From: a virus
Reading direction: 5' to 3' (one strand)
DNA: 64,000 nucleotides
Virus record (IMG/VR): IMGVR_UViG_3300024999_000075
Coordinates: 1 to 64,000 of that record
Below, piece by piece: positions 1 through 64,000 of this stretch. Each line of letters begins with the position of its first letter. Position 1 is the stretch's first letter. Below the pieces are notes generated by a model. The model did no database searches. It saw nothing but the letters and a program-made list of their open reading frames with translations, and was not told where the DNA came from. A program made the position numbers and the translations under genes.

Positions 1-175
1 ACGTAGAGACTCCCACCCACACTGGTCAAGGCAGGAGCTTGGAAGTCAGCTCTGACGGAGAGATACCCACCCACACTGGTCAAGGCAGGAGCTTGGAAGT
101 CAGCTCTGACGTAGAGACTCTCACCAACACTGGTCAAGGCAGGAGCTTGGAAGTCTGCTTCGACGGAGAGACTCC
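1..175. repeat. 54-bp tandem repeat, at least 3 copies, coding 18-aa units
   Basis: acactggtcaaggcaggagcttggaagtc recurs every 54 nt. Confidence 0.95.
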
Positions 176-263
176 CTGTTATCTCTTCCACTCCTTCAAG
201 TTTCTTCTGCCACTCCTCAACATTACTATTATTTATTTTCACACTACCATTATATGTTTTCAT
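1..263 (-). CDS. LRR-like/beta-solenoid repeat protein, N-terminal part (runs off window edge)
   Basis: Not in ORF track. AAGGAG RBS, ATG at 263, translates MKTYNGSVKINNSNVEEWQKKLEGVEEITGSLSVE-ADFQAPALTSVGESLYVR-ADFQAPALTSVGGYLSVR-ADFQAPALTSVGGSLY with no stop. Confidence 0.85.
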   Translation of the reverse strand, partial: MKTYNGSVKINNSNVEEWQKKLEGVEEITGSLSVEADFQAPALTSVGESLYVRADFQAPALTSVGGYLSVRADFQAPALTSVGGSLY

Positions 264-275
264 AATTTTATCTCC

Positions 276-590
276 TTAGTCAACTACTTGTTTCATTGAG
301 TCGTGTGTCTGCTCAAATTGTCGCCGCAACTCATAGATACCTACGGGTATTTCCGCTGTTTTTACTCCACTGCCCACCCCGTGGTCTGGGTGTAACAACT
401 TACACCCTTTTTCAGCTACTAGGTAGCCAAAGACGAAGGTTGATACATCTTTGAAGTAAACCTTCCCGTTTGTTACTTCGTGGCTGTTACTCTTTCCTTC
501 CATAATGGTAGTTGTTTCTGTTTCAACGAGGTTGTTTGGCAGCTGGTTGATAAGTACTAAACATAAATCACCGTGTCTTATTGCTTTCAT
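276..590 (-). CDS. Conserved phage hypothetical protein with RHGD...EG...H...H motif (cupin-like)
   Basis: IRHGDL, EGKSNSHEV, LLHPDH, PVGIYELRRQFE; RBS present. Confidence 0.7.
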   Translation of the reverse strand: MKAIRHGDLCLVLINQLPNNLVETETTTIMEGKSNSHEVTNGKVYFKDVSTFVFGYLVAEKGCKLLHPDHGVGSGVKTAEIPVGIYELRRQFEQTHDSMKQVVD

Positions 591-605
591 TGTTGTTTCT
601 CCTTT

Positions 606-809
606 TTAAATTACCTGGAATTCTCCATGTGTAGTGAAAAGCACTCCAGCCTCGTTTCCCTCTTCATCTTTTGATGGGTAGAAGGAGACGCCGTTGTCAA
701 GTGTGATGACTATTGCTGCCCTGCTCCACATGTGGTTATCTACTTCATTCTTGGTCATGTACCTGACGTTGACGATTTTTCGGTTGAGGAGTAGTTGGTG
801 TAGTGTCAT
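606..809 (-). CDS. Hypothetical protein
   Basis: ORF in co-oriented run; PSKDEEGNEAGVLF motif common in small phage proteins. Confidence 0.7.
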   Translation of the reverse strand: MTLHQLLLNRKIVNVRYMTKNEVDNHMWSRAAIVITLDNGVSFYPSKDEEGNEAGVLFTTHGEFQVI

Positions 810-991
810 TTGGGTTCCTCCTCAAGCATCAACTCATAATAATATTTTGAATCATAATTCCTGCCTCCATTCATATCCATGTATTGGGCAAATCTCTGGC
901 CAACTGCTGTAACTTCAATCAGTGACCTTTTGCTAATAAAGTCAGGTAAACAACTAACTACTCCATTCTCTCTGTGTTCAATTATGTACAT
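806..991 (-). CDS. Hypothetical protein
   Basis: AGGAGG RBS, ATGA overlap with next gene. Confidence 0.65.
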   Translation of the reverse strand: MYIIEHRENGVVSCLPDFISKRSLIEVTAVGQRFAQYMDMNGGRNYDSKYYYELMLEEEPK

Positions 992-1020
992 AATGTCTCC
1001 TCCTTTCTAATTAGATCTAG

Positions 1021-1305
1021 TTAATCTTCGATAAAGTAATTTTCAAACATAGAAAATCTGAAGAATGGTTGATCCATGATCTCTTCTAAAGACCTGTTGA
1101 CCCAAAAATTTATATCTCCTTCTGGAAGTTCAAACTCATGCTTCATAGGATTGATGCTTAATTCCTGAGAGTCAGCTTCCAAAGCTCTCCAATTACCTGC
1201 TCTGACAAAGTTTGTTATTCTCCCTATTCTATGTATTGCCTGTTCTCTTGTGATGGTTCTGGTTGATTGAATTCCCACAGCTGTTGTCCTCCTGTTATGT
1301 ATCAC
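1021..1305 (-). CDS. Hypothetical protein
   Basis: ORF in co-oriented run; start uncertain. Confidence 0.55.
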   Translation of the reverse strand: MIHNRRTTAVGIQSTRTITREQAIHRIGRITNFVRAGNWRALEADSQELSINPMKHEFELPEGDINFWVNRSLEEIMDQPFFRFSMFENYFIED

Positions 1306-1337
1306 ACTGTGACACTTGAAAATTATTTTACTTTTAA

Positions 1338-1721
1338 TTACTTTGACAGTCTGATAGCATCGTCCTCAAGCTCAACCAGATCTGCATGACTTAATGGATA
1401 CAACTCAATTTTTCCAAATTGCTTCCTCATCCAATCCGCTGTCTTCTTGTTCATGCTGTAGCGATTTTGATACCAAGTCAGTTTCTCTTCCAGATAATCC
1501 CTATCTAAGTCTTTGAATTTAGTGTAGTGGTCAGCAAAGCTGTCTACCTCACAACCAAGCTCAAGAAAGTAGTGAGTGAAAGTAAGGATATTGGCATAGT
1601 CTTTCAGATTCCGCTTGTCAACTAGTGACGGAACACTATAGGTTACTGAATTAGCAATATAGCTGCTGACTAATTTAAAGATTTGCTCATTAATTATTGC
1701 CCTTCTACCGCAGTCTGACAT
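1338..1721 (-). CDS. Hypothetical protein
   Basis: GAGG RBS, 127 aa. Confidence 0.7.
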   Translation of the reverse strand: MSDCGRRAIINEQIFKLVSSYIANSVTYSVPSLVDKRNLKDYANILTFTHYFLELGCEVDSFADHYTKFKDLDRDYLEEKLTWYQNRYSMNKKTADWMRKQFGKIELYPLSHADLVELEDDAIRLSK

Positions 1722-1847
1722 TGTGTTACCTCTTTTCTCTTATTAATCTTAATGTTTTACGTCTGTAAGTTTTCCCTTGCCGGATTTAATTAGAGACGAT
1801 ATGGTGCTGATAGTCAACTAAAATTTTGTTTACAAATAAAAACTATC

Positions 1848-2051
1848 ATGGAGGGCAAAATGGACTTGAATGATTACAGGGAGAAAAGGGGACTAAGCTA
1901 TGGAAAACTAGGTAAGCAGATAGGATTCAGTAAGGCATACACTTGGAAAATATGTCAAAGACCTGAGATACTTAGAATCAGGGATATTAATAAAATAATT
2001 GCTATAGTAGGTAATGAAGTCGATTTCAAGAGTCTTATAAAAGAGGCATAG
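1848..2051 (+). CDS. Cro/XRE-like HTH protein
   Basis: LNDYREKRGLSYGKLGKQIGFSKAYTWKI; divergent from leftward genes, directly before primase. Confidence 0.75.
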   Translation: MEGKMDLNDYREKRGLSYGKLGKQIGFSKAYTWKICQRPEILRIRDINKIIAIVGNEVDFKSLIKEA

Positions 2052-2054
2052 ACT

Positions 2055-4736
2055 ATGATCCTTCTGACAGAGTTAACCTCAAACCAAGGTACAATTTGTA
2101 AGAAATACAGTGTAAATCCTGATGGCTCACACACTGTAGTAGCTGCACCAGCTATATATGATGCTACCAGTAAAACAATCCCCCTAGAATTTGGAGCTGT
2201 TGGGGAATACCTCAACAACCTTGCCAAATCTCCGGAGAAATGCATCCTCTTGGGTGTCCATGGCAATGTTGATGAGGAGTTTCAACTTACGACCGAGGCT
2301 AATGTCTCAGATGGAAAAATAGCTCGGACCAAAGAATTCTTCGATTGGTGCAACTCTGGCAACATTTCTCTTGTATATTTAGATTTCGATTCTAACGCCT
2401 CAGATGCCCTCAGACAGCGTTTCCTATCTGAGCTGGACATCGTGTTGCGTGATGCTCTGATCGGTGAAACAAGCAGCCAAAGAACGCAAATTTGCCGATG
2501 GTTGAGACCATCTACTTCAGCCAGTGTTGAAATCAATGGAAAGCAAGGCACAGGTCTCCACGTATTCCTCCCAGTCAAGAAATGCAACAATGAGCTTGTC
2601 AAGCTTATCCACCGTTGGTGCTGGCTCACCTCTCCCGATTACAGAGGATACAAAGTCAGTAAAGCCGGTTCAATCACCTCTGAGAGTCTGATTGACCCTG
2701 CTGTTGGTTCTCCTGAACGAGTGGTTTATTCGTCGGACGCTATAGTAGAAGGTCCAGAGGAATATTACAAGCACATTGCTCGTACCTGCTCCTACCAACC
2801 AGGCGGGGTCTTGGATGCTGAAATCGCAATTGGTATTTTAAGAGAACTAACAGTTAAATTTGAGAAGGATTGGGCCACCTACAAGAAGATCAAGGAAAAT
2901 GCGCCTGACGTTATTACTGCTAAAACTGCATGGATTTCAGAACAAACTGAGAAAAATATTCAGTCTGGCATGACTGTGAAAGAGGCAAAGAAGTCAGCAC
3001 AAAGCCTCAGTAATTCCATACTGTTGTCTAATGTTATATTAAAGAGGGTTGGTGGCGAGGAGGTCCGTGTAAGTGAGATCCTCTCAGATCCTGATAAGTG
3101 GTTACAAAAAGATAAATTTAATGACCCAATTAAGTGTGAGTCAGAGCGAAATGTTGGTAAGATTATGGGTCAGGACAAAGCCCCATTCCTGCATAGCTTC
3201 AGCCATGGTGGAGTTAAATATGCTTTGCAGTGGACTTATGAAGATCTATTGGAGTGGATTGAAACAGCTAATGAGGATGAAATTGATGATTGGTTTTCAA
3301 TCCATGCTGCTAATACCGATGCTAGTGATATACAACTAGAAAAGCTTAGCAAAGCCGTAGCCAAAAAAGTTGGTGTGAGTGTAGTTGCTGTTCGTAAGGA
3401 AGTAAAGGCAAAGCTAGCTGAAAAAACGTCTGAGAATGACGTAGGTGATGAGATTGACCCCAAGTGCATGTATGGCGTCACAGTTGCTCCAGATGCAAGC
3501 CACGGCGATATTATGGAGGATTACATCAGAAATACTGGTGATTGTAAAACTTTTGGTGGTAGTGTCTACTCTTGGGAAGGTGGCACCATCTGGCAACAAC
3601 ACACCCAAAGTGTTATTAAGAAAAATCTTTGGACTTACTATAATCATGTTGACCATTGCCAAATTAAAAGTGACTACTTAGCTCTGGCGGGTATGGTAGT
3701 TAATGATAGTGATGTTAATGTGTTACAGTGGAATGAAGCATTTGGTTTCCCTTGCTCTGATGGTTTCTACCTTATCAAAGATGAGAAAGTTGAAAAGGTG
3801 GAATATACTAAAGACCTGATGTGTAGATTCAGAATGGGAATCAAACCTGATTTTAGTATGAAAACCCCTCTGTTTGATAAGATATTAGCCAATATTGAGA
3901 ATCCAGTGCTATTCCAACAATTATTTGGGCTTGCAGTCAGTGGCTACCTTAATAAAGCCCAGAAAGTTATGGTAATGAAAGGCACAGGAGGAGCAGGCAA
4001 AGGCACCATTGAGAATGTTATGATGGCCATGCTCCCCACTAGTCGGGTTACTACTGTATCTTTAGATCAGCTCAATCAAGATTATTTCAGAGCACATATA
4101 GCACAATCCAGAGTTAACTTCATGTCAGAGGTCAGAACAGGTAAAGGCTCCAGAAAAATTGACATTACCGGGCTGAAGGAGATCACAGGCGGGGGAATAA
4201 TTACTGCTAGATTCATTTACAGCTCCACATTTAATTTCAGATCCACTTGCAGCTTTGTTATTTCCATGAATGACAACTTTGCTCTCTCCCCAGTTGGACC
4301 AGAGACTGAGAGAAGGTTTGGCCATTCTATGGTGCAGTTTACTAAGGGTGACGCTCACCATGAAATTATTGGTTTGGCTGATATGATTATTGCTGATGAA
4401 CTCCCTGGAGTTTTGGCTTGGGCTATAGAAGGTGTAAAGATGTACTTTCAGCATGGGTTGGAAGATAGCTTAAGTATGGAGTTGTACAAGAGATGGGAGC
4501 TTAGTACAGATCCAGTATCTCTATTCCTTGAGGAAAATGTTAACATCACAGGTAGTGCTAGAGACTATGTGGACAGAGCCGAGATGTGGAAGAGATTTCA
4601 AGATTTTTGCTCAAAAGGCGGATATGGAGAGTGGCGAAAAGGTGATTTCTTTGCTGATTTGGATAAATATTCAAAAATAGGCCCAATCAAGAAGGCTGAC
4701 GGAATCTATAAAGTTTTTCGAGTTCGATGGAGTTGA
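2055..4736 (+). CDS. Primase-helicase (AEP-like N-terminus, D5/P4-type SF3 helicase, C-terminal winged helix)
   Basis: VYLDFD and GLHVFLP AEP-like motifs; Walker A GTGGAGKGT; LKEITGGGIITAR; TDPVSLFLEE...MWKRFQDFC C-terminus. Confidence 0.9.
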   Translation: MILLTELTSNQGTICKKYSVNPDGSHTVVAAPAIYDATSKTIPLEFGAVGEYLNNLAKSPEKCILLGVHGNVDEEFQLTTEANVSDGKIARTKEFFDWCNSGNISLVYLDFDSNASDALRQRFLSELDIVLRDALIGETSSQRTQICRWLRPSTSASVEINGKQGTGLHVFLPVKKCNNELVKLIHRWCWLTSPDYRGYKVSKAGSITSESLIDPAVGSPERVVYSSDAIVEGPEEYYKHIARTCSYQPGGVLDAEIAIGILRELTVKFEKDWATYKKIKENAPDVITAKTAWISEQTEKNIQSGMTVKEAKKSAQSLSNSILLSNVILKRVGGEEVRVSEILSDPDKWLQKDKFNDPIKCESERNVGKIMGQDKAPFLHSFSHGGVKYALQWTYEDLLEWIETANEDEIDDWFSIHAANTDASDIQLEKLSKAVAKKVGVSVVAVRKEVKAKLAEKTSENDVGDEIDPKCMYGVTVAPDASHGDIMEDYIRNTGDCKTFGGSVYSWEGGTIWQQHTQSVIKKNLWTYYNHVDHCQIKSDYLALAGMVVNDSDVNVLQWNEAFGFPCSDGFYLIKDEKVEKVEYTKDLMCRFRMGIKPDFSMKTPLFDKILANIENPVLFQQLFGLAVSGYLNKAQKVMVMKGTGGAGKGTIENVMMAMLPTSRVTTVSLDQLNQDYFRAHIAQSRVNFMSEVRTGKGSRKIDITGLKEITGGGIITARFIYSSTFNFRSTCSFVISMNDNFALSPVGPETERRFGHSMVQFTKGDAHHEIIGLADMIIADELPGVLAWAIEGVKMYFQHGLEDSLSMELYKRWELSTDPVSLFLEENVNITGSARDYVDRAEMWKRFQDFCSKGGYGEWRKGDFFADLDKYSKIGPIKKADGIYKVFRVRWS

Positions 4737-4779
4737 TGCTCTGCCTTGAGAATTGGGCAAAATGGTGCTAAGTGTAAAG

Positions 4780-5125
4780 AAAGTTGACAGTGACAAATTA
4801 GGGCAAAACCCTGAGTGGCAGAAAATGGCAAAATTCAGGGCACTCTATTTTTAAGGATATTATGCACTTGCTTTAGAATCAGTGACATTTTATTAACAAA
4901 CTTTATATAAGTATAATTTCTTACGAGGGTATGTTGGTAACAGAGAGATGGAGCATAATAGTGAGAATGGTTATTATAAAGATACTGCGATCGTGCAAAT
5001 CATTCTATATAGGCTCCCAACAATAAAATTTTGCCAAATGTCACTGATTTTGACCTAAGTAGTTGAAAAGAGGCTTCCAAAATCAGTGACATTCGTAAAA
5101 AATTCTGCCTACGTTTGTCACTCTG
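4780..5125. promoter_or_regulatory. Probable replication origin with AGTGACA iterons and a 16-bp inverted repeat
   Basis: AATGTCACTGATTTTG 5037-5052 and its exact reverse complement 5078-5093; AATCAGTGACATT 4877-4889; further AGTGACA/TGTCACT copies; AT-rich tract; directly after D5-type helicase. Confidence 0.6.
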
Positions 5126-5188
5126 AGAAAAAGTGAATTTTGAAATAGCCATAGGAATAAGATAAACAGAGGGTTTGCGAGGTTTTGA

Positions 5189-5611
5189 ATGAATGACTTA
5201 CAAGTATTTGACCCAAATCAAGCCGATATCTCAGAAGTAGCAAATGATGCCTTGTTGTTAGGCAAAAAGTATTTAAAGGTGGCGGAAGGAGCAACCAACA
5301 CTAAATCAGCTTCCTTAGCCCTGTCAGTTGCTGAGAGAGCATTTGCTTTAGCATCTAAGGTGGGGAAAGATTCAAGAGAGGCCAGCGAAGTTTCCAACCA
5401 TGCTTTTATTACCCAGATAGATACTGAAGTCAATAGATCACAGCTTTGGTTGCTGTATCTTGATTATTGTGAAGACAATGGTGTCTTACCTTTGTCAAAG
5501 AGCCAGTTTTTTCTAAAACTGGCTCAGTATGAATTTCAGACCAAGAAGACTAATGGGGTGAATTGGATAATTCCGCCAGGATATAATAAACGTATGAAGA
5601 AGATTATATGA
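5189..5611 (+). CDS. Protein with C-terminal D5/P4-primase-type winged-helix domain
   Basis: VNRSQLWLLYLDYCEDNGVLPLSKSQFFLKL aligns by eye with primase VDRAEMWKRFQDFCSKGGYGEWRKGDFFADL. Confidence 0.7.
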   Translation: MNDLQVFDPNQADISEVANDALLLGKKYLKVAEGATNTKSASLALSVAERAFALASKVGKDSREASEVSNHAFITQIDTEVNRSQLWLLYLDYCEDNGVLPLSKSQFFLKLAQYEFQTKKTNGVNWIIPPGYNKRMKKII

Positions 5612-5933
5612 GTGGATATCCTTGGTTCTGTCTAGTGCGGAGTTTCTCCGGGTGCGGCGGCTTAGAGAAACGGGTGACTTTTCTGACTACGGTTGGTGTA
5701 ATGGGCTTGCGGTTCAAAAACTCACGTATTTGGGCCTGTATCGTCTTCATTTGGTTGCCTCCTTGTGTCGGTATGGGTTGAGTTGATCGTTGATTGTAGG
5801 GCCGTTTAAAGGCTTTCTATGAGAATATAAAGAATTATAATTATTATTGGCGGTAAGGTAGCGCGCGAGCGTATAAAGCCGTAAGTTAGTGAGCGCTCAC
5901 TTACATAGCGCTTGTAAGATGGTGATATTACTA

Positions 5934-6161
5934 TCATAATCTGTCCAACCAGTAGTTGGTCCATCTTTGAAGATTGCTTTTTACTTCTTTGCTAGTGTAC
6001 CTGATGTCAATAGGTCCAGAAATGTATTCGTCTATGGAGTTTCCGTAGACAATAGCGTTGCTCACATCTCCATTTGGTGCTACATAGACTCCGTAATCAA
6101 ATTCGGAATCACTTTCGAGGTAGATGCAGTATATCCATACACGGTGGTTGGGGAAGTTCAT
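5934..6161 (-). CDS. Hypothetical early protein
   Basis: GAGG RBS, 75 aa. Confidence 0.6.
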   Translation of the reverse strand: MNFPNHRVWIYCIYLESDSEFDYGVYVAPNGDVSNAIVYGNSIDEYISGPIDIRYTSKEVKSNLQRWTNYWLDRL

Positions 6162-6246
6162 TTCTAATTACCTCTAATTGAAAAATTTTGAATAAGAAGG
6201 AAAAATCCGAGCGAGCGCTCAGTCGTTAAACAGGAAGTATAAACAC

Positions 6247-6278
6247 AAAAAGCCCAACTTGGAATCAAGTTGGGCTTT
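6247..6278 (-). terminator. Intrinsic terminator
   Basis: GCCCAACTTG/CAAGTTGGGC stem with U-tract on minus strand. Confidence 0.75.
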
Positions 6279-6289
6279 CAATTTTCAAT

Positions 6290-6484
6290 TCAATCTGAAA
6301 TCAAAATGTTTCTCACTTCAGACTCTGACTTACCAGTGAAATCAGCCAAGATCTCAACCGCTTCAGAAGCCATTCCAGCGTAGAAGAGCTTCCTGCAGTG
6401 GCAAATTGTTCCTTCCAGCATATACTTATAAAATGCTGTTTTATGCTGGTTGACTCTTTTCCTTTGTTCAGGTGTCATTTCCAT
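6290..6484 (-). CDS. Hypothetical early protein
   Basis: AAGGAG RBS before MEMTPEQ; start moved from track position 6532. Confidence 0.7.
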   Translation of the reverse strand: MEMTPEQRKRVNQHKTAFYKYMLEGTICHCRKLFYAGMASEAVEILADFTGKSESEVRNILISD

Positions 6485-6629
6485 TTCAATTCTCCTTTCT
6501 TTCCAGCCAGAACCAGGCAATCTGCCGGTCAAGGGCTGTAGTCTTAGGGTTATTGATAACTGCTAACAATTCGTCCTTGGTAAGATGTTCCATAGTTCAC
6601 CTCATTAGTTGAATTATAGCCTGGAAACG

Positions 6630-6664
6630 AAAAAAGCCTACCAGAAACTAAATTCTGATAGGCT
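6630..6664 (-). terminator. Intrinsic terminator
   Basis: AGCCTATCAGAA...TTCTGGTAGGCT followed by T-run on minus strand. Confidence 0.7.
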
Positions 6665-6710
6665 ATATGCTGTAATGAGGAACATTGGACCGACCGGTCT
6701 AGCTGTTGAC

Positions 6711-7064
6711 CTAAAAAAGTGAGGAGTTGAACAGTCCGCCTACCATTTTGACTTTGGTGGGCTTAGATCGCTTGGTCGATCTTTTAAAGCTCTTGAAACA
6801 TGCTCTTGCGGTGATTGTGGATTCTTTCAGCAGGTAAGGGACAGGAACATAGGTTCCAAATTTTCTCGCTCTTGAATCTTTCTTGTTGAGCCAGAACCAA
6901 GCCCATTTATGACTTGGTAAGCCCTGGAAAACACAATCATACTTGTATACTTCTATGTTCCTCACCATCTCAAACGGTAGCAGAACACACTCGGGATGCT
7001 CTTTGATGAATCCCTCAGGACTCGGAACAATCGCTCCACGGTTTTTATATATTACGACATTCAT
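6711..7064 (-). CDS. Hypothetical basic early protein
   Basis: GGAGG RBS, 117 aa. Confidence 0.7.
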   Translation of the reverse strand: MNVVIYKNRGAIVPSPEGFIKEHPECVLLPFEMVRNIEVYKYDCVFQGLPSHKWAWFWLNKKDSRARKFGTYVPVPYLLKESTITARACFKSFKRSTKRSKPTKVKMVGGLFNSSLF

Positions 7065-7108
7065 GATTTTAACCTCCCCGGATTAATTTAATTAGAACTA
7101 ATTAGAAT

Positions 7109-7159
7109 TTACTGCCTGCTTTCTGAAGGCGCAATTCACCTCCAGAAAGCAGGCAATAA
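7109..7159 (-). other. 21-bp RNA hairpin, candidate RNase III site
   Basis: UUAUUGCCUGCUUUCUGGAGG / CCUUCAGAAAGCAGGCAGUAA; both DNA mismatches are G-U on the minus strand; no clear U-tract. Confidence 0.6.
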
Positions 7160-7423
7160 CCTTTTCAGTTATTGCCTTTCGCTGTTTCAAAAATCCGTAT
7201 AATCAACATCTTATCACCCTGGATAAGGTATTGACCTTCACGAATTTTTGAACATATCGCACGTGCAATTTGCCTCACAGTGACGAATTCATTGTGTTGA
7301 ATTTTACCAGACCTTGCTTTGCTGGAACGTCGAAAATACTTTTTAATTAGAAGTAATTAAGATATTTTCCTAATTACAGCTAATTAAAAAGTATTTAATG
7401 AAATACTGAAATACTGGAATAAG

Positions 7424-7459
7424 AAAAAGCCTAGACAGATTTTTCCTGTCTAGGCTTTT
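7424..7459 (-). terminator. Intrinsic terminator (possibly bidirectional)
   Basis: AAAAGCCTAGACAG...CTGTCTAGGCTTTT. Confidence 0.8.
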
Positions 7460-7462
7460 GCT

Positions 7463-7726
7463 TTAGTCTTCATCAAGATTTTCTTCAAATGTCTCAAAGT
7501 TACACTTTGCGTCATTTGATGGTAATGCAATCTCATAGGTCATTGCATCAAAGCCCAATGTTGGAAAAGTATCAGTTATAATTCCACCTAGACTTTTAGC
7601 ATATTCCACCAATTTGTCCTCTCTTTCCCAACTACACGGACAAGAGATATACACTAAAGAGATGCTTTCTTTTATCTCTTTTATCTCTCTTTCTAACTCC
7701 TTAATTCTTTTAATCTTTTCTTTCAT
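7463..7726 (-). CDS. Hypothetical early protein
   Basis: GGGGTG RBS, short N-terminal coiled coil. Confidence 0.7.
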   Translation of the reverse strand: MKEKIKRIKELEREIKEIKESISLVYISCPCSWEREDKLVEYAKSLGGIITDTFPTLGFDAMTYEIALPSNDAKCNFETFEENLDED

Positions 7727-7790
7727 TTTTCACCCCATTAAATTTTAATTACAACTAATTGATATTCTAATTAGCTTCTAATTAATTCCC

Positions 7791-8548
7791 TTTGTCTCTC
7801 AGTTTTGAGCACTCCCTATATAGTACATAGAGAACTGCGATTTATTTCAAGCTGTCAATCAATGCCGCGATATCGGCGGATATTTCCGCTACTTCCGCGA
7901 CGATTTCTACTTTCGTTTTGCCGGTGTCCAAGCTGGCAAGGCGGGTGTTTAAAGCTTGCAAGGTATCAAACAGGGTAATTGATACTTCCGACTTTACTTC
8001 CACGTCTTCCGACTTTACTTCCACGTCTTCTGCAACGTCCGGCAATTCGCTTTTGCCAGAAACGTTTTTGGTCGGCTTACTTCGCATGGACGCCATGTTG
8101 TTGAAAACAACGCTGTTACGGAAACATCTTTTGGCAACCACGTTGCCAAATTGTAACCAGTGCTTTTTCACTAGCTCATTCCGGTCGGCGACTGTCAATT
8201 CTTCACTCCACAAAGATAGCTCATTCAACAAGATCATGCAGGACCACGCCTGGAGTGCTTGCCATCCACATGCCACCTTGCTTTTCCCCTTCCCTATGTC
8301 ACATTTTCTTTTCCATCCCTTCTGTGCATGACAGTAGGACGTAAAATTATCCATACACTCACTGGGAGCAGATACGGCGGAAAAATGAGCAATCAATTTA
8401 CTGGTTGCCAAGGAACCGGAAAAGGAACCCTCAATCTCGACTTCCACGTTAATAGCTTCAATTACATTAGATATATTCATAGTCATGGTAACACCCCTTT
8501 AATGATGATGATCATTAGTATCAGGAGCGCCCAAAACTGAGAGACAAA
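7791..8548 (-). repeat. 25-bp inverted repeat pair (7791-7815 and 8524-8548) bracketing the 214-aa ORF
   Basis: TTTGTCTCTCAGTTTTGAGCACTCC versus reverse complement TTTGTCTCTCAGTTTTGGGCGCTCC, 23/25 identical. Confidence 0.95.
7842..8486 (-). CDS. First gene of early operon, unknown function
   Basis: 214 aa, AAAGGGG RBS, internal 21-bp tandem repeat (EDVEVKS x2), helical C-terminus. Confidence 0.8.
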   Translation of the reverse strand: MTMNISNVIEAINVEVEIEGSFSGSLATSKLIAHFSAVSAPSECMDNFTSYCHAQKGWKRKCDIGKGKSKVACGWQALQAWSCMILLNELSLWSEELTVADRNELVKKHWLQFGNVVAKRCFRNSVVFNNMASMRSKPTKNVSGKSELPDVAEDVEVKSEDVEVKSEVSITLFDTLQALNTRLASLDTGKTKVEIVAEVAEISADIAALIDSLK

Positions 8549-8755
8549 TTTACACGTTTAGTTTATCCATTCCAAGAAAGATGATAACCGTACCTGCGAC
8601 CTGTACTAGCAAAGCGTTGACTATTAACAAGGTTTTCTTTCACTCTTATGTAACCGATAAACCGTAAAGAGTAACATTCACCTATAGACAGCAAGACAGG
8701 AGACTAATAGTTGGTTATCCAAGGAAGAGAGATACTTTGCAGAGGGGCAAAGACC

Positions 8756-8770
8756 GTTATCAAAGAGCAA
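8756..8770 (-). promoter_or_regulatory. boxA antitermination element
   Basis: TTGCTCTTTGATAAC resembles rrn/lambda boxA (TGCTCTTTAACA); followed by CTTTGC-CCCTCT-GCAAAG hairpin. Confidence 0.6.
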
Positions 8771-8859
8771 GAACTACAACCTCGGATATACACGATAGTA
8801 ACATACCATGCAACAACTATCTGAGCGCCTAGCCTATGGTGGCCAGGTACAATAGTATA

Positions 8860-8875
8860 TGCAAGGTGTATGCCA
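8860..8875 (-). promoter_or_regulatory. Sigma54-type -24/-12 promoter
   Basis: TGGCATACACCTTGCA with exact GG-N10-GC spacing; IHF-like TAACAACTACTTA at 8903-8915. Confidence 0.65.
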
Positions 8876-9582
8876 AGGTAACATACCTAATAATACTAAC
8901 AGTAACAACTACTTACATGTACACTATCTATATGTCAGGCTACTGTAGTGTGTCATATACAACACACTACACCACAACAACATAATAATAACATACACTT
9001 ATATACTGTGTCAATAAGTACACACTGTGTGATATACAACACACTACATGGTACATGGTATACCCAGCTAACAACACTACACTGTAGTACCATACACGTA
9101 ACACCATACCATACAATCGTATGCATAGAGTAACACGTATCACATAACAAGTGTTACATAGCCTAGCATAGTGGAGTACACCACTACTGATATCATCAAT
9201 ATGTATGTAGTGTATTGATGATATACGCAATATAACATAGTGGTTATTGATGATATCAACAGCCACAAAGTAGTACTTTAATGATATGAGTGTTATGCTT
9301 ATGAAGGTACAGGGTATGTCGTGCGGCGTGTGGCGGTGCCTTTATGCAACTTTATGGGGTCAAGGTATAAAGAAAAGTGTTATACTAGGCGTATACCGAT
9401 GCGTTGACGTTGACGTAAAGGCGGGGTACTAGATGCACCCTCTATACAGAGGACAAAATCTTAAAATAATATTAGTCCTTATAGTTACTTTTCTCTTGGT
9501 TAATATCAAAATTTATACTACAGTCAAGAAAATTGAACTTAAGGAAAATAACTTACCTCATAAACTCAAGAAGGAGAGCGCC

Positions 9583-9894
9583 ATGATACAAGTAAACAAG
9601 CATTTTGAATTATTAGGACAAAGAGTACAAGACAAGGTTACTAGACTCATAGGAATAGTAGATTGTCTTAGCTTTGATCTATATGGCTGTATTCAAGTAG
9701 CCATAAATCCAGGATTAGATGAGAATGGGACAATAAGAAACTCTGGTTGGTATGACATTAATAGACTTGAAATACTTGACACAACTCCAGTAATGAACAG
9801 ACCGGACTTTGAATATGGTAGGCAAGCAGAAGGAAAACAAGGCCCGGCTAACAAACCAGGACCAGCTAACAAACCAATAAGAACAAGGTATTGA
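9583..9894 (+). CDS. Conserved phage hypothetical protein
   Basis: AAGGAG RBS before MIQVNK; LGQRVQDKVT...LYGCIQ...WYDINRL pattern. Confidence 0.75.
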   Translation: MIQVNKHFELLGQRVQDKVTRLIGIVDCLSFDLYGCIQVAINPGLDENGTIRNSGWYDINRLEILDTTPVMNRPDFEYGRQAEGKQGPANKPGPANKPIRTRY

Positions 9895-9898
9895 GAAT

Positions 9899-11554
9899 AT
9901 GTCCTACACAGTGCTAAACAACGAAGACCTAAAAACTATGTGTGACAAAGACCCAACAATGAAACAACACCTTGAATACCTGCTCAGTAGATACAACTGC
10001 CATCGACTGAACACAGGGAAGACTCCCAACAAAAAATACACAGTAATGAACTGGGAAGTGAAGAATGAGCCAACCATTTGAAGATGCCATTCGTAAGTGT
10101 ATAAAAATAGACAACGAAAATTTCTACATAACAGTGGGAAAGAAATTCGTAACTATTACTATCCCACACGAGAACCGTAAGGAACATGAAAAGCTTAGAC
10201 AAACTGTTGACAGCATCTGTGACGCAATAACCCAAGCCTTAGGAGAACTAAAATGTTAACAGCACTACAGAAGTTAGAAGACATTGCCAAAGAAGACTGT
10301 ACCTGTACTGTAGAATACGTGTGTAACTCCTGTAAAGCAGGTTACTTCCTCAACGACACAGAGAAAACAGCATATCAACTATTAGAGGCACTGACAGAAG
10401 AATGATTTACATAACACCAACAATAGGTCAGCCTGGGTATACTCCAGAGATAACACTCTGTCACTTCTGCCATAAGCCTATTACACAAGGCATATCAGAC
10501 GACTTTAAGGTAACAACCTACAAGCCGAAGATATGCCTTGACTGTGCTATGGAAATACAATGCACGATGCATCTTGAAAACGGAGGTTTTTGGTGAGCTT
10601 ACCTGAGCAAGTAGGAATATTCATACTACTTGTAACTGCCATTTCTTATGGCGTTGAGTTTGTTAACTATATCTACAAAGCAGGATACCTCCAAACTCTT
10701 CTATCAATCATAATTGGGGCCTCAGCTGGCTGGCTGCTGGCCCCATACATATTCAGGATACTCAATGGCTAACATAGATAGGATAGAGTTTTACTGCGAC
10801 AATGAGATGATAGCTTATGTAAATTCCTCCATGATACCTAAAATAGGATATTACATAAATGTCAGAGATATAAAATATAGGATAGGTGAAATTTCATTCG
10901 TTTTTAACTATGCTGACTGTAAGTTAAACAAAGGAATGAAATGCCACGTGAATTTAACACGGGAAGAAAATGTCTAGATACGCAGGAGTCAAAACAAGGT
11001 ACGAAGTTGAAAAACAGATAATAGAAAGATTCGCTGAGGGTCTCATAACAAGAGATCTCACTTTAATACAAGAGGCAGCAGCTAACGCTGAGGACAGGCT
11101 AGCAGGAGTATGCTTCTGCTCAGCCTATGATGAAAGTGAATGTGTTTGTGGGGCGTGGGAGAAATGATATGCCAAGAGTCAAAGACCTAAAGCCTTTCTA
11201 CCGCAACAAAATTTGGTTGGCAAGACTTGCTTGTTTCTTTTGCCTGTTATTCCAGCCCATCATAATTATAACATTCATATTATTCGAGCTGGGTAGTGAA
11301 ATGAAGTGTATTGCCATAGAGCTGACACAAGATATGTTCGATGGAGTCTTTGGGAGGTATGAATGAATTCATGTTGTTGTTCACTACCTAGAGAATGTTG
11401 TAAGAATTGTTCAAATAATTATCAATACAACACTCACGATATAACTCTGCCTGTAAATCAAGAAATTGATAAACTTATAGAGGACTGGTTAGATAGAAAC
11501 TTTAAGTATACTGCTGAAGCAATATGGAGGAAGGAGTTAAGTGAAACCCTCTAA
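9899..11554 (+). CDS. Run of about 9 short hypothetical ORFs (9899, 10065, ~10254, 10402, 10590, 10765, 10970, 11169, 11363)
   Basis: Tightly packed or overlapping co-oriented ORFs, several Cys-rich or hydrophobic; functions not recognisable. Confidence 0.55.
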
Positions 11555-11727
11555 AGTCATCTGCGTCTGTGCGTTCGCTAAAGAGAAATGTGAAATAGCT
11601 TGCCCAAGAGGTAGAAAGTTAAAGCCAGTCGCTGTATATAACTGGCCTAAATGGCGCTATAGCAATAGACAGCATAATGTACATAACCCAGCAGTATGGA
11701 AAGTATAATAACCAGTAAAGGCATGAA

Positions 11728-11931
11728 ATGAAAAGAGCACCAACACTGATCAAGACCAAACACAAACAGCAGGACATTGCTGAAAAGCTGGGAATTTCTC
11801 AGCCAACCATCTCCAACTGGCTGAAAAAGAACTCTCGACCTACGGGCTTAGCTAAGCGAGCCTTGGAAGAACATTTCCCGGAGCTGGCAGAAGAGATCGA
11901 GGCAGCATGGACAAATAACAAGGAGAGCTGA
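11728..11931 (+). CDS. XRE-family HTH protein
   Basis: KQQDIAEKLGISQPTISNWL. Confidence 0.85.
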   Translation: MKRAPTLIKTKHKQQDIAEKLGISQPTISNWLKKNSRPTGLAKRALEEHFPELAEEIEAAWTNNKES

Positions 11932-11932
11932 G

Positions 11933-12136
11933 ATGAATATAAATACGAACCACTTAGTAGAGGCTGTAATAGGACTAGATGATTATGAACCTGTTCCGGA
12001 AAACCTCAACAGAGCAGCAAAGAGAAAGTTGAATGGCAGGAAAGAGGCAGTAGTATCAATGATTTCTGGAGGCAAACTCTCTAAGTGGGCTAGAAGAAGG
12101 CGCAAGGAAATTAAGGCAGAAGCATGGAAGAGTTAA
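11933..12136 (+). CDS. Hypothetical basic protein
   Basis: AAGGAG RBS. Confidence 0.65.
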   Translation: MNINTNHLVEAVIGLDDYEPVPENLNRAAKRKLNGRKEAVVSMISGGKLSKWARRRRKEIKAEAWKS

Positions 12137-12429
12137 TCGACACTAGGATCTCCGTTTCCAAGGAGCTGAAAGAGCATTACGACAAGATTATTGAGCGAAG
12201 AGATGCAATCCTTGGCGACCAAAACTCTGAGAACAAGGATCTCATTGGAATTCTCAATGCAACAACCACAATCATCAAAGAATTGTCCAAGATCCAGCAG
12301 GAATTGTATAATTCAGAGAAGTTTGCGATATTACAACAGATAATTGTGAATGTTTTGAAAGAATGTGATCAAGAAGTGGCTGATAAGGTGGTGAAAGCCT
12401 TAGAGAGGCGATATGAAGCAACTCTTTGA
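12124..12429 (+). CDS. Probable terminase small subunit
   Basis: Helical 101-aa ORF overlapping large terminase start; positional inference. Confidence 0.55.
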   Translation: MEELIDTRISVSKELKEHYDKIIERRDAILGDQNSENKDLIGILNATTTIIKELSKIQQELYNSEKFAILQQIIVNVLKECDQEVADKVVKALERRYEATL

Positions 12430-14125
12430 AAGCTTTTTGATCTCATTGAAGGCACAGTTGTCAGCTGACAGCTTGGATTACGCTAAGTTCATGACGGAAG
12501 AGACCTTCATTAATGGGAAACCGTTCTCATTTGAGGGTCACGATTTTCAACGCTATTGTACGGACTTAGTTCAAAACAATCCTGGTTGTACTTTCGTTAT
12601 AATAAAGCCATCCCAAATAGGAATGAGTGAGTGGGTTTATAGAATTATTCTCACTAAGATGGGAGTAATAGCAGGAAGTTCTGTTGTTCTCTCAATGCCT
12701 AGTTTACAAATGTCTAACGAAGTATTCAAAACAAGGGTAGCTAATGTTATACAAGAATCTCCTAAGTTAAGAGGACTACTTGATAAAGATGTTGATTCAG
12801 CATCAGTCAAAAGATTTGTAAATGGCAGCATAGCCTACAGCCTTTCAGGGTCTGAAAACTCAAAATCATCTCTGCTAAATAGACCGATTTCGACCATCGT
12901 AGTTGACGAAGTTGACAGGCAATCGCGAAAAGTTTATACTGGCTATCGCTCCAGGCAGACACACATAAACCCGAGGGATAGATGCACTATTCTCATATCA
13001 ACCCCCACAGTGGCAGACTTTGGTATAGACAGAGAAATAAAGGAATGTGGAATTATTCATGAGCCGCTGGTAGTCTGCCGTTGTTGTGGTAACATTTTCC
13101 TTCCAGACTATTATGAAGATATTGTCATCCCAGATTATAAAGAATCACTGTTGCTCATAACCAAATCCACAATATCTGGACTCAGAGTTGACGATGCTTA
13201 CTTGCGTTGCCCTGAATGTAAGGAAAACGCTGATCAGGATGAAAGACAGATAAAGTGGGTTGTTACAAGAAATGAACAATTCCCAGCTACAACAATAGGA
13301 GTAAGACTAAATCCTTGGGTTGCTCACTCCTTCATCAAACTACCAGACCTTATTAGAGCATCTGTAACATTCACATCCTATACCGAGTTCCTTCAGCAGG
13401 CCCTTGGAAAGACAGCACTTCTTAGTGATTCAGCTTTAGATAGATCTGTTTTTACCTTTAGTAGTGAACAAAAGCCAGAAGGAGTCCATATTTTTGGTCT
13501 AGATATGGGAAAACAATGTAGTTGGATGCAAGGAGTATTAAAGCACGACACCACTGTAAGGATTACCGAGTCAAAATTAGTACCCCTGAATGAGCTGGAA
13601 GAATTTCTTGAGCAGAAACATAAAGATTTTGCCTTCTCTTGTGGGGTGATGGATCAGCAGCCTTTCGCTGACATGTCCTATAGGTTGGTAAGAAAATACC
13701 CTAGGTTATACAGTTGCATTTATATCAACCCAACAACTCCCATCCCAGAACTTTACAAGATCAAGCAGAACGATAAATTTGGGGAATTAATTCGGCAAGT
13801 TGCTTTGAATAAGACCCTTGGATTTGATACTTTTTTTGGTATGCTTAATCATCAAGTAAGCTTCCAGACATCTGAATTAGATGGGACCATTCTTATGCAC
13901 TTCCTTTCCCTCAGAAAAGTTAGGGATTATACCAGGGGAGATGAAATCAATTATGCCTGGGTAAAAACAAGCCGAGAAGATCACTTCGCTCATTCTTATA
14001 TCTACCTCATGACAGCGGCTAAGTTGGCTATATCAGGTACTAATAGTACATTTGGAGCTATCCCTATTTGTATTGGGAAGATGAATGTGGAATTTCGGAG
14101 GCAACAGTTAAGAAAAAGAGCTTAA
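12413..14125 (+). CDS. terL: Terminase large subunit, lambda GpA-like
   Basis: IKPSQIGMSE Walker A, VVDEVDR Walker B, ISTPT, CxxC zinc motifs, GLDMG nuclease, DHFAHS. Confidence 0.92.
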   Translation: MKQLFESFLISLKAQLSADSLDYAKFMTEETFINGKPFSFEGHDFQRYCTDLVQNNPGCTFVIIKPSQIGMSEWVYRIILTKMGVIAGSSVVLSMPSLQMSNEVFKTRVANVIQESPKLRGLLDKDVDSASVKRFVNGSIAYSLSGSENSKSSLLNRPISTIVVDEVDRQSRKVYTGYRSRQTHINPRDRCTILISTPTVADFGIDREIKECGIIHEPLVVCRCCGNIFLPDYYEDIVIPDYKESLLLITKSTISGLRVDDAYLRCPECKENADQDERQIKWVVTRNEQFPATTIGVRLNPWVAHSFIKLPDLIRASVTFTSYTEFLQQALGKTALLSDSALDRSVFTFSSEQKPEGVHIFGLDMGKQCSWMQGVLKHDTTVRITESKLVPLNELEEFLEQKHKDFAFSCGVMDQQPFADMSYRLVRKYPRLYSCIYINPTTPIPELYKIKQNDKFGELIRQVALNKTLGFDTFFGMLNHQVSFQTSELDGTILMHFLSLRKVRDYTRGDEINYAWVKTSREDHFAHSYIYLMTAAKLAISGTNSTFGAIPICIGKMNVEFRRQQLRKRA

Positions 14126-14140
14126 TAAGATCTTCTTCCT

Positions 14141-15262
14141 TTATAAGCGACAGCTTGCTTCCAGCTCTGTATGGCAGTAGGCACAGAGTAGTAGGTGGCC
14201 TGCTGAGGAAACGGCGTCTTTGCTTCCTACAGGTTGAGTGTGATGAAGCTCTACATCAATTATATCCCCACATTTTTCACACCAATTGTGCCCTCTTTCA
14301 TCGCACTGTAACTGCTTGAGGTGGTCAGTTTGACAAGCTCTGTCTTCTTCTCTTTCTGATTTTGGTGTGTAGAGTTTGGATCTTGAGTCTATCTGTTTCT
14401 CTGGATGAAAGCCATGTAATGGGCAAGCATTCCTACATAAATCAGAGCAATAGAAATTGCACTCTCCAGGGCCTCTGCCTTCTACAGCTGCTATTCTGTT
14501 AATTACAAAAGTTCTGAGTGGAGCAAACCTTTTACCACATAACCTACAAACTACAGTAATGACCCCATCTATTACTTCAGCTTCATCTTCTGGAATTAGT
14601 CTATCAAGATGAGATAGAGTAGTATCTAGGGAGCGCAAGTATTCTCTGTGGTGTGCGTTAAGTCTATCCCTATTTCTATCTCGATAGTTCCTGTCTGTAG
14701 TACTCTTTTTATCTTTGTTGTTATCTCTATACTCTTTACTTTTAACGCTTATCACATCTTTATTTTCTATGTAGTATCTCTTGTTACCTTCTTTTATTTT
14801 ATCTTTGTTATTAGCAGAGTATACTTTTATATATTCCGCCCTGATATTTTTCTTGGCTGCTGCCTTTTCAGATATCTTTTTCTTGTTATCATCATAATAA
14901 CTTGAGCTATACTCTTGCTCACATATCTTACACCTAGCTCTTCTTCCATCCGGTGTTTTGTTAAATAGGCTAAATTCTTCCTTGCTCTTCTCTTCGCCAC
15001 ATTGCGTACATGTTCTAGTTGGTTTATTTCTCAGTTCCTCCTTGTATGCCTCTGATCTTTTCCACTCCCACTCCCCACCACAAGAAACGTTAGACTTTAA
15101 AAAATTACTGGATTTAACTACTGTTTGTTTCTTACAGTGATTTTCGCCACAGTTACAATCACATAGCCAGAATGTACCTTGACTAATATTGGTTGGTCTT
15201 TCAACACGTTTAACGGCAGTCAAGGAACCATAAGTTTTACCAGAGTGATCTTTTTGCTTCAC
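14141..15262 (-). CDS. HNH-type homing endonuclease with zinc ribbons
   Basis: GKTYGSLTAV...WLCDCNCG N-terminus, CxxC motifs, CEKCG...ELHHTQPV...LLLCAYCH. Confidence 0.75.
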   Translation of the reverse strand: MKQKDHSGKTYGSLTAVKRVERPTNISQGTFWLCDCNCGENHCKKQTVVKSSNFLKSNVSCGGEWEWKRSEAYKEELRNKPTRTCTQCGEEKSKEEFSLFNKTPDGRRARCKICEQEYSSSYYDDNKKKISEKAAAKKNIRAEYIKVYSANNKDKIKEGNKRYYIENKDVISVKSKEYRDNNKDKKSTTDRNYRDRNRDRLNAHHREYLRSLDTTLSHLDRLIPEDEAEVIDGVITVVCRLCGKRFAPLRTFVINRIAAVEGRGPGECNFYCSDLCRNACPLHGFHPEKQIDSRSKLYTPKSEREEDRACQTDHLKQLQCDERGHNWCEKCGDIIDVELHHTQPVGSKDAVSSAGHLLLCAYCHTELEASCRL

Positions 15263-15391
15263 AGTTATTACCTCAGTATTGTTGGATTAGTTAAATTCAG
15301 TGATTCATGGTTTGATTATACTATAGTTGTTATAGCTGTGCAATTAAATACTTTTGAATTGACTTAGGCTATACTAATATATTAAGCTAGC

Positions 15392-16864
15392 ATGATGAAT
15401 ATATTCTCGAAATGGTTCCTCAAACCTAAAGCAGCTACGCTACCACCGCTACCCGCCCCCAAAGTTCCGTCCTCTAAGGGTGTAACATACCCATATCTGG
15501 GGAAAACAAAAGGAAGTAAGCTGCCGAATTCAGCGACAAATACTACTAATTTGTCGCTGAATGATTACGTCCGTAATGAAGCTACCATTAATCAGGTAAT
15601 AAAAAAACTTGTACTTACTAGCCCGGACCTCTCGAACACAATAGAGACTAAGCTCCGCACTGCGGTATCAAGTTCATGTACTGTTATAGCTTATGATGAG
15701 GATGGGATTGTTAGTGAAGAAGGTACGAGAGCTGCCAATGCTTTCATAATGCGCTTGAACTACAGTTCACCCGATTACACCCACTACACCTCCACTACAG
15801 ATATTCGATCCCTTGCTACTAGCTGTCTTTTTGATATATTAGTCTATGGGGCTGGAAGTTTAGAGCTGGTTTTAGGTTCAACAAGATTTCCTGCTTTCTT
15901 CAGATCCCTGCCAACGAGACTGATTACATGGGGTGATGCCACGCCAAGGACGTTTCCAATCTATAAAGATCCAGTAAAAGGTGACATTTCTCTTGATTAC
16001 CCCACTATTTTTTACATAGCAAGTCAAGACAATAATGAATCTCCCTATGCTGACAGCCCCCTGACAGCAGCTATACAAGCATGTCTTTTCGATGCTGCCT
16101 TCCTGGATGACTTGCGTAGAGCAGCAACCCGTTCAATATTTCAGCGCCTGCTTGTCACAATTAACAGTGACAAATACATGACTACGCTTCCGTTAGAGGT
16201 GCAGACTAACAAGGATTTGCTGAAAAGTCACATGGATGCTACCATCGCAGCATTAGAAAGCCAGATGGCTAATTTAGATCCTGGGGACTCAATCGTGGTG
16301 TTCGATACACTGACCCCTTCGACAATCCAGGATGCCAACAGATCTGAAGACCGAAGTATCCAAGTGCTGAATGATCTTATTGCTGGGAAGATAGCGTCAG
16401 GTGCCAAGATCCTTCCCGCCATAATCGGCAGAGGAGAATCAAGTAACAGTGCCTCAACAGAGTCAATGTTGTTCTTGAAAGCGATTTCAAGTGTGCAGCA
16501 GGAATGGAACATGCTGTTCTCCAGAGCCTTGACCCTTGCAGTACGCTTGATGGGACATGACGTTAACGTCAGCTACCAGATGGAGGAAGTTAATCTCCGG
16601 CCTTCTCTTGAATTAGAATCCTTTAGATCACAAAAGCAGGCGAGATTACTCGAACTTTTGAGTCATGGCCTCAACGATGACATCTCCACTTGCATCCAGC
16701 TCACAGGTTCCTTACCCCCAAAAGGTTACGTCCCACTCTCAGGAACAGGCTTCTACAAAAAAGCCGCCGACACCTCCACAGGCAACGATTACAGCAATAC
16801 CTCAGTAGACACCACCAGTGGTAAGACAGACTCAACCCAATCCCAGAAGGACCAAAAGAAATGA
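15392..16864 (+). CDS. Portal protein
   Basis: 490 aa between terminase and protease; ESPYADSPL, ILPAIIGRG. Confidence 0.8.
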   Translation: MMNIFSKWFLKPKAATLPPLPAPKVPSSKGVTYPYLGKTKGSKLPNSATNTTNLSLNDYVRNEATINQVIKKLVLTSPDLSNTIETKLRTAVSSSCTVIAYDEDGIVSEEGTRAANAFIMRLNYSSPDYTHYTSTTDIRSLATSCLFDILVYGAGSLELVLGSTRFPAFFRSLPTRLITWGDATPRTFPIYKDPVKGDISLDYPTIFYIASQDNNESPYADSPLTAAIQACLFDAAFLDDLRRAATRSIFQRLLVTINSDKYMTTLPLEVQTNKDLLKSHMDATIAALESQMANLDPGDSIVVFDTLTPSTIQDANRSEDRSIQVLNDLIAGKIASGAKILPAIIGRGESSNSASTESMLFLKAISSVQQEWNMLFSRALTLAVRLMGHDVNVSYQMEEVNLRPSLELESFRSQKQARLLELLSHGLNDDISTCIQLTGSLPPKGYVPLSGTGFYKKAADTSTGNDYSNTSVDTTSGKTDSTQSQKDQKK

Positions 16865-17706
16865 GCGATTACGAGATCTTAGCCATCTCCCCTTCTGCGG
16901 AAGAAAGATACTTTGAAATCCAAGCAAAACTCATGTCCCTGACTCCAGAGATGATAAGTCAGGAGAAAGAGGAAGAACAATCCTACTTACTGGCAATCAA
17001 TGAGGGTGTGGCTGTTATCGACGTTTCAGGAGTCCTGACTAACACCAATTCTTACTGGAACAGATACTTCGGCGCTGTCTCCTACCCGGAAATCAAAGAA
17101 GCCTCCCAACAGGCAGTTGAGCAGGGTGTTGGATGTATTGTTTATCATTATGGTACTCCTGGTGGATCAGTCCGTGGAATGTATGACTGTGCTAATTTTA
17201 TCTCATCCCTCAAAATCTCAACTATATCTTTCACTGGATCTATGATGTGTTCTGCTGGCCTGTTCCTCGGGATACAAAGTAATCACGTATATGCTGATGC
17301 CTTTGCTGAGGTTGGTTCCGTGGGCGTAATTATGAAACTTTATGATAGATCTAAGTATCTCAAGGACTTAGGTATCAAACCAGAACGTTTCCGCTCTGGC
17401 GATCTCAAAGCCTCCGGCGATCCTGACTTTGCCCTGACCGACAAAGAGCGGGAACACATCAAGGAGCAGGTTATGACTTACGCTAGTAAGTTCTATGGCA
17501 TAGTCTCAGATGCTCGTGGGATTCCGCTGCCAGTCATGGAAAAATCTGGAATAACTTCAGGGAGAACCTTCATTGGGGAGCAGGCTTTGAAGGTCAATCT
17601 AGTTGATGGGATGAAATCATTTGATCAGGTAGTCCTAAAAGCTTATGGCTTGGCTAAAAATTACCTTGACAAGAATAGGCAGAGCAGTCTAAGCTATGTG
17701 AAATAA
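16861..17706 (+). CDS. S49-family prohead protease
   Basis: GTPGGSV, MMCSAG, VGSVGV. Confidence 0.9.
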   Translation: MSDYEILAISPSAEERYFEIQAKLMSLTPEMISQEKEEEQSYLLAINEGVAVIDVSGVLTNTNSYWNRYFGAVSYPEIKEASQQAVEQGVGCIVYHYGTPGGSVRGMYDCANFISSLKISTISFTGSMMCSAGLFLGIQSNHVYADAFAEVGSVGVIMKLYDRSKYLKDLGIKPERFRSGDLKASGDPDFALTDKEREHIKEQVMTYASKFYGIVSDARGIPLPVMEKSGITSGRTFIGEQALKVNLVDGMKSFDQVVLKAYGLAKNYLDKNRQSSLSYVK

Positions 17707-17729
17707 TTTTAACTTTGGAGTGTTATACT

Positions 17730-18275
17730 ATGAAAAAGAAGATCCTGTCTGAAGCTGCTTTGCAGGCTATGATGGCTACTGGTGATGAGCCCGTAGTACA
17801 GCCTACAGCTGAAGAGTTGGCTGAATTGGAAGCAAAGAAGGCTGAAGCAGATAAACTGGAAGCTGAAGCTGCTGCCAAGAAAGCCGAAAAGAAAGATGAT
17901 TGCGACTGTGATTGTGAGGAAGAGACTGCCAAAGCCATCCTTGAGCTTGAAGCTTCTCAGGCTGTCAACGCTGATCTCACCGCCAAACTCGCTGAAGCTG
18001 AAGCCAAGGCCACCCAGATTGAAGTTGGGGCTGAGGCTCTGAAGACCATTGTTGCCGGTCAGGTTTCTAAGATGCGGATTGGTCTGCGCTTTGCTGCGGT
18101 CGATATGAGTAAGTTCAGTATTGATGCTCTGGTTACTGAGTATGAGAATACTGCTGAAGCCTTCATGAAGGCGCTACCTGTGGGTTCTGTTGTGCCGGAG
18201 CCTAAAGTGGAGAAGCAGTCAGCTATTCAATCAAGCCACGATGCCGGAAGTTTTAAGGCACTGGGTTTCAAATAA
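17730..18275 (+). CDS. Probable scaffold protein
   Basis: Ala/Glu/Lys-rich coiled coil between protease and capsid genes. Confidence 0.65.
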   Translation: MKKKILSEAALQAMMATGDEPVVQPTAEELAELEAKKAEADKLEAEAAAKKAEKKDDCDCDCEEETAKAILELEASQAVNADLTAKLAEAEAKATQIEVGAEALKTIVAGQVSKMRIGLRFAAVDMSKFSIDALVTEYENTAEAFMKALPVGSVVPEPKVEKQSAIQSSHDAGSFKALGFK

Positions 18276-18328
18276 AATCAAAGGGCCAAAGGAACCCATT
18301 CCAGTAACTCTGGATAAACCTTAATACT

Positions 18329-18754
18329 ATGGCAAAATTTACTTGCTCTGTGAACGTAGGCGAGAACGTCTACAGAACTTACAAGATGGCTGCTGGAATT
18401 TTAGATGGGGATATCGGAAAGCCGGTAACATACCCTGCGGCCACTGATGTTGTTGCCCTTGCTGCTGACGGGGAACAGATTTACGGTTTTATTGCAGCCG
18501 TGGAATCAGCCACAGCTGATGGCCTTAAGCTTGTTTCTATTCTTGTTTCTGGTCGTGCGTGGGTTATTTTGAGTGGTGCATCTGCTGTTGGAACTTTGGT
18601 AGAAGCTGCTGCTAATACGGCTGCTGGCACTGCTAAGGCTGGAGCCTTCGGTCTTGTATCTACTCACACCCTCATTGCTGGAACCATGAAGCAATGGATG
18701 GTTATCTCTGGAACTGGTGCGGATACTGCCACGGTTCTCATTGAAAGTTTATAA
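18329..18754 (+). CDS. Head decoration/cement protein
   Basis: DGDIGKPV...DGEQIYGFI; directly before major capsid. Confidence 0.65.
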   Translation: MAKFTCSVNVGENVYRTYKMAAGILDGDIGKPVTYPAATDVVALAADGEQIYGFIAAVESATADGLKLVSILVSGRAWVILSGASAVGTLVEAAANTAAGTAKAGAFGLVSTHTLIAGTMKQWMVISGTGADTATVLIESL

Positions 18755-18773
18755 TTAAGGAGAACTAAATAAA

Positions 18774-19964
18774 ATGGCTAAGTTTATAGATGCTAACGGA
18801 AATCCTCAGGACGTCCCGTTGAATGGTATGGCTCTCTACAAAGAAGCCATGGCCAAGAAGATTACTGTTCGACAGCTGATCAACAGCAAATGCCCTACCG
18901 CCGCTGGTGGACCTGATGCGTTCCAGCAGATGTGTATAGAAGCAGGTCTGCGGTTTAAAGCAGACGATGCTAATGGCGTACCGGCTACTAGTCTTCTGGA
19001 AATGTTTGAAGGTCCAAATGCTAGTTCCTTTACCCAGTCTGACGCCATCCCGACGAGCCGCTTGCTTTTTCCCGCAGCTTTGATGGAAGTGATCGAAGAT
19101 GCTCTCCAGTCAAAAGAAGATGTGGCTACCGGAGCCTTTGAGTCATTAGTTGGCTATAAAGCTACTGTTGCGAGTAATCGTATCGAGCAGCCGGTCATTT
19201 CTTACGGCGCTACTAAAGGTCCAGAGGATTCTCAGTTCCAGCATGTTAGTCAGAATACTCGCCCTCCGATTCTTCTTTCATTGCAAAGCTCCGATATTTC
19301 ACGTAAAATTCCCACTACCGCAATTGGTATGGAAATCAGCCGTGAAGCATTGCAGGCAAATAACCTGGACTTCGTGGCATTAACATTAAGCCGTTTCCTC
19401 CGAATCGCTAATTACAACGAGTGGGTTACGCAGATTACTGCGTTACTCTCTGGGGATGCAGATGCGGCTACCACTACTATGTCTGATGGTACTGCGGCAT
19501 TGGCTCAGGTAAAAGCCTCTGCTTATGATGCTACCATCGTTGCTAATGGAGTTCTGAGTCAGAAGGCATGGCTCAAATTCCTGTATGCCAATTCTATGAA
19601 GATGACTAAGACACATCTCGTATGCGACTTCGACGCTGCTCTTGCCATTGACAATAGACTTGACCGTCCCACCAATATGCATAACAATTCCATGGATCGC
19701 TTGGATGTGCCTTTTTCTGTTTCTTATCCGGCGTTTAACTCTAATATCTCAATGATAGTGATGCCCACAGGTACCTTCGCGGCAAACACAATTATGGCTC
19801 TTGAGCAGCCTACGGCTATTTCCAAGATTACCTCATCTACTGCCAGTTATTCAGCAATTGAGGAGATTATAATGAAGAAATCGACGGAAATTCGCCTGGA
19901 TAGGGGCTTCATTACCTATCGGAACTACTCAGACTCATTCGGTGTACTCTCACTTATTGCCTAA
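18774..19964 (+). CDS. Major capsid protein
   Basis: 396 aa, strong RBS, position, followed by terminator. Confidence 0.8.
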   Translation: MAKFIDANGNPQDVPLNGMALYKEAMAKKITVRQLINSKCPTAAGGPDAFQQMCIEAGLRFKADDANGVPATSLLEMFEGPNASSFTQSDAIPTSRLLFPAALMEVIEDALQSKEDVATGAFESLVGYKATVASNRIEQPVISYGATKGPEDSQFQHVSQNTRPPILLSLQSSDISRKIPTTAIGMEISREALQANNLDFVALTLSRFLRIANYNEWVTQITALLSGDADAATTTMSDGTAALAQVKASAYDATIVANGVLSQKAWLKFLYANSMKMTKTHLVCDFDAALAIDNRLDRPTNMHNNSMDRLDVPFSVSYPAFNSNISMIVMPTGTFAANTIMALEQPTAISKITSSTASYSAIEEIIMKKSTEIRLDRGFITYRNYSDSFGVLSLIA

Positions 19965-19966
19965 TC

Positions 19967-20012
19967 AATAAGAAAAGCCCTACCAGATTGCTCTGGTGGG
20001 GCTTTTCTTATT
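19967..20012. terminator. Bidirectional terminator
   Basis: AATAAGAAAAGCCCTACCAGA...TCTGGTGGGGCTTTTCTTATT between convergent genes. Confidence 0.85.
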
Positions 20013-20567
20013 TCAACACAACTCTAGAAACTTATCATATCTGATTAAAGGGTGTACCTTAGTTTCTCCAATCCTTTCAGCGTGTCGATCAAGTGTAGTC
20101 ATTATATCATCTTTGTAAGGCCAGAACTTCCTGTATATTTCCAGAGAAAATCTTAATAAACCAGTCTGACAGAAACTTGCTGGGAATACACAAGTGTCTA
20201 ATATAAACCCTTGAGGATAGTCGCTCATCTCCAAGCCTTCCGAGCGTATGGCACCAGCGGGCTCAAATACTGCGCTGAACAAACAATCATCTATTTGTAG
20301 AAAATAAGGTACAGTTATGAATTCATAACCATTATTAGAACATACGTCAGCTATGTCTAGGTCTCTATAAGTGGTGCTAACATTGGTGTAGTGTCCAGGA
20401 CCATCATATTCTACAACTACCATGTAATGATCATTTCTATAATCTGGACGAAGCTTGCTCCCTGAACTAGGAATGATTTTGTTATACACCCACTCACCTT
20501 TAGGAAATACCAGCTTGAGGAAATCTCCCAGCTTCTCTTCTGTTAAGTACCCATCGTATATTTTCAT
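20013..20567 (-). CDS. PD-(D/E)xK nuclease, DUF559/Vsr-like
   Basis: KLRPDYR...VVEYDGPGHY...GYEFITVPY. Confidence 0.75.
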   Translation of the reverse strand: MKIYDGYLTEEKLGDFLKLVFPKGEWVYNKIIPSSGSKLRPDYRNDHYMVVVEYDGPGHYTNVSTTYRDLDIADVCSNNGYEFITVPYFLQIDDCLFSAVFEPAGAIRSEGLEMSDYPQGFILDTCVFPASFCQTGLLRFSLEIYRKFWPYKDDIMTTLDRHAERIGETKVHPLIRYDKFLELC

Positions 20568-20737
20568 TTGTTCTCTCCTTTAGTAGATCCCATCCTCTCC
20601 AACATCTCTGTCAATGCTCTTCGAACCAAATCCGAAGTAGTATAACCCTTCTCCAAAGCCAATTTCTCTATTCTCTCCCAAACAGCATCCGACAACCATA
20701 CAGTGTGTTTTCTTAAATCACTTTTTCTTCTTGGCAT
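20564..20737 (-). CDS. CopG/ribbon-helix-helix protein, 57 aa (not in ORF track)
   Basis: AGGAGG RBS; MPRRKSDLRKHTVWLSDAVWERIEKLALEKGYTTSDLVRRALTEML; stop overlaps nuclease start (ATGA). Confidence 0.8.
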   Translation of the reverse strand: MPRRKSDLRKHTVWLSDAVWERIEKLALEKGYTTSDLVRRALTEMLERMGSTKGENK

Positions 20738-20865
20738 ATATAACCTCCTTTAGGTATTTACACTACCTTACACCTCACAGCCACACTCTGCAACTATAAA
20801 CTTGCACTACGCAGCAAAAAATACTATCATGTCAGCAACACTTTAATATAAAAGGAGACTACATA

Positions 20866-21126
20866 ATGGCAAGGCCAAAAAAACTCAACCACCCTCCGAC
20901 TACCAACGCTGAAGCTCTGAAGGAAGTCACCATACCCGAAATTGTAGAGGAACCAATTGTTGAAGAAATTATAAAGCCTGATAAGAAGCTCTACCGCTCA
21001 ATAAGATTTAATATGTATCATCCGTTTCAATTTCGCCACCTTACCACTGACGCCGCAACTGAACTCTTCATGGATGGTTGGCTTGAATCACAGATCAACG
21101 CAGGTCTGGTAGAAGAATGGCAATAA
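20866..21126 (+). CDS. Small virion-associated protein
   Basis: AAGGAG RBS; WLESQINAGLV C-terminus. Confidence 0.7.
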   Translation: MARPKKLNHPPTTNAEALKEVTIPEIVEEPIVEEIIKPDKKLYRSIRFNMYHPFQFRHLTTDAATELFMDGWLESQINAGLVEEWQ

Positions 21127-21711
21127 CCAAAGTAATAAAACATTTCAAACGAGGTAAACAACGATGAGATTTAATTGGCCTGGAGCATTAAAAGCAGCAC
21201 TCGAAGCATGTACCATGATAGCGTCCTCTATCACCAGCGCAACTACCGTCAGATCAATAGGAGCCATCGGCTACGAGACTGGCGCTGGAGGGGCAGTAAC
21301 CCAAGGAACTGATAAGACCACAGCCGTTACCCTTAATAAGTTGTGTGGAACCATTACCATGCACGCTGAGTCTTTAGCTGCCGGGGCTGAGACTGGTTTC
21401 ACGCTCACCAACTCAACCATAGCGGCTACAGATGTAGTCGTGGTTTGTATCAAGGGTGTAGGTACAGTAAGCTCTTATCAGATTTCCGTGGACGGGGTAG
21501 CCACGGGATCTTGCCATATTACCTTGGCGAATCTGTCAGCGGGTGCTTTAGCGGAGGCTATTACTGTGAACTTTGTGGTTATCAAAGGTGTTGCTGCTTA
21601 AACCAAATGAAGGAGACTCTGATGATAATTTTACCAACTCGCCAACTGAACTCTTCATGGACGGCTGGCTTGAATCACAAATTAACGCTGGTCTGGTAAA
21701 AGAATGGCAAT
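21056..21711 (+). repeat. 69-bp direct repeat (21056-21124 and 21643-21711) flanking the 145-aa gene
   Basis: 63/69 identical. Confidence 0.9.
21164..21601 (+). CDS. Beta-rich structural (head fibre/decoration-like) protein
   Basis: GYETGAGGAVTQ...TTAVTLNKLCGTITM motif seen in phage structural genes. Confidence 0.65.
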   Translation: MRFNWPGALKAALEACTMIASSITSATTVRSIGAIGYETGAGGAVTQGTDKTTAVTLNKLCGTITMHAESLAAGAETGFTLTNSTIAATDVVVVCIKGVGTVSSYQISVDGVATGSCHITLANLSAGALAEAITVNFVVIKGVAA

Positions 21712-22207
21712 CGTAGATTATACTAGCTATGATGAGGTGAGAACCACCTGTGGCGTTTCCGAAAAGGAACTTCCAGATGCTGAACTTGCTCTGGAGATCT
21801 ACGATAACGTCCTCGGTCTCGCTCTGGCTGAAGTAACCCTTCCGACCGAGGAGCCTGGACCTGGACCTCTTGACACCCGGTACATAGCTATCAAAGCTAT
21901 TCCTGTTGGAACCAGGACCGCGATACAACAGAAGCTTTACAATTTAACAAGGATGTTCGCTACTTACACTGTCGCTTTCGAAGTAGCAACCAGCCTCTCA
22001 CTCAAGGCACCCAAAAGCATTGGAGATGGCAAAGCAACCTTAGTACGCTTCTCCCCGGAAGCAACTTTCCAGGATGTCATTGAAGCGATAACCAAGAAGC
22101 TGGACGAAGTACGCTACCGCATAGAGAACATCAATGCCTCAGCTGTAGTGTCCTTGCCTTTGATGGCAGCAGTGAAACCTGCTATTGATCCTGTGACTGG
22201 CGTATGA
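21704..22207 (+). CDS. Head-tail adaptor
   Basis: YTSYDEVRTTCGVSEKELPD; position. Confidence 0.65.
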   Translation: MAIVDYTSYDEVRTTCGVSEKELPDAELALEIYDNVLGLALAEVTLPTEEPGPGPLDTRYIAIKAIPVGTRTAIQQKLYNLTRMFATYTVAFEVATSLSLKAPKSIGDGKATLVRFSPEATFQDVIEAITKKLDEVRYRIENINASAVVSLPLMAAVKPAIDPVTGV

Positions 22208-23043
22208 TGACCCTTACTCAAGCCTCCCGCTTTTTCGATGAGTCACTCTTCACCGATTCATATGGGAGTGCTACGTTCTATGGCCAGATCTTACCCTTTG
22301 CTGACAACACCAGATCAGCGTCTTCCGCTACCCGTAGGGTTTTGGATGTAGCTCCCTCGGTCTCCATTCCATCTAAGCGAACAGTAACGGAGAGTGCCTC
22401 CAGTAATAAGTACATCATCTCCTACAAGGCTTCCGACTTCTTCCAAGGCGATGAGATCAGGGCTAAATACCCCGTCCTGCCGGTATCGACCCAGTATAAT
22501 ATCAGGAGTATTGATCAGAGCCTGGCAAGTTCTGGTGGCGTTACTGATGCCTATATGAGCCCTTCGTACATCAGAAGGAATATCCTGGAAGACAATTCTG
22601 ATTATCTTGGTAGTTATGAGATTCACTTCAGCTCTTATTACACCATCACCCAAGGCCAAATAATCCATGGTGGCGGAAAGTATTATAGAGCAAGGGAAAA
22701 TTCCAGGATTGACGATATCGGTTTTGGTGCGGTCGAAGCAGCCGAATTACAAGACCCAATACAAACCTACATCTTTCAAGGTCAAGGGGATACTTATGAT
22801 CCTGCAACTGACTCTTATAATACTCCTGCTGCTATTACTGGAGTTGTCTGCTTAGTTGAGCACGTCACTATGGACTTTCAGCATGAGGCCATGGGGTATG
22901 TTGAGATGGAGCATGGAGATAAGTCTATTTCCTTCTTAAAATCGGTCGTTACTGCGGTGAAAGTAGGAGATAAGATTGGGAAATATCGTATTGAGTCGGT
23001 GATGGATCACTCCACTTTCTGGACTGTTCAGGGTAGGGTATGA
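22204..23043 (+). CDS. Head closure/virion structural protein
   Basis: 279 aa, YDPATD motif, position. Confidence 0.6.
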   Translation: MMTLTQASRFFDESLFTDSYGSATFYGQILPFADNTRSASSATRRVLDVAPSVSIPSKRTVTESASSNKYIISYKASDFFQGDEIRAKYPVLPVSTQYNIRSIDQSLASSGGVTDAYMSPSYIRRNILEDNSDYLGSYEIHFSSYYTITQGQIIHGGGKYYRARENSRIDDIGFGAVEAAELQDPIQTYIFQGQGDTYDPATDSYNTPAAITGVVCLVEHVTMDFQHEAMGYVEMEHGDKSISFLKSVVTAVKVGDKIGKYRIESVMDHSTFWTVQGRV

Positions 23044-23606
23044 AGTTTTCTATAAAGATTGGCGGTGTAGATGTCTCAGCTAAGGGCAGCTCCAAGGCTG
23101 CTTTCAAGGAAGCTGAAAACGTCAGAAAGGAAACTGCTGAGTGTATTGCTGGAATGGTGGCTGAGACCTTTGAGCAGATCCTTTTTAACGCACCTCAGTA
23201 TACTGGCAACTTTGTCGCTAATATGGCTGTTCGGTCAGGACTCTCAGCTGGAGCTAAGGGTGGGGAAGAATATTTCTCTCATGTTTGGCCTATAGTTCCT
23301 CCTCAGGAGGTTTTTGAACGAGGCAAGATGCCAGCTATTGAAGCAGCTTTATCTGCTAATAAAAACATCGTCAAGAACCTTACTTCCCATATCGTCAAGC
23401 AGAGCGGCTGGATATCTGGTGTGACCATCTACAATCGCCTCAGTGACGCTGAGATTGTCGAGAACCTTAATGCTATGCGCCTAAGAGATCCTAACGTTCC
23501 CGGTGCCCACCCAATGGCTAGGGGGGCTGCTTGGTTGGAGGCCATTGCCGGAAAGAAGATTGTTTACGGCTCACCTGAATTCCATGCTTATAGGATGAAA
23601 AGATGA
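23040..23606 (+). CDS. Neck/tail completion protein (HK97 gp10-like)
   Basis: APQYTGNFVAN, IYNRL. Confidence 0.6.
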   Translation: MKFSIKIGGVDVSAKGSSKAAFKEAENVRKETAECIAGMVAETFEQILFNAPQYTGNFVANMAVRSGLSAGAKGGEEYFSHVWPIVPPQEVFERGKMPAIEAALSANKNIVKNLTSHIVKQSGWISGVTIYNRLSDAEIVENLNAMRLRDPNVPGAHPMARGAAWLEAIAGKKIVYGSPEFHAYRMKR

Positions 23607-24016
23607 ACCCCTACGAAACCACCAGGGCTAAGCTTGCTGCTTTAGTCAAGACCTTCCACGATACTTACTATCCAACGATGGAAGTCAACTATCCAAAGAA
23701 CTGGCGCACCGACATTGAGGCTTCAGTGAATCCCTTCGTTGGGGTGGAGATTACTTGGAGTTCTCGGACGATGGGCTTGAATCCCAGGAAAGATCTGGAA
23801 GTCTCAGGAGCTTTGGTGTTAAATCATTACGCTCGGGCGGGGAAAGGTGAGAAGATTTTCACCGACTATACGGATGCACTGTATAGTTTCATAGGTTACA
23901 AGAATTTAAGTGGCATTAACTTTTACAGTGTGATACCATATAGCAACACAGGAAAGCCTGGATTTGACGGAGTTATGAATTATGTCAAGTTTGATACGGA
24001 TTACTTTAATATTTAA
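23603..24016 (+). CDS. Tail terminator
   Basis: 137 aa directly before tail tube gene. Confidence 0.55.
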   Translation: MNPYETTRAKLAALVKTFHDTYYPTMEVNYPKNWRTDIEASVNPFVGVEITWSSRTMGLNPRKDLEVSGALVLNHYARAGKGEKIFTDYTDALYSFIGYKNLSGINFYSVIPYSNTGKPGFDGVMNYVKFDTDYFNI

Positions 24017-24027
24017 GGAGTTTAGCT

Positions 24028-25230
24028 ATGCCTTCAAGTTCATCGAGTACAGTTTGGCGGTTTTTGGAGCAGGATACTGCTGGGGAAATCGAAGTAGGTA
24101 ATCCCCAAACCTGGAGGGTTACGGGCGGAGCAATTACCCAGACGACAACTAACTCCCCTGATAATGAACTGCGATCTGATCGCGGTCGTGGTGACTCCAC
24201 TTTAGTCTCTGGGTCAGTGGCTGGTACTATCAACATTAACTGGTCGCATGGCACCCATGAGGAATTCCTATCAGCTTTGTTAGCAGATGCACCTACTCCT
24301 GTGGCTGCTGGGGGGGTGAAAACTGTCAGCGACATGACATTTTCTACTGTTACTCATATTATTGGCTCTGCTTCAGCTGCCTTACCAGTTTTGGCTAAAG
24401 GGCAGTGGTTCCGTATCACAGGTGCTGTGTCTGCTCTGAATAATGGTATTTACCGCGCCAGCCTAACTACTGCTCCAACAACTACCGAGATCGTAGTTGA
24501 AACCGTTGTTAAAGATTGTGGACTTACTGCTACTGCTGATGAATGTGTAATTTCGAGCACAAGATACCTGCAAGGCAATGATACTCCACGGTTTTTTACA
24601 ATAGAACGTGAGTTGGCTGACGTAGGCAAGTACCATACCTTCGCTGATGCTTATGTGACGGGTATGAACCTTTCTTACTCCCCCTCTGAACGTGTATCTG
24701 GCAGTTTTAGCTTTATGTGTAAAGAGCCTGAGGTTCATGGCGATGCTTCCCTGTTTCCTGGAATAGCCACGGCTGTTGCTGCCACAACCTCGACCACGTA
24801 TAACACTGTGGTTGGTACACATGTTCTAGTAGACGGCACAGATCTGGGGGAGGGATGTATAGCTTCCCTTAACCTTGACCTATCAGCCGGAGCTAGAGAG
24901 AGACGATGTTTGGGTAGTGGGCTTGCACCTTCAGGAATTGCATTTGATTCCCATTCAGTTACAGCCAGTGGTAGTGTATTCTTTGGGACTGCTGCTACTT
25001 CTGCTCTTTATAATAAACAATTGACTGATCTGCCGATTAACATTGCAATGTGCGTTACCGACGCAGCAGGAAACGCCCTCGCTTTTAGTATTCCTAGAGC
25101 TAAGCTTACAGCGGCAAGCATCGACGGAGGTTCGGCTGGAAGTGACGTGTTGATGTCCTTCAATATTGAAGCTAGCACCGACAGTACGTTAGGCAGTATG
25201 ATTGCCTTTGATGTTATGGGCGCTCTGTAA
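24028..25230 (+). CDS. Major tail tube protein with inserted domain
   Basis: NELRSDR, GTININWS, FFTIER, FSIPRAKL. Confidence 0.8.
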   Translation: MPSSSSSTVWRFLEQDTAGEIEVGNPQTWRVTGGAITQTTTNSPDNELRSDRGRGDSTLVSGSVAGTININWSHGTHEEFLSALLADAPTPVAAGGVKTVSDMTFSTVTHIIGSASAALPVLAKGQWFRITGAVSALNNGIYRASLTTAPTTTEIVVETVVKDCGLTATADECVISSTRYLQGNDTPRFFTIERELADVGKYHTFADAYVTGMNLSYSPSERVSGSFSFMCKEPEVHGDASLFPGIATAVAATTSTTYNTVVGTHVLVDGTDLGEGCIASLNLDLSAGARERRCLGSGLAPSGIAFDSHSVTASGSVFFGTAATSALYNKQLTDLPINIAMCVTDAAGNALAFSIPRAKLTAASIDGGSAGSDVLMSFNIEASTDSTLGSMIAFDVMGAL

Positions 25231-25257
25231 CAACTAGATTCCTTTACACTTGCAGCT

Positions 25258-25299
25258 AAATGGCCTTCTTCCTGTAAAGGGAGAAGGCCATTTTTGTTT
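25258..25299 (+). terminator. Intrinsic terminator
   Basis: AAATGGCCTTCT...AGAAGGCCATTTTTGTTT. Confidence 0.85.
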
Positions 25300-25425
25300 G
25301 TTCACTAGCGGGAAACATAAAATTCAGTATAGTGGTCCAAGTTTTTTGTTGGAATCAATGTATAACTGCTTTATAGTAGTAATTATGGATTAGTAAATAC
25401 CAACATTAAACTGTGAGGATATCTA

Positions 25426-26646
25426 ATGAAGATATGTAACAAATGCAAAGGAGAAAAAAGTGAGCTTGAATTTGGAACCTCAAAGAAAACTAAGGACGGA
25501 CTCAGGAATCAGTGTAAGGAGTGTAGGAAGGGGGAGTACACTAACAATAAGGAGGCCGTATTAGCTAAGAGAAAGAAACATTATCAAGAGAATAAAGACG
25601 AGGTAATTGCCAGAGCCTCCAGTTATTATTATAACAATAAACCAAAAGTAGCAGTAAAAAGTAAAGTATATAGGGATAATAACAAGGAGTATTTGTCTGC
25701 TAAGTCAGCGGAATACCGCGCCAAGAACAAGTACATTCTCTCGATGAGGAAGCAGAAGTATTATTATGCCAATAGAGAGAAGATGCTAAGCAGAAGTAAA
25801 GAGTACCGGACACTCAACAAAGCTAGGCTAGCAGAGGCAGCTAAAGCATACAACTTGCGTAATAGAGAGAAGGTAGCAGCTAGTCACGCTACCTATTATC
25901 AAAAGCATCGGGAAACTTTTGCATTAAAGGCTAAGGAGCATAGAGCCAAGAATAGAGATCATCTGTCTGCTAAATCAGCAGAATATTATTTGAGAAATAA
26001 GGATGAAATAAAAGGTAGAACAGCTAAGTGGAGGGAGGAGAATGCAGCAATTGCTAAAGCTAAACACAAGGTTTTTGCTCAATCTTTTTCAAAATCAGTG
26101 AGGCTGCTCAAACAATTATTGCCATTGGATAACCCCATGATGATTGAAGGTTTCGTAACAGTGACCTGTAAACATTGTGGGACGAGATTCAAGCCTACTA
26201 ATCAAGACATAAGACATAGAATATCATCAAACAAAGGAAATTCTCCAGGGGAAAATAACTTCTATTGTAGTGATGAATGTAAATCGCTTTGTTTATTATT
26301 CAAATTCTCTACTCACAATCAAATTGACCCCCGCTCCTCCCAATACGTGCCAGACTCCGACACCAAAGAAGCCAGGAAATGCCAACAACAATCCAGAAAA
26401 GCTTTCCTAGCCCTACAACTTGACGAATACGGCTACACTTTTTGCGAAAAATGCTCAACTCCGCTCCCTGCCAAAGACCTTCAACTGCACCACACAAAGC
26501 CAGTTTCGATCTTTGGAAAGGAGGCAATAGATGCGTCAACTCAGCTACTTATGTGTAAGACTTGCCATCCTACTCATGCTTCTTGTCTTCTTGAGTTTCA
26601 AACAAGCTATACCCATCCAACAACCGACGAACAACCTCACTCTTAG
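25426..26646 (+). CDS. HNH-type homing endonuclease
   Basis: KICNKC...QCKEC, long Lys/Glu/Tyr helical repeats, CEKC...LQLHHTKPV...LMCKTCH. Confidence 0.75.
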   Translation: MKICNKCKGEKSELEFGTSKKTKDGLRNQCKECRKGEYTNNKEAVLAKRKKHYQENKDEVIARASSYYYNNKPKVAVKSKVYRDNNKEYLSAKSAEYRAKNKYILSMRKQKYYYANREKMLSRSKEYRTLNKARLAEAAKAYNLRNREKVAASHATYYQKHRETFALKAKEHRAKNRDHLSAKSAEYYLRNKDEIKGRTAKWREENAAIAKAKHKVFAQSFSKSVRLLKQLLPLDNPMMIEGFVTVTCKHCGTRFKPTNQDIRHRISSNKGNSPGENNFYCSDECKSLCLLFKFSTHNQIDPRSSQYVPDSDTKEARKCQQQSRKAFLALQLDEYGYTFCEKCSTPLPAKDLQLHHTKPVSIFGKEAIDASTQLLMCKTCHPTHASCLLEFQTSYTHPTTDEQPHS

Positions 26647-26844
26647 TGATACCCATCTTTATTGATAGGATTTCCAACTTACGAAAATAATAGGGCGAAA
26701 GATTGACAGGCACAATTTTATTAAGTCTCTTTATGGTCATTTGAGCAACTCTCCTCTTGATATTTTATCTTAAATACTTTACAATCACTACAGTACCAGA
26801 AGGTAACACATTTTACAAACACTTTTTAAAGGAGACTCCAAACA

Positions 26845-27273
26845 ATGTTTGATCTACACAAGTCCTACTCTTTTTCTAAAGAAAAAGCCAATGATGGTGT
26901 TAACATGGTCGTCGGCCCAGATCCCAAGACCGATTACGTCACCCTCCGGCGAATCCCCAACGATCTCTACAAGACCAAACTCTCAGCTGTAATGCTGGCC
27001 AATCGCCGTACCCTTGAGATCTTGAAGGCCCAGGATGAAGCAGCCCACGCTATCCGTGATACCGAGATATTTTCGGAAGTGATCGCTGAGACGGTACTTA
27101 TCGGTTGGGGCAAAGGCTTCGCCGATGAGGGTAAAGTAATTCCCTACTCAGTGGAAGCAGCCAAAAACTTTTTGATTAAGTATCCCGACTTCAGGTCAGA
27201 TATCATCGACTTCGCCTCTGATCGCAAGAATTATGCTCCGGAGGTAGATGCCTCAGAGTTAAAAAAGAGCTGA
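26845..27273 (+). CDS. Tail assembly chaperone (gpG-like)
   Basis: Position before TMP; IAETVLIGW; ends at slippery site. Confidence 0.8.
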   Translation: MFDLHKSYSFSKEKANDGVNMVVGPDPKTDYVTLRRIPNDLYKTKLSAVMLANRRTLEILKAQDEAAHAIRDTEIFSEVIAETVLIGWGKGFADEGKVIPYSVEAAKNFLIKYPDFRSDIIDFASDRKNYAPEVDASELKKS

Positions 27274-27629
27274 TAGCCTATATGGAGTGGGAGCAAGAGT
27301 GGGGCCATCAATTGCCCACTCTTCTCCAGTACCAGAAAAACACAGGTAAAACTCCAAGTGGGCTACAAAACATGCCAGTCCTCCCCTTCTACCTAGAAGA
27401 GATCCTCAATCACTTCTACACCCTCTCCCGCTCCCGCCAATATTACGCTGAGATAGTCCCAACTAAGACTGGACAGGTCTATACAGTCAGACGCCCGAAT
27501 CCAATTGATGTTTCAGTTATACTAAGCTATAATGCCAATATTGCTAAGGTGCTTAAAGACTGTGACTTCCTGGATATCATCCAGACCTTAGACCACATGT
27601 ACATGCAGAACGCCTTCAAGAAGGGATAG
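27261..27629 (+). CDS. Tail assembly chaperone -1 frameshift extension (gpGT-like)
   Basis: A AAA AAG at 27261-27267 in correct phase; -1 frame open into MEWEQ ORF. Confidence 0.85.
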   Translation, partial: KKELIAYMEWEQEWGHQLPTLLQYQKNTGKTPSGLQNMPVLPFYLEEILNHFYTLSRSRQYYAEIVPTKTGQVYTVRRPNPIDVSVILSYNANIAKVLKDCDFLDIIQTLDHMYMQNAFKKG

Positions 27630-27632
27630 CCG

Positions 27633-30600
27633 ATGACGATAGAGATTGGTGCAAATACAACTCAGGCTCAACAGCAGATAGGTCAGCTGGAGAAGGCTAT
27701 GGCTTTGATGGAGAGGAGAGTTGTAACCCTCTCTCAAGCCAACGTGGAATTGGAGAAATACACCAAGACACTCGAAGCAACTCAATCCAAACAGAGGGCA
27801 GCTACACTCTCCGCAGCTGACGCTCAGGCTAAATATGCAGCTGAGGCAATGAAGGGAGCTACTGCTGCTGAAAAATTAATTGGGATTGAGACTGCTGGAT
27901 CAAGGCTTAACACACTTATTGCGAAGCAACTAGAAGAAAGGAATTCCTCACTAGCTGCACATAACGCATCTGTGTTGAAGGGTATTGATGCTGCTCAGAG
28001 GTTGATCGGGGTAGAGACCTCCGGAAGCCTGCTCAATAAACAGATCTACGAGCAGATGAAACTCCGACTTGGGACTCAGGAGGCGTATAATGCTTCTGCC
28101 CTCAAAGGGGCCGCAGCCGCAGAGAGGCTGATCGGGATTGAGACTTCAGGAAGCCTGCTCAATAAACAGATCTACGAGCAGATGAAACTCCGACTCGGGA
28201 CTCAGGAGGCGTATAATGCTTCTGCCCTCAAAGGGGCCGCAGCCGCAGAGAGGCTGATCGGGGTAGAGACTTCAGGAAGCCTGCTCAATAAACAGATCTA
28301 CGAGCAGATGAAACTCCGACTTGGGACTCAGGAGGCGTATAATGCTTCTGCCCTCAAAGGGGCCGCAGCCGCAGAGAGGCTGATCGGGATTGAGACTTCA
28401 GGGTTGAGGATGAATACGCTGATTGCTCAACAAATGAGAGATAGGTATGCTGAACAAGACAAGTTAGAGAAAGGTAAAACAAAACTATCTGCTACTACCT
28501 CAAAGTTGGATAATGTAACTAATAGATATTCAGCTACAAGTAAAAATCTCCACGGAGCACTCAGAGGCACAGCAGGAGCCTTAGACCTCCTGTTCCTATC
28601 TTACGGTGCAGTCATACCGTTGGCAACAGCATTTGCAGCAGTGTCAACCTCAATACAGATTCAAAAGCTTGGGTCTTCTTTTGAATACCTTACTCAGTAT
28701 GCTTACTCCATCTCTGACATGACTGTCAGTGTTCAGGACATGCGGAAAGAATTGCTAGCTATGAGAGAGCTTGCACAATCACCTGTTGAATTAGCAGAGG
28801 GACTGAAAGAATTAACCAAAGCTGGTATGGATGTGACTACTGCTCTCACAGAATTGCCAACAGTAGCAAAGTTTGCAGCAATAGCAGAACAAGATCTGGC
28901 AGCTTCCACAGAGCAACTCATAACCTTACATTCAGCATTTAAAGAAACCACCACTAACGCAACTGGAGGGATGATAACCCTGGCGGATACTGCCGATATA
29001 GTTGCTTCCGCTACTCAAGGGTCTGTAGCATCTTTCACTGACTTCCAAACTGCCTTAAAATACACTACAGCTCTAGCGAGTGTAGCAGACCTCTCATTGC
29101 AGGAGGTTTCAGCAGCTGCTATGTTGTTTGCTGACAAAGCTTTGAAGGGTTCCATAGGTACAACAGCTATGAGGACTGCCATCACCAAGATGCTAGCCCC
29201 GACTGATGCTGTTAAACAACTCATGAAAGATGCAGGCATAGAATTTAACAAGTTCATATCTGGTGATAAGATCATGAGCTTGGAGAAGATGTTTGAGGAG
29301 TTGAATAGAATCAGAGAAACAATGTCCAGAGAGGAGTGGGCGAAGTTCTCGTTTAAGGCATTTGGTTTGAGGGGTGAGTTGGCTGAGGCAGCATTCACTA
29401 ATCTCCCTAAGTTCCGAGAAAACCTAGATTTACTTTCAAAGTCTGCTGGGTTTACGGCCAAAGCTTTCTCTGATCTGTCAGAGACAACTAAGATGCAGCT
29501 GAAATTTTTAGGGGATGAGATCAAGAACGCTTTGATTAAAGCCTTCGATGGAGAGAAAGCCACAGAAATACTCAAGGGGCTTAGAGTAATTGTATCTTCT
29601 CCAGAATTTATTAATGGTGTTGATGGGTTGGCTGTAGCTTTCTATAAGTTGGCTCAGACTCTTGTAGTGGTAGCTGACGCTGCTACAGAGTCTATAGGTA
29701 CTATAGTAGATTATACCAAAGGTTTAGCCATAGCCTTTGCCTCAGAGGACAAGACTTTCACTCAGTGGCTGACATCTAAGAGAGAGGGGATGAAGACTTG
29801 GATAGCTGAGTCTGAGTCTGGGTTGTCACAATATAAAGACCAATTGAAGATAGTTTCTGATGAAATAGCTCAGATCTCTAAGATCAGAGACCTAGAGATG
29901 GGGGATGGGGGTTGGACTGAATCCGCTGAAAAACAATTTCAAGCGCTGTTGAAACAAAAACAAGGTATTGAAGGTAGTATAGAGGCGCTCAAGAACAAAT
30001 CACAAGTTACCGTAAACGATACCGCTAAAACAGGAGAACTGACTACTGCCACTGCCATTGCTACTAAGGCCACTAATGATCATGCTGCCTCTGTGGATAA
30101 GTTGAGCGAGAAAGAAGAGAAGAAAATTAAAGTAGCTGAAGCCAGCCACCAAAAGCTCATCAGTTTGACCGAAGAGATGAATACTTTCATTGACAACTCA
30201 GGAGTCAAGACAACTGCCAATCAGCTGGAGAGAATAGAGAAAGAGCACAATGCCAGAGAAGCATCCATAAAAGCAGCAGTAGGGTCAGAGACAGAGAAGG
30301 CTGAAGCCCGTTTAGCTAATGATAAATCCTATGAGATAAAGCGACAAGGTGTTATTGAAGAATCAGAAAAGACTATTCTCGCTAAGGAAGAGTCTTTCTT
30401 AGATCAGTTGGTTGAGTCGGGAAATTCAGCCTATGACAGAAAGCTAGCTAAATTAGAAAGTGCCTACGCTAAAGAGGAGGCGTGGATAGATAAGAATGTT
30501 GATGACTCTTTAAAGGCTGAGGAGTTGAAGTGGTTGAATTTTGAAGCATACGCAAAGAAAAAAATTGACCTCCAGACGGAGAGTAACGCCAAAGCCGTTT

Positions 30601-32882
30601 CCCTTGAGTCAGAGCTTCAAACTTATTTAGCTGTAGCTAACAATGATGTTCTCGCTAATAAACTCGCTGATCTGGATAAAGAATACAACAAACATAAGGC
30701 AGTAGTAGAAGCCATCATCGTTACTGAAGAGTTTTCTGCTGAGAGGAAGAAGCAGTTATCATCTGATGTTGCTGATTGGTACGCCAAAGAGCAGGAGCGA
30801 ATCCAGAGGGACGCCTGGAAAACAGAGAAAGAGCAACTCTTGGCTCAAGAGACTATGGCTGCTGGTTTTAAGGCTAGCCTGCTAGAGATGAAGAATGATG
30901 TTACTTCACTGGGTGATTTATCCTATAGCACTATGATAGGTGTAAGGGATACATTCAGATCTGAAGTCGGAGATTTTCTCATCTCACAGTTTGGTGGAAT
31001 TGAGGGAGCATGGGGATCTCTGTGGGATAACATGCTTGCTAAGTTTGGAGCAGTGCTGGCTGACATGGTAGCTCAGTGGGCGGCTAACGCTGTGTTCAAC
31101 ATGGTGTTCACCAGCAGTGGAGCAGCTGCCGGACAATCAAGTACAGGTGTTGCAGCTGGTACAGCTACTTCAGCTATTATAGATGCCTATGCTGAAAGTG
31201 ATGCCACTTGGTTTAGTGATGCTTGGGACGCTGTTGAAACTTGGTGGGGTAGTGCCGATGGTGGGTATATAGCTGCTAATCCTAGAGGTGGTAGAATAAA
31301 TGCTGGTACTGGGTTAAGCGATGATGTATTTCTGGGCTTCACAAATGGTGGGAAGACAGCTAATTACGGAATGGGTGGTGAATATATTATTAACAAAAAA
31401 GCCACTGCCAAGAATCTCCCTCTGCTGGAGGCTATCAACTCTGAGGGGTATGCCACTGGTGGATTATATGACTCAGGTGTAACCGGTACTATGATTGGCC
31501 CAAAACCAGGAGGAGGGGGAGCGAAAAGTAGAGTATTTGAGAAGTTCAACGAGCTTGCTATCGCTATGCAGGGTGCTGGAATGTCTGCTGAAGATGTCAA
31601 GGATAAATTTAAAGATATGGCAGAGGCAACTAAAGATGCTGATTCTGTTATAGAAAAGAATAACAATGGCCTGAGAGACAACAGTACAACAACGCAGGCT
31701 GCTACTACTGCCACGAGTGAGCTGTCTAAAGCGCAAGATGTTGCTACCACAGCCTCTGTTGCTCAAAAGGAATCATCAATTTCTCTTGGTAGTGTTTTGT
31801 CAGGTGTAGCAACTCATGCCACTATGACTGCTGTAAAAATGGGGTCTGTTGCTTTAGCTTCAACTGTGTTAGGTCCGGTATTAGGTTCTTTAGCAGTTAA
31901 GTTGGGGACAACTACAACAGCCTATGAAGAATTTCAAGCAGTTGTTGAGGGATTTTTTGATAATACTTTTGGCGTAGATGCCGGGGTTGTATCGTCAGCT
32001 ATAAGTACTGCCGCCGAAGATGCCTTCGGAGATATAGCCTCTATGTTTGGAGATGCGACAGCAGGATTTGGTGAAGCAGCTGAAGGTTTAAGTGATTCTG
32101 CGTCAGCATTAAGTAATGCTGCCGAAGGTGCTCTTAGTAGTGCCTTAGATTCTTCTTCAGCACTAAGTAACGCAGCTGCTGGGGCTTTTGGAGAGACTAG
32201 CTTTGGGGCGCAGATGACTCAAGCGTCAGCAGAATCTCTAATGAGTTCAGCGTCAGCGTTGTCTTCATCTGCTTCATCCTTAGGGGGGGCGGCTGCGAGT
32301 ATAGGTAGCTGGTCTCCTGGTATGAATCCCACCAATAACGCAGGTGGTGCTTTAGGCGATCCCGATATAGATAGTAGAGATAGAACTGATGACACTACTC
32401 CTGGAGGTCTTTTAGGCGGGGGCGGTGGGGGCGGGTCTAGTTCATCGTCTTCCGGAGGGGACAGTTTTAGTGCTCCTGACCCAGATAAAGGTAATGATCA
32501 ATGGGCAAGCGGCGGCTGGCTTGCTTATGCTACTGGTGGCTGGCTTGGTAAACACCCCAATGGAGGTTGGATTAACGGAGGATCTGGGAGAAGAGATGAT
32601 GTCTTCCTTGGTTATACCAATGGTGGCTCCACAGCTAACTTCGGTATGGGTGGAGAGTTTGTCGTCAACCAGAGATCCTCAGCCAAATATGCTAAAGAGT
32701 TGGAGGGTATAAATAATAACACCATGAACACAGTAAATCAGCAAAAACAACCACCAAATTTGACTATACCAGTGTATATTGGTAGTGAGTTGCTTACAAC
32801 GCTGATCGTTGGAGTTGTTGATGATCAGTTCTCTGTACGGCAGCGCAACCCACAGGTAAAAGGAAGGTTGTACGCAAAATGA
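27633..32882 (+). CDS. Tape measure protein
   Basis: 1749 aa, helical Ala-rich, TP901-like core (ELAEGLKELTKAG, KGSIGTTAMR). Confidence 0.92.
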   Translation: MTIEIGANTTQAQQQIGQLEKAMALMERRVVTLSQANVELEKYTKTLEATQSKQRAATLSAADAQAKYAAEAMKGATAAEKLIGIETAGSRLNTLIAKQLEERNSSLAAHNASVLKGIDAAQRLIGVETSGSLLNKQIYEQMKLRLGTQEAYNASALKGAAAAERLIGIETSGSLLNKQIYEQMKLRLGTQEAYNASALKGAAAAERLIGVETSGSLLNKQIYEQMKLRLGTQEAYNASALKGAAAAERLIGIETSGLRMNTLIAQQMRDRYAEQDKLEKGKTKLSATTSKLDNVTNRYSATSKNLHGALRGTAGALDLLFLSYGAVIPLATAFAAVSTSIQIQKLGSSFEYLTQYAYSISDMTVSVQDMRKELLAMRELAQSPVELAEGLKELTKAGMDVTTALTELPTVAKFAAIAEQDLAASTEQLITLHSAFKETTTNATGGMITLADTADIVASATQGSVASFTDFQTALKYTTALASVADLSLQEVSAAAMLFADKALKGSIGTTAMRTAITKMLAPTDAVKQLMKDAGIEFNKFISGDKIMSLEKMFEELNRIRETMSREEWAKFSFKAFGLRGELAEAAFTNLPKFRENLDLLSKSAGFTAKAFSDLSETTKMQLKFLGDEIKNALIKAFDGEKATEILKGLRVIVSSPEFINGVDGLAVAFYKLAQTLVVVADAATESIGTIVDYTKGLAIAFASEDKTFTQWLTSKREGMKTWIAESESGLSQYKDQLKIVSDEIAQISKIRDLEMGDGGWTESAEKQFQALLKQKQGIEGSIEALKNKSQVTVNDTAKTGELTTATAIATKATNDHAASVDKLSEKEEKKIKVAEASHQKLISLTEEMNTFIDNSGVKTTANQLERIEKEHNAREASIKAAVGSETEKAEARLANDKSYEIKRQGVIEESEKTILAKEESFLDQLVESGNSAYDRKLAKLESAYAKEEAWIDKNVDDSLKAEELKWLNFEAYAKKKIDLQTESNAKAVSLESELQTYLAVANNDVLANKLADLDKEYNKHKAVVEAIIVTEEFSAERKKQLSSDVADWYAKEQERIQRDAWKTEKEQLLAQETMAAGFKASLLEMKNDVTSLGDLSYSTMIGVRDTFRSEVGDFLISQFGGIEGAWGSLWDNMLAKFGAVLADMVAQWAANAVFNMVFTSSGAAAGQSSTGVAAGTATSAIIDAYAESDATWFSDAWDAVETWWGSADGGYIAANPRGGRINAGTGLSDDVFLGFTNGGKTANYGMGGEYIINKKATAKNLPLLEAINSEGYATGGLYDSGVTGTMIGPKPGGGGAKSRVFEKFNELAIAMQGAGMSAEDVKDKFKDMAEATKDADSVIEKNNNGLRDNSTTTQAATTATSELSKAQDVATTASVAQKESSISLGSVLSGVATHATMTAVKMGSVALASTVLGPVLGSLAVKLGTTTTAYEEFQAVVEGFFDNTFGVDAGVVSSAISTAAEDAFGDIASMFGDATAGFGEAAEGLSDSASALSNAAEGALSSALDSSSALSNAAAGAFGETSFGAQMTQASAESLMSSASALSSSASSLGGAAASIGSWSPGMNPTNNAGGALGDPDIDSRDRTDDTTPGGLLGGGGGGGSSSSSSGGDSFSAPDPDKGNDQWASGGWLAYATGGWLGKHPNGGWINGGSGRRDDVFLGYTNGGSTANFGMGGEFVVNQRSSAKYAKELEGINNNTMNTVNQQKQPPNLTIPVYIGSELLTTLIVGVVDDQFSVRQRNPQVKGRLYAK
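28002..28401 (+). repeat. 126-bp tandem repeat, about 3 near-identical copies, in TMP
   Basis: gaagcctgctcaataaacag at 28024, 28150, 28276. Confidence 0.95.
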
Positions 32883-33847
32883 TACTTGTAGAGTTCACAC
32901 CTAACGGAGGGACCCTTCAGAGGATTAGTAATGAAGACATCGCGCTGGAATACCAATGGTTTGGATACATCACCAGTATGAGTACGATGAAGTTGTCATT
33001 GCCTACTCGTCATGGAGGGTTTGCCCGCCCTGAGTTTGCTAGTATTGCTATATCTCCAGAACTCATGCAGGAATTAGGAGCATATTCAGAAACAGCTGAT
33101 GTGTGCTTAATAGAAACCGATACTGATGAGAATGGAGGGATTGTACTTTTTACTGGTACAGCTAGACTTGATACTTATAATAGGTATAGTTTTGTTTACA
33201 ATCTCAAGCAGTCTGAGATGCCAGAAACTATAGCAGCATCAACTGCTTATAATAACACATTGGTTAATGTTGTATCTTCATTATGCACTACTTTAGGTTT
33301 GACACTTGATTCAACAGCAGCCAGGTCCCTATCCCCAGCAGTACTACACACTACTACATCTAATCAGTTAGCAATTGATTTATTGTCCGATATGTGTTCT
33401 TTCTTCTCTCATGGAGTTAAGATAATAGGAACCACCTTATATCTTTATGATATGTTGGGAACACAGACAGCCACAAACCTTGATGAATTTGATGTTCAAC
33501 CTTGTGAATATCTCAAGGATACTCCTTACTCCTTGTTTAAAGCAACGGATACACAGACTCTAGTGGGGACCGTTGGAAATGGCGGGGAGTACAGCGTTAC
33601 TCCATATCATACAACAGGGACCAATATTCAAACAGCTCTCGCTGATATAAAATCCATCATGGAGAAGGATATAGCTAATATTCGCTTCAAGTCAAATCAA
33701 AATAAACCTAGTATCCTTGATCAAATTACTCTTCTTGATGAATCATTAGTTTTACCAGTTATCACTACAGGAATAATTACTTCAATAATATATGACTATG
33801 ATACCTTGTCTGTTGACGCTGAAGTATCAGGGAGTGTAACAGTATGA
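32879..33847 (+). CDS. Tail tip/baseplate protein
   Basis: 322 aa directly after TMP. Confidence 0.6.
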   Translation: MILVEFTPNGGTLQRISNEDIALEYQWFGYITSMSTMKLSLPTRHGGFARPEFASIAISPELMQELGAYSETADVCLIETDTDENGGIVLFTGTARLDTYNRYSFVYNLKQSEMPETIAASTAYNNTLVNVVSSLCTTLGLTLDSTAARSLSPAVLHTTTSNQLAIDLLSDMCSFFSHGVKIIGTTLYLYDMLGTQTATNLDEFDVQPCEYLKDTPYSLFKATDTQTLVGTVGNGGEYSVTPYHTTGTNIQTALADIKSIMEKDIANIRFKSNQNKPSILDQITLLDESLVLPVITTGIITSIIYDYDTLSVDAEVSGSVTV

Positions 33848-34614
33848 GACATATTTCCCAAAACAAAATCACCGTTATAGCTGCCGACTCAGTTGATGTA
33901 AATTTTCCAGCCTCTCGTATGCTTGATGAACACCCAAAGCGTAAGTATAAGGCAGCTACCGGAGTCAGCGCAGCCATTCTCACAGCTGAAGTCGTTGGCG
34001 GGTGTTCCGATATCATAGTTGCTGGGACAAACGCTGGTAACGCAACTATAAGTGTAGCTGACCCAAATGCAGTGGAGTGGGGGTATGGGTCGGAATGGGG
34101 GTATGGATCAGAATGGGCAAACATCGAAATAAATGTTACAGCGTCTGTTATACAGAGGAGTAAATCACAATCCCTCTGGTTACAGCTATCAAGTACTGTT
34201 TTAGTCCCCTGCATTATAAGAATGGAGATATTTGGGCCTGGAGGTGTAGCGGTGGAGGCTGGTGTAGTTAGTGCTAACATCGTTAATACTTATGGAGACA
34301 AAAATCCAAACTATGGTATGGGGGAAAGTCGCTTAGATTATTCAGTAAAAGCTGAAAATTCAAATGGTTCAATGTACTACAAAAAACGCGATATTGTCAG
34401 ATCCTATGATATATTGGTGCAAACAACGAGGGAAGAAGCAATTAATTTGGAAAATTCATTTGATAACTTAGGGGAAATACCCAGTGGCTGGAAACTTACA
34501 GATCTACAAGGTAATGATTTTGTGGTCTATGGTAAATTTGATGGCCCTCCACAGATATCACATAGTTACCCACAACATTCAGACGTAAACTTTAGAATAA
34601 TTGAGGTGCTTTAA
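33844..34614 (+). CDS. Tail tip protein
   Basis: 256 aa, NFPASRML, EWGYGS repeat. Confidence 0.6.
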   Translation: MRHISQNKITVIAADSVDVNFPASRMLDEHPKRKYKAATGVSAAILTAEVVGGCSDIIVAGTNAGNATISVADPNAVEWGYGSEWGYGSEWANIEINVTASVIQRSKSQSLWLQLSSTVLVPCIIRMEIFGPGGVAVEAGVVSANIVNTYGDKNPNYGMGESRLDYSVKAENSNGSMYYKKRDIVRSYDILVQTTREEAINLENSFDNLGEIPSGWKLTDLQGNDFVVYGKFDGPPQISHSYPQHSDVNFRIIEVL

Positions 34615-35534
34615 TGGCAGTGCGGAAAATATTTACTACTACAAAGAGGACCGGGGCGGGAACAGACAGTGGGGCGGCAGACTCTGTTTCTGCTATGACC
34701 GCTATCAGCAAGGACGTTGCGACCGATGGTGCTATGTGTCTGATCATGGAGGATGATGGAAGTGGGTTTTATGGATATCTTTACGATGCAGCTGGGACAG
34801 ACGCAACTAGCGCCCCTGACACTTATAGGCCAAATGATTACACGGTCGCTGGTAACTGGAAGCTGCAGCAGTCACCATTTGGTGAGTTTTTCCCGATAGT
34901 CACATCAACTGTGCCAATAAAAGGAGATATCCGGGGTGGAGATGTAACTGTGTCTGGACAGACACTAACTATTGCACCATGTTCATGCAAAGATTCTACT
35001 GGAGCAACTCGTCTTTATACTGGGACGAATAAAACCGTAGTGTTGGCAGGGACAGCAAATCAGATATTCCATGTTTTTATGGTGCGACTTGTGGCAGATG
35101 GATCGGTAGAATTTAGGGCTTATACCACCGAGGGGGCAGTCGAGAGTGATGCTGAGGTGGATGCCTGGCGTTGGAGAACATTTGCTATTAACAATGGCAG
35201 TGGGGTGACGTTTGCGCATGTAGTAAAAGGTATGCTTCTAACATTCACAGGAACCTGTCCAACAGTAACATCTACAATGAATACAGCTACATCTGTTGCG
35301 GCTTCAATGCCACCTACAAGGGTAGAATCAGCGTTTTTCTATTTTTCGTCTGCTTCAGCTACAGCGGTTGGTATTAGAAAATATGATGCGTCAGCAGTTC
35401 AATTTTCTAATTTATGTGGTGCATCTTACAATCCATCAATAGGTGAGGTATTGGTACCAGATTCGGGGTTGTTGGTGTTTTATGCTAATAACACAGCAAC
35501 TGTTTTGTGTTATGCTATAAGGCTCAGGGGGTAG
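34614..35534 (+). CDS. Tail fibre-like protein
   Basis: Thr/Ala/Gly-rich, followed by a chaperone-like gene. Confidence 0.6.
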   Translation: MAVRKIFTTTKRTGAGTDSGAADSVSAMTAISKDVATDGAMCLIMEDDGSGFYGYLYDAAGTDATSAPDTYRPNDYTVAGNWKLQQSPFGEFFPIVTSTVPIKGDIRGGDVTVSGQTLTIAPCSCKDSTGATRLYTGTNKTVVLAGTANQIFHVFMVRLVADGSVEFRAYTTEGAVESDAEVDAWRWRTFAINNGSGVTFAHVVKGMLLTFTGTCPTVTSTMNTATSVAASMPPTRVESAFFYFSSASATAVGIRKYDASAVQFSNLCGASYNPSIGEVLVPDSGLLVFYANNTATVLCYAIRLRG

Positions 35535-35536
35535 AC

Positions 35537-35986
35537 ATGGATAAATGGTTGTGTATTTTTGATGCCGCAACAAACAGAGGTAAGCGGTGCAATGCTTTGA
35601 ATGGGTTACAAGATGGCGAGTTTTCTTTTAATATCCATCCGTCTCAATGCAGTTGGTTTAATGTCTATCCTAATCGGTATATGTGGGATGGATCAAAAAT
35701 AGTCGAGTGGCCTGGGTGGGAAGCAGAGGAAGCTACGTCCAGAGTTACAGAGAGGAGGTTAACAATATCATGTGGCCCCCTGCAAATTCGTAAAGCCTTA
35801 CGAGCTGCTGGGCTACATCAACAGGTTGTTGATTATATTTCAGCTTCTGATGATGAAGTCAAGGAGGGGTGGGAGTACGCCAGTGAATTTAAGAGATTAG
35901 ATCCTTGGGTACTAGCAGTTCAAGTGGCTTTAGGGAAAACTGACGAAGAAGTTGATGCTATTTTTGAGCTTGCCCTAACGTTTTGA
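35537..35986 (+). CDS. Tail fibre assembly-like protein
   Basis: QIRKAL...WEYASEFKR...LGKTDEEVDAIF motif. Confidence 0.7.
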   Translation: MDKWLCIFDAATNRGKRCNALNGLQDGEFSFNIHPSQCSWFNVYPNRYMWDGSKIVEWPGWEAEEATSRVTERRLTISCGPLQIRKALRAAGLHQQVVDYISASDDEVKEGWEYASEFKRLDPWVLAVQVALGKTDEEVDAIFELALTF

Positions 35987-36135
35987 GGTAAGTACGAATA
36001 ATAATGTTGATATTGTTTCATAACTAAGCTACATTTTACTATTGTATGACTTACAGGGATTAGTTCATGTTTGACATAACTGTAGGCTGGAGTCCAGCCT
36101 CGGTAATTTAACAAAATTAAATGATGGAGATCTAA

Positions 36136-36687
36136 ATGAAACACTTACTGGTTATTTTATCTTTACTGCTGCTATCAAGTTGCGCTACCCACACCGCAAC
36201 TAACGAACTTATTGCTAAGGCAAACACAAATAGGTTGAAGGAGTTTGCGTCAGGTGTAGCAGCCTGTAACGATAACGCTGCCTGCCAAGTTGCAGTCTCT
36301 ATGGCCTTTGCTGGAAACATGGGGCAGCAGCCATACTTCCGAGAGGACTCCCCACTTGACTATGTGAAAGCATCTGGTTTCATTCTTGGGCCTGCGGTTG
36401 ATATTTTAAGATTGTATAAAACTACGACAAGTGGGGATGCTGCCGGTGTTGTCATTGCTGGTGACAATAACCAAATTGTGGGTATGAATAAGCTGACTGC
36501 CGACAACCAGAGTACTCTTACTGGAACATTTGACACTACTTCTAGTATTGAACACCTTGTATATACTCAAGACTCTACACAGTCTTCCTCAAACGGTAAT
36601 GGATTAGTAGAAAATGTTGAGAACCAACAGGATACATACTCAGGCGATTCAGCCTTAGCAGGAAATAAGGAGGTGCCAGTTGAATAA
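36136..36687 (+). CDS. Lipoprotein
   Basis: MKHLLVILSLLLLSSC lipobox. Confidence 0.8.
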   Translation: MKHLLVILSLLLLSSCATHTATNELIAKANTNRLKEFASGVAACNDNAACQVAVSMAFAGNMGQQPYFREDSPLDYVKASGFILGPAVDILRLYKTTTSGDAAGVVIAGDNNQIVGMNKLTADNQSTLTGTFDTTSSIEHLVYTQDSTQSSSNGNGLVENVENQQDTYSGDSALAGNKEVPVE

Positions 36688-36991
36688 TACAATCATAAGT
36701 TGGGTGATAAAGTTCCTAGCCAAAATGCTTAATGGGAAGAAGGCTTACATAGGTGCTGGTGGTGAGATGCTCACTGGTGTAAGTTCCATTATAGTTGGGA
36801 TCACTGGTATTATTGGTTATGCTTATCCTGACCTCAAACTGCCAGCTATTGAGATTGAGTATTCCTTGGCAGCTATAACAGCTGGAGCAGGTATGATAAC
36901 TGATGGATTCAAGGGTATAGGGTTACGCCATGGAATTGAAAAAATCACTGCTGAAAACAGGGCTGAAGATAACCTTCCGCCTGCCAATTAA
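36680..36991 (+). CDS. Holin-like membrane protein
   Basis: LNGKKAYI, two hydrophobic segments, GIGLRHGI. Confidence 0.65.
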   Translation: MNNTIISWVIKFLAKMLNGKKAYIGAGGEMLTGVSSIIVGITGIIGYAYPDLKLPAIEIEYSLAAITAGAGMITDGFKGIGLRHGIEKITAENRAEDNLPPAN

Positions 36992-37097
36992 CTGGGAAGA
37001 GGGGCTATGGGCTAGGATCAAGTCACTCTTTGAAGTCAAAACTTTTAAGAAGTAATGACAGTCCAGCCATGTTATACTCTAGGCTATCAATTAACTT

Positions 37098-37445
37098 ATG
37101 AGGCCAGAATACATGTTTGACAAAATACCTGGACTTGAAAATGTTGAAGCTGTCTTCGGACTTCTCGCTGCCAGTGGTGGAATAGCTAGGATCGTTACTG
37201 GAACAAGTAACGATCCTAGAGTTTCTTGGTGGGGAGAGTTAGGTAGGGTTGTCTTTGTTGCCATGCCCATTGGTGTGATAGCTGGCCACTGGGTTACTTC
37301 CATCTCAGAGTCTGAGATCCTTCCCTACGCCGCCAGCTTCACTGCTGGCGTTATTAGCCTGAATATCGTTCGTTTCCTGTTATCCGCCGAAGGCTTCAGC
37401 ATGATTAGAACCTTTATTGGGGGCGGTAAGAATGGAAAATCGTAA
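37098..37445 (+). CDS. Holin-like membrane protein
   Basis: Three hydrophobic segments, basic C-terminus. Confidence 0.6.
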   Translation: MRPEYMFDKIPGLENVEAVFGLLAASGGIARIVTGTSNDPRVSWWGELGRVVFVAMPIGVIAGHWVTSISESEILPYAASFTAGVISLNIVRFLLSAEGFSMIRTFIGGGKNGKS

Positions 37446-37662
37446 TCTAATCACTCAACTCTTTATAACCTGGTTATTTTACAACTGCGCTCTAATTGCT
37501 GTGCTGTGGCTTACTTGCTGGAGTTTTGGTCGGGAAGAGTACGAGACAGTGGTAGCTATGATGATTTTCTCGTTTGGGGTTAGTGTTATAGAATATGATT
37601 GGTGGGCGTTAAAGAATAACAGATATGAGAGACGAAAGACAAGGAGGCAGAGAGTTGGCTGA
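37432..37662 (+). CDS. Two-TM membrane protein
   Basis: Hydrophobic segments, Arg-rich tail. Confidence 0.6.
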   Translation: MENRNLITQLFITWLFYNCALIAVLWLTCWSFGREEYETVVAMMIFSFGVSVIEYDWWALKNNRYERRKTRRQRVG

Positions 37663-37930
37663 ATATTGTACGTTGTTTTGGGACAAACCATTAGGAGTAG
37701 ATATTAGTGATCTTTGTTATGATCATGACGCTGCTTATGGAACTGGTAAGTTTACGTTAAAATTAATTGGTGATTTAGACTTGGCCAGAGGGATCTGGAA
37801 CAGATCTAGTAGAGCTGATTCACTGTTAAAAAATATAGGTTTGAAATCAATAGCTGTTGGAGCATATGCAGTAACCTCCACAGTTGGAATATTTTTCTGG
37901 GTAAAGGGGATTAGCAATGGCAATAACTAA
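37625..37930 (+). CDS. Phospholipase A2-like small protein
   Basis: CYDHDAAY followed by GDLDL. Confidence 0.55.
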   Translation: MRDERQGGRELAEYCTLFWDKPLGVDISDLCYDHDAAYGTGKFTLKLIGDLDLARGIWNRSSRADSLLKNIGLKSIAVGAYAVTSTVGIFFWVKGISNGNN

Positions 37931-38207
37931 TGTGATTAATGGTGTTCAAGCCGCTGTAGATGTAGCTGCCGCTACTGCTTTTCCAGTTACTGGTCCTACT
38001 ACCATTACTGCTGATGGCTTCGCTATTGGGGAGTTCGCTCAAGTGTTTAGGCTTGGTCCTAATGCTGCCTACTCAGCCGCTACTAACAAAGACGGCTACA
38101 TCATCTTATCTGTCTTCCCTAACATGGCGCTGATTGACACACCAGGGTCTTATAAGATCATTAAGACAGCTACTGTTGCTGCTGCCTATGTAGGATATGA
38201 GGCTTAA
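37917..38207 (+). CDS. Small beta-rich structural protein
   Basis: 96 aa Ala/Thr/Val-rich. Confidence 0.6.
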   Translation: MAITNVINGVQAAVDVAAATAFPVTGPTTITADGFAIGEFAQVFRLGPNAAYSAATNKDGYIILSVFPNMALIDTPGSYKIIKTATVAAAYVGYEA

Positions 38208-38209
38208 GG

Positions 38210-38716
38210 ATGTTTGGGGCGACTTACAGAGCCTTTAGAAGGAGCGTCGATGCTGTGTCAGGCAGTAAGGGTGGCGGTTTATATTTGCCTGTAACTGGTC
38301 TTGTTGGTGCCTGGTTGGTAGAAAATGATTTGACCGATTCTATCGGCATATCAAGCATCACGCTGACTACTGGTACAGTCGATGATCTTGCCAATGCATC
38401 GTGGGCTATGCCCTCTGATGCCGTAACGATTCAGGCAGACTCTGATATGGGCGGAGACGTGTTTTTCGATTCGGCAAATGCAATGGCCCCGATAGTGAGG
38501 TTTGGTTATGAGTGGTACGCCCTGCTCAACAATGATTTTGTCTGGATTGGTTTCCACCAATCACGTGGTGGGATTGTAATTTACAGCGCGGATAAATCAG
38601 CGCAGGCGAACAGAATACAAGACTACCTTGGCAGGTATGCACCTGATGCTACGTTCGTTGTTGATGGTGGCGATTTTGTCGTTGATGGCTCAGACTTTAT
38701 AACTGATGGAGTTTAA
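38210..38716 (+). CDS. Hypothetical fibre adaptor-like protein
   Basis: GLVGAW motif; C-terminal FVVDGGD-FVVDGSD-FITDG repeats. Confidence 0.6.
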   Translation: MFGATYRAFRRSVDAVSGSKGGGLYLPVTGLVGAWLVENDLTDSIGISSITLTTGTVDDLANASWAMPSDAVTIQADSDMGGDVFFDSANAMAPIVRFGYEWYALLNNDFVWIGFHQSRGGIVIYSADKSAQANRIQDYLGRYAPDATFVVDGGDFVVDGSDFITDGV

Positions 38717-38719
38717 AAT

Positions 38720-40111
38720 ATGAAAAAGATATTTCCCTTAATATTTACCCTGCTTCTTGCTGGGTCATGTCTAGCCGCAAACGATGACATATCAGACCGA
38801 CCAGAACTCGGAACTGCTACCAGTTCTGATTCGCTGCTTGGGGTTGACGCCTCTGCCGCAGCTGGGGATAGACTCCGCAGAATACTTTTCCAGGGCACAA
38901 ATGGGTATGTCCTGGCGGGTAACGGTACATGGTTTGACCTCACAACTGCTCTAGTCGGAAAACAGGATGTTTCCGCCCTAGTCGGAATCGAAGCCCGCAC
39001 CGGCTTAACCTACACCCCAGCAGCGGGCGAAAATCCGGCATATCTCGACCTTGACGACACCGCAGTAACCCCAGCAGCTTACACCAATGCAAATATCACG
39101 GTTGATCAGCAAGGTCGGGTTACGGCTGCTGAGAGCGGCACTGGTGGGACGGGCATTACGGAGGTCGCAACATTACCCAATCCTCTTGTTGATGGTACTT
39201 TTTATGCGGCAATTGATACAGGTGATTTCACCTATAAGTCTTCAACGGGCTCCTACACGATCACTGGCGCATACACCCCAGATGCAGCGACGTATTCGAT
39301 GACGCTAACCATAGCCGACCTTGATGCAACAGGTGATACTTTCACCGTCGCTAGTGTCCCATACGATGTCGCGGATTCGCCGGCTGTAATCTCTGGTTTA
39401 AATTCCGCAACTGAAGCAATCACATATACCGGGAGCAATACCGCCGATTGTACCGGAACTGCAGTAACGGGCGCGGGACCATGGGCCGTTGATATGTCCG
39501 ACAGTAATGAGTCGGTGAGTTGTTCGATTTCCGTTACTCCTGGCATTTCCGATGATTTCACCGCCGATCAGCTCGCTACTAAGTGGGTTGCTGATCAGGG
39601 AACCTATACAGTATCAGGCGGCGTGCTCAACGCCCCGGCAAGTGCTGCCCAACTGCGTTATGCAACGGCCACAGGAACCATAGATCAGTATGCGAAAATT
39701 AAATACACCGATTCGAACTCCGGCGATGGCGGTGTCCTGCTCCGTGAGACGGGGGCCAGTGGGTATAAGTATAAAGTGTACTACAAAGCCTCGTCAAGCT
39801 ATCTCCAATGGCAGGTATATAATGGTACAGCATGGTCGGCAAACGTAGGCAATACAACGACATTTACGCTCAATGCGGGCGATACTATCGGGTGTACCGT
39901 AACTGGTACAGGTGATGACACTATAGTTCGCGCCTGGATAAATCCCGTAGCCAATGCACCCACGGATATCAGTAGTTGGGATGGTGAGAGCGATGACGCC
40001 GATTATACACTGATCAATAATCCCGTTAACCCCGCAAACACAGGGCTGTACATAGGTATATCCACTACGACCTCCAGGACATTTGATGATTTTTACGGAG
40101 GTTCGAAATGA
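38720..40111 (+). CDS. Signal-peptide-bearing fibre/lectin-like protein
   Basis: MKKIFPLIFTLLLAGSCLA; fibre repeat YTNANITVDQQGRVTA; C-terminal SDDF...FDDFYGG beta-sandwich. Confidence 0.75.
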   Translation: MKKIFPLIFTLLLAGSCLAANDDISDRPELGTATSSDSLLGVDASAAAGDRLRRILFQGTNGYVLAGNGTWFDLTTALVGKQDVSALVGIEARTGLTYTPAAGENPAYLDLDDTAVTPAAYTNANITVDQQGRVTAAESGTGGTGITEVATLPNPLVDGTFYAAIDTGDFTYKSSTGSYTITGAYTPDAATYSMTLTIADLDATGDTFTVASVPYDVADSPAVISGLNSATEAITYTGSNTADCTGTAVTGAGPWAVDMSDSNESVSCSISVTPGISDDFTADQLATKWVADQGTYTVSGGVLNAPASAAQLRYATATGTIDQYAKIKYTDSNSGDGGVLLRETGASGYKYKVYYKASSSYLQWQVYNGTAWSANVGNTTTFTLNAGDTIGCTVTGTGDDTIVRAWINPVANAPTDISSWDGESDDADYTLINNPVNPANTGLYIGISTTTSRTFDDFYGGSK

Positions 40112-43044
40112 TTAAGTGGATTGTTACAATACTGATCACTCTTATTCAGTCATCGGCATTTGCCGTTACGGTGCCACTAACAGTCCAGGAGCGATATAGC
40201 ACAAACAGGACGGATGCACATATCACCTATGGTGTTCCATTCGCCAAGGGCGACAATATCCTGTCAACCGCGAATCTTGGAATAGCCGGGGAAGATGCAC
40301 AGTTCAGGGTTTTATCTCGGTATGATGGCCCTCCGACCGACACAGACAAGCCAATCAGGATGGTGCTGGTTGACTTTCAAGATTCGATTGTTGCGGATGC
40401 GGCCAATAGCTATACTCTGAGCGATTCAGGCCAGGGAGCGGTAGCGGGGAATGATCTTGCTATTGATCGCTCAACATACGTGGAGATTGATACCGGAGCT
40501 GTCAATGCCAGGATCAGTAAAACTTCTGGTAATATTTTTGAAAATATTTGGATAGGTGGTGTTGCCGCCATATCATCCCCGACAGCGGATAAGTGGGTAA
40601 TCGTTTATAACAGCACTACATATTTCTCTTCTCCGACAGCGATAACCATCGAGGAAAACGGCCCCCTTCGCTGCGTCGTGAAGGTCGATGGGGTGTTTAA
40701 GGATGCCACTAACAATAGCTTAATTCCACCAGTGACCAGGATCGGCGAGACTCCTGACACACCGATCAAATATACCATTAGATATACCGCCTATAAAAAC
40801 AAAGGGTACATCAAACTCCAGGCTACATTGCGCAACGAGAATCTTGGCTGGGCCTATAATTCAGCCCAAGCGACTCACAACATAAGCATCACCGAATCAT
40901 ACCTCAAAACAACCATGGATGGGCTTGCAAGCTCAAAAACTGTGGCCTTCAGCGGGTACAGTGATTCGACGACATCCGATACATACGAGCTATTGCAACA
41001 GGAAACATCTGACGGCACAGCACAATCCTATACGTGGGCGTATGCAATTAATAAAAACGCCTCTCCGGTCGCAACCGGAACCAAATATGATAGCTATGCG
41101 GACCTGCGAGATGCCCAAATAGGTTTAATGGTTGCAGACAGATGGTTCTGGCAGAATCATCCCATTGGAATCACGATATCAGGGAACCAAATAAAATTTA
41201 ACCTTTGGCCCGATACCGGGACCGCTCATCGCATTATCGGCGGTATCTGGAAAACGCACGAACTCTTGTATTATTTTCACGGAACCGACGCCTCTTTTGA
41301 TGACGAGTTGGCGCATATTAAGAAAAGACTCATCGCCAGGGCATCGGACGAGTATTACGCTAATACAAATTTTGTCTGGGGGATGTTACCAGAAACAATA
41401 ACATCAAACTATACGTTTCCCGCCGGGGAGCATTTTCAGTATGTGATTGACGCCCAGGCTCAATATCATAGAGCACTGTTTGACGCGGATTATATTGATC
41501 CTGGCAACACCTACACGCCGAACACATTCGATATGTTGCGAGATGGGCGTATGGTCAAACTGACAGCGGCACCGATATATTCGACATGGTACGGATGGCT
41601 GGAGTTCGGTGCGATGCCGTTGACGGCTGGGTATGGGTATCATAATCAGCATTATGATTACACCTTCCTTGCGCTGTCTGGTTTTTTGAGATTCGACGAC
41701 TACAACATGCTTGATATCGCGGAAGAATTACTGCAACACAAGGCTGATATTATAACCATACATGATCCTGACGCGCCAAGTACAGACGCAGGATACGGCT
41801 ATCACGGAGGGCAGAGATACGAGACCGATTCGCTGTTTTCGTACTATGCGGATTACAGCATTAGCGGAAAATCCGATCCGAGAAAATCAGGCCATGCGTG
41901 GTCAAAGGGGATGCAGCTACAGTACTTATTGACCGGCAACCAACTGTACCTCGATGTCGTCGAGCAAATGGGGTTGCATATCCGCAGGCAGCACCAGACT
42001 CCAATGTTTAAAACTGCTGAGACTCGTAATCAGTTTCGGGGTATTGACATACTCGTCAACGAATATCAACTCACCGGGAACCCGTCCGATATTGATGCAG
42101 CATGGGATTTACTGGAAAATTCCCTACTGATTGCCGAGGGCGGGGATTGCACGAACAGAGACGTATTTACAACCTGCACACCTGATGACACGGCTGGATG
42201 GATACCTAACGGGTATGTCAACCAGTATGATTTTGGGGTTGGCGGTGATGCCTGGATGGTCGAGCCTTTGCTGAAATTTTATTATCTATTGCTGAGCGAA
42301 GGAGAGACAACAAAGGCCAGTACTCTCAAGGATTTTTTCCTGCGCTGGGCACCGATCATCGAGACGATGATCAACATCGAGGGCGACCAGGGGACATACA
42401 GATACGATAACGCTGAGTACATGCCGTATGTCGGCAGAATCGGCTACTATGTCGGTGTTGGCTATTCGACCTACGGGACCAATTACACCAATATCAACTA
42501 CGCATATTTGCAACCATATTCGGAACTGTTCACCTTCCTGTACTTGAACGCGCCGAGCAACAACCAGCATTATCTAGATGTTGCGATGAACATCGAAAAG
42601 GACTGCCGAATTTACACATCAACAGCCGATGTTTTTTATCCTGTATCTGACGATACTATTGCAAAGATCGGAGGGTTTCAAACCGCTCAGTCCATTACTT
42701 CAGGATCGTTTAAAATACCAAAATTCCTGACGAAATCAACATTACTGTTGCGGACCATATCAGGGCTGAGTGCGGTGCCGGATGATCCAGTGTGTGATTC
42801 GAGCCACCTGTCGCTGTGCGCATCGGAAAACTGTGCCGGGGCTGGGGGAAATTGGTGTACCGATGTTTGCCAAGTGGCAGCCTGCGAGGCAGAACCGACC
42901 TGCGCTGACCTAACTCAAAACGGCGATGAAACGGGGATCGACTGTGGCGGTTCATGCCCTAATGACTGTTCCGCGCCCGCAGGGTGGCGATCAGTGTTTA
43001 TGATTAATGGCGATGCTGTCCAACTTATTGAGGAAACACCATAA
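40108..43044 (+). CDS. Secreted polysaccharide lyase-like protein (PcRGLX/YetA-like)
   Basis: Signal peptide ending AFA; TYGVPF, EENGPLR, FWQNHP, WKTHE, GWLEFG, NQHYD, YLLTG; Cys-rich tail QNGDETGIDCGGSC. Confidence 0.7.
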   Translation: MIKWIVTILITLIQSSAFAVTVPLTVQERYSTNRTDAHITYGVPFAKGDNILSTANLGIAGEDAQFRVLSRYDGPPTDTDKPIRMVLVDFQDSIVADAANSYTLSDSGQGAVAGNDLAIDRSTYVEIDTGAVNARISKTSGNIFENIWIGGVAAISSPTADKWVIVYNSTTYFSSPTAITIEENGPLRCVVKVDGVFKDATNNSLIPPVTRIGETPDTPIKYTIRYTAYKNKGYIKLQATLRNENLGWAYNSAQATHNISITESYLKTTMDGLASSKTVAFSGYSDSTTSDTYELLQQETSDGTAQSYTWAYAINKNASPVATGTKYDSYADLRDAQIGLMVADRWFWQNHPIGITISGNQIKFNLWPDTGTAHRIIGGIWKTHELLYYFHGTDASFDDELAHIKKRLIARASDEYYANTNFVWGMLPETITSNYTFPAGEHFQYVIDAQAQYHRALFDADYIDPGNTYTPNTFDMLRDGRMVKLTAAPIYSTWYGWLEFGAMPLTAGYGYHNQHYDYTFLALSGFLRFDDYNMLDIAEELLQHKADIITIHDPDAPSTDAGYGYHGGQRYETDSLFSYYADYSISGKSDPRKSGHAWSKGMQLQYLLTGNQLYLDVVEQMGLHIRRQHQTPMFKTAETRNQFRGIDILVNEYQLTGNPSDIDAAWDLLENSLLIAEGGDCTNRDVFTTCTPDDTAGWIPNGYVNQYDFGVGGDAWMVEPLLKFYYLLLSEGETTKASTLKDFFLRWAPIIETMINIEGDQGTYRYDNAEYMPYVGRIGYYVGVGYSTYGTNYTNINYAYLQPYSELFTFLYLNAPSNNQHYLDVAMNIEKDCRIYTSTADVFYPVSDDTIAKIGGFQTAQSITSGSFKIPKFLTKSTLLLRTISGLSAVPDDPVCDSSHLSLCASENCAGAGGNWCTDVCQVAACEAEPTCADLTQNGDETGIDCGGSCPNDCSAPAGWRSVFMINGDAVQLIEETP

Positions 43045-43090
43045 AAAGTCGGTACAGCCGGTGACTGATAAGAAACTACTATCGAGCAAA

Positions 43091-43243
43091 ATGAAAATAA
43101 CATTAATAATAGTGACATTGTTTATCATTATCTCTGCGTGTTTACACCAGTGGCACCAAGCTGTAGTAGCGCAAGATCTACATGATACCCTACAACTGAA
43201 AGCCTACTATGAGCGGATGGCCAGGGAGTATCCCGCCCAATGA
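43091..43243 (+). CDS. Small single-TM protein
   Basis: MKITLIIVTLFIIISAC; overlaps endolysin start. Confidence 0.55.
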   Translation: MKITLIIVTLFIIISACLHQWHQAVVAQDLHDTLQLKAYYERMAREYPAQ

Positions 43244-43746
43244 CAGAACAAGATAAAAAACTCCTGGCCTTCACCTTCATGTATGATCACGAAGGTGGGA
43301 CCAGTTATGATGTCAATGATCGTGGTGGTCTTACGAGATTCGGTATCTGCAAGAAACAGTACCCGGATGTGGACATAGCCAATCTTACCAAAGAACTAGC
43401 TGATCAGATCTATACCAGAGACTACTGGCTAAAGAACAAATGTCACCTGATGCCTGCTCCCATAGCCATAGTTGTATTTGATTCCTCTGTTAACTGTGGT
43501 GTTGGCTCCGGCGCGACCTGGCTCCAAAAAGCTATTAACTCTCAGGGTGACAATATTAAAGTGGATGGTGTAATAGGACCAATGACTCTAGCCAAATTAG
43601 ACAGTTGTAACCCTCACAATATAGCTGGTAAGATAATAGCTTATCGTCTTAGAAGATACTCCAAACTCATCTCCAGAGATCCCAGTCAGAGGGGGTTTAT
43701 AACTAGCTGGATAAACAGAGCTGCTGACCTTCTTGAATATATTTAG
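43240..43746 (+). CDS. Endolysin, glycoside hydrolase family 108
   Basis: HEGG...DRGGLTRFGI, IYTRDYW, FDSSVNCG, VDGVIGPMT, WINR. Confidence 0.92.
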   Translation: MTEQDKKLLAFTFMYDHEGGTSYDVNDRGGLTRFGICKKQYPDVDIANLTKELADQIYTRDYWLKNKCHLMPAPIAIVVFDSSVNCGVGSGATWLQKAINSQGDNIKVDGVIGPMTLAKLDSCNPHNIAGKIIAYRLRRYSKLISRDPSQRGFITSWINRAADLLEYI

Positions 43747-43792
43747 TTGTATTGTGGGCAAGTCTCTGGTAGTATTAAATAAAACTTGAGAC

Positions 43793-44653
43793 ATGATGAG
43801 AAAACATTTAGTCATCCCTGACACTCAGATCACGCCCACCTCCCCTAAAGACCACCTCTCCTGGATCGGTCAGTACATCCTTGAAAAGAAGCCTGATGTC
43901 ATAGTCAACCTTGGAGACTTTGCTGATATGGAAAGTCTCTCCAGCTACGACAAAGGTAAGCTTAAGGCTGAGGGCAAAAGATACAAGAAAGATATTGAAG
44001 CTGCCAAGGAAGGCATGGAGCTTCTGCTTGGCCCTATGCGTAGGTATAATGCCAGGAGGAAGACGTGCAAGAAGAAAGGGTATAACCCTGAAATGCACCT
44101 AACTATTGGTAATCATGAACAAAGAATCACAAGGGCTGTTGAGTCTGATGCTGCTATGGAAGGCTTCATGTCTATTGATGATCTTGAGTATGAGAAATTT
44201 GGCTGGCAAGTACACCCTTTCTTGGAAATTGTTGAATTAGATGGAATTAGTTATTCTCACTACTTTTATAACCCCTTATCCGGTCGCCCTTATGGAGGAT
44301 ATTCAATTGACACTATGCTCAAAAATCTCGGCTTCAGTTTCGTACAGGGGCATAGACAACAGTATCTAGTAGGTAATAGATCACTCAATAACGGACGAAT
44401 AATTCGCGGTTTAATCAATGGTTCCGCGTACTTACACAATGAGGATTATCGTGGGCCTCAAGCTAACGGGGAAATGAGAGCAGTTTTTCTCCTGCATGAA
44501 GTAGACGAAGGTAATTACATGCTCACCGAAATCTCCCTCGATTTTCTGTGTAGGAAGTATGAGGGAGTCCATCTGTGGCAGTTCATGAAAAATAAATATC
44601 CAGAGATATACAAGCAGTCACCTTGGATGGTAAGGCAGGAGACTAGAAGTTGA
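43793..44653 (+). CDS. Calcineurin-like metallophosphoesterase
   Basis: IPDTQ, LGDFADM, GNHE, QGH. Confidence 0.88.
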   Translation: MMRKHLVIPDTQITPTSPKDHLSWIGQYILEKKPDVIVNLGDFADMESLSSYDKGKLKAEGKRYKKDIEAAKEGMELLLGPMRRYNARRKTCKKKGYNPEMHLTIGNHEQRITRAVESDAAMEGFMSIDDLEYEKFGWQVHPFLEIVELDGISYSHYFYNPLSGRPYGGYSIDTMLKNLGFSFVQGHRQQYLVGNRSLNNGRIIRGLINGSAYLHNEDYRGPQANGEMRAVFLLHEVDEGNYMLTEISLDFLCRKYEGVHLWQFMKNKYPEIYKQSPWMVRQETRS

Positions 44654-44713
44654 GGGGAGTATTCCCTCCCCTCAAATTTTAATCAGTCTACTTGGATGAA
44701 ACGGAGGGAGGCT

Positions 44714-45250
44714 TTAGCGAAGTAACCCCTCCTTAATCAGCTGTCTCTTCATGTATTCTAATCCACCTGTATTATCTATCACAATGTCTCCAGGCATCAC
44801 CTTGACTCCTCTCTCAGACTTGTGGTTGAGAAACCTCTCCCACCACTTTTTCTTGTAAACTTTACCACCTTTTCTTCCTGTGATGTGTACTACAACCCCT
44901 CCCATATCCCTTGCTAACTGTGCTTCAGTAGGGAAGCGGCAGTCATCAATAGCATGATTGCCAGAGAATCTCTCAATATCAACCTTCATCAGGTGCTCCC
45001 ACAATCCTGGTACAGTCTTCCTCACAAATTCAGTTCCGAACTGCTGCATGACGCTCCTTGGAGATACTCCATAGCGGGGGTCGATTGCCTCCTTCCCCTC
45101 CCATGTTTTCAGTTGATGATCAGAGAAATCAAAGAGATCCTTCAAACATTTCTTGAGGGGTGTAGCAAATGAAACCACCCTATAATTTCCAAGCATCCTG
45201 GCAGCTGTGGTCTTGCCACACCCTTTTGGTCCTGTAAAAGCTACTATCAT
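44714..45250 (-). CDS. Deoxynucleoside monophosphate kinase
   Basis: GPKGCGKTT, SFATPLK, PRSVMQQFGTE, DDCRFPTE. Confidence 0.9.
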   Translation of the reverse strand: MIVAFTGPKGCGKTTAARMLGNYRVVSFATPLKKCLKDLFDFSDHQLKTWEGKEAIDPRYGVSPRSVMQQFGTEFVRKTVPGLWEHLMKVDIERFSGNHAIDDCRFPTEAQLARDMGGVVVHITGRKGGKVYKKKWWERFLNHKSERGVKVMPGDIVIDNTGGLEYMKRQLIKEGLLR

Positions 45251-45704
45251 TTCTTTTCTTTCTCCTCTACTAACTCTATTATCTTCTGAGCAACTTCTTC
45301 AAGATTGACGAGGTCATGGCAAGGCCCGCTCCAATTATGGCCTTCATCTATTTCTATCCACTTATAAATACACCTTGCTATCTCATCTACTGTTACTTTC
45401 ATTTCTCCCCCTTCGGATACATCTCATCAACTGTTGTCAAGAAAGATGAGTAGTCATCTTTATCTAGCCAGAACTCACCATGTTCGCCAATGAACAGAAT
45501 TGCCTTCAGGGTTTCAATTTCTTCTAAGTCTAAGTCAGTTACCATCATTCCCCACCTCCACCAGTTTCATCAATCTCTTCTCAGCCAGCACCAAACACCC
45601 ATAGACTTCAAGAATCTTCTCATGTTCTTTAGGTGGTATCTTAGCTGTCCTTCCGATGTCGGAAGCCATCATCTTCGCCGAAGTTATTTTAATGAGTAAG
45701 TCTT

Positions 45705-45887
45705 TCATATAAACCCCTTTTCAATAGCTACCCATTCAGGGATAGAGATCTCAACGCCAAAGACTTCATCGTCTTCTATCTCTTCTTCAATGAGACTTCT
45801 TGGTATCCAATCTTGGACATCGCCATCGTCTACATAAACAGCTCCCTTACTTCTCCGGATGATATCTACAGTGATTTCAACTCTCAT
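45705..45887 (-). CDS. Hypothetical protein
   Basis: WIPRSLI...IPEWVAIEKG common phage motif. Confidence 0.7.
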   Translation of the reverse strand: MRVEITVDIIRRSKGAVYVDDGDVQDWIPRSLIEEEIEDDEVFGVEISIPEWVAIEKGFI

Positions 45888-46054
45888 CTTCAGTCTCCTT
45901 GATTACACCCCAATAAATAAAGCCACAATTCTCTTCCCTACACAGGCTAGTTTCATTCTCCCAGCTAGGATGGACAACTAGGCATCTTCCTGACCTTCTC
46001 CAAGGACAATCCACTGATTTTTCTTCAAAGTTTTTAAGCATTTTCTATAACCTC

Positions 46055-46960
46055 TCAATATTTAGTTATATCGTTAATATCGCGCATCCCCTTAGCAATT
46101 GGCTGGCGGGGAGCATTGATGCTTCCGTATTTCTGATACTTATAAGTCCACAGACTGCCCATGAACTTATTCTGATTGTCCCAGATATATTTACGGACAT
46201 TATCCGTCAAGCCTATGCCTGTACCAATGGCAAATGGCTCATCCCATAGAGCTGACTTGACCACCAAGGCACCAAGAGTTCCTTTACCGACCTTGTTCTC
46301 CTTATGGGCTGATCTGACATTCAATCCTAATTCGTTAGTATAAACTTCATTGCCATTGAGCATCTGCTCCTCAAAGCCTATCACCACACACTCGTCATCT
46401 TCTACAGGTTTTCTCTTGAATATATTCATCTCTTTGAATGTACACCTGCCTTGTTTGTATCGCCCCTCTCTGGTCCTGATCATGCCACCTTCGTAATCGT
46501 TGTCCACACACCACTGAGTAAAATCTATGACAGCTTGAGGATCTCCCAACAGCTTTTGTTCAAGCACTTGTACTCCAGGAGGGAGGATACTTTCATTCAG
46601 CAGATCTAATCTCACCCCATATGGCAAACTCAAGTCACAAGCTATATTGTCAAATACATAGAAAGTAAAGTCAGGTTCTCCAACCTTACGCCTTACTGGT
46701 CCGGTAGTATTGTTGAAAACATCTGGATCATTGGGAGCACCTACAATTAACTCCCCATCCAGACCACTGTATTCTGGTTGGGATAAGATGCCTTGAATGT
46801 AGTCATTTGTTATCTTCTTCATTGAAGAGGTAAAAGCACCATTCATAGTTGTGCATCGGTAACCATCAAGCTTGACACTCCCGTAAACTGGATATGGTAG
46901 CATGTCTAACTGCTCATCAGTGATACTGGTACTCGGTGCCTTCATGGGTTTCTTGATCAT
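46055..46960 (-). CDS. ATP-dependent DNA ligase
   Basis: KLDGYR, LDGEL, FYVFD, EGGMIR; start moved to MIKKPM behind GGAGGAG RBS. Confidence 0.92.
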   Translation of the reverse strand: MIKKPMKAPSTSITDEQLDMLPYPVYGSVKLDGYRCTTMNGAFTSSMKKITNDYIQGILSQPEYSGLDGELIVGAPNDPDVFNNTTGPVRRKVGEPDFTFYVFDNIACDLSLPYGVRLDLLNESILPPGVQVLEQKLLGDPQAVIDFTQWCVDNDYEGGMIRTREGRYKQGRCTFKEMNIFKRKPVEDDECVVIGFEEQMLNGNEVYTNELGLNVRSAHKENKVGKGTLGALVVKSALWDEPFAIGTGIGLTDNVRKYIWDNQNKFMGSLWTYKYQKYGSINAPRQPIAKGMRDINDITKY

Positions 46961-46981
46961 TTCTATTCTCCTCCACGGTTT

Positions 46982-47073
46982 AAAAAGAAAAAGCCTGAAA
47001 CGGACTACCCGTTTCAGGCTTGCAGGATTTTTATCACCGCAGCCCGATGAGAGTCTGTTACCACAGTGATAAA
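46982..47073 (-). ncRNA. Candidate ~90-nt sRNA or attenuator leader
   Basis: Promoter upstream, 13-bp stem with three G-U pairs, then 13-bp terminator stem with U-tract. Confidence 0.5.
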
Positions 47074-47077
47074 TATT

Positions 47078-47106
47078 TATATAGCCTAAGGCCAAACTAA
47101 TGTCAA
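47078..47106 (-). promoter_or_regulatory. Sigma70-type promoter
   Basis: TTGACA-N17-TATATA. Confidence 0.65.
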
Positions 47107-47390
47107 GCTTTTTTAACTTGCTCCATCTCAATCGTAAGCTGGCCAATCTTCTTATATAGTGCGCCAAGCTGCTCATCACAATCACATCCTGGAGCTGGGT
47201 CTTCAGCTTTGGCGAAGATCTCGTGTAGCCTGTCTATAGCCTCCTTCTTCCAGGTACTTACTGTCACCGGGTGGATGTCATGTTCAGTTGCGATTTCAGC
47301 TATAGTGGTTGCTCCTATCAGTGCTTGGATGGCCACATCCGCCTTGAACTTCGCTGGGTATCTGGCTCGTTTTCTAGTTGTTGTCTCCAT
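47103..47390 (-). CDS. Stand-alone IS3-family OrfA-like HTH protein
   Basis: YPAKFKADVAIQAL...IAEIATEHDIHPVTVSTWKK...LYKKIGQLTIE; no OrfB; own GGAGGAG RBS. Confidence 0.8.
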   Translation of the reverse strand: METTTRKRARYPAKFKADVAIQALIGATTIAEIATEHDIHPVTVSTWKKEAIDRLHEIFAKAEDPAPGCDCDEQLGALYKKIGQLTIEMEQVKKA

Positions 47391-47488
47391 GGTTGTCTCC
47401 TCCATCTGGGGTTGTTTACTCGGCCTATAACATTCACAATGGTAAGACTTGTGAACATTACAGTACCCACTACTATCAACTATATCAG

Positions 47489-48212
47489 TCATTCATTCTC
47501 CTCCTTCAGTCCCTCTCTAATAGTCCATGCTAAACCAAGGACGTATCTGTCACTGACAGGCTTCTTGTTTATCAGCCGGTTAAGTGTTCCTGAACACACC
47601 TCAGCCAGCCTGTTACTTTCAATAGCACAGCTGGCGAAGGCACCGTGCCATTTCATTAGCTCTTCAAGCGGGAGGCTCCTTACAAAGTCTAATGCCTCTA
47701 GTGCTGCTGGATGTGGCTCACCTGTAAGGAGTGTGGATTTGTCTTCAGTCATGTTCATTTTCCTTCTGGTTGGCTAGGAGATGTTCCGTTTACCACATCA
47801 TCTAAGATTATAGGCATGACAGCATCAGCAAATCTCTCTGCCTCCCACACTGACTTACATCTATTCACCAGATGTGGATATGTAATACTATTAAACTCAG
47901 CTGTTTCAAAGTTTGGGTTTCTTTCTCCGTGAATTACTCCTCCGCGAAAGCCACAAATCAAACCAAATACAATGCCCGTTAATAGTAGTGCATACTCTCT
48001 TCCAGTCATATTTCAATCACCTAATAATATGTCAACTTTTTAACAGCTTTACTAAAAGTATCAAAATCTATGGAACAGCCCATTGCACCCCAGTCAAAAT
48101 CCAAATACGAGTAATCTTCATATAGGGTTTTGATCTCCAGTTGAGACATGCCAGGATGTAAACGTTTACCATACAGTCTGCGGATTTCTCTTATTGCTTG
48201 TTCAATATTCAT
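47489..48212 (-). CDS. Three short hypothetical ORFs (47489-47758, 47755-48009, 48021-48212)
   Basis: Overlapping co-oriented ORFs. Confidence 0.6.
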
Positions 48213-50326
48213 ATCTCCACCACCTGGTCTGCTGCCATCTCCGACTGACTCTCATGAGTCACAATAAACTTCTGACCTCTTATAGTTTGAATTGCTGCCA
48301 GTGCTGCCGCTGTTCTCTCCTCGTCCATGTCCCCGAACGGTTCGTCAAAAATCATAAATCCAGCAGTTGGAGCAAAAATATCTCTGACTGCTGCCCTCAG
48401 GGAGATCCCAAGGATAGATTTGGCCGAGCCTGAAAGCCGAGAAGTGGGACGGGCATCTACAGTAAAACCTTTCTCTGACTTCTCCACTACAGAATCTTCT
48501 CCTCTCATCTCGGAGAAGGACTGTTGAGTGTAATCTAGGACTTTGTTCCAGACTTGATTTAGAACAAGTGGTTTAGCATCCCTGACAGATTTTATGATTT
48601 TACTATTCCTGTCCTCAGTCTTCAAGGACTCACCTATATTGAGAATGGTCTTCGCCACTCTGGTCAGGTTGTTTTTATTGGTCTCTATCTTAGCCTTGGC
48701 TAACACTATCTCCTTCTCCTTATTAGTCAGCTGAGTATTAAGCTCAGTTTGAGTCTGGACTAACTTAGTTAGCTCACACTCATTGTCAAAGATCTCCTTC
48801 CGCTTGACTGAGGTATCTACTTCCTGACCAGCATCGGTCAGTTCTAATTCCTTCTCAGTCAGCTCGACCCTCAGCCGCTCTAGGGCTGATGTCTTCTCCT
48901 TTATAGTAGCATCACATGAAGCCAGTTTCAAGAGCGACTGTTGATAATTATTTATAATTTCTTTAGCCGAGGTAAGTTCTTGTTGACTGGGTTCTTGTGT
49001 TGGTTCTCCTGAGAGGCTGTAATGATGAGGAATATTATCACAGTCTGCTAAGATGAAATCTCCGTGTTGTTTTACTTCTCCCTCTAGTTTTTGGTGGGTT
49101 GTCAAGATCTGATCCAAGGTGATCTTCTCTTCCTCATCTTGTTGTAAGGTAATCTTGTAGCTCCTGATCTTACTCTCCAGAATATCTACATCTTCAGCGA
49201 TCTTCTTGTTGATTGCCTCAACCTTGTCCTTCACATCTGTACCACACTTGGTACATACTGTATCCACCTGGATACCTTTCTTTAGGGATTTTATCTCACC
49301 CTCAGCACTGGCAACCTCAGCCCTGACTCTCGTTATGTTCTTGTTTAAATCAGCAATAGTCTTAACCAGCGCCTCCTCAGACTCATCCCAGAAGTTTTCT
49401 GAAGGCTTGATACTGCTGACCCATTGGTGTGCTTTGAAAGCTTTTTCTCTTTCAGGGAAACCTTCTACCAGTGCCTGGGCTTCTTCTATGGTTGCTGTGT
49501 TGAAGACTGGAATCTTCTCCAACTCTTGCTGTGCTGAGGTTAATGCAGATTCTGCATATTGAATCTCTGACTTCTTGGTTGTCACAGCCTTGGCAATGTT
49601 GGTGATGCTTTGATTCACCAACTCAATTGTTTTTAGTTTTTCTTCGAGAATTTTGATGGCGTTGCGCTTTCCGGCAACTACTATTTCTTGAGCTGTGATG
49701 AGATTGATGTCCTCAAGCTTTTCTTCTTCAAGCTTCTTAACATCTGGTAATTCTTCTTGCTGGTATTGGAGCTGTTCAGCTTCAGCAGTTTCCAGCTGAC
49801 CTTTGAGAGCCTTCTCATTGCCAGTTGGGTAGACTTCTTTGATCTTGTCGAGAAGTTGATCTATTTGGTTAAAACCAGCAATATCTTCAATGAATTTAGT
49901 TACTTCCGCACTACCTTTACTGATCACGCCAGCGGTGTCACCTTGAGTTGAAACAAGTACCAGCTTTTCAGTATTTTTGTAAACTCCAAAAAGCTTATAG
50001 AAAAAATCACTGACCTCAGCTTGCCCAGAGATAGGCTTCATACCACCACCTGATACAGAAGCAGATGTCTTACTCCTCGTTACTGTGTAAGGTCCATATT
50101 TCACAATAACTTTCAGTGAGTTTACTGGCTCACCATCAGTAACAACGTGAGTTATTGGGCAGTCTAACGTACTGGAGCCAAAGAAGCAGTACAAAGGACA
50201 TTGAATGAGGGCGGTAGATTTACCGGCTTCGTTCAAACCCCTCGTGACTATGAGTCCGTCCACGAAGTCAAGCTTCTTATATTTGATCTTACCAAAGTTG
50301 AAAATTTCTAACGATTCTATATACAC
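48209..50326 (-). CDS. SbcC/Rad50-like ATPase
   Basis: GLNEAGKST, coiled coil with CTKC hook, LSGS signature, IFDEP. Confidence 0.92.
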   Translation of the reverse strand: MYIESLEIFNFGKIKYKKLDFVDGLIVTRGLNEAGKSTALIQCPLYCFFGSSTLDCPITHVVTDGEPVNSLKVIVKYGPYTVTRSKTSASVSGGGMKPISGQAEVSDFFYKLFGVYKNTEKLVLVSTQGDTAGVISKGSAEVTKFIEDIAGFNQIDQLLDKIKEVYPTGNEKALKGQLETAEAEQLQYQQEELPDVKKLEEEKLEDINLITAQEIVVAGKRNAIKILEEKLKTIELVNQSITNIAKAVTTKKSEIQYAESALTSAQQELEKIPVFNTATIEEAQALVEGFPEREKAFKAHQWVSSIKPSENFWDESEEALVKTIADLNKNITRVRAEVASAEGEIKSLKKGIQVDTVCTKCGTDVKDKVEAINKKIAEDVDILESKIRSYKITLQQDEEEKITLDQILTTHQKLEGEVKQHGDFILADCDNIPHHYSLSGEPTQEPSQQELTSAKEIINNYQQSLLKLASCDATIKEKTSALERLRVELTEKELELTDAGQEVDTSVKRKEIFDNECELTKLVQTQTELNTQLTNKEKEIVLAKAKIETNKNNLTRVAKTILNIGESLKTEDRNSKIIKSVRDAKPLVLNQVWNKVLDYTQQSFSEMRGEDSVVEKSEKGFTVDARPTSRLSGSAKSILGISLRAAVRDIFAPTAGFMIFDEPFGDMDEERTAAALAAIQTIRGQKFIVTHESQSEMAADQVVEI

Positions 50327-51297
50327 AATTTTACCTCCTCACGAAATTCTTCCAGTACATTTTCTAGGAGTAACCCCAGAATATTGAAGCCAGTAACCTC
50401 TTCCTTGTCTATCACCTCTCTTTCTTTTACTGTGACTTTGACAGCATTTGTGATAACAAAAGCACTACTGGTCTTCCGTAGTTGCGCAATAGAGCGAACA
50501 ACCGCAGGATATTCAACAACTTCGCAGTCTCCCACGACCCTAATAAAATGGTGGTCTATACTCTTAATCTCCGACCAGTGCATTTCAACGTAATCTCTTT
50601 CCACATTCCAAGTTTCTATGGACTCGAAAGTTTTGGCTTCTGAATCGTAGACCAAGCATTGCTTGGAACCAGATAAGCAGTCAGCAACTGAGGTTGGCCA
50701 ATGACAACCAACTATGTGTAGCTGTTCCAAATCTCTCTTTCCGTGCTCGTGGCCCAGCACTAGCTCAATTCCTCTGGCCTTCAGCTTCTGATACTGGTCT
50801 GTACTAAGATTCAATGAATGGTCAGCATGTTCAGCAAATGAGTTTGCAAAATTGCAATGCATGAAGCAAACTACGTTGTCTGGAATCTCTTCTACGTACT
50901 TATTGAATTGCTCCTGATCAAATACATGTGGGAGGAAATACATCCCTTGAATTAACTCTGGAACATGGAAAACCAAATATGTATGTGGTAGCAAAGCACC
51001 AACCAATTCTAGACTTGAGATCTCACCTGGCTTGTGGCTTAGACTATCATGATTACCTCTTAAGATTATAGCGTTCTCTTGCCGTAGTGCCAGATAAGAA
51101 TTGAGGATTGCCTTGTCACCAGCTGAGTATCTGGCGAAGAAGTCTCCTACAATTATCAAGCAGTCATGAGGAACTGTCTCTATCGTGTGTCTAAGTCTAT
51201 CGAAAAGGTGGTCGTCTAAAGCAATACGGGATTGGTTTGTTGTCCCTCCGACCCTTTCAGGTGCTATGTGTGTGTCACTAAGTATTAGGTATCTCAT
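50317..51297 (-). CDS. SbcD/Mre11-like nuclease
   Basis: SDTH, GDFF, GNHD, GHEH. Confidence 0.9.
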   Translation of the reverse strand: MRYLILSDTHIAPERVGGTTNQSRIALDDHLFDRLRHTIETVPHDCLIIVGDFFARYSAGDKAILNSYLALRQENAIILRGNHDSLSHKPGEISSLELVGALLPHTYLVFHVPELIQGMYFLPHVFDQEQFNKYVEEIPDNVVCFMHCNFANSFAEHADHSLNLSTDQYQKLKARGIELVLGHEHGKRDLEQLHIVGCHWPTSVADCLSGSKQCLVYDSEAKTFESIETWNVERDYVEMHWSEIKSIDHHFIRVVGDCEVVEYPAVVRSIAQLRKTSSAFVITNAVKVTVKEREVIDKEEVTGFNILGLLLENVLEEFREEVKLCI

Positions 51298-52159
51298 TCA
51301 TTCCTCCACTCCTGAATTTGATGTGGTAAATTGTTGTCTATTATAAATTGGTTTCTAGTCTCAAGAGCTAGTTCTTTACTATGAAATCTACCAAGATATA
51401 TTAACCTCTTCTTTTTTAAGGCAGCATAACCGATATAAGAAACCCACATCCCATCTAACTTACTATAGGATACTCCAGTATACCCAGAGGTATTACTCTT
51501 CATCCTCCCTCTGTTAATAACATTTAGAGAGTGATTGGTAAACCAACAGTTTTCAGGACAGTAGTTGCCATCATTATCCTTCCTGTCTATTTCTAGGTGG
51601 TCTTCATATCCGTTAGCCTCGGCCCAGTTATCGAATGCCTCGAAAGAAGACCTCCATTCATCACAGACAGCGATTCCTCTTCCTCCATACCTGTCGAAAC
51701 GGGTGTTATTACTATCAGTACATCTCTGTATAATATTACGCCACATTGTGTATATCCTCTCGTAACACTTATTGTGGGAGAGTTTTAGCATACCAGTGAC
51801 CTCTTTACGCAAACAGCCACATGACTTAGAATCACCGGATTTTAAGCCTGACATGTAAACTTCAACTTCGTTACCGCAGTCACATCTACACAGCCATGTA
51901 ATGTGCTTTTTAATGGTCTTAGCACGGCGCAATACCACCAATCTGCCAAACCTCTGCCTGCCCAAATCTACAAACTTATTAGTGCTGGCACACCCACATG
52001 ATTTTGTATGACCTCTCCGCAAACCTCCAGTTGTAGCCAAGGAAGTTTCCCACAGTCGCATTTACACAGCCACTGAACTTTCTCTCCTCTATTCTCTACT
52101 TTACTTACCACTGTCAACTTACCGAACTTTTGACCCACAAGATCTATTAACTTCACCAC
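51294..52159 (-). pseudogene. Homing endonuclease (HNH/AP2-type) split by a 1-nt frameshift near 52046
   Basis: WLCKCDCGK in one frame continues as TSLATTGGLRRGHTKSCGC in the other; RYGGRGI, IDRKDNDGNYCPENC, NTSGYTGVS. Confidence 0.75.
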
Positions 52160-52340
52160 CCACCTCCCGTTCCAATGCCTCTCTTATCACTACATCTAAA
52201 ATTTCAACCATCCGCTTACCGCTGTAAGCCGACAACAGCCTCAAATTTAGAAGAGTGCATTTCCAAAGCTTGATTGTAGTCAAGTCTCTGTTGGTTGTAG
52301 TGTTACAACTTTTATCAGAAAAGTCCAGTGAATTCTTCAT
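52119..52340 (-). CDS. Ribbon-helix-helix-like protein
   Basis: TTIKLWKCTLLNLRLLSAYSGKRMVEILDVVIREAL. Confidence 0.55.
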   Translation of the reverse strand: MKNSLDFSDKSCNTTTNRDLTTIKLWKCTLLNLRLLSAYSGKRMVEILDVVIREALEREVGGEVNRSCGSKVR

Positions 52341-52507
52341 TCATCCTCCAGTTCAAAGATAACATATTTCTTATAACTCTCTCTATCCCAACGCTCTGGC
52401 TCACTATACTTCACCATCTGGTAGCCAGTAGCATCCCTCAAATTACCATCTTCATCACGCTCTTTAACTTCTAGCCAAATTATTTTCCCTTTCATTTACC
52501 TTCCTCC

Positions 52508-52786
52508 TCAATAAGCTATTGATACTCTTTCAAAGACATGGAATACCAAACTACCACCATGCAATTGTACAGTGTCAATGAATACTAACCTCCCTCCAGG
52601 CTCATTGATTTCATGTCCTGTACCAGCAATTACAATGGTCCTCCCTTCACAATCTCTGGTTGGATCTACTTTTGCCCATATCCTTATCCTACCATGTTGA
52701 ACCTGTGCTGATAATATTTCAGCGGCAAACGGCATACTTACGGTTTGTACATCAGTGGCTTCTAACTCATACTTAAATATTTTCAT
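52508..52786 (-). CDS. Conserved phage hypothetical protein
   Basis: IFKYEL...MP...ILS...WAKVD...GTGH...FIDTVQ...LVFHVFE. Confidence 0.75.
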   Translation of the reverse strand: MKIFKYELEATDVQTVSMPFAAEILSAQVQHGRIRIWAKVDPTRDCEGRTIVIAGTGHEINEPGGRLVFIDTVQLHGGSLVFHVFERVSIAY

Positions 52787-53224
52787 TCACCTTCCTCCTC
52801 AATTCCTTAACCTCACATAGAAGATCAAAATACATCTCTCTGAACTCCTCCATAGTTATAATCCCTCTACCTGAACCGCACTCTTCACAGCCCATATGGA
52901 CAGATCCACCTTGCTGGATTGGTATCGGTGGCTCACCTGTATTACACCAAAGGCATGTATCAATCACTCTTCGCCCTCCCCAACTATATCTTTCCGCCAA
53001 TCAATTCTACGGTCAGATAAGACACCTGCTTGCTTCTCTAGTGCTGCTAAACGTTTCTTGGCCGCCGTTGCTAGTTTGTTAACATCTGCTCTACATAATC
53101 CCATAATTCCACATATGTTTCCCAATTGTGAAAAATGGCCTTCTTCGTCAGTAAAGAGACTCAATTCATCACGGAGGAAGTCACGCAGCATTCCGCTGAT
53201 TATTGTATCATGTACTCTTCCCAT
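52773..53224 (-). CDS. Two short hypothetical ORFs (52773-53000 zinc-ribbon-like; 52964-53224)
   Basis: CLWC/CEEC motifs; overlapping co-oriented ORFs. Confidence 0.6.
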
Positions 53225-53225
53225 T

Positions 53226-53642
53226 TTATTTCCACCCTATAATACTCAGTGCTTCTTTAATACTCCCCGCCTTCTTCCCAACCCCGTCCAACACCCAAGA
53301 GGGTTTACTCGGATCTAAGTTGTCCACATCAACCACTATCAACTCCTCACCAAGTTCCCAAAAATGGACCAGTACATAACCCCTGACACCAGAATCAGAC
53401 CACCTCTTCATGTCAGGAAGTTGTGAAAACTTCTTTAATCTAAATGTCTTGCCCTTCTGACTCTTACACTCAAAATGGCTTGGTTCCTCATTTATACACA
53501 AGAAAAAATCTGAAGGCTGGGCAGGCATATAGGTGAGAGCAGCTTTACCATCATGAAGTCGCCGCCAATGGCGACTTGTCTCAGTATTCTTCTTTAATTC
53601 GTCTTCTACGGCTTTTTCTAGGTAGTGCCCTGTATTCCTCAT
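53226..53642 (-). CDS. Holliday junction resolvase-like PD-(D/E)xK nuclease (RecU-like)
   Basis: GHYLE, QPSDF, FECKS. Confidence 0.75.
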   Translation of the reverse strand: MRNTGHYLEKAVEDELKKNTETSRHWRRLHDGKAALTYMPAQPSDFFLCINEEPSHFECKSQKGKTFRLKKFSQLPDMKRWSDSGVRGYVLVHFWELGEELIVVDVDNLDPSKPSWVLDGVGKKAGSIKEALSIIGWK

Positions 53643-53651
53643 GATCCCGCC

Positions 53652-53945
53652 TCACCGAATATTTTGAGTTCCAATCAGCTTAGCCGGAACACCTGTCAAC
53701 CGATAGAACTCCGCAGCTTTCTCCCACACGTCAGTCAACCACTTTCCACTCATATCACTGACCAGAACATCCTCAACTTTAAAACCAACAATATTGTCTT
53801 CTATGTCAGCATCGTAGTACATGAACATTCTATCCAAGCCCATCTCTTCAATCCACTCATACAACTCACCACTAAAATCTCTGGGCTTTTCAATCTTACT
53901 TCCGAGTTCCCCAACTATCATTCCACCATCGTAATTAATCCCCAT
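53652..53945 (-). CDS. Hypothetical protein
   Basis: Start MGINYD behind GGAGG. Confidence 0.65.
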   Translation of the reverse strand: MGINYDGGMIVGELGSKIEKPRDFSGELYEWIEEMGLDRMFMYYDADIEDNIVGFKVEDVLVSDMSGKWLTDVWEKAAEFYRLTGVPAKLIGTQNIR

Positions 53946-54207
53946 CTTTCGCCCTCCATTTCCCTTTAAGATTCTTACTGACTGTGACCACTGTATCTCC
54001 AACCAAAACACAAACAAGATCACCTGACTGGAAATATTTTGCCTCCTTCATCCTGTTATATAACAGTGAGGCAACCTTATTAACTGGCTGTACCTCTCTC
54101 CCAAAAGTCAGCATATTCAAAATCTTCTCCTTAACCACCTCCTCAGGTTTATCAGTCATTCTCCTCTGCTTAAATCTCATTATCGCATGTTTAGTCACCT
54201 CAATCAC
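53935..54207 (-). CDS. Hypothetical protein, DUF4258/RelE-like pattern
   Basis: VTKHAIMRFKQR...VLVGDTVVTV. Confidence 0.55.
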   Translation of the reverse strand: MIEVTKHAIMRFKQRRMTDKPEEVVKEKILNMLTFGREVQPVNKVASLLYNRMKEAKYFQSGDLVCVLVGDTVVTVSKNLKGKWRAKDGD

Positions 54208-55148
54208 ACCAAAACCTCCTCATGATAAAAATCATTTATGAATTGTTGAATACAACTCTGTCTCGCAAATACTGCTGTATGCCCTGCACCTTCAAATATT
54301 GTGAAGTCTCCAGAGGATACCTTATCCAAGATCCCTCTAGCCTGTTCTGGATGGGTTATCTCGTCATCCCCGCCAGCATACACAGCCACATGACAAGTGA
54401 TGTTTTCTAGTTTGGGAATGATACCACCACCAAGATCCCAAGTCCCTTCATATAACTCGTTCCCTATGAAATGATGTTCCATTCCTTGAAGGAACCAGCA
54501 GCCATGAAGATCCACATAAAAATTATACCAATCATCATCCCTATCCAACTTAGCTAGAGCCTTCTTATCATCCTGAAGAATATACAGGAATCGGTTGTAA
54601 TGTCTAGTGTGGAAGACTGGGATTGGATTGGCTAGAGCAAAAGCCAGCCACTGCATGAACCCTGGTTGAATCCCACCATAGAACCCTACCACCCATTTAT
54701 GATAAGCAATTGAAGCCACCTTACAGTAATCCTCAATAGCATTATCCATACCAGTTTTGAGGTCTATTGGGGAGGCAAAGAGAGCCAGTCTGCTGACCGA
54801 CTCAGGATACAGGGAGGTGTAGATTGCTGACAACCAACCACCCTGACAGATCCCAACTATATCAATACTCTCCTCCCCAATCATCTCCACACACTTCCTC
54901 AGTTTCTGAACCAGCCCCAAGACTGACAAGCCTCCAGTCTTGGTAGTGGCTGGCAGAAGCTCATACCAGTAGACTCTCAAACCCTCAGCAGCCAGAGAGT
55001 CAATCATTCTCTGAGCTACATTGCCATGCCTGCCAGCATGAGGCGGGACTACAAAGACTGCCTTCCCCGACCCTTGACAGGTGTGTTTGTGAAGCTTGAT
55101 ACAATCATCTTGATACAGTACCACATTGTTCTTGAATTCTTGTTTCAT
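54204..55148 (-). CDS. Alpha/beta hydrolase of PHA synthase/depolymerase type
   Basis: VVPPHAG, GICQGG (Cys nucleophile), ASPID, GGDDEIT, GAGHTAVF. Confidence 0.78.
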   Translation of the reverse strand: MKQEFKNNVVLYQDDCIKLHKHTCQGSGKAVFVVPPHAGRHGNVAQRMIDSLAAEGLRVYWYELLPATTKTGGLSVLGLVQKLRKCVEMIGEESIDIVGICQGGWLSAIYTSLYPESVSRLALFASPIDLKTGMDNAIEDYCKVASIAYHKWVVGFYGGIQPGFMQWLAFALANPIPVFHTRHYNRFLYILQDDKKALAKLDRDDDWYNFYVDLHGCWFLQGMEHHFIGNELYEGTWDLGGGIIPKLENITCHVAVYAGGDDEITHPEQARGILDKVSSGDFTIFEGAGHTAVFARQSCIQQFINDFYHEEVLV

Positions 55149-55204
55149 TGGCTACCCCCTAGTTAAGGTTAAACATAAACCATAATAGTCTAGGAGCAGA
55201 TAAA

Positions 55205-58200
55205 TTACAACTGTGCTAGCACTTGGTTGATTTTTTCTTCATCTACTGTATTGCCTATCTCTTTTAACTCACCGAAACTCCTACCAATCTTGATCACCGA
55301 CTCAAACTCCAGTGGGAAGCCAGCGTAGTTAGCAATCATGATTGGATGAGCCACCTTGAGGAACGGGATAACATCACCCCTATGGACACTAAAGTTCATC
55401 TCATCGTACACAGGAAAGAGGAAGTAGGCTCTGAATGTTTCCAGGACTCTCTGCTGCCAGATCTTAGCCATAGCTATCTTGGTCTGGGTAGCGGCTCCAC
55501 CTTGGATGATGTGGTTAATAGCACCTCTTAACTCATGCTTGTCTTTCCAGGTTCCGTCCAGCCGGAGATGCCGCCTTCGTCCCATTGGCTCAACAGCATA
55601 ACCTCTCTCCTCATGGAGAGCTGTCATATCGTCCTGCCACTTCCTGACCCCAGGAAAGATAAGAGTCTTAGCGTCCAGCAAGGCTTGAGCTTCTTCCTTG
55701 GTGATCATCAGATCAACTGCCAAGGTGATAGCCGTACCAAGATATAAATCCAAGAAGTTTACTGGCTTGGCTTTGGTTCTTGCATCCTTGATCTTCTTCC
55801 GTAAAGGATGGTCATCATCCTTCAGAATAGTCATGAAGGTATCATAATCAATCAACTGATCACTCTCAGGACCATACTGAGCCTTGATACCATAGTTGTA
55901 AACCTCCACCCCTGTCATGGAATGGATGTCCTTTCTGATTTCTCCTCTGAAGCAGGACAGCATCGCTTCATCCCCGGACTGTACGGCAGTATGAACCAAC
56001 TCCTGGCCGGTGAAGTCCATCGACACCCATACATGATTTTCTTCCAGCGGGACATAAACCTCCCGTACTCTACTAATCTTTGAGACCTGGGAGAAGTTGG
56101 GCTTATTCGATGCTGGCCTACCGGATTTGGTTAACGCCTGCCCACCGTTCGGGTGAACATAACCATCAGAGTAGTGGGGCATGTTCTGATAAGGAGCGTA
56201 GAACAAACTGTCCTCTGTACGGCAGCTGGTAGCCTTGACCACATGAAGTAAGAGATCCTTCTCAAAATTATCTCTGGCATCATAGGCAATAGCATGTTTG
56301 AAGGCATCGTCATTGGCTGATGGATTCCCTTCAGTCTTCCCCTCAGCTCTCATTTTATCAGAGAGCTTACCTCTGATCCTGATAGGATAACTCAAGGCAT
56401 CATACAGCAGTTCACACTTCTGTTTCGGGGATTTGAGGTTGATCTCAGCCTTAGGACTGAAGCTATATTCAGCTAAGGTATTCATGGAGACAAGACCAGA
56501 CTCTACAGCATCAGCAAACTCAACTTCACCCTCTTCTCTGATCTTCTCTACAATCTTTTCAATCTTCCGTACTGAAGTCTTCAGCTCTCTACCGGTATAG
56601 ATCAGGAAGAGTCGCTTGATCTCAGCTGGTGACAGCTCAGTAGCTGGGACGAACTTGGCTCCTGACCAGTAGTGATGGTGAGTGATATATTCAGGGGGGA
56701 GTTTAGCCAGATCTTTGATCTGCATTATATTCTCAGGAGTTATCCGGGGAATCTCCCGTACTATCTCCTCGGTCGTGGTCCACTCCATCCCTTCTAATGC
56801 CAGTTCAATGCAGTCAATGGTTTCATCATAGATCTTCTGGTTCTCTTCCTGGAGCATCTTACATTTCTCCAAGTCAAACTTCACTCCAGTAAGGAAACTC
56901 TCAGCGTACAGAAACTGAGAAGCAAGGTCTGCTTTCTCATAAGCATTCCAACTGCCCTCATATTTGGTTAAGAGTTCAGCGTAGCGGAAAAGAGCCACGC
57001 TGCACACGGAATCATCACATCCGTAGTTCAACACCTCTTGGCCGGTCAACTCGTTCATCTGAACGTTGGCTGATTCCTCTTCAAATTTAATTACTTCGTC
57101 ATCATTGTCATCACTGAATTCAAAGGCTGGTTTCTCAGTCACTTCACCAAATGTCACCTGTTTGTAACCCATCAGGATCTCACTCCAATGCTTGAGTGAG
57201 GCTGACTCGTATTCGTCACAATACCCCGCCAAGATCCTTGTATCGTAGGTGGTTGGGGGTAAGTATCCTCGGTCGAACTTAAGGATGAAGTGATTTCGTA
57301 ACACAGATAATTCGTAGGAAGTATTGTGTACGATGACCGGAACCTCCTCCGGCAGCAGGTTGAGAATCTCTTCAGCCTGCTGGAGAGTTATGTTGTCCGT
57401 GTCCTTGTGAGCTACGGAGAAGTAATAGTTCTTGTGGTTATTACTGCCGGTACAAAGGGAGAAACCAGCCAGGATTGCTCCCATGATATCAATGGGTGGC
57501 TTCTTGGCGGTCTTACTCTTGTTGGCTAAGGCCCAGGCTTTACCTTCTTCGGTAATGTAGGTTTCAATATCTAGGCCATTAAGTTTGGCTTGCCTAAATT
57601 CTATACTGAGTTTCTTCAGGAAATCTGGAGTGAGTTTGTCTTTGGTGATCAACTCCTTGGTAGACTCCCATTGTGTTAGGCTGCCATCCCCTGAGGGGTA
57701 GAGCATTCTGTATTCCAGATTATGGAATCCAGGATGATAGGGCTTAGCACATTTGTAGCTGTTGTAGACCTGCTCCTTACTGTCAAGGATCTTCTGAAAT
57801 GGTTTGAAGTCTTGGGCGTGAGCCTCCAATTCGTCTAAGGTCTCTTCCTCCAGCATAGCCTTAAGGTCGTCCAGTGACTCATCGCCATACTTTGATAAAA
57901 GATCTATGAAGCCTTGAGGCCCGACCCCGGCTGCACCTGGAATTTTATCCCCCGAGTCACCTACCAAACTCTTGTAGACAACAATATGTTCTTTCTTAAT
58001 CCCGCAGAAGTGGTCCTTGTTCAACTCTCCGTCAAAAAACACATCACCATGAGCCAACATGTCTCCATCACCCGACCAGATAACACAATCAAGTGACTTC
58101 GCAAAAAATGCAATAATATCATCAGCTTCCACACCCTCCTTTTGGACACTGATGGCTCCATACTTCAGAAGAGTGGTTTCAAACATATCCACCAGAGCTG

Positions 58201-58498
58201 TGTACTCTTCATAAAACTCTGGGGGACCAGCCGGGCGCTTGCTGTACTCCGGTAGGAACTGTCTTCGGAATTGCTTACAATTCTTTCCGTCTTTAACTAA
58301 TATTATCTGCGAGGGGGTCATATTCAAAGTAGTGAGAGTCCTCTCCAGGCTAGATAACGCAATCTGATACGCTTCTTTATGACACCCTACTTTCACTTGT
58401 TTCTCGTTGAAGGTTACTAATTTTACTGAATCTTTGCTGGCTGCGGCGTGCAACATCATCTTTAAGATGTGTGAGCAATCTACTAAAAGTCTCTTCAT
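55205..58498 (-). CDS. polA: Family A DNA polymerase with 5'-3' and 3'-5' exonuclease domains
   Basis: EADDII, LVGDSGDKIPG, DIET, YGCDD, MDFTGQEL, KAKPVNF, IQGGAA, VYDE. Confidence 0.93.
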   Translation of the reverse strand: MKRLLVDCSHILKMMLHAAASKDSVKLVTFNEKQVKVGCHKEAYQIALSSLERTLTTLNMTPSQIILVKDGKNCKQFRRQFLPEYSKRPAGPPEFYEEYTALVDMFETTLLKYGAISVQKEGVEADDIIAFFAKSLDCVIWSGDGDMLAHGDVFFDGELNKDHFCGIKKEHIVVYKSLVGDSGDKIPGAAGVGPQGFIDLLSKYGDESLDDLKAMLEEETLDELEAHAQDFKPFQKILDSKEQVYNSYKCAKPYHPGFHNLEYRMLYPSGDGSLTQWESTKELITKDKLTPDFLKKLSIEFRQAKLNGLDIETYITEEGKAWALANKSKTAKKPPIDIMGAILAGFSLCTGSNNHKNYYFSVAHKDTDNITLQQAEEILNLLPEEVPVIVHNTSYELSVLRNHFILKFDRGYLPPTTYDTRILAGYCDEYESASLKHWSEILMGYKQVTFGEVTEKPAFEFSDDNDDEVIKFEEESANVQMNELTGQEVLNYGCDDSVCSVALFRYAELLTKYEGSWNAYEKADLASQFLYAESFLTGVKFDLEKCKMLQEENQKIYDETIDCIELALEGMEWTTTEEIVREIPRITPENIMQIKDLAKLPPEYITHHHYWSGAKFVPATELSPAEIKRLFLIYTGRELKTSVRKIEKIVEKIREEGEVEFADAVESGLVSMNTLAEYSFSPKAEINLKSPKQKCELLYDALSYPIRIRGKLSDKMRAEGKTEGNPSANDDAFKHAIAYDARDNFEKDLLLHVVKATSCRTEDSLFYAPYQNMPHYSDGYVHPNGGQALTKSGRPASNKPNFSQVSKISRVREVYVPLEENHVWVSMDFTGQELVHTAVQSGDEAMLSCFRGEIRKDIHSMTGVEVYNYGIKAQYGPESDQLIDYDTFMTILKDDDHPLRKKIKDARTKAKPVNFLDLYLGTAITLAVDLMITKEEAQALLDAKTLIFPGVRKWQDDMTALHEERGYAVEPMGRRRHLRLDGTWKDKHELRGAINHIIQGGAATQTKIAMAKIWQQRVLETFRAYFLFPVYDEMNFSVHRGDVIPFLKVAHPIMIANYAGFPLEFESVIKIGRSFGELKEIGNTVDEEKINQVLAQL

Positions 58499-58872
58499 AT
58501 CTTCTCCCCATGTATATCAAGTAAAAAACTCAAAATCTCTTCCTTCTCATCCTCATGTAGCTCATAGACCCGAGCCACTTGATCCACAGCCATTATGATA
58601 CCCATACCTCTATCAATTAGTTCCTCAGCGCCCCATCTGGCGTTCTCCATGTTTATTATTCTTTTCATCTTTCTTTTCCTCCCTCAGGTAATGGGCACCA
58701 ATCCGGTATATTCCTGCTATTACTCCAATTGGACGCAGTTGATTGAAATACCCATTTTAATTTAACACTGTGGCAATACGCATAAGCTCCCATTCTTTAT
58801 CTCCTTCAAATTAAAATAGCTCAGAAAGTTCTGAGAACCTCTGAGCTATCTATATTATACTTTCTACTCCAG

Positions 58873-59520
58873 TTAAACGTGACTGAGTGTTAATTCCATA
58901 TCGGGATCGTGACCGGGCTGTGCCTTAAGCCACCTAAGATACTGATAAGGAACTTTATCAATCAACAAGCCACGATGCTTACCATATGGCATAGTTTTAA
59001 AGCGAAGCGGGCGTTTAAGCCATTCTAACAACTGCCACACATTCATACCACTACCTTCACTCATATAACAGAGCAGCCCCCACACATTTCTCACATCACC
59101 ATAAGTTCTATGCGAAATATACTTTGGCAGGTCACAATACGTAGCTAGCGTATCCAACTGGTGGTTTGGAGCCATCGGAAGTAATCTTCTGGCTAATCTC
59201 AGAGTACATATAGTACCCACTATGTTCATGTAATCCTTAACCAGAGGGTAATCATAAGGCACGTTATGACAGCATAAGATAACCTCACCACTTGGCCATG
59301 GCAGGTCCTTCAGTTGAGGGGCATCTACTATAGCCTCAGCTGAGATTCCATGTTTTGCCTCAGCCTCTGGAGCTATAGGAATGTCAGTGTGAACAAGTGA
59401 AGAGAACTCAGATATGATATCCAAGTCATCGCTGATCTCACACATACCTACTTCAACCACACCAATTGGATCTACCAACCCAGTGGATTCGCAATCCAGA
59501 ATTATGATGTGATCAGGCAT
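58873..59520 (-). CDS. DEDDh 3'-5' exonuclease (ExoX-like)
   Basis: LDCESTG, HNVPYD, HRTYGDV, MPYGKHRG...YLRW tail. Confidence 0.88.
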   Translation of the reverse strand: MPDHIIILDCESTGLVDPIGVVEVGMCEISDDLDIISEFSSLVHTDIPIAPEAEAKHGISAEAIVDAPQLKDLPWPSGEVILCCHNVPYDYPLVKDYMNIVGTICTLRLARRLLPMAPNHQLDTLATYCDLPKYISHRTYGDVRNVWGLLCYMSEGSGMNVWQLLEWLKRPLRFKTMPYGKHRGLLIDKVPYQYLRWLKAQPGHDPDMELTLSHV

Positions 59521-59773
59521 TTGACAGCTCTCCAATAACCTTTTCACAAGCATCATGCTTCTGTACAAACTCTTTCATCTTCAACTTACTGCGTGCCTCA
59601 GCATACTTCTTCACAGCATCAATCTCATTCTTACTGATACTGGGGTCCATCCGCCCAACCACCTCCTCGATCCTGATCTTGAACTCTTCCAAAGCTTCTT
59701 CCTTGTCAGTACCAATAAGAAACAACTCTTCTTCAGCTTCCTTAATCGTCAGTATCTTGATATCGTCTTCCAT
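59513..59773 (-). CDS. Hypothetical protein
   Basis: GAGGGAG RBS. Confidence 0.65.
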   Translation of the reverse strand: MEDDIKILTIKEAEEELFLIGTDKEEALEEFKIRIEEVVGRMDPSISKNEIDAVKKYAEARSKLKMKEFVQKHDACEKVIGELSNA

Positions 59774-59982
59774 GTTATTTCTCCCTCAAGTTAAATTCTA
59801 TCCATGTAATTTAATGGAAACCTACGTTTACCTGATTGTCTCTCTTCTTCCTTTCTTACACATTCAGGACACGCTGGTTCATCATAAGGTAAGTGCCTAT
59901 ACTTAATGATACCGAACGTCTCCCCTCTTTTCTGTTCTCTGCCGCACCTACATGTTGTTGGTCTCATGTTAGCCTCAATTCT

Positions 59983-60070
59983 TGGATGGCGTGCGCTGGA
60001 ATCGAACCTTCGCCTCCAGATATCCGTTCAAGGTAGCGCTACACCCTGTGTTACCAAACACCCAGATCCA
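59983..60070 (-). ncRNA. tRNA-like structured RNA candidate
   Basis: GGTTCGATTCC T-loop, GTGTT-TGGT-AACAC hairpin, TGGAT/ATCCA closing stem; no canonical cloverleaf. Confidence 0.35.
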
Positions 60071-60149
60071 CCAGGTACGCCAAATAAAAGTGGGCCAACA
60101 CATTGTCCAGAGCTGTTAGCTTAAGAGTATGTTGGCCCACTGGTTCAAA

Positions 60150-60962
60150 CTACATTGATACCGGAGTATACCCAGCGATCACATCCATTGGTACAGTCTC
60201 GAATATGAAGATAGTATAGTTGCCGCTATCTCCTGACTTTGGATCTGCCTTAAGTCGTATACAGTCCTGATGGGTAGCAGCCATTTGGCCTCGCATGATG
60301 AACAGTGGGGCTTGCATTGCGAATGCCTTGAGCTGCTTCATGGCGGTGGGGCTGATAGAGATCTGAACAATACCTAATCCTTGGGCCTTGTCCGAGTTAG
60401 CAGCAGCATTGAAAATCACTCCAAATATATCACGATACTTTGATGGGGGGTTGAATTCATAAACTGCTGAGGTCTTAGGGTTCATGAAGAGAGGTTTACC
60501 TTTGGTGTCAACAGCCTTCTGAATGGACTCAACATACGCCTCAATCGTGATGGAGTTTCCTTCACGGTCGATGATATTCTTGCCATCATAAGAGGCACGG
60601 CAGAGTTTCTTAGCTCCCTTATCGCTCTGGTCAGCAATAGGTGTAACCATCCAGCGATCAGAGAGAGACAAGCACTGCACATCAACGAAGTTCCCAAAGG
60701 TAGCTCCACCAGCACCAGAGACACAAGCCATACCGTTGGAGCCGACGATACGAGGAAACAAGTTCCCGAACTCTTCCGGGTTGAGTTTGTTTTCGAGGGA
60801 CATGAGGGAGGGGGCGATACGTTCTCCAGCTACGACGACATCAGCGGGAGGCTTTACAGCTACTTCTTTAGTTTCGGTCATAGTTTCTTCCTTCTTGGTT
60901 TCAGTTTCAGGTTCTTGGGTTTCGGTTTCCGGCATCTGTACTTTGTTAGTCCTTAATCCCAT
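60150..60962 (-). CDS. Replication-cluster protein, possibly ssDNA-binding
   Basis: 270 aa between helicase and polymerase, with upstream promoter-like sequence; function inferred from position. Confidence 0.5.
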   Translation of the reverse strand: MGLRTNKVQMPETETQEPETETKKEETMTETKEVAVKPPADVVVAGERIAPSLMSLENKLNPEEFGNLFPRIVGSNGMACVSGAGGATFGNFVDVQCLSLSDRWMVTPIADQSDKGAKKLCRASYDGKNIIDREGNSITIEAYVESIQKAVDTKGKPLFMNPKTSAVYEFNPPSKYRDIFGVIFNAAANSDKAQGLGIVQISISPTAMKQLKAFAMQAPLFIMRGQMAATHQDCIRLKADPKSGDSGNYTIFIFETVPMDVIAGYTPVSM

Positions 60963-61050
60963 GGTGTTAGTTTCCTTTCTTGGCTTTAGGTTGTTGGTTA
61001 GGTACTACTGTATAAATCTTTATAGTTCAGTTTGGGTTGGAAGTCAACTG

Positions 61051-61194
61051 TTATTCTTCTTCCTGAAACATTTTTATGGCTTCATCATAACCATCCCAGT
61101 TGTCTACTCCAGCCGCCCTCAGACAGTGGAGAAATTCCTGGTCTTCTATGAGTTCTTCATATTCTTCCATTGTTATTGTGATGTGTTCACTCAT
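61051..61194 (-). CDS. gp5.9-like (T3-type) putative RecBCD inhibitor, 47 aa (not in ORF track)
   Basis: MSEHITITMEEYEELIEDQEFLHCLRAAGVDNWDGYDEAIKMFQEEE; ATGA overlap with helicase stop. Confidence 0.7.
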   Translation of the reverse strand: MSEHITITMEEYEELIEDQEFLHCLRAAGVDNWDGYDEAIKMFQEEE

Positions 61195-62666
61195 ATTTCA
61201 CCTCTTAATTCTTTGAATACTTGTTCCCTTGTCTTGGGCTTATCTCTAATAACATTAGGTACAAGCCCACCCTTCATTGTCCCATCAGTATCAATCACTC
61301 TGGTTATCAAATCCTCCTTTTCAAGTACCCTCTTTAATAAAGTCTGCTGAATTGTCTTCCTCGCTATCAGAACAACAGCCACTACAGTCTTCAAGTTACC
61401 TTGCCTATGTGCTCTACCTACAAGTTGCTCATAATCTCTAGCAGTTACCGGAAGTTCAGAGCAAATCACCAAGTTACAGTTGGGGAAGTCCAACCCAACC
61501 CCGCCAGATTTTGGGTTGCAGGCTAGTCCCTTTAAAGTTCCAGCTTTGAATGCTGCTATATATGTATTTCTTTCCTTGGCATTTACCTCACCGTAACAAG
61601 CCCCAATACTATATCTCTCCTTCACCGCTGCATTGGTAGCCACATAGTTGTTGAAGATCAGATACTGTGAATCTGTCTTCACAAGGTTGTCAAGGATCTC
61701 GAAGCCCACAGAATCCTTACTGTATCCTATAGGGGATGGCAGCATAATAACTCTCTGCGCCCAGTGATAAATAGAGGTAGCATTCAACCCGTTTACCAAT
61801 TCCTCGTCAGGCATTTGGATATACCTCTCATCCAGCATCCTGTTATAAGCCTCCAGATGTTTTGGATCAAGATCATATTCGATTACCTTTTGAATAAGGG
61901 GTGGTAGATCCAGGTAATCTGAAGACAATCTCCTTGATGCTCTATGCATGAGGTTGTCTCGGAGTAGATCTACGTTCTTGTACTCAACTGGTTGGTTGAA
62001 GTGGTTCTCCTTGGCTACGTGCAACCTATAGAATTGACTGTAGTTATCATAGATTTCAGGCGTAAGTACTTTCACCAGCCCATATGCCTGTTCGGTTAAT
62101 GCTAAGGGTGTAGCTGTCAACAGGCAGCAACCCTCATTAATCTTTTCATACTGAATCTTTTCTATTACCGGCATCAATTTACCTGGAATTTTCTTTGTCT
62201 TTTCTATTACACCTCCTTGCAGTTGCTTGAATAAAAGGTTCTGAGGATTACAGAGGATTGTTGCTTCATCAACGATAAAATAGATTCCCTTCTGCTTGAG
62301 TAGATCTCTATCCTTCTGGAAGATTTGAAAACTCATAACTAAAAAGTCTGAGTCAGTATCTATCTTCTTCCTTTGAGCAGGAGTACCAACATACGCAGCA
62401 ACCTTCACTCCCATTTTGGTTAACACCGAAACCCACTGTGTTATGATCGAAGCTGGACAAAGAACATAGCAAGAGTCAAAGCCTGTCAGCAATTTATACA
62501 CTGCTATAAGCGCAGATATAGTCGTTTTGCCTAGGCCAACCCCGTGAAAACATGCAAAATTTGGTTCCAGTGCTCCCCTATTTATATCAATTACTTGATA
62601 ATCATGGAGTTTACCTCCCTTAAACGGTAGCTTCGCATGTTCAAGTACCATTTCAACGGGGTTCAT
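61191..62666 (-). CDS. SNF2-like superfamily II helicase
   Basis: GVGLGKT, IVDEAT, LTATP, GGVGLDF, QLVGRAHRQG. Confidence 0.9.
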   Translation of the reverse strand: MNPVEMVLEHAKLPFKGGKLHDYQVIDINRGALEPNFACFHGVGLGKTTISALIAVYKLLTGFDSCYVLCPASIITQWVSVLTKMGVKVAAYVGTPAQRKKIDTDSDFLVMSFQIFQKDRDLLKQKGIYFIVDEATILCNPQNLLFKQLQGGVIEKTKKIPGKLMPVIEKIQYEKINEGCCLLTATPLALTEQAYGLVKVLTPEIYDNYSQFYRLHVAKENHFNQPVEYKNVDLLRDNLMHRASRRLSSDYLDLPPLIQKVIEYDLDPKHLEAYNRMLDERYIQMPDEELVNGLNATSIYHWAQRVIMLPSPIGYSKDSVGFEILDNLVKTDSQYLIFNNYVATNAAVKERYSIGACYGEVNAKERNTYIAAFKAGTLKGLACNPKSGGVGLDFPNCNLVICSELPVTARDYEQLVGRAHRQGNLKTVVAVVLIARKTIQQTLLKRVLEKEDLITRVIDTDGTMKGGLVPNVIRDKPKTREQVFKELRGEI

Positions 62667-63819
62667 CTTCTTCCATCCTATCCCCAATCTCCCACAGCTC
62701 CAAGACTGTCTTGTCCGTCAGCTTACTCAGCAGCTGGAGATTGGTGTCATTGGATCTGTCCAGCAGTTCCGACTGCTGCTCGAACGCTTCTCGAAGGTGG
62801 GTGTAATGTTGTTTTTGAAAATGAAAACCTACAGCAGCGGCACAAACCGCTATCCCGACTATGCACCCAACAAGCCTATCGTTGTACTCATAGATCATAT
62901 ATGTCATCAAGGCACAGCCGAATATGAGTCCTCCTATTAAACCCATCATTTTAAATCCTCACAGAAAATTTCGCTGTTCTCTCTGTCTAAGCGGCAAAAC
63001 CATCTGGAGAAATCATCCTGCATCAGTCTCCAATCATTGAAGCTGAGGTTTGGGAATAACTTCTGGAACTGATCGAAGTCGAGGTTGTACGCCTTAACGC
63101 ACGCTTTCCTCACGATATCTGCTTTAGTCATAATTCAATCCTCCTGATCATCTCAATCACCACCTTACCATTGACAGGTATTGGCCTCCCATTGGCCACC
63201 GCCCACGTATAACTACGAGCAGCAATGATCTGGCGAAGACCATTTTCATCACCACCAAAGTATTTACAAAGCTTCAAATGCTTCAGGCTATTCTTCTTAG
63301 CCACTTCGAGGAACTCCAGGGGACTCAGGTTCCTCACCAAGCTCCCTACAAGTGTGTCCCCAATGTAGTTGGTCAGATCACTCCTTGCCTCTTCTATTGT
63401 TGAAAATTGAGCTGGTCTGTCGCCTTTTTTGACCCTCTGGTCCTCCCATAGATAAGGAAGCTTAGACGTAATAACAAGTAGGTTCCAAAGCTGAGGGTCG
63501 TTGACATGCTTCCGATCCCCCAGCCCTAAGATTAGCTCCTTCATCATCTTATTCTTGAATGGCAGGTTGATGCAATAATACTCTTGTGGATGGGGCGCAT
63601 AGTTGATCATCCCTTATCCTCCAGCCAACATAATAAGATCTTCTTATCCTCGATATCTGCGTGCCTTTTCCAAGTAGTAAATCTAATGCTGCTACACCAT
63701 TTAGGAAAGAGATCTTGGTCACACTGTTCAAAGCCTAAAAATTTTACATCCTTATCCAACCCATATTTAGCTATTTGTTTGTTTATAACTGCCCTTAACT
63801 CACTGAGCTTCATCCTCAA
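62653..63819 (-). CDS. Four hypothetical ORFs (62653-62949 membrane, 62946-63131, 63128-63610, 63607-63819)
   Basis: Overlapping co-oriented ORFs; no recognisable motifs. Confidence 0.6.
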
Positions 63820-64000
63820 TCCCCCCGGTATAAAACCACTCCTTAATTCTCTCCAAAACCTTCGCCTCGTTCCTATTGTACGCCATCCAGAACTTCATCC
63901 GAGGCATATACCTACCGTCAGGTCCAGTCAGATAACCGTCTGTCACCTCAAAGTATTCCGGCAGGTACTCATGATCAAATGTCAGTTTCTGTTCTGGTGA

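Follow-up and report, generated by a model that had tools for sequence, protein, structure and literature searches.

In an uncultured phage from groundwater metagenomes, the leading gene of a divergent minus-strand block is bracketed, together with its ribosome-binding site (RBS), by two arms that pair on the coding strand as an uninterrupted 26-bp helix, and in related phages the arms differ in sequence and keep their pairing through compensatory changes. The pattern of these changes gives good evidence, at the level of sequence comparison, of selection on the RNA of the coding strand. We consider it reasonably probable (roughly 60%) that the helix is a substrate for host RNase III, whose cleavage would release a one-gene message with paired ends.

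Genomic setting of the helix

The window, i.e., the whole 64,000-nt stretch of DNA analyzed here, is the first part of an 81,254-nt IMG/VR virus record that is linear by its IMG/VR class and approximately 57% complete according to CheckV; the sequencing runs containing this stretch are groundwater metagenomes, and the seven runs listed are all of DNA. The window encodes tailed-phage genes (a large terminase at 12413-14125, a portal, and a major head protein) as well as replication genes (a primase at 2055-4736 and a family-A-type DNA polymerase). A block of small genes runs on the minus strand from 8486 down to approximately 5934, diverging from the plus-strand genes, which begin at 9433 and continue toward the terminase. 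The 214-amino-acid (aa) open reading frame (ORF) heads this leftward block, a position that would make it an early gene, and its G+C content (0.47 to 0.49) is above that of the flanks (0.31 to 0.40). The features of the locus are collected in Table 1.

Table 1. Features of the helix-bracketed locus, in window coordinates
Feature	Position	Strand	Remarks
Promoter-like block (ATGTTAC, TTGGCA, 16-nt spacer, TATTGT)	8849-8884	-	Conserved in relatives
Long untranslated leader	8549-8842	-	Sequence not conserved; contains boxA-like 13-mer 8757-8769
AAACGTGT	8552-8559	-	Kept in every lineage, at the 5' end of the 5' arm or a little upstream
5' arm of long-range helix, 26 nt	8523-8548	-	Partner 7791-7816; pair probability given in the text
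Unpaired helix-to-ATG spacer, 36 nt	8487-8522	-	Shine-Dalgarno 8500-8492; 35-36 nt in four lineages
214-aa ORF inside the helix	7842-8486	-	Rare phage-only family, function unassigned
Local hairpin competing for inner third of 3' arm	7809-7838	-	Weak, not conserved
3' arm of long-range helix, 26 nt	7791-7816	-	Begins 25 nt past the stop codon
TAATTA-type palindromic boxes	7743-7787	-	Directly past the 3' arm, before the next gene (7726-7463)

The original prediction described a 25-bp stem around the RBS and the whole 214-aa ORF. This stem is real, and a further U.G pair extends it to 26 contiguous pairs on the minus strand (8548-8523 with 7816-7791), of which 23 are Watson-Crick and 3 are G.U. 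A repeat search reports the arms as 30-nt inverted repeats (7791-7820 and 8519-8548) with 87% complementarity and a spacing of 698 nt. The two mismatches in the core of the DNA repeat had been read as G.U pairs on the minus strand only, which is correct; altogether, three DNA mismatches are transitions that all become G.U on the coding strand, and the fourth, located at the inner helix end, is a G/A transversion. Looped out by the pairing are the 36-nt spacer with its Shine-Dalgarno sequence, the whole ORF, and 25 nt past the stop codon.

The inverted repeat exceeds chance expectation, as judged from the rarity of its core, its record-wide uniqueness, its duplex energy, and the predicted fold. 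Its 17-nt core occurs in the window only at the two arms, with 0.34 occurrences expected even when up to three mismatches are allowed, and the arms match only each other within the whole 81,254-nt record. Of the window's 18 inverted pairs that are 20 nt or longer and lie within 3 kb, only the present one combines a spacing above 150 nt with a complementarity above 80%. The duplex energy lies approximately 6 standard deviations below that of dinucleotide shuffles, and the minimum-energy fold of the minus-strand transcript from 8850 to 7750, which had been proposed as a check, includes the helix. In the predicted 1418-nt transcript, the mean pair probability is 0.95, and 25 of the 26 pairs appear in the minimum-energy fold.

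Several other candidates from these searches were set aside. The 17-nt core has four exact matches in IMG/VR, none of which extends past the core, as expected of chance matches; the 214-aa protein is not encoded in the records concerned (L007 lay outside this check). A second potential bracketing stem, located in the record's final 18 kb (L024, 17205-17231 with 18006-18032, 81%), has one arm within a coding region. Nothing in the window reached the Rfam gathering scores, and three subthreshold matches within 7000-9500 were attributed to chance.

Compensatory change in related phages

When the family alignment was used to scan contigs of JGI metagenomes, seven loci emerged, five with the full gene (L017 to L021) and two cut within it (L022 and L023). 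Together with the window, they form four lineages: the window with L022 (98% identical); L017; L018 with L023, which share the same 5' arm; and L019, L020, and L021, whose arms are identical. The search for covarying arms around the orthologous ORF, another check put forward with the original prediction, was positive in 5/5 full loci, each of which has a 28- to 29-nt inverted repeat around the gene, with arms approximately 715 nt apart and a sequence unlike that of the window. Contiguous pairs number 26 in the window and 32, 29, 26, 26, and 26 in the five full loci, and G.U pairs number 3, 5, 1, and 0 in the window, L017, L018, and L019, respectively.

Each base of the 5' arm was set with its partner in alignment columns, and changes were counted over the 26 columns in which three or more lineages are paired. 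Sixteen are compensatory, four show one-sided changes (all to G.U), six are invariant, and none is broken. Each of the nine wobbles is a G.U pair when read on the coding strand and would be A.C on the opposite one, and seven of them are the sole transition mismatches of the DNA-level repeat calls. One wobble column (TG, in the window and L017) possibly reflects a single shared event, which leaves eight independent events; by chance, eight would all fall one way approximately 1 time in 256. The longest helix in the sense orientation (26, 32, 29, and 26 pairs) exceeds that of the antisense orientation (17, 15, 22, and 26 pairs) in three of the four lineages, the L019 lineage being wobble-free and thus silent on strand. 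Two transversion mismatches occur, both at helix ends (the inner end in the window and the outer end in L019). The claim that the arms favor an RNA duplex over a DNA site is borne out by these counts: since all nine wobbles pair as G.U on the coding strand, selection on the RNA of that strand is indicated rather than selection on the DNA.

Fold predictions agree across the four lineages. For transcripts of 1.1 to 1.5 kb, mean pair probabilities range from 0.95 to 0.998, and minimum-energy folds contain 25/26, 32/32, 29/29, and 26/26 of the pairs. The distance from the inner helix end to the ATG is nearly constant (36, 35, 36, and 36 nt) and the Shine-Dalgarno sequence is unpaired throughout, with the distance from stop codon to arm varying more widely (25, 54, 11, and 11 nt). 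Two adjacent invariant pairs (G-C and U-A) lie at positions 12-13 of 26, 16-17 of 32, 16-17 of 29, and 13-14 of 26, i.e., at the helix center or no more than two pairs off it in every lineage, an arrangement that fits an enzyme of two-fold symmetry.

A local hairpin at approximately 7809-7838 had been noted as a competitor for part of the 3' arm. It does exist, with a predicted energy of -12.1 kcal/mol, and is no better than its shuffles (z = -1.5). L017 also has a local alternative for the 3' arm, a stronger one (z = -2.8), and L018 and L019 have none, so that two of the four lineages possess hairpins able to compete; the long helix is predicted to prevail at equilibrium in 4/4.

Gene order supports descent in place. 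L019 shows the gene order of the window: the terminase is followed by the divergent region and then by the gene, after which come small ORFs, a protein gene homologous to the window's 117-aa ORF, and the primase. This order indicates that gene and helix were inherited where they are and did not arrive by independent insertion. The 117-aa ORF homologue is likewise found downstream of the gene in relatives.

Flanking elements and the transcript

The promoter-like block, which is also readable as a sigma54-like GG-N10-GC element, recurs with TATTGT or TATTAT in the window and in L017, L018, L019, L021, L022, and L023. It is likely the start of a transcript that carries both arms, approximately 294 nt upstream of the 5' arm. 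Leader lengths are 294, 156, and 422 to 424 nt (156 to 424 nt overall), and the leader sequences are otherwise unalignable. The TAATTA-type boxes past the 3' arm occupy the same position in L017, L018, and L019, and the first strong terminator (7459-7425) lies past the next gene. A weak terminator-like hairpin within the leader (8752-8735) and a second consensus promoter (9014-8985), which is stronger and not conserved, make the transcript boundaries uncertain.

Because compensatory changes reach the outermost pairs of the helix, the entire 5' arm must be transcribed, and we infer from the sequences that the two arms are cotranscribed. The same observation led us to reject a main start adjoining the 5' arm, for which a candidate promoter (TTGGA, a 17- to 20-nt spacer, and TAnnnT) can be drawn.

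The original prediction further placed a boxA upstream of the stem and proposed an rRNA operon (rrn)-mimic expression cassette. The boxA-like 13-mer in the leader carries two mismatches to the consensus of Escherichia coli. Five such 2-mismatch sequences occur in the window, compared with 2.55 expected, and this count is equaled in 13 of 100 shuffles. No exact boxA was found in any of 23 loci, nor any within two mismatches in the relatives' leaders, where L017 has one 3-mismatch match and L018, L019, and L023 have none. With boxA at chance level, the rrn-mimic cassette reduces to the stem alone.

A rare, phage-only protein family

Six homologues of the 214-aa protein (53 to 66% identity) were found among 5.8 billion clusters, and a profile search of 1.84 billion representatives recovered only nine clusters, all from phages. 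The protein has no match in Pfam, PHROG, PADLOC, or the PDB, which speaks neither for nor against the suggested host-takeover or anti-defense role. The best hits of the PDB profile search were designed helical repeats (E = 0.025 only), which we discarded. The Atlas returned unnamed viral clusters (0.89 to 0.90), with weak leads to DUF3102 (0.80) and phage repressor c (0.79), and its model of the protein is poor (pLDDT, 0.48). Distant relatives are devoid of Pfam families apart from one 980-aa repeat protein, which was judged spurious. A zinc site was also considered and dropped: the cysteines are kept in close homologues and lost in distant ones.

At the nucleotide level, blastn of 7400-9500 against INPHARED gave no match, and searches of IMG/VR and genome_contigs with the ORF and the family alignments gave no relative. 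G001, the nearest relative among viruses (85% identity in the terminase), is unusable as a comparison locus because its contig breaks exactly at this region. Within the approximately 57%-complete record, there is no match to Ribonucleas_3_3, the RNase III family searched for, and the one ligase that turned up is a DNA ligase of the ATP-dependent type. The suggested circularization of the message finds no support in this gene content, the sole ligase being one for DNA.

Proposed processing of a single-gene message

In the reading we prefer, transcription would begin at the conserved promoter-like block near 8884-8849 and proceed through the 294-nt leader, the 5' arm, the 36-nt RBS spacer, the 214-codon ORF, and the 3' arm. 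With the 3' arm completed, the two arms would zip into an uninterrupted 26-bp duplex (26 to 32 bp in relatives), closing a loop of approximately 700 nt with one translatable cistron. A perfect duplex of such length would be a substrate for host RNase III, an enzyme that is, to our knowledge, near-universal in bacteria. A double cut near the helix center would separate the message of this one gene from the leader and from the genes downstream; its 5' and 3' ends would remain paired in a half-helix of approximately 12 to 15 bp, and its 5' untranslated region (UTR) would have roughly 50 nt. The host enzyme would probably cut around the conserved central pairs.

An idealized E. coli RNase III substrate has 22 bp and two-fold symmetry (PMC3867540), and we propose cutting because the present helices, at 26 to 32 bp, exceed that length. 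Long-range duplexes cut by the enzyme are documented within mRNAs: paired RNase III cuts 16 to 1080 nt apart are described for E. coli (PMC6212723), and in Bacillus subtilis the enzyme cuts long-range mRNA duplexes of 10 to 36 bp whose strands are up to 505 nt apart (PMC11780869). Cleavage, cut site, and effect on message life or translation are all things we infer; among the possible effects we favor stabilization and uncoupling from the leader, and decay control is equally possible.

A serious, though less probable, alternative is that the helix forms in the mRNA and stays uncut, clamping the ends of the cistron and controlling nuclease or ribosome access. All of the structural evidence fits such a clamp equally well, and the constant 35 to 36 nt from helix to ATG suggests that geometry around the initiating ribosome matters. 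Precedents are seen in B. subtilis hbs, where a 14-bp pairing of the 5' UTR with the 3' UTR modulates RNase Y cleavage (PMC5737220), and in the UTR-UTR pairing of Staphylococcus aureus icaR (PMC3868564). However, the helices are longer than the 22 bp that suffice for E. coli RNase III (PMC3867540) and are free of the sort of bulge or internal loop by which cutting is limited; the Shine-Dalgarno sequence, unlike that of icaR, is outside the helix.

Readings at the DNA level fare worse. Concerted evolution of both arms at the DNA level in the four lineages is possible, and recombination sites, terminal repeats, operators, and gene conversion all predict coevolving arms; none of them predicts a strand bias, which argues for selection at the RNA level. 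Improbable on these grounds is the idea that the arms bound a small mobile cassette as its terminal inverted repeats, with RNA pairing as a by-product. The raised G+C content of the ORF would suit a cassette, and the terminal repeats of mobile elements coevolve too, yet the unit is single copy in the record, no transposase-like domain was found, the arm flanks show no direct repeat, the wobble bias is strand specific, and the relatives keep the gene in the same syntenic slot (promoter block, 117-aa ORF homologue, and terminase/primase).

We think it very improbable that the segment is an invertible DNA element (inverton) flipping the gene relative to its promoter, an outcome named as refuting the original prediction, even though 26- to 30-nt inverted repeats around a 700-bp segment with one gene and its RBS are what such an element would look like. 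The gene has the same orientation in 8/8 assemblies (L020 being judged from only 109 nt of leader), contigs from three groundwater runs show no strand-changing joint, although contigs can hide minor forms, and the 81-kb record has no match to the Resolvase or Phage_integrase family; nine of nine wobbles favoring one RNA strand is likewise unlike DNA recombination sites. Least credible are two DNA operator copies for one regulator with the gene looped out: identical inverted sites would coevolve with a binding protein and the conserved AAACGTGT adjoins the 5' arm, but gapless complementarity over 26 to 32 positions goes far past the usual operator length, identity between lineages is low (6/26 columns invariant), and the wobble bias would have no DNA-level reason.

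If the helix is cut as we propose, phages would be reusing the excision geometry of rRNA for protein messages, and the arms would constitute a compact, portable RNA part to insulate and stabilize one cistron. The helix also singles out the enclosed rare-family protein as one for which the phage regulates dosage or timing with uncommon care. We offer more tentatively the suggestion that gene-in-a-loop helices are a general, undescribed phage way to package single early messages. A bracketing duplex, recognized by host RNase III or by some other factor that reads double-stranded RNA, may then convert long primary transcripts to monocistronic mRNAs that are paired at the ends and have lifetimes of their own, and the present locus may be one independent family of that class.

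Comparison with known RNA systems

A full-text literature search that covered few subscription journals gave no description of a helix enclosing a protein gene of a phage. One close likeness is to the leader-trailer stems of bacterial rrn operons, which enclose the 16S and 23S rRNAs and are cut by RNase III. In both cases one long-range helix loops out a whole unit, and the helices here, at 26 to 32 bp, are in the RNase III range. Here, however, the loop is a protein gene with a free RBS rather than an rRNA, spans approximately 700 nt, and is accompanied by no conserved boxA.

Phage T7 offers a second parallel. Its processing signals are local intergenic hairpins with internal loops that receive single cuts, whereas here the helix is built from the two flanks of the gene. 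The early polycistronic T7 mRNA has five RNase III processing signals (PMC3867540), and host RNase III frees single messages, including that of the first gene after the promoter, as we propose for the present locus.

Cellular mRNAs of E. coli and B. subtilis also form RNase III duplexes by pairing across hundreds of nucleotides (PMC6212723, PMC11780869). Compared with these duplexes, the present helix, a putative substrate, brackets exactly one cistron with its RBS at a fixed 35 to 36 nt from the ATG, is perfect where those are interrupted, and shows compensatory change across phage lineages. The hbs and icaR mRNAs resemble the phage locus in that their untranslated ends pair across the whole ORF, a pairing that governs nuclease action (PMC5737220, PMC3868564). 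The two examples differ from it in that the hbs interaction has 14 bp, against 26 to 32 bp here, and modulates RNase Y (PMC5737220), and the pairing in icaR extends over the Shine-Dalgarno sequence, repressing translation (PMC3868564), where that of the phage gene is left free. The phage element probably belongs to a known kind, the long-range RNA helix that serves as an RNase III site; what is new is a perfect helix that brackets a single phage cistron together with its RBS and is maintained by compensatory change.

Promoter-like block, leader motifs and enclosed gene

A promoter-like block upstream of the untranslated leader is kept in all lineages, across the window and the homologous metagenome loci compared. 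The block fits a sigma70-type -35/-10 arrangement with a spacer of 16 nt and also retains the sigma54 GG-N10-GC spacing, the choice between the two factors not being settled by sequence alone. Within the leader, two motifs are likewise kept in all lineages, namely AAACGTGT, which adjoins the 5' arm of the RNA helix (window 8552-8559), and TTGGA, located 17-20 nt further upstream (window ~8575-8571); unlike these motifs, the remaining leader sequence is not conserved.

Within the enclosed ORF, window 7850-8450 displays a G+C content of 0.47-0.49, versus 0.31-0.40 in the flanking 1 kb. In contig L022, which shares 98% identity with the window, a short stretch is missing between two GGGT microhomologies (around 920-940, equivalent to window positions about 8493-8425). 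This deletion leaves the 5' arm in place but costs the enclosed gene its start codon and roughly its first 17 codons; it represents either a natural variant or an assembly artefact.

Coordinates of noncoding features in the window and homologous loci
Feature	Locus	Positions	Strand	Elements
Promoter-like block	window	8849-8884	minus	ATGTTAC, TTGGCA, 16-nt spacer, TATTGT (TATTGT or TATTAT across loci)
Promoter-like block	L017	24-60		
Promoter-like block	L018	3184-3220		
Promoter-like block	L019	2154-2190		
Promoter-like block	L021	2133-2169		
Promoter-like block	L023	3433-3469		
TAATTA-type palindromic boxes	window	7743-7787, 7334-7396, 7085-7108		
TAATTA-type boxes	L017	3-14, 1006-1017		
TAATTA-type boxes	L018	4439-4467		
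TAATTA-type boxes	L019	3396-3443 and further		
21-bp hairpin flanking block 7066-7451	window	7109-7159		
Two-way terminator flanking block 7066-7451	window	7425-7459		
Repeats, divergent intergenic region	window	8944-9048, 9188-9258		

TAATTA-type boxes and neighboring regions

TAATTA-type boxes occur ahead of every small leftward gene and directly 3' of the 3' arm, at positions that are conserved among relatives; in L017, one box additionally lies just upstream of the promoter-like block. These palindromic boxes could serve as operator or translational-operator sites.

Window 7066-7451 contains no canonical ORF and shows 70% identity to G001, the closest viral relative. A stop-to-stop frame of 63 codons is present (7356-7165, minus strand), with ATG, GTG and TTG absent near its start. 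The block may encode a small RNA, or a gene whose translation begins in an unusual way.

The divergent intergenic region (window 9114-9290) is unstable in assemblies: contigs from two runs end at 9114, or begin at 9219 with unlike sequence ahead, and show many differences at 9258-9370. In G001, both contig ends (L009 and L011) fall in the corresponding region. This intergenic region may act as an origin or a packaging site, or may be a hypervariable spot.

Finally, near the end of the record, its last 18 kb (L024) encode a 234-aa ORF on the minus strand (L024 16483-17187; record 79483-80187) consisting mostly of five-residue units that resemble pentapeptide repeats.
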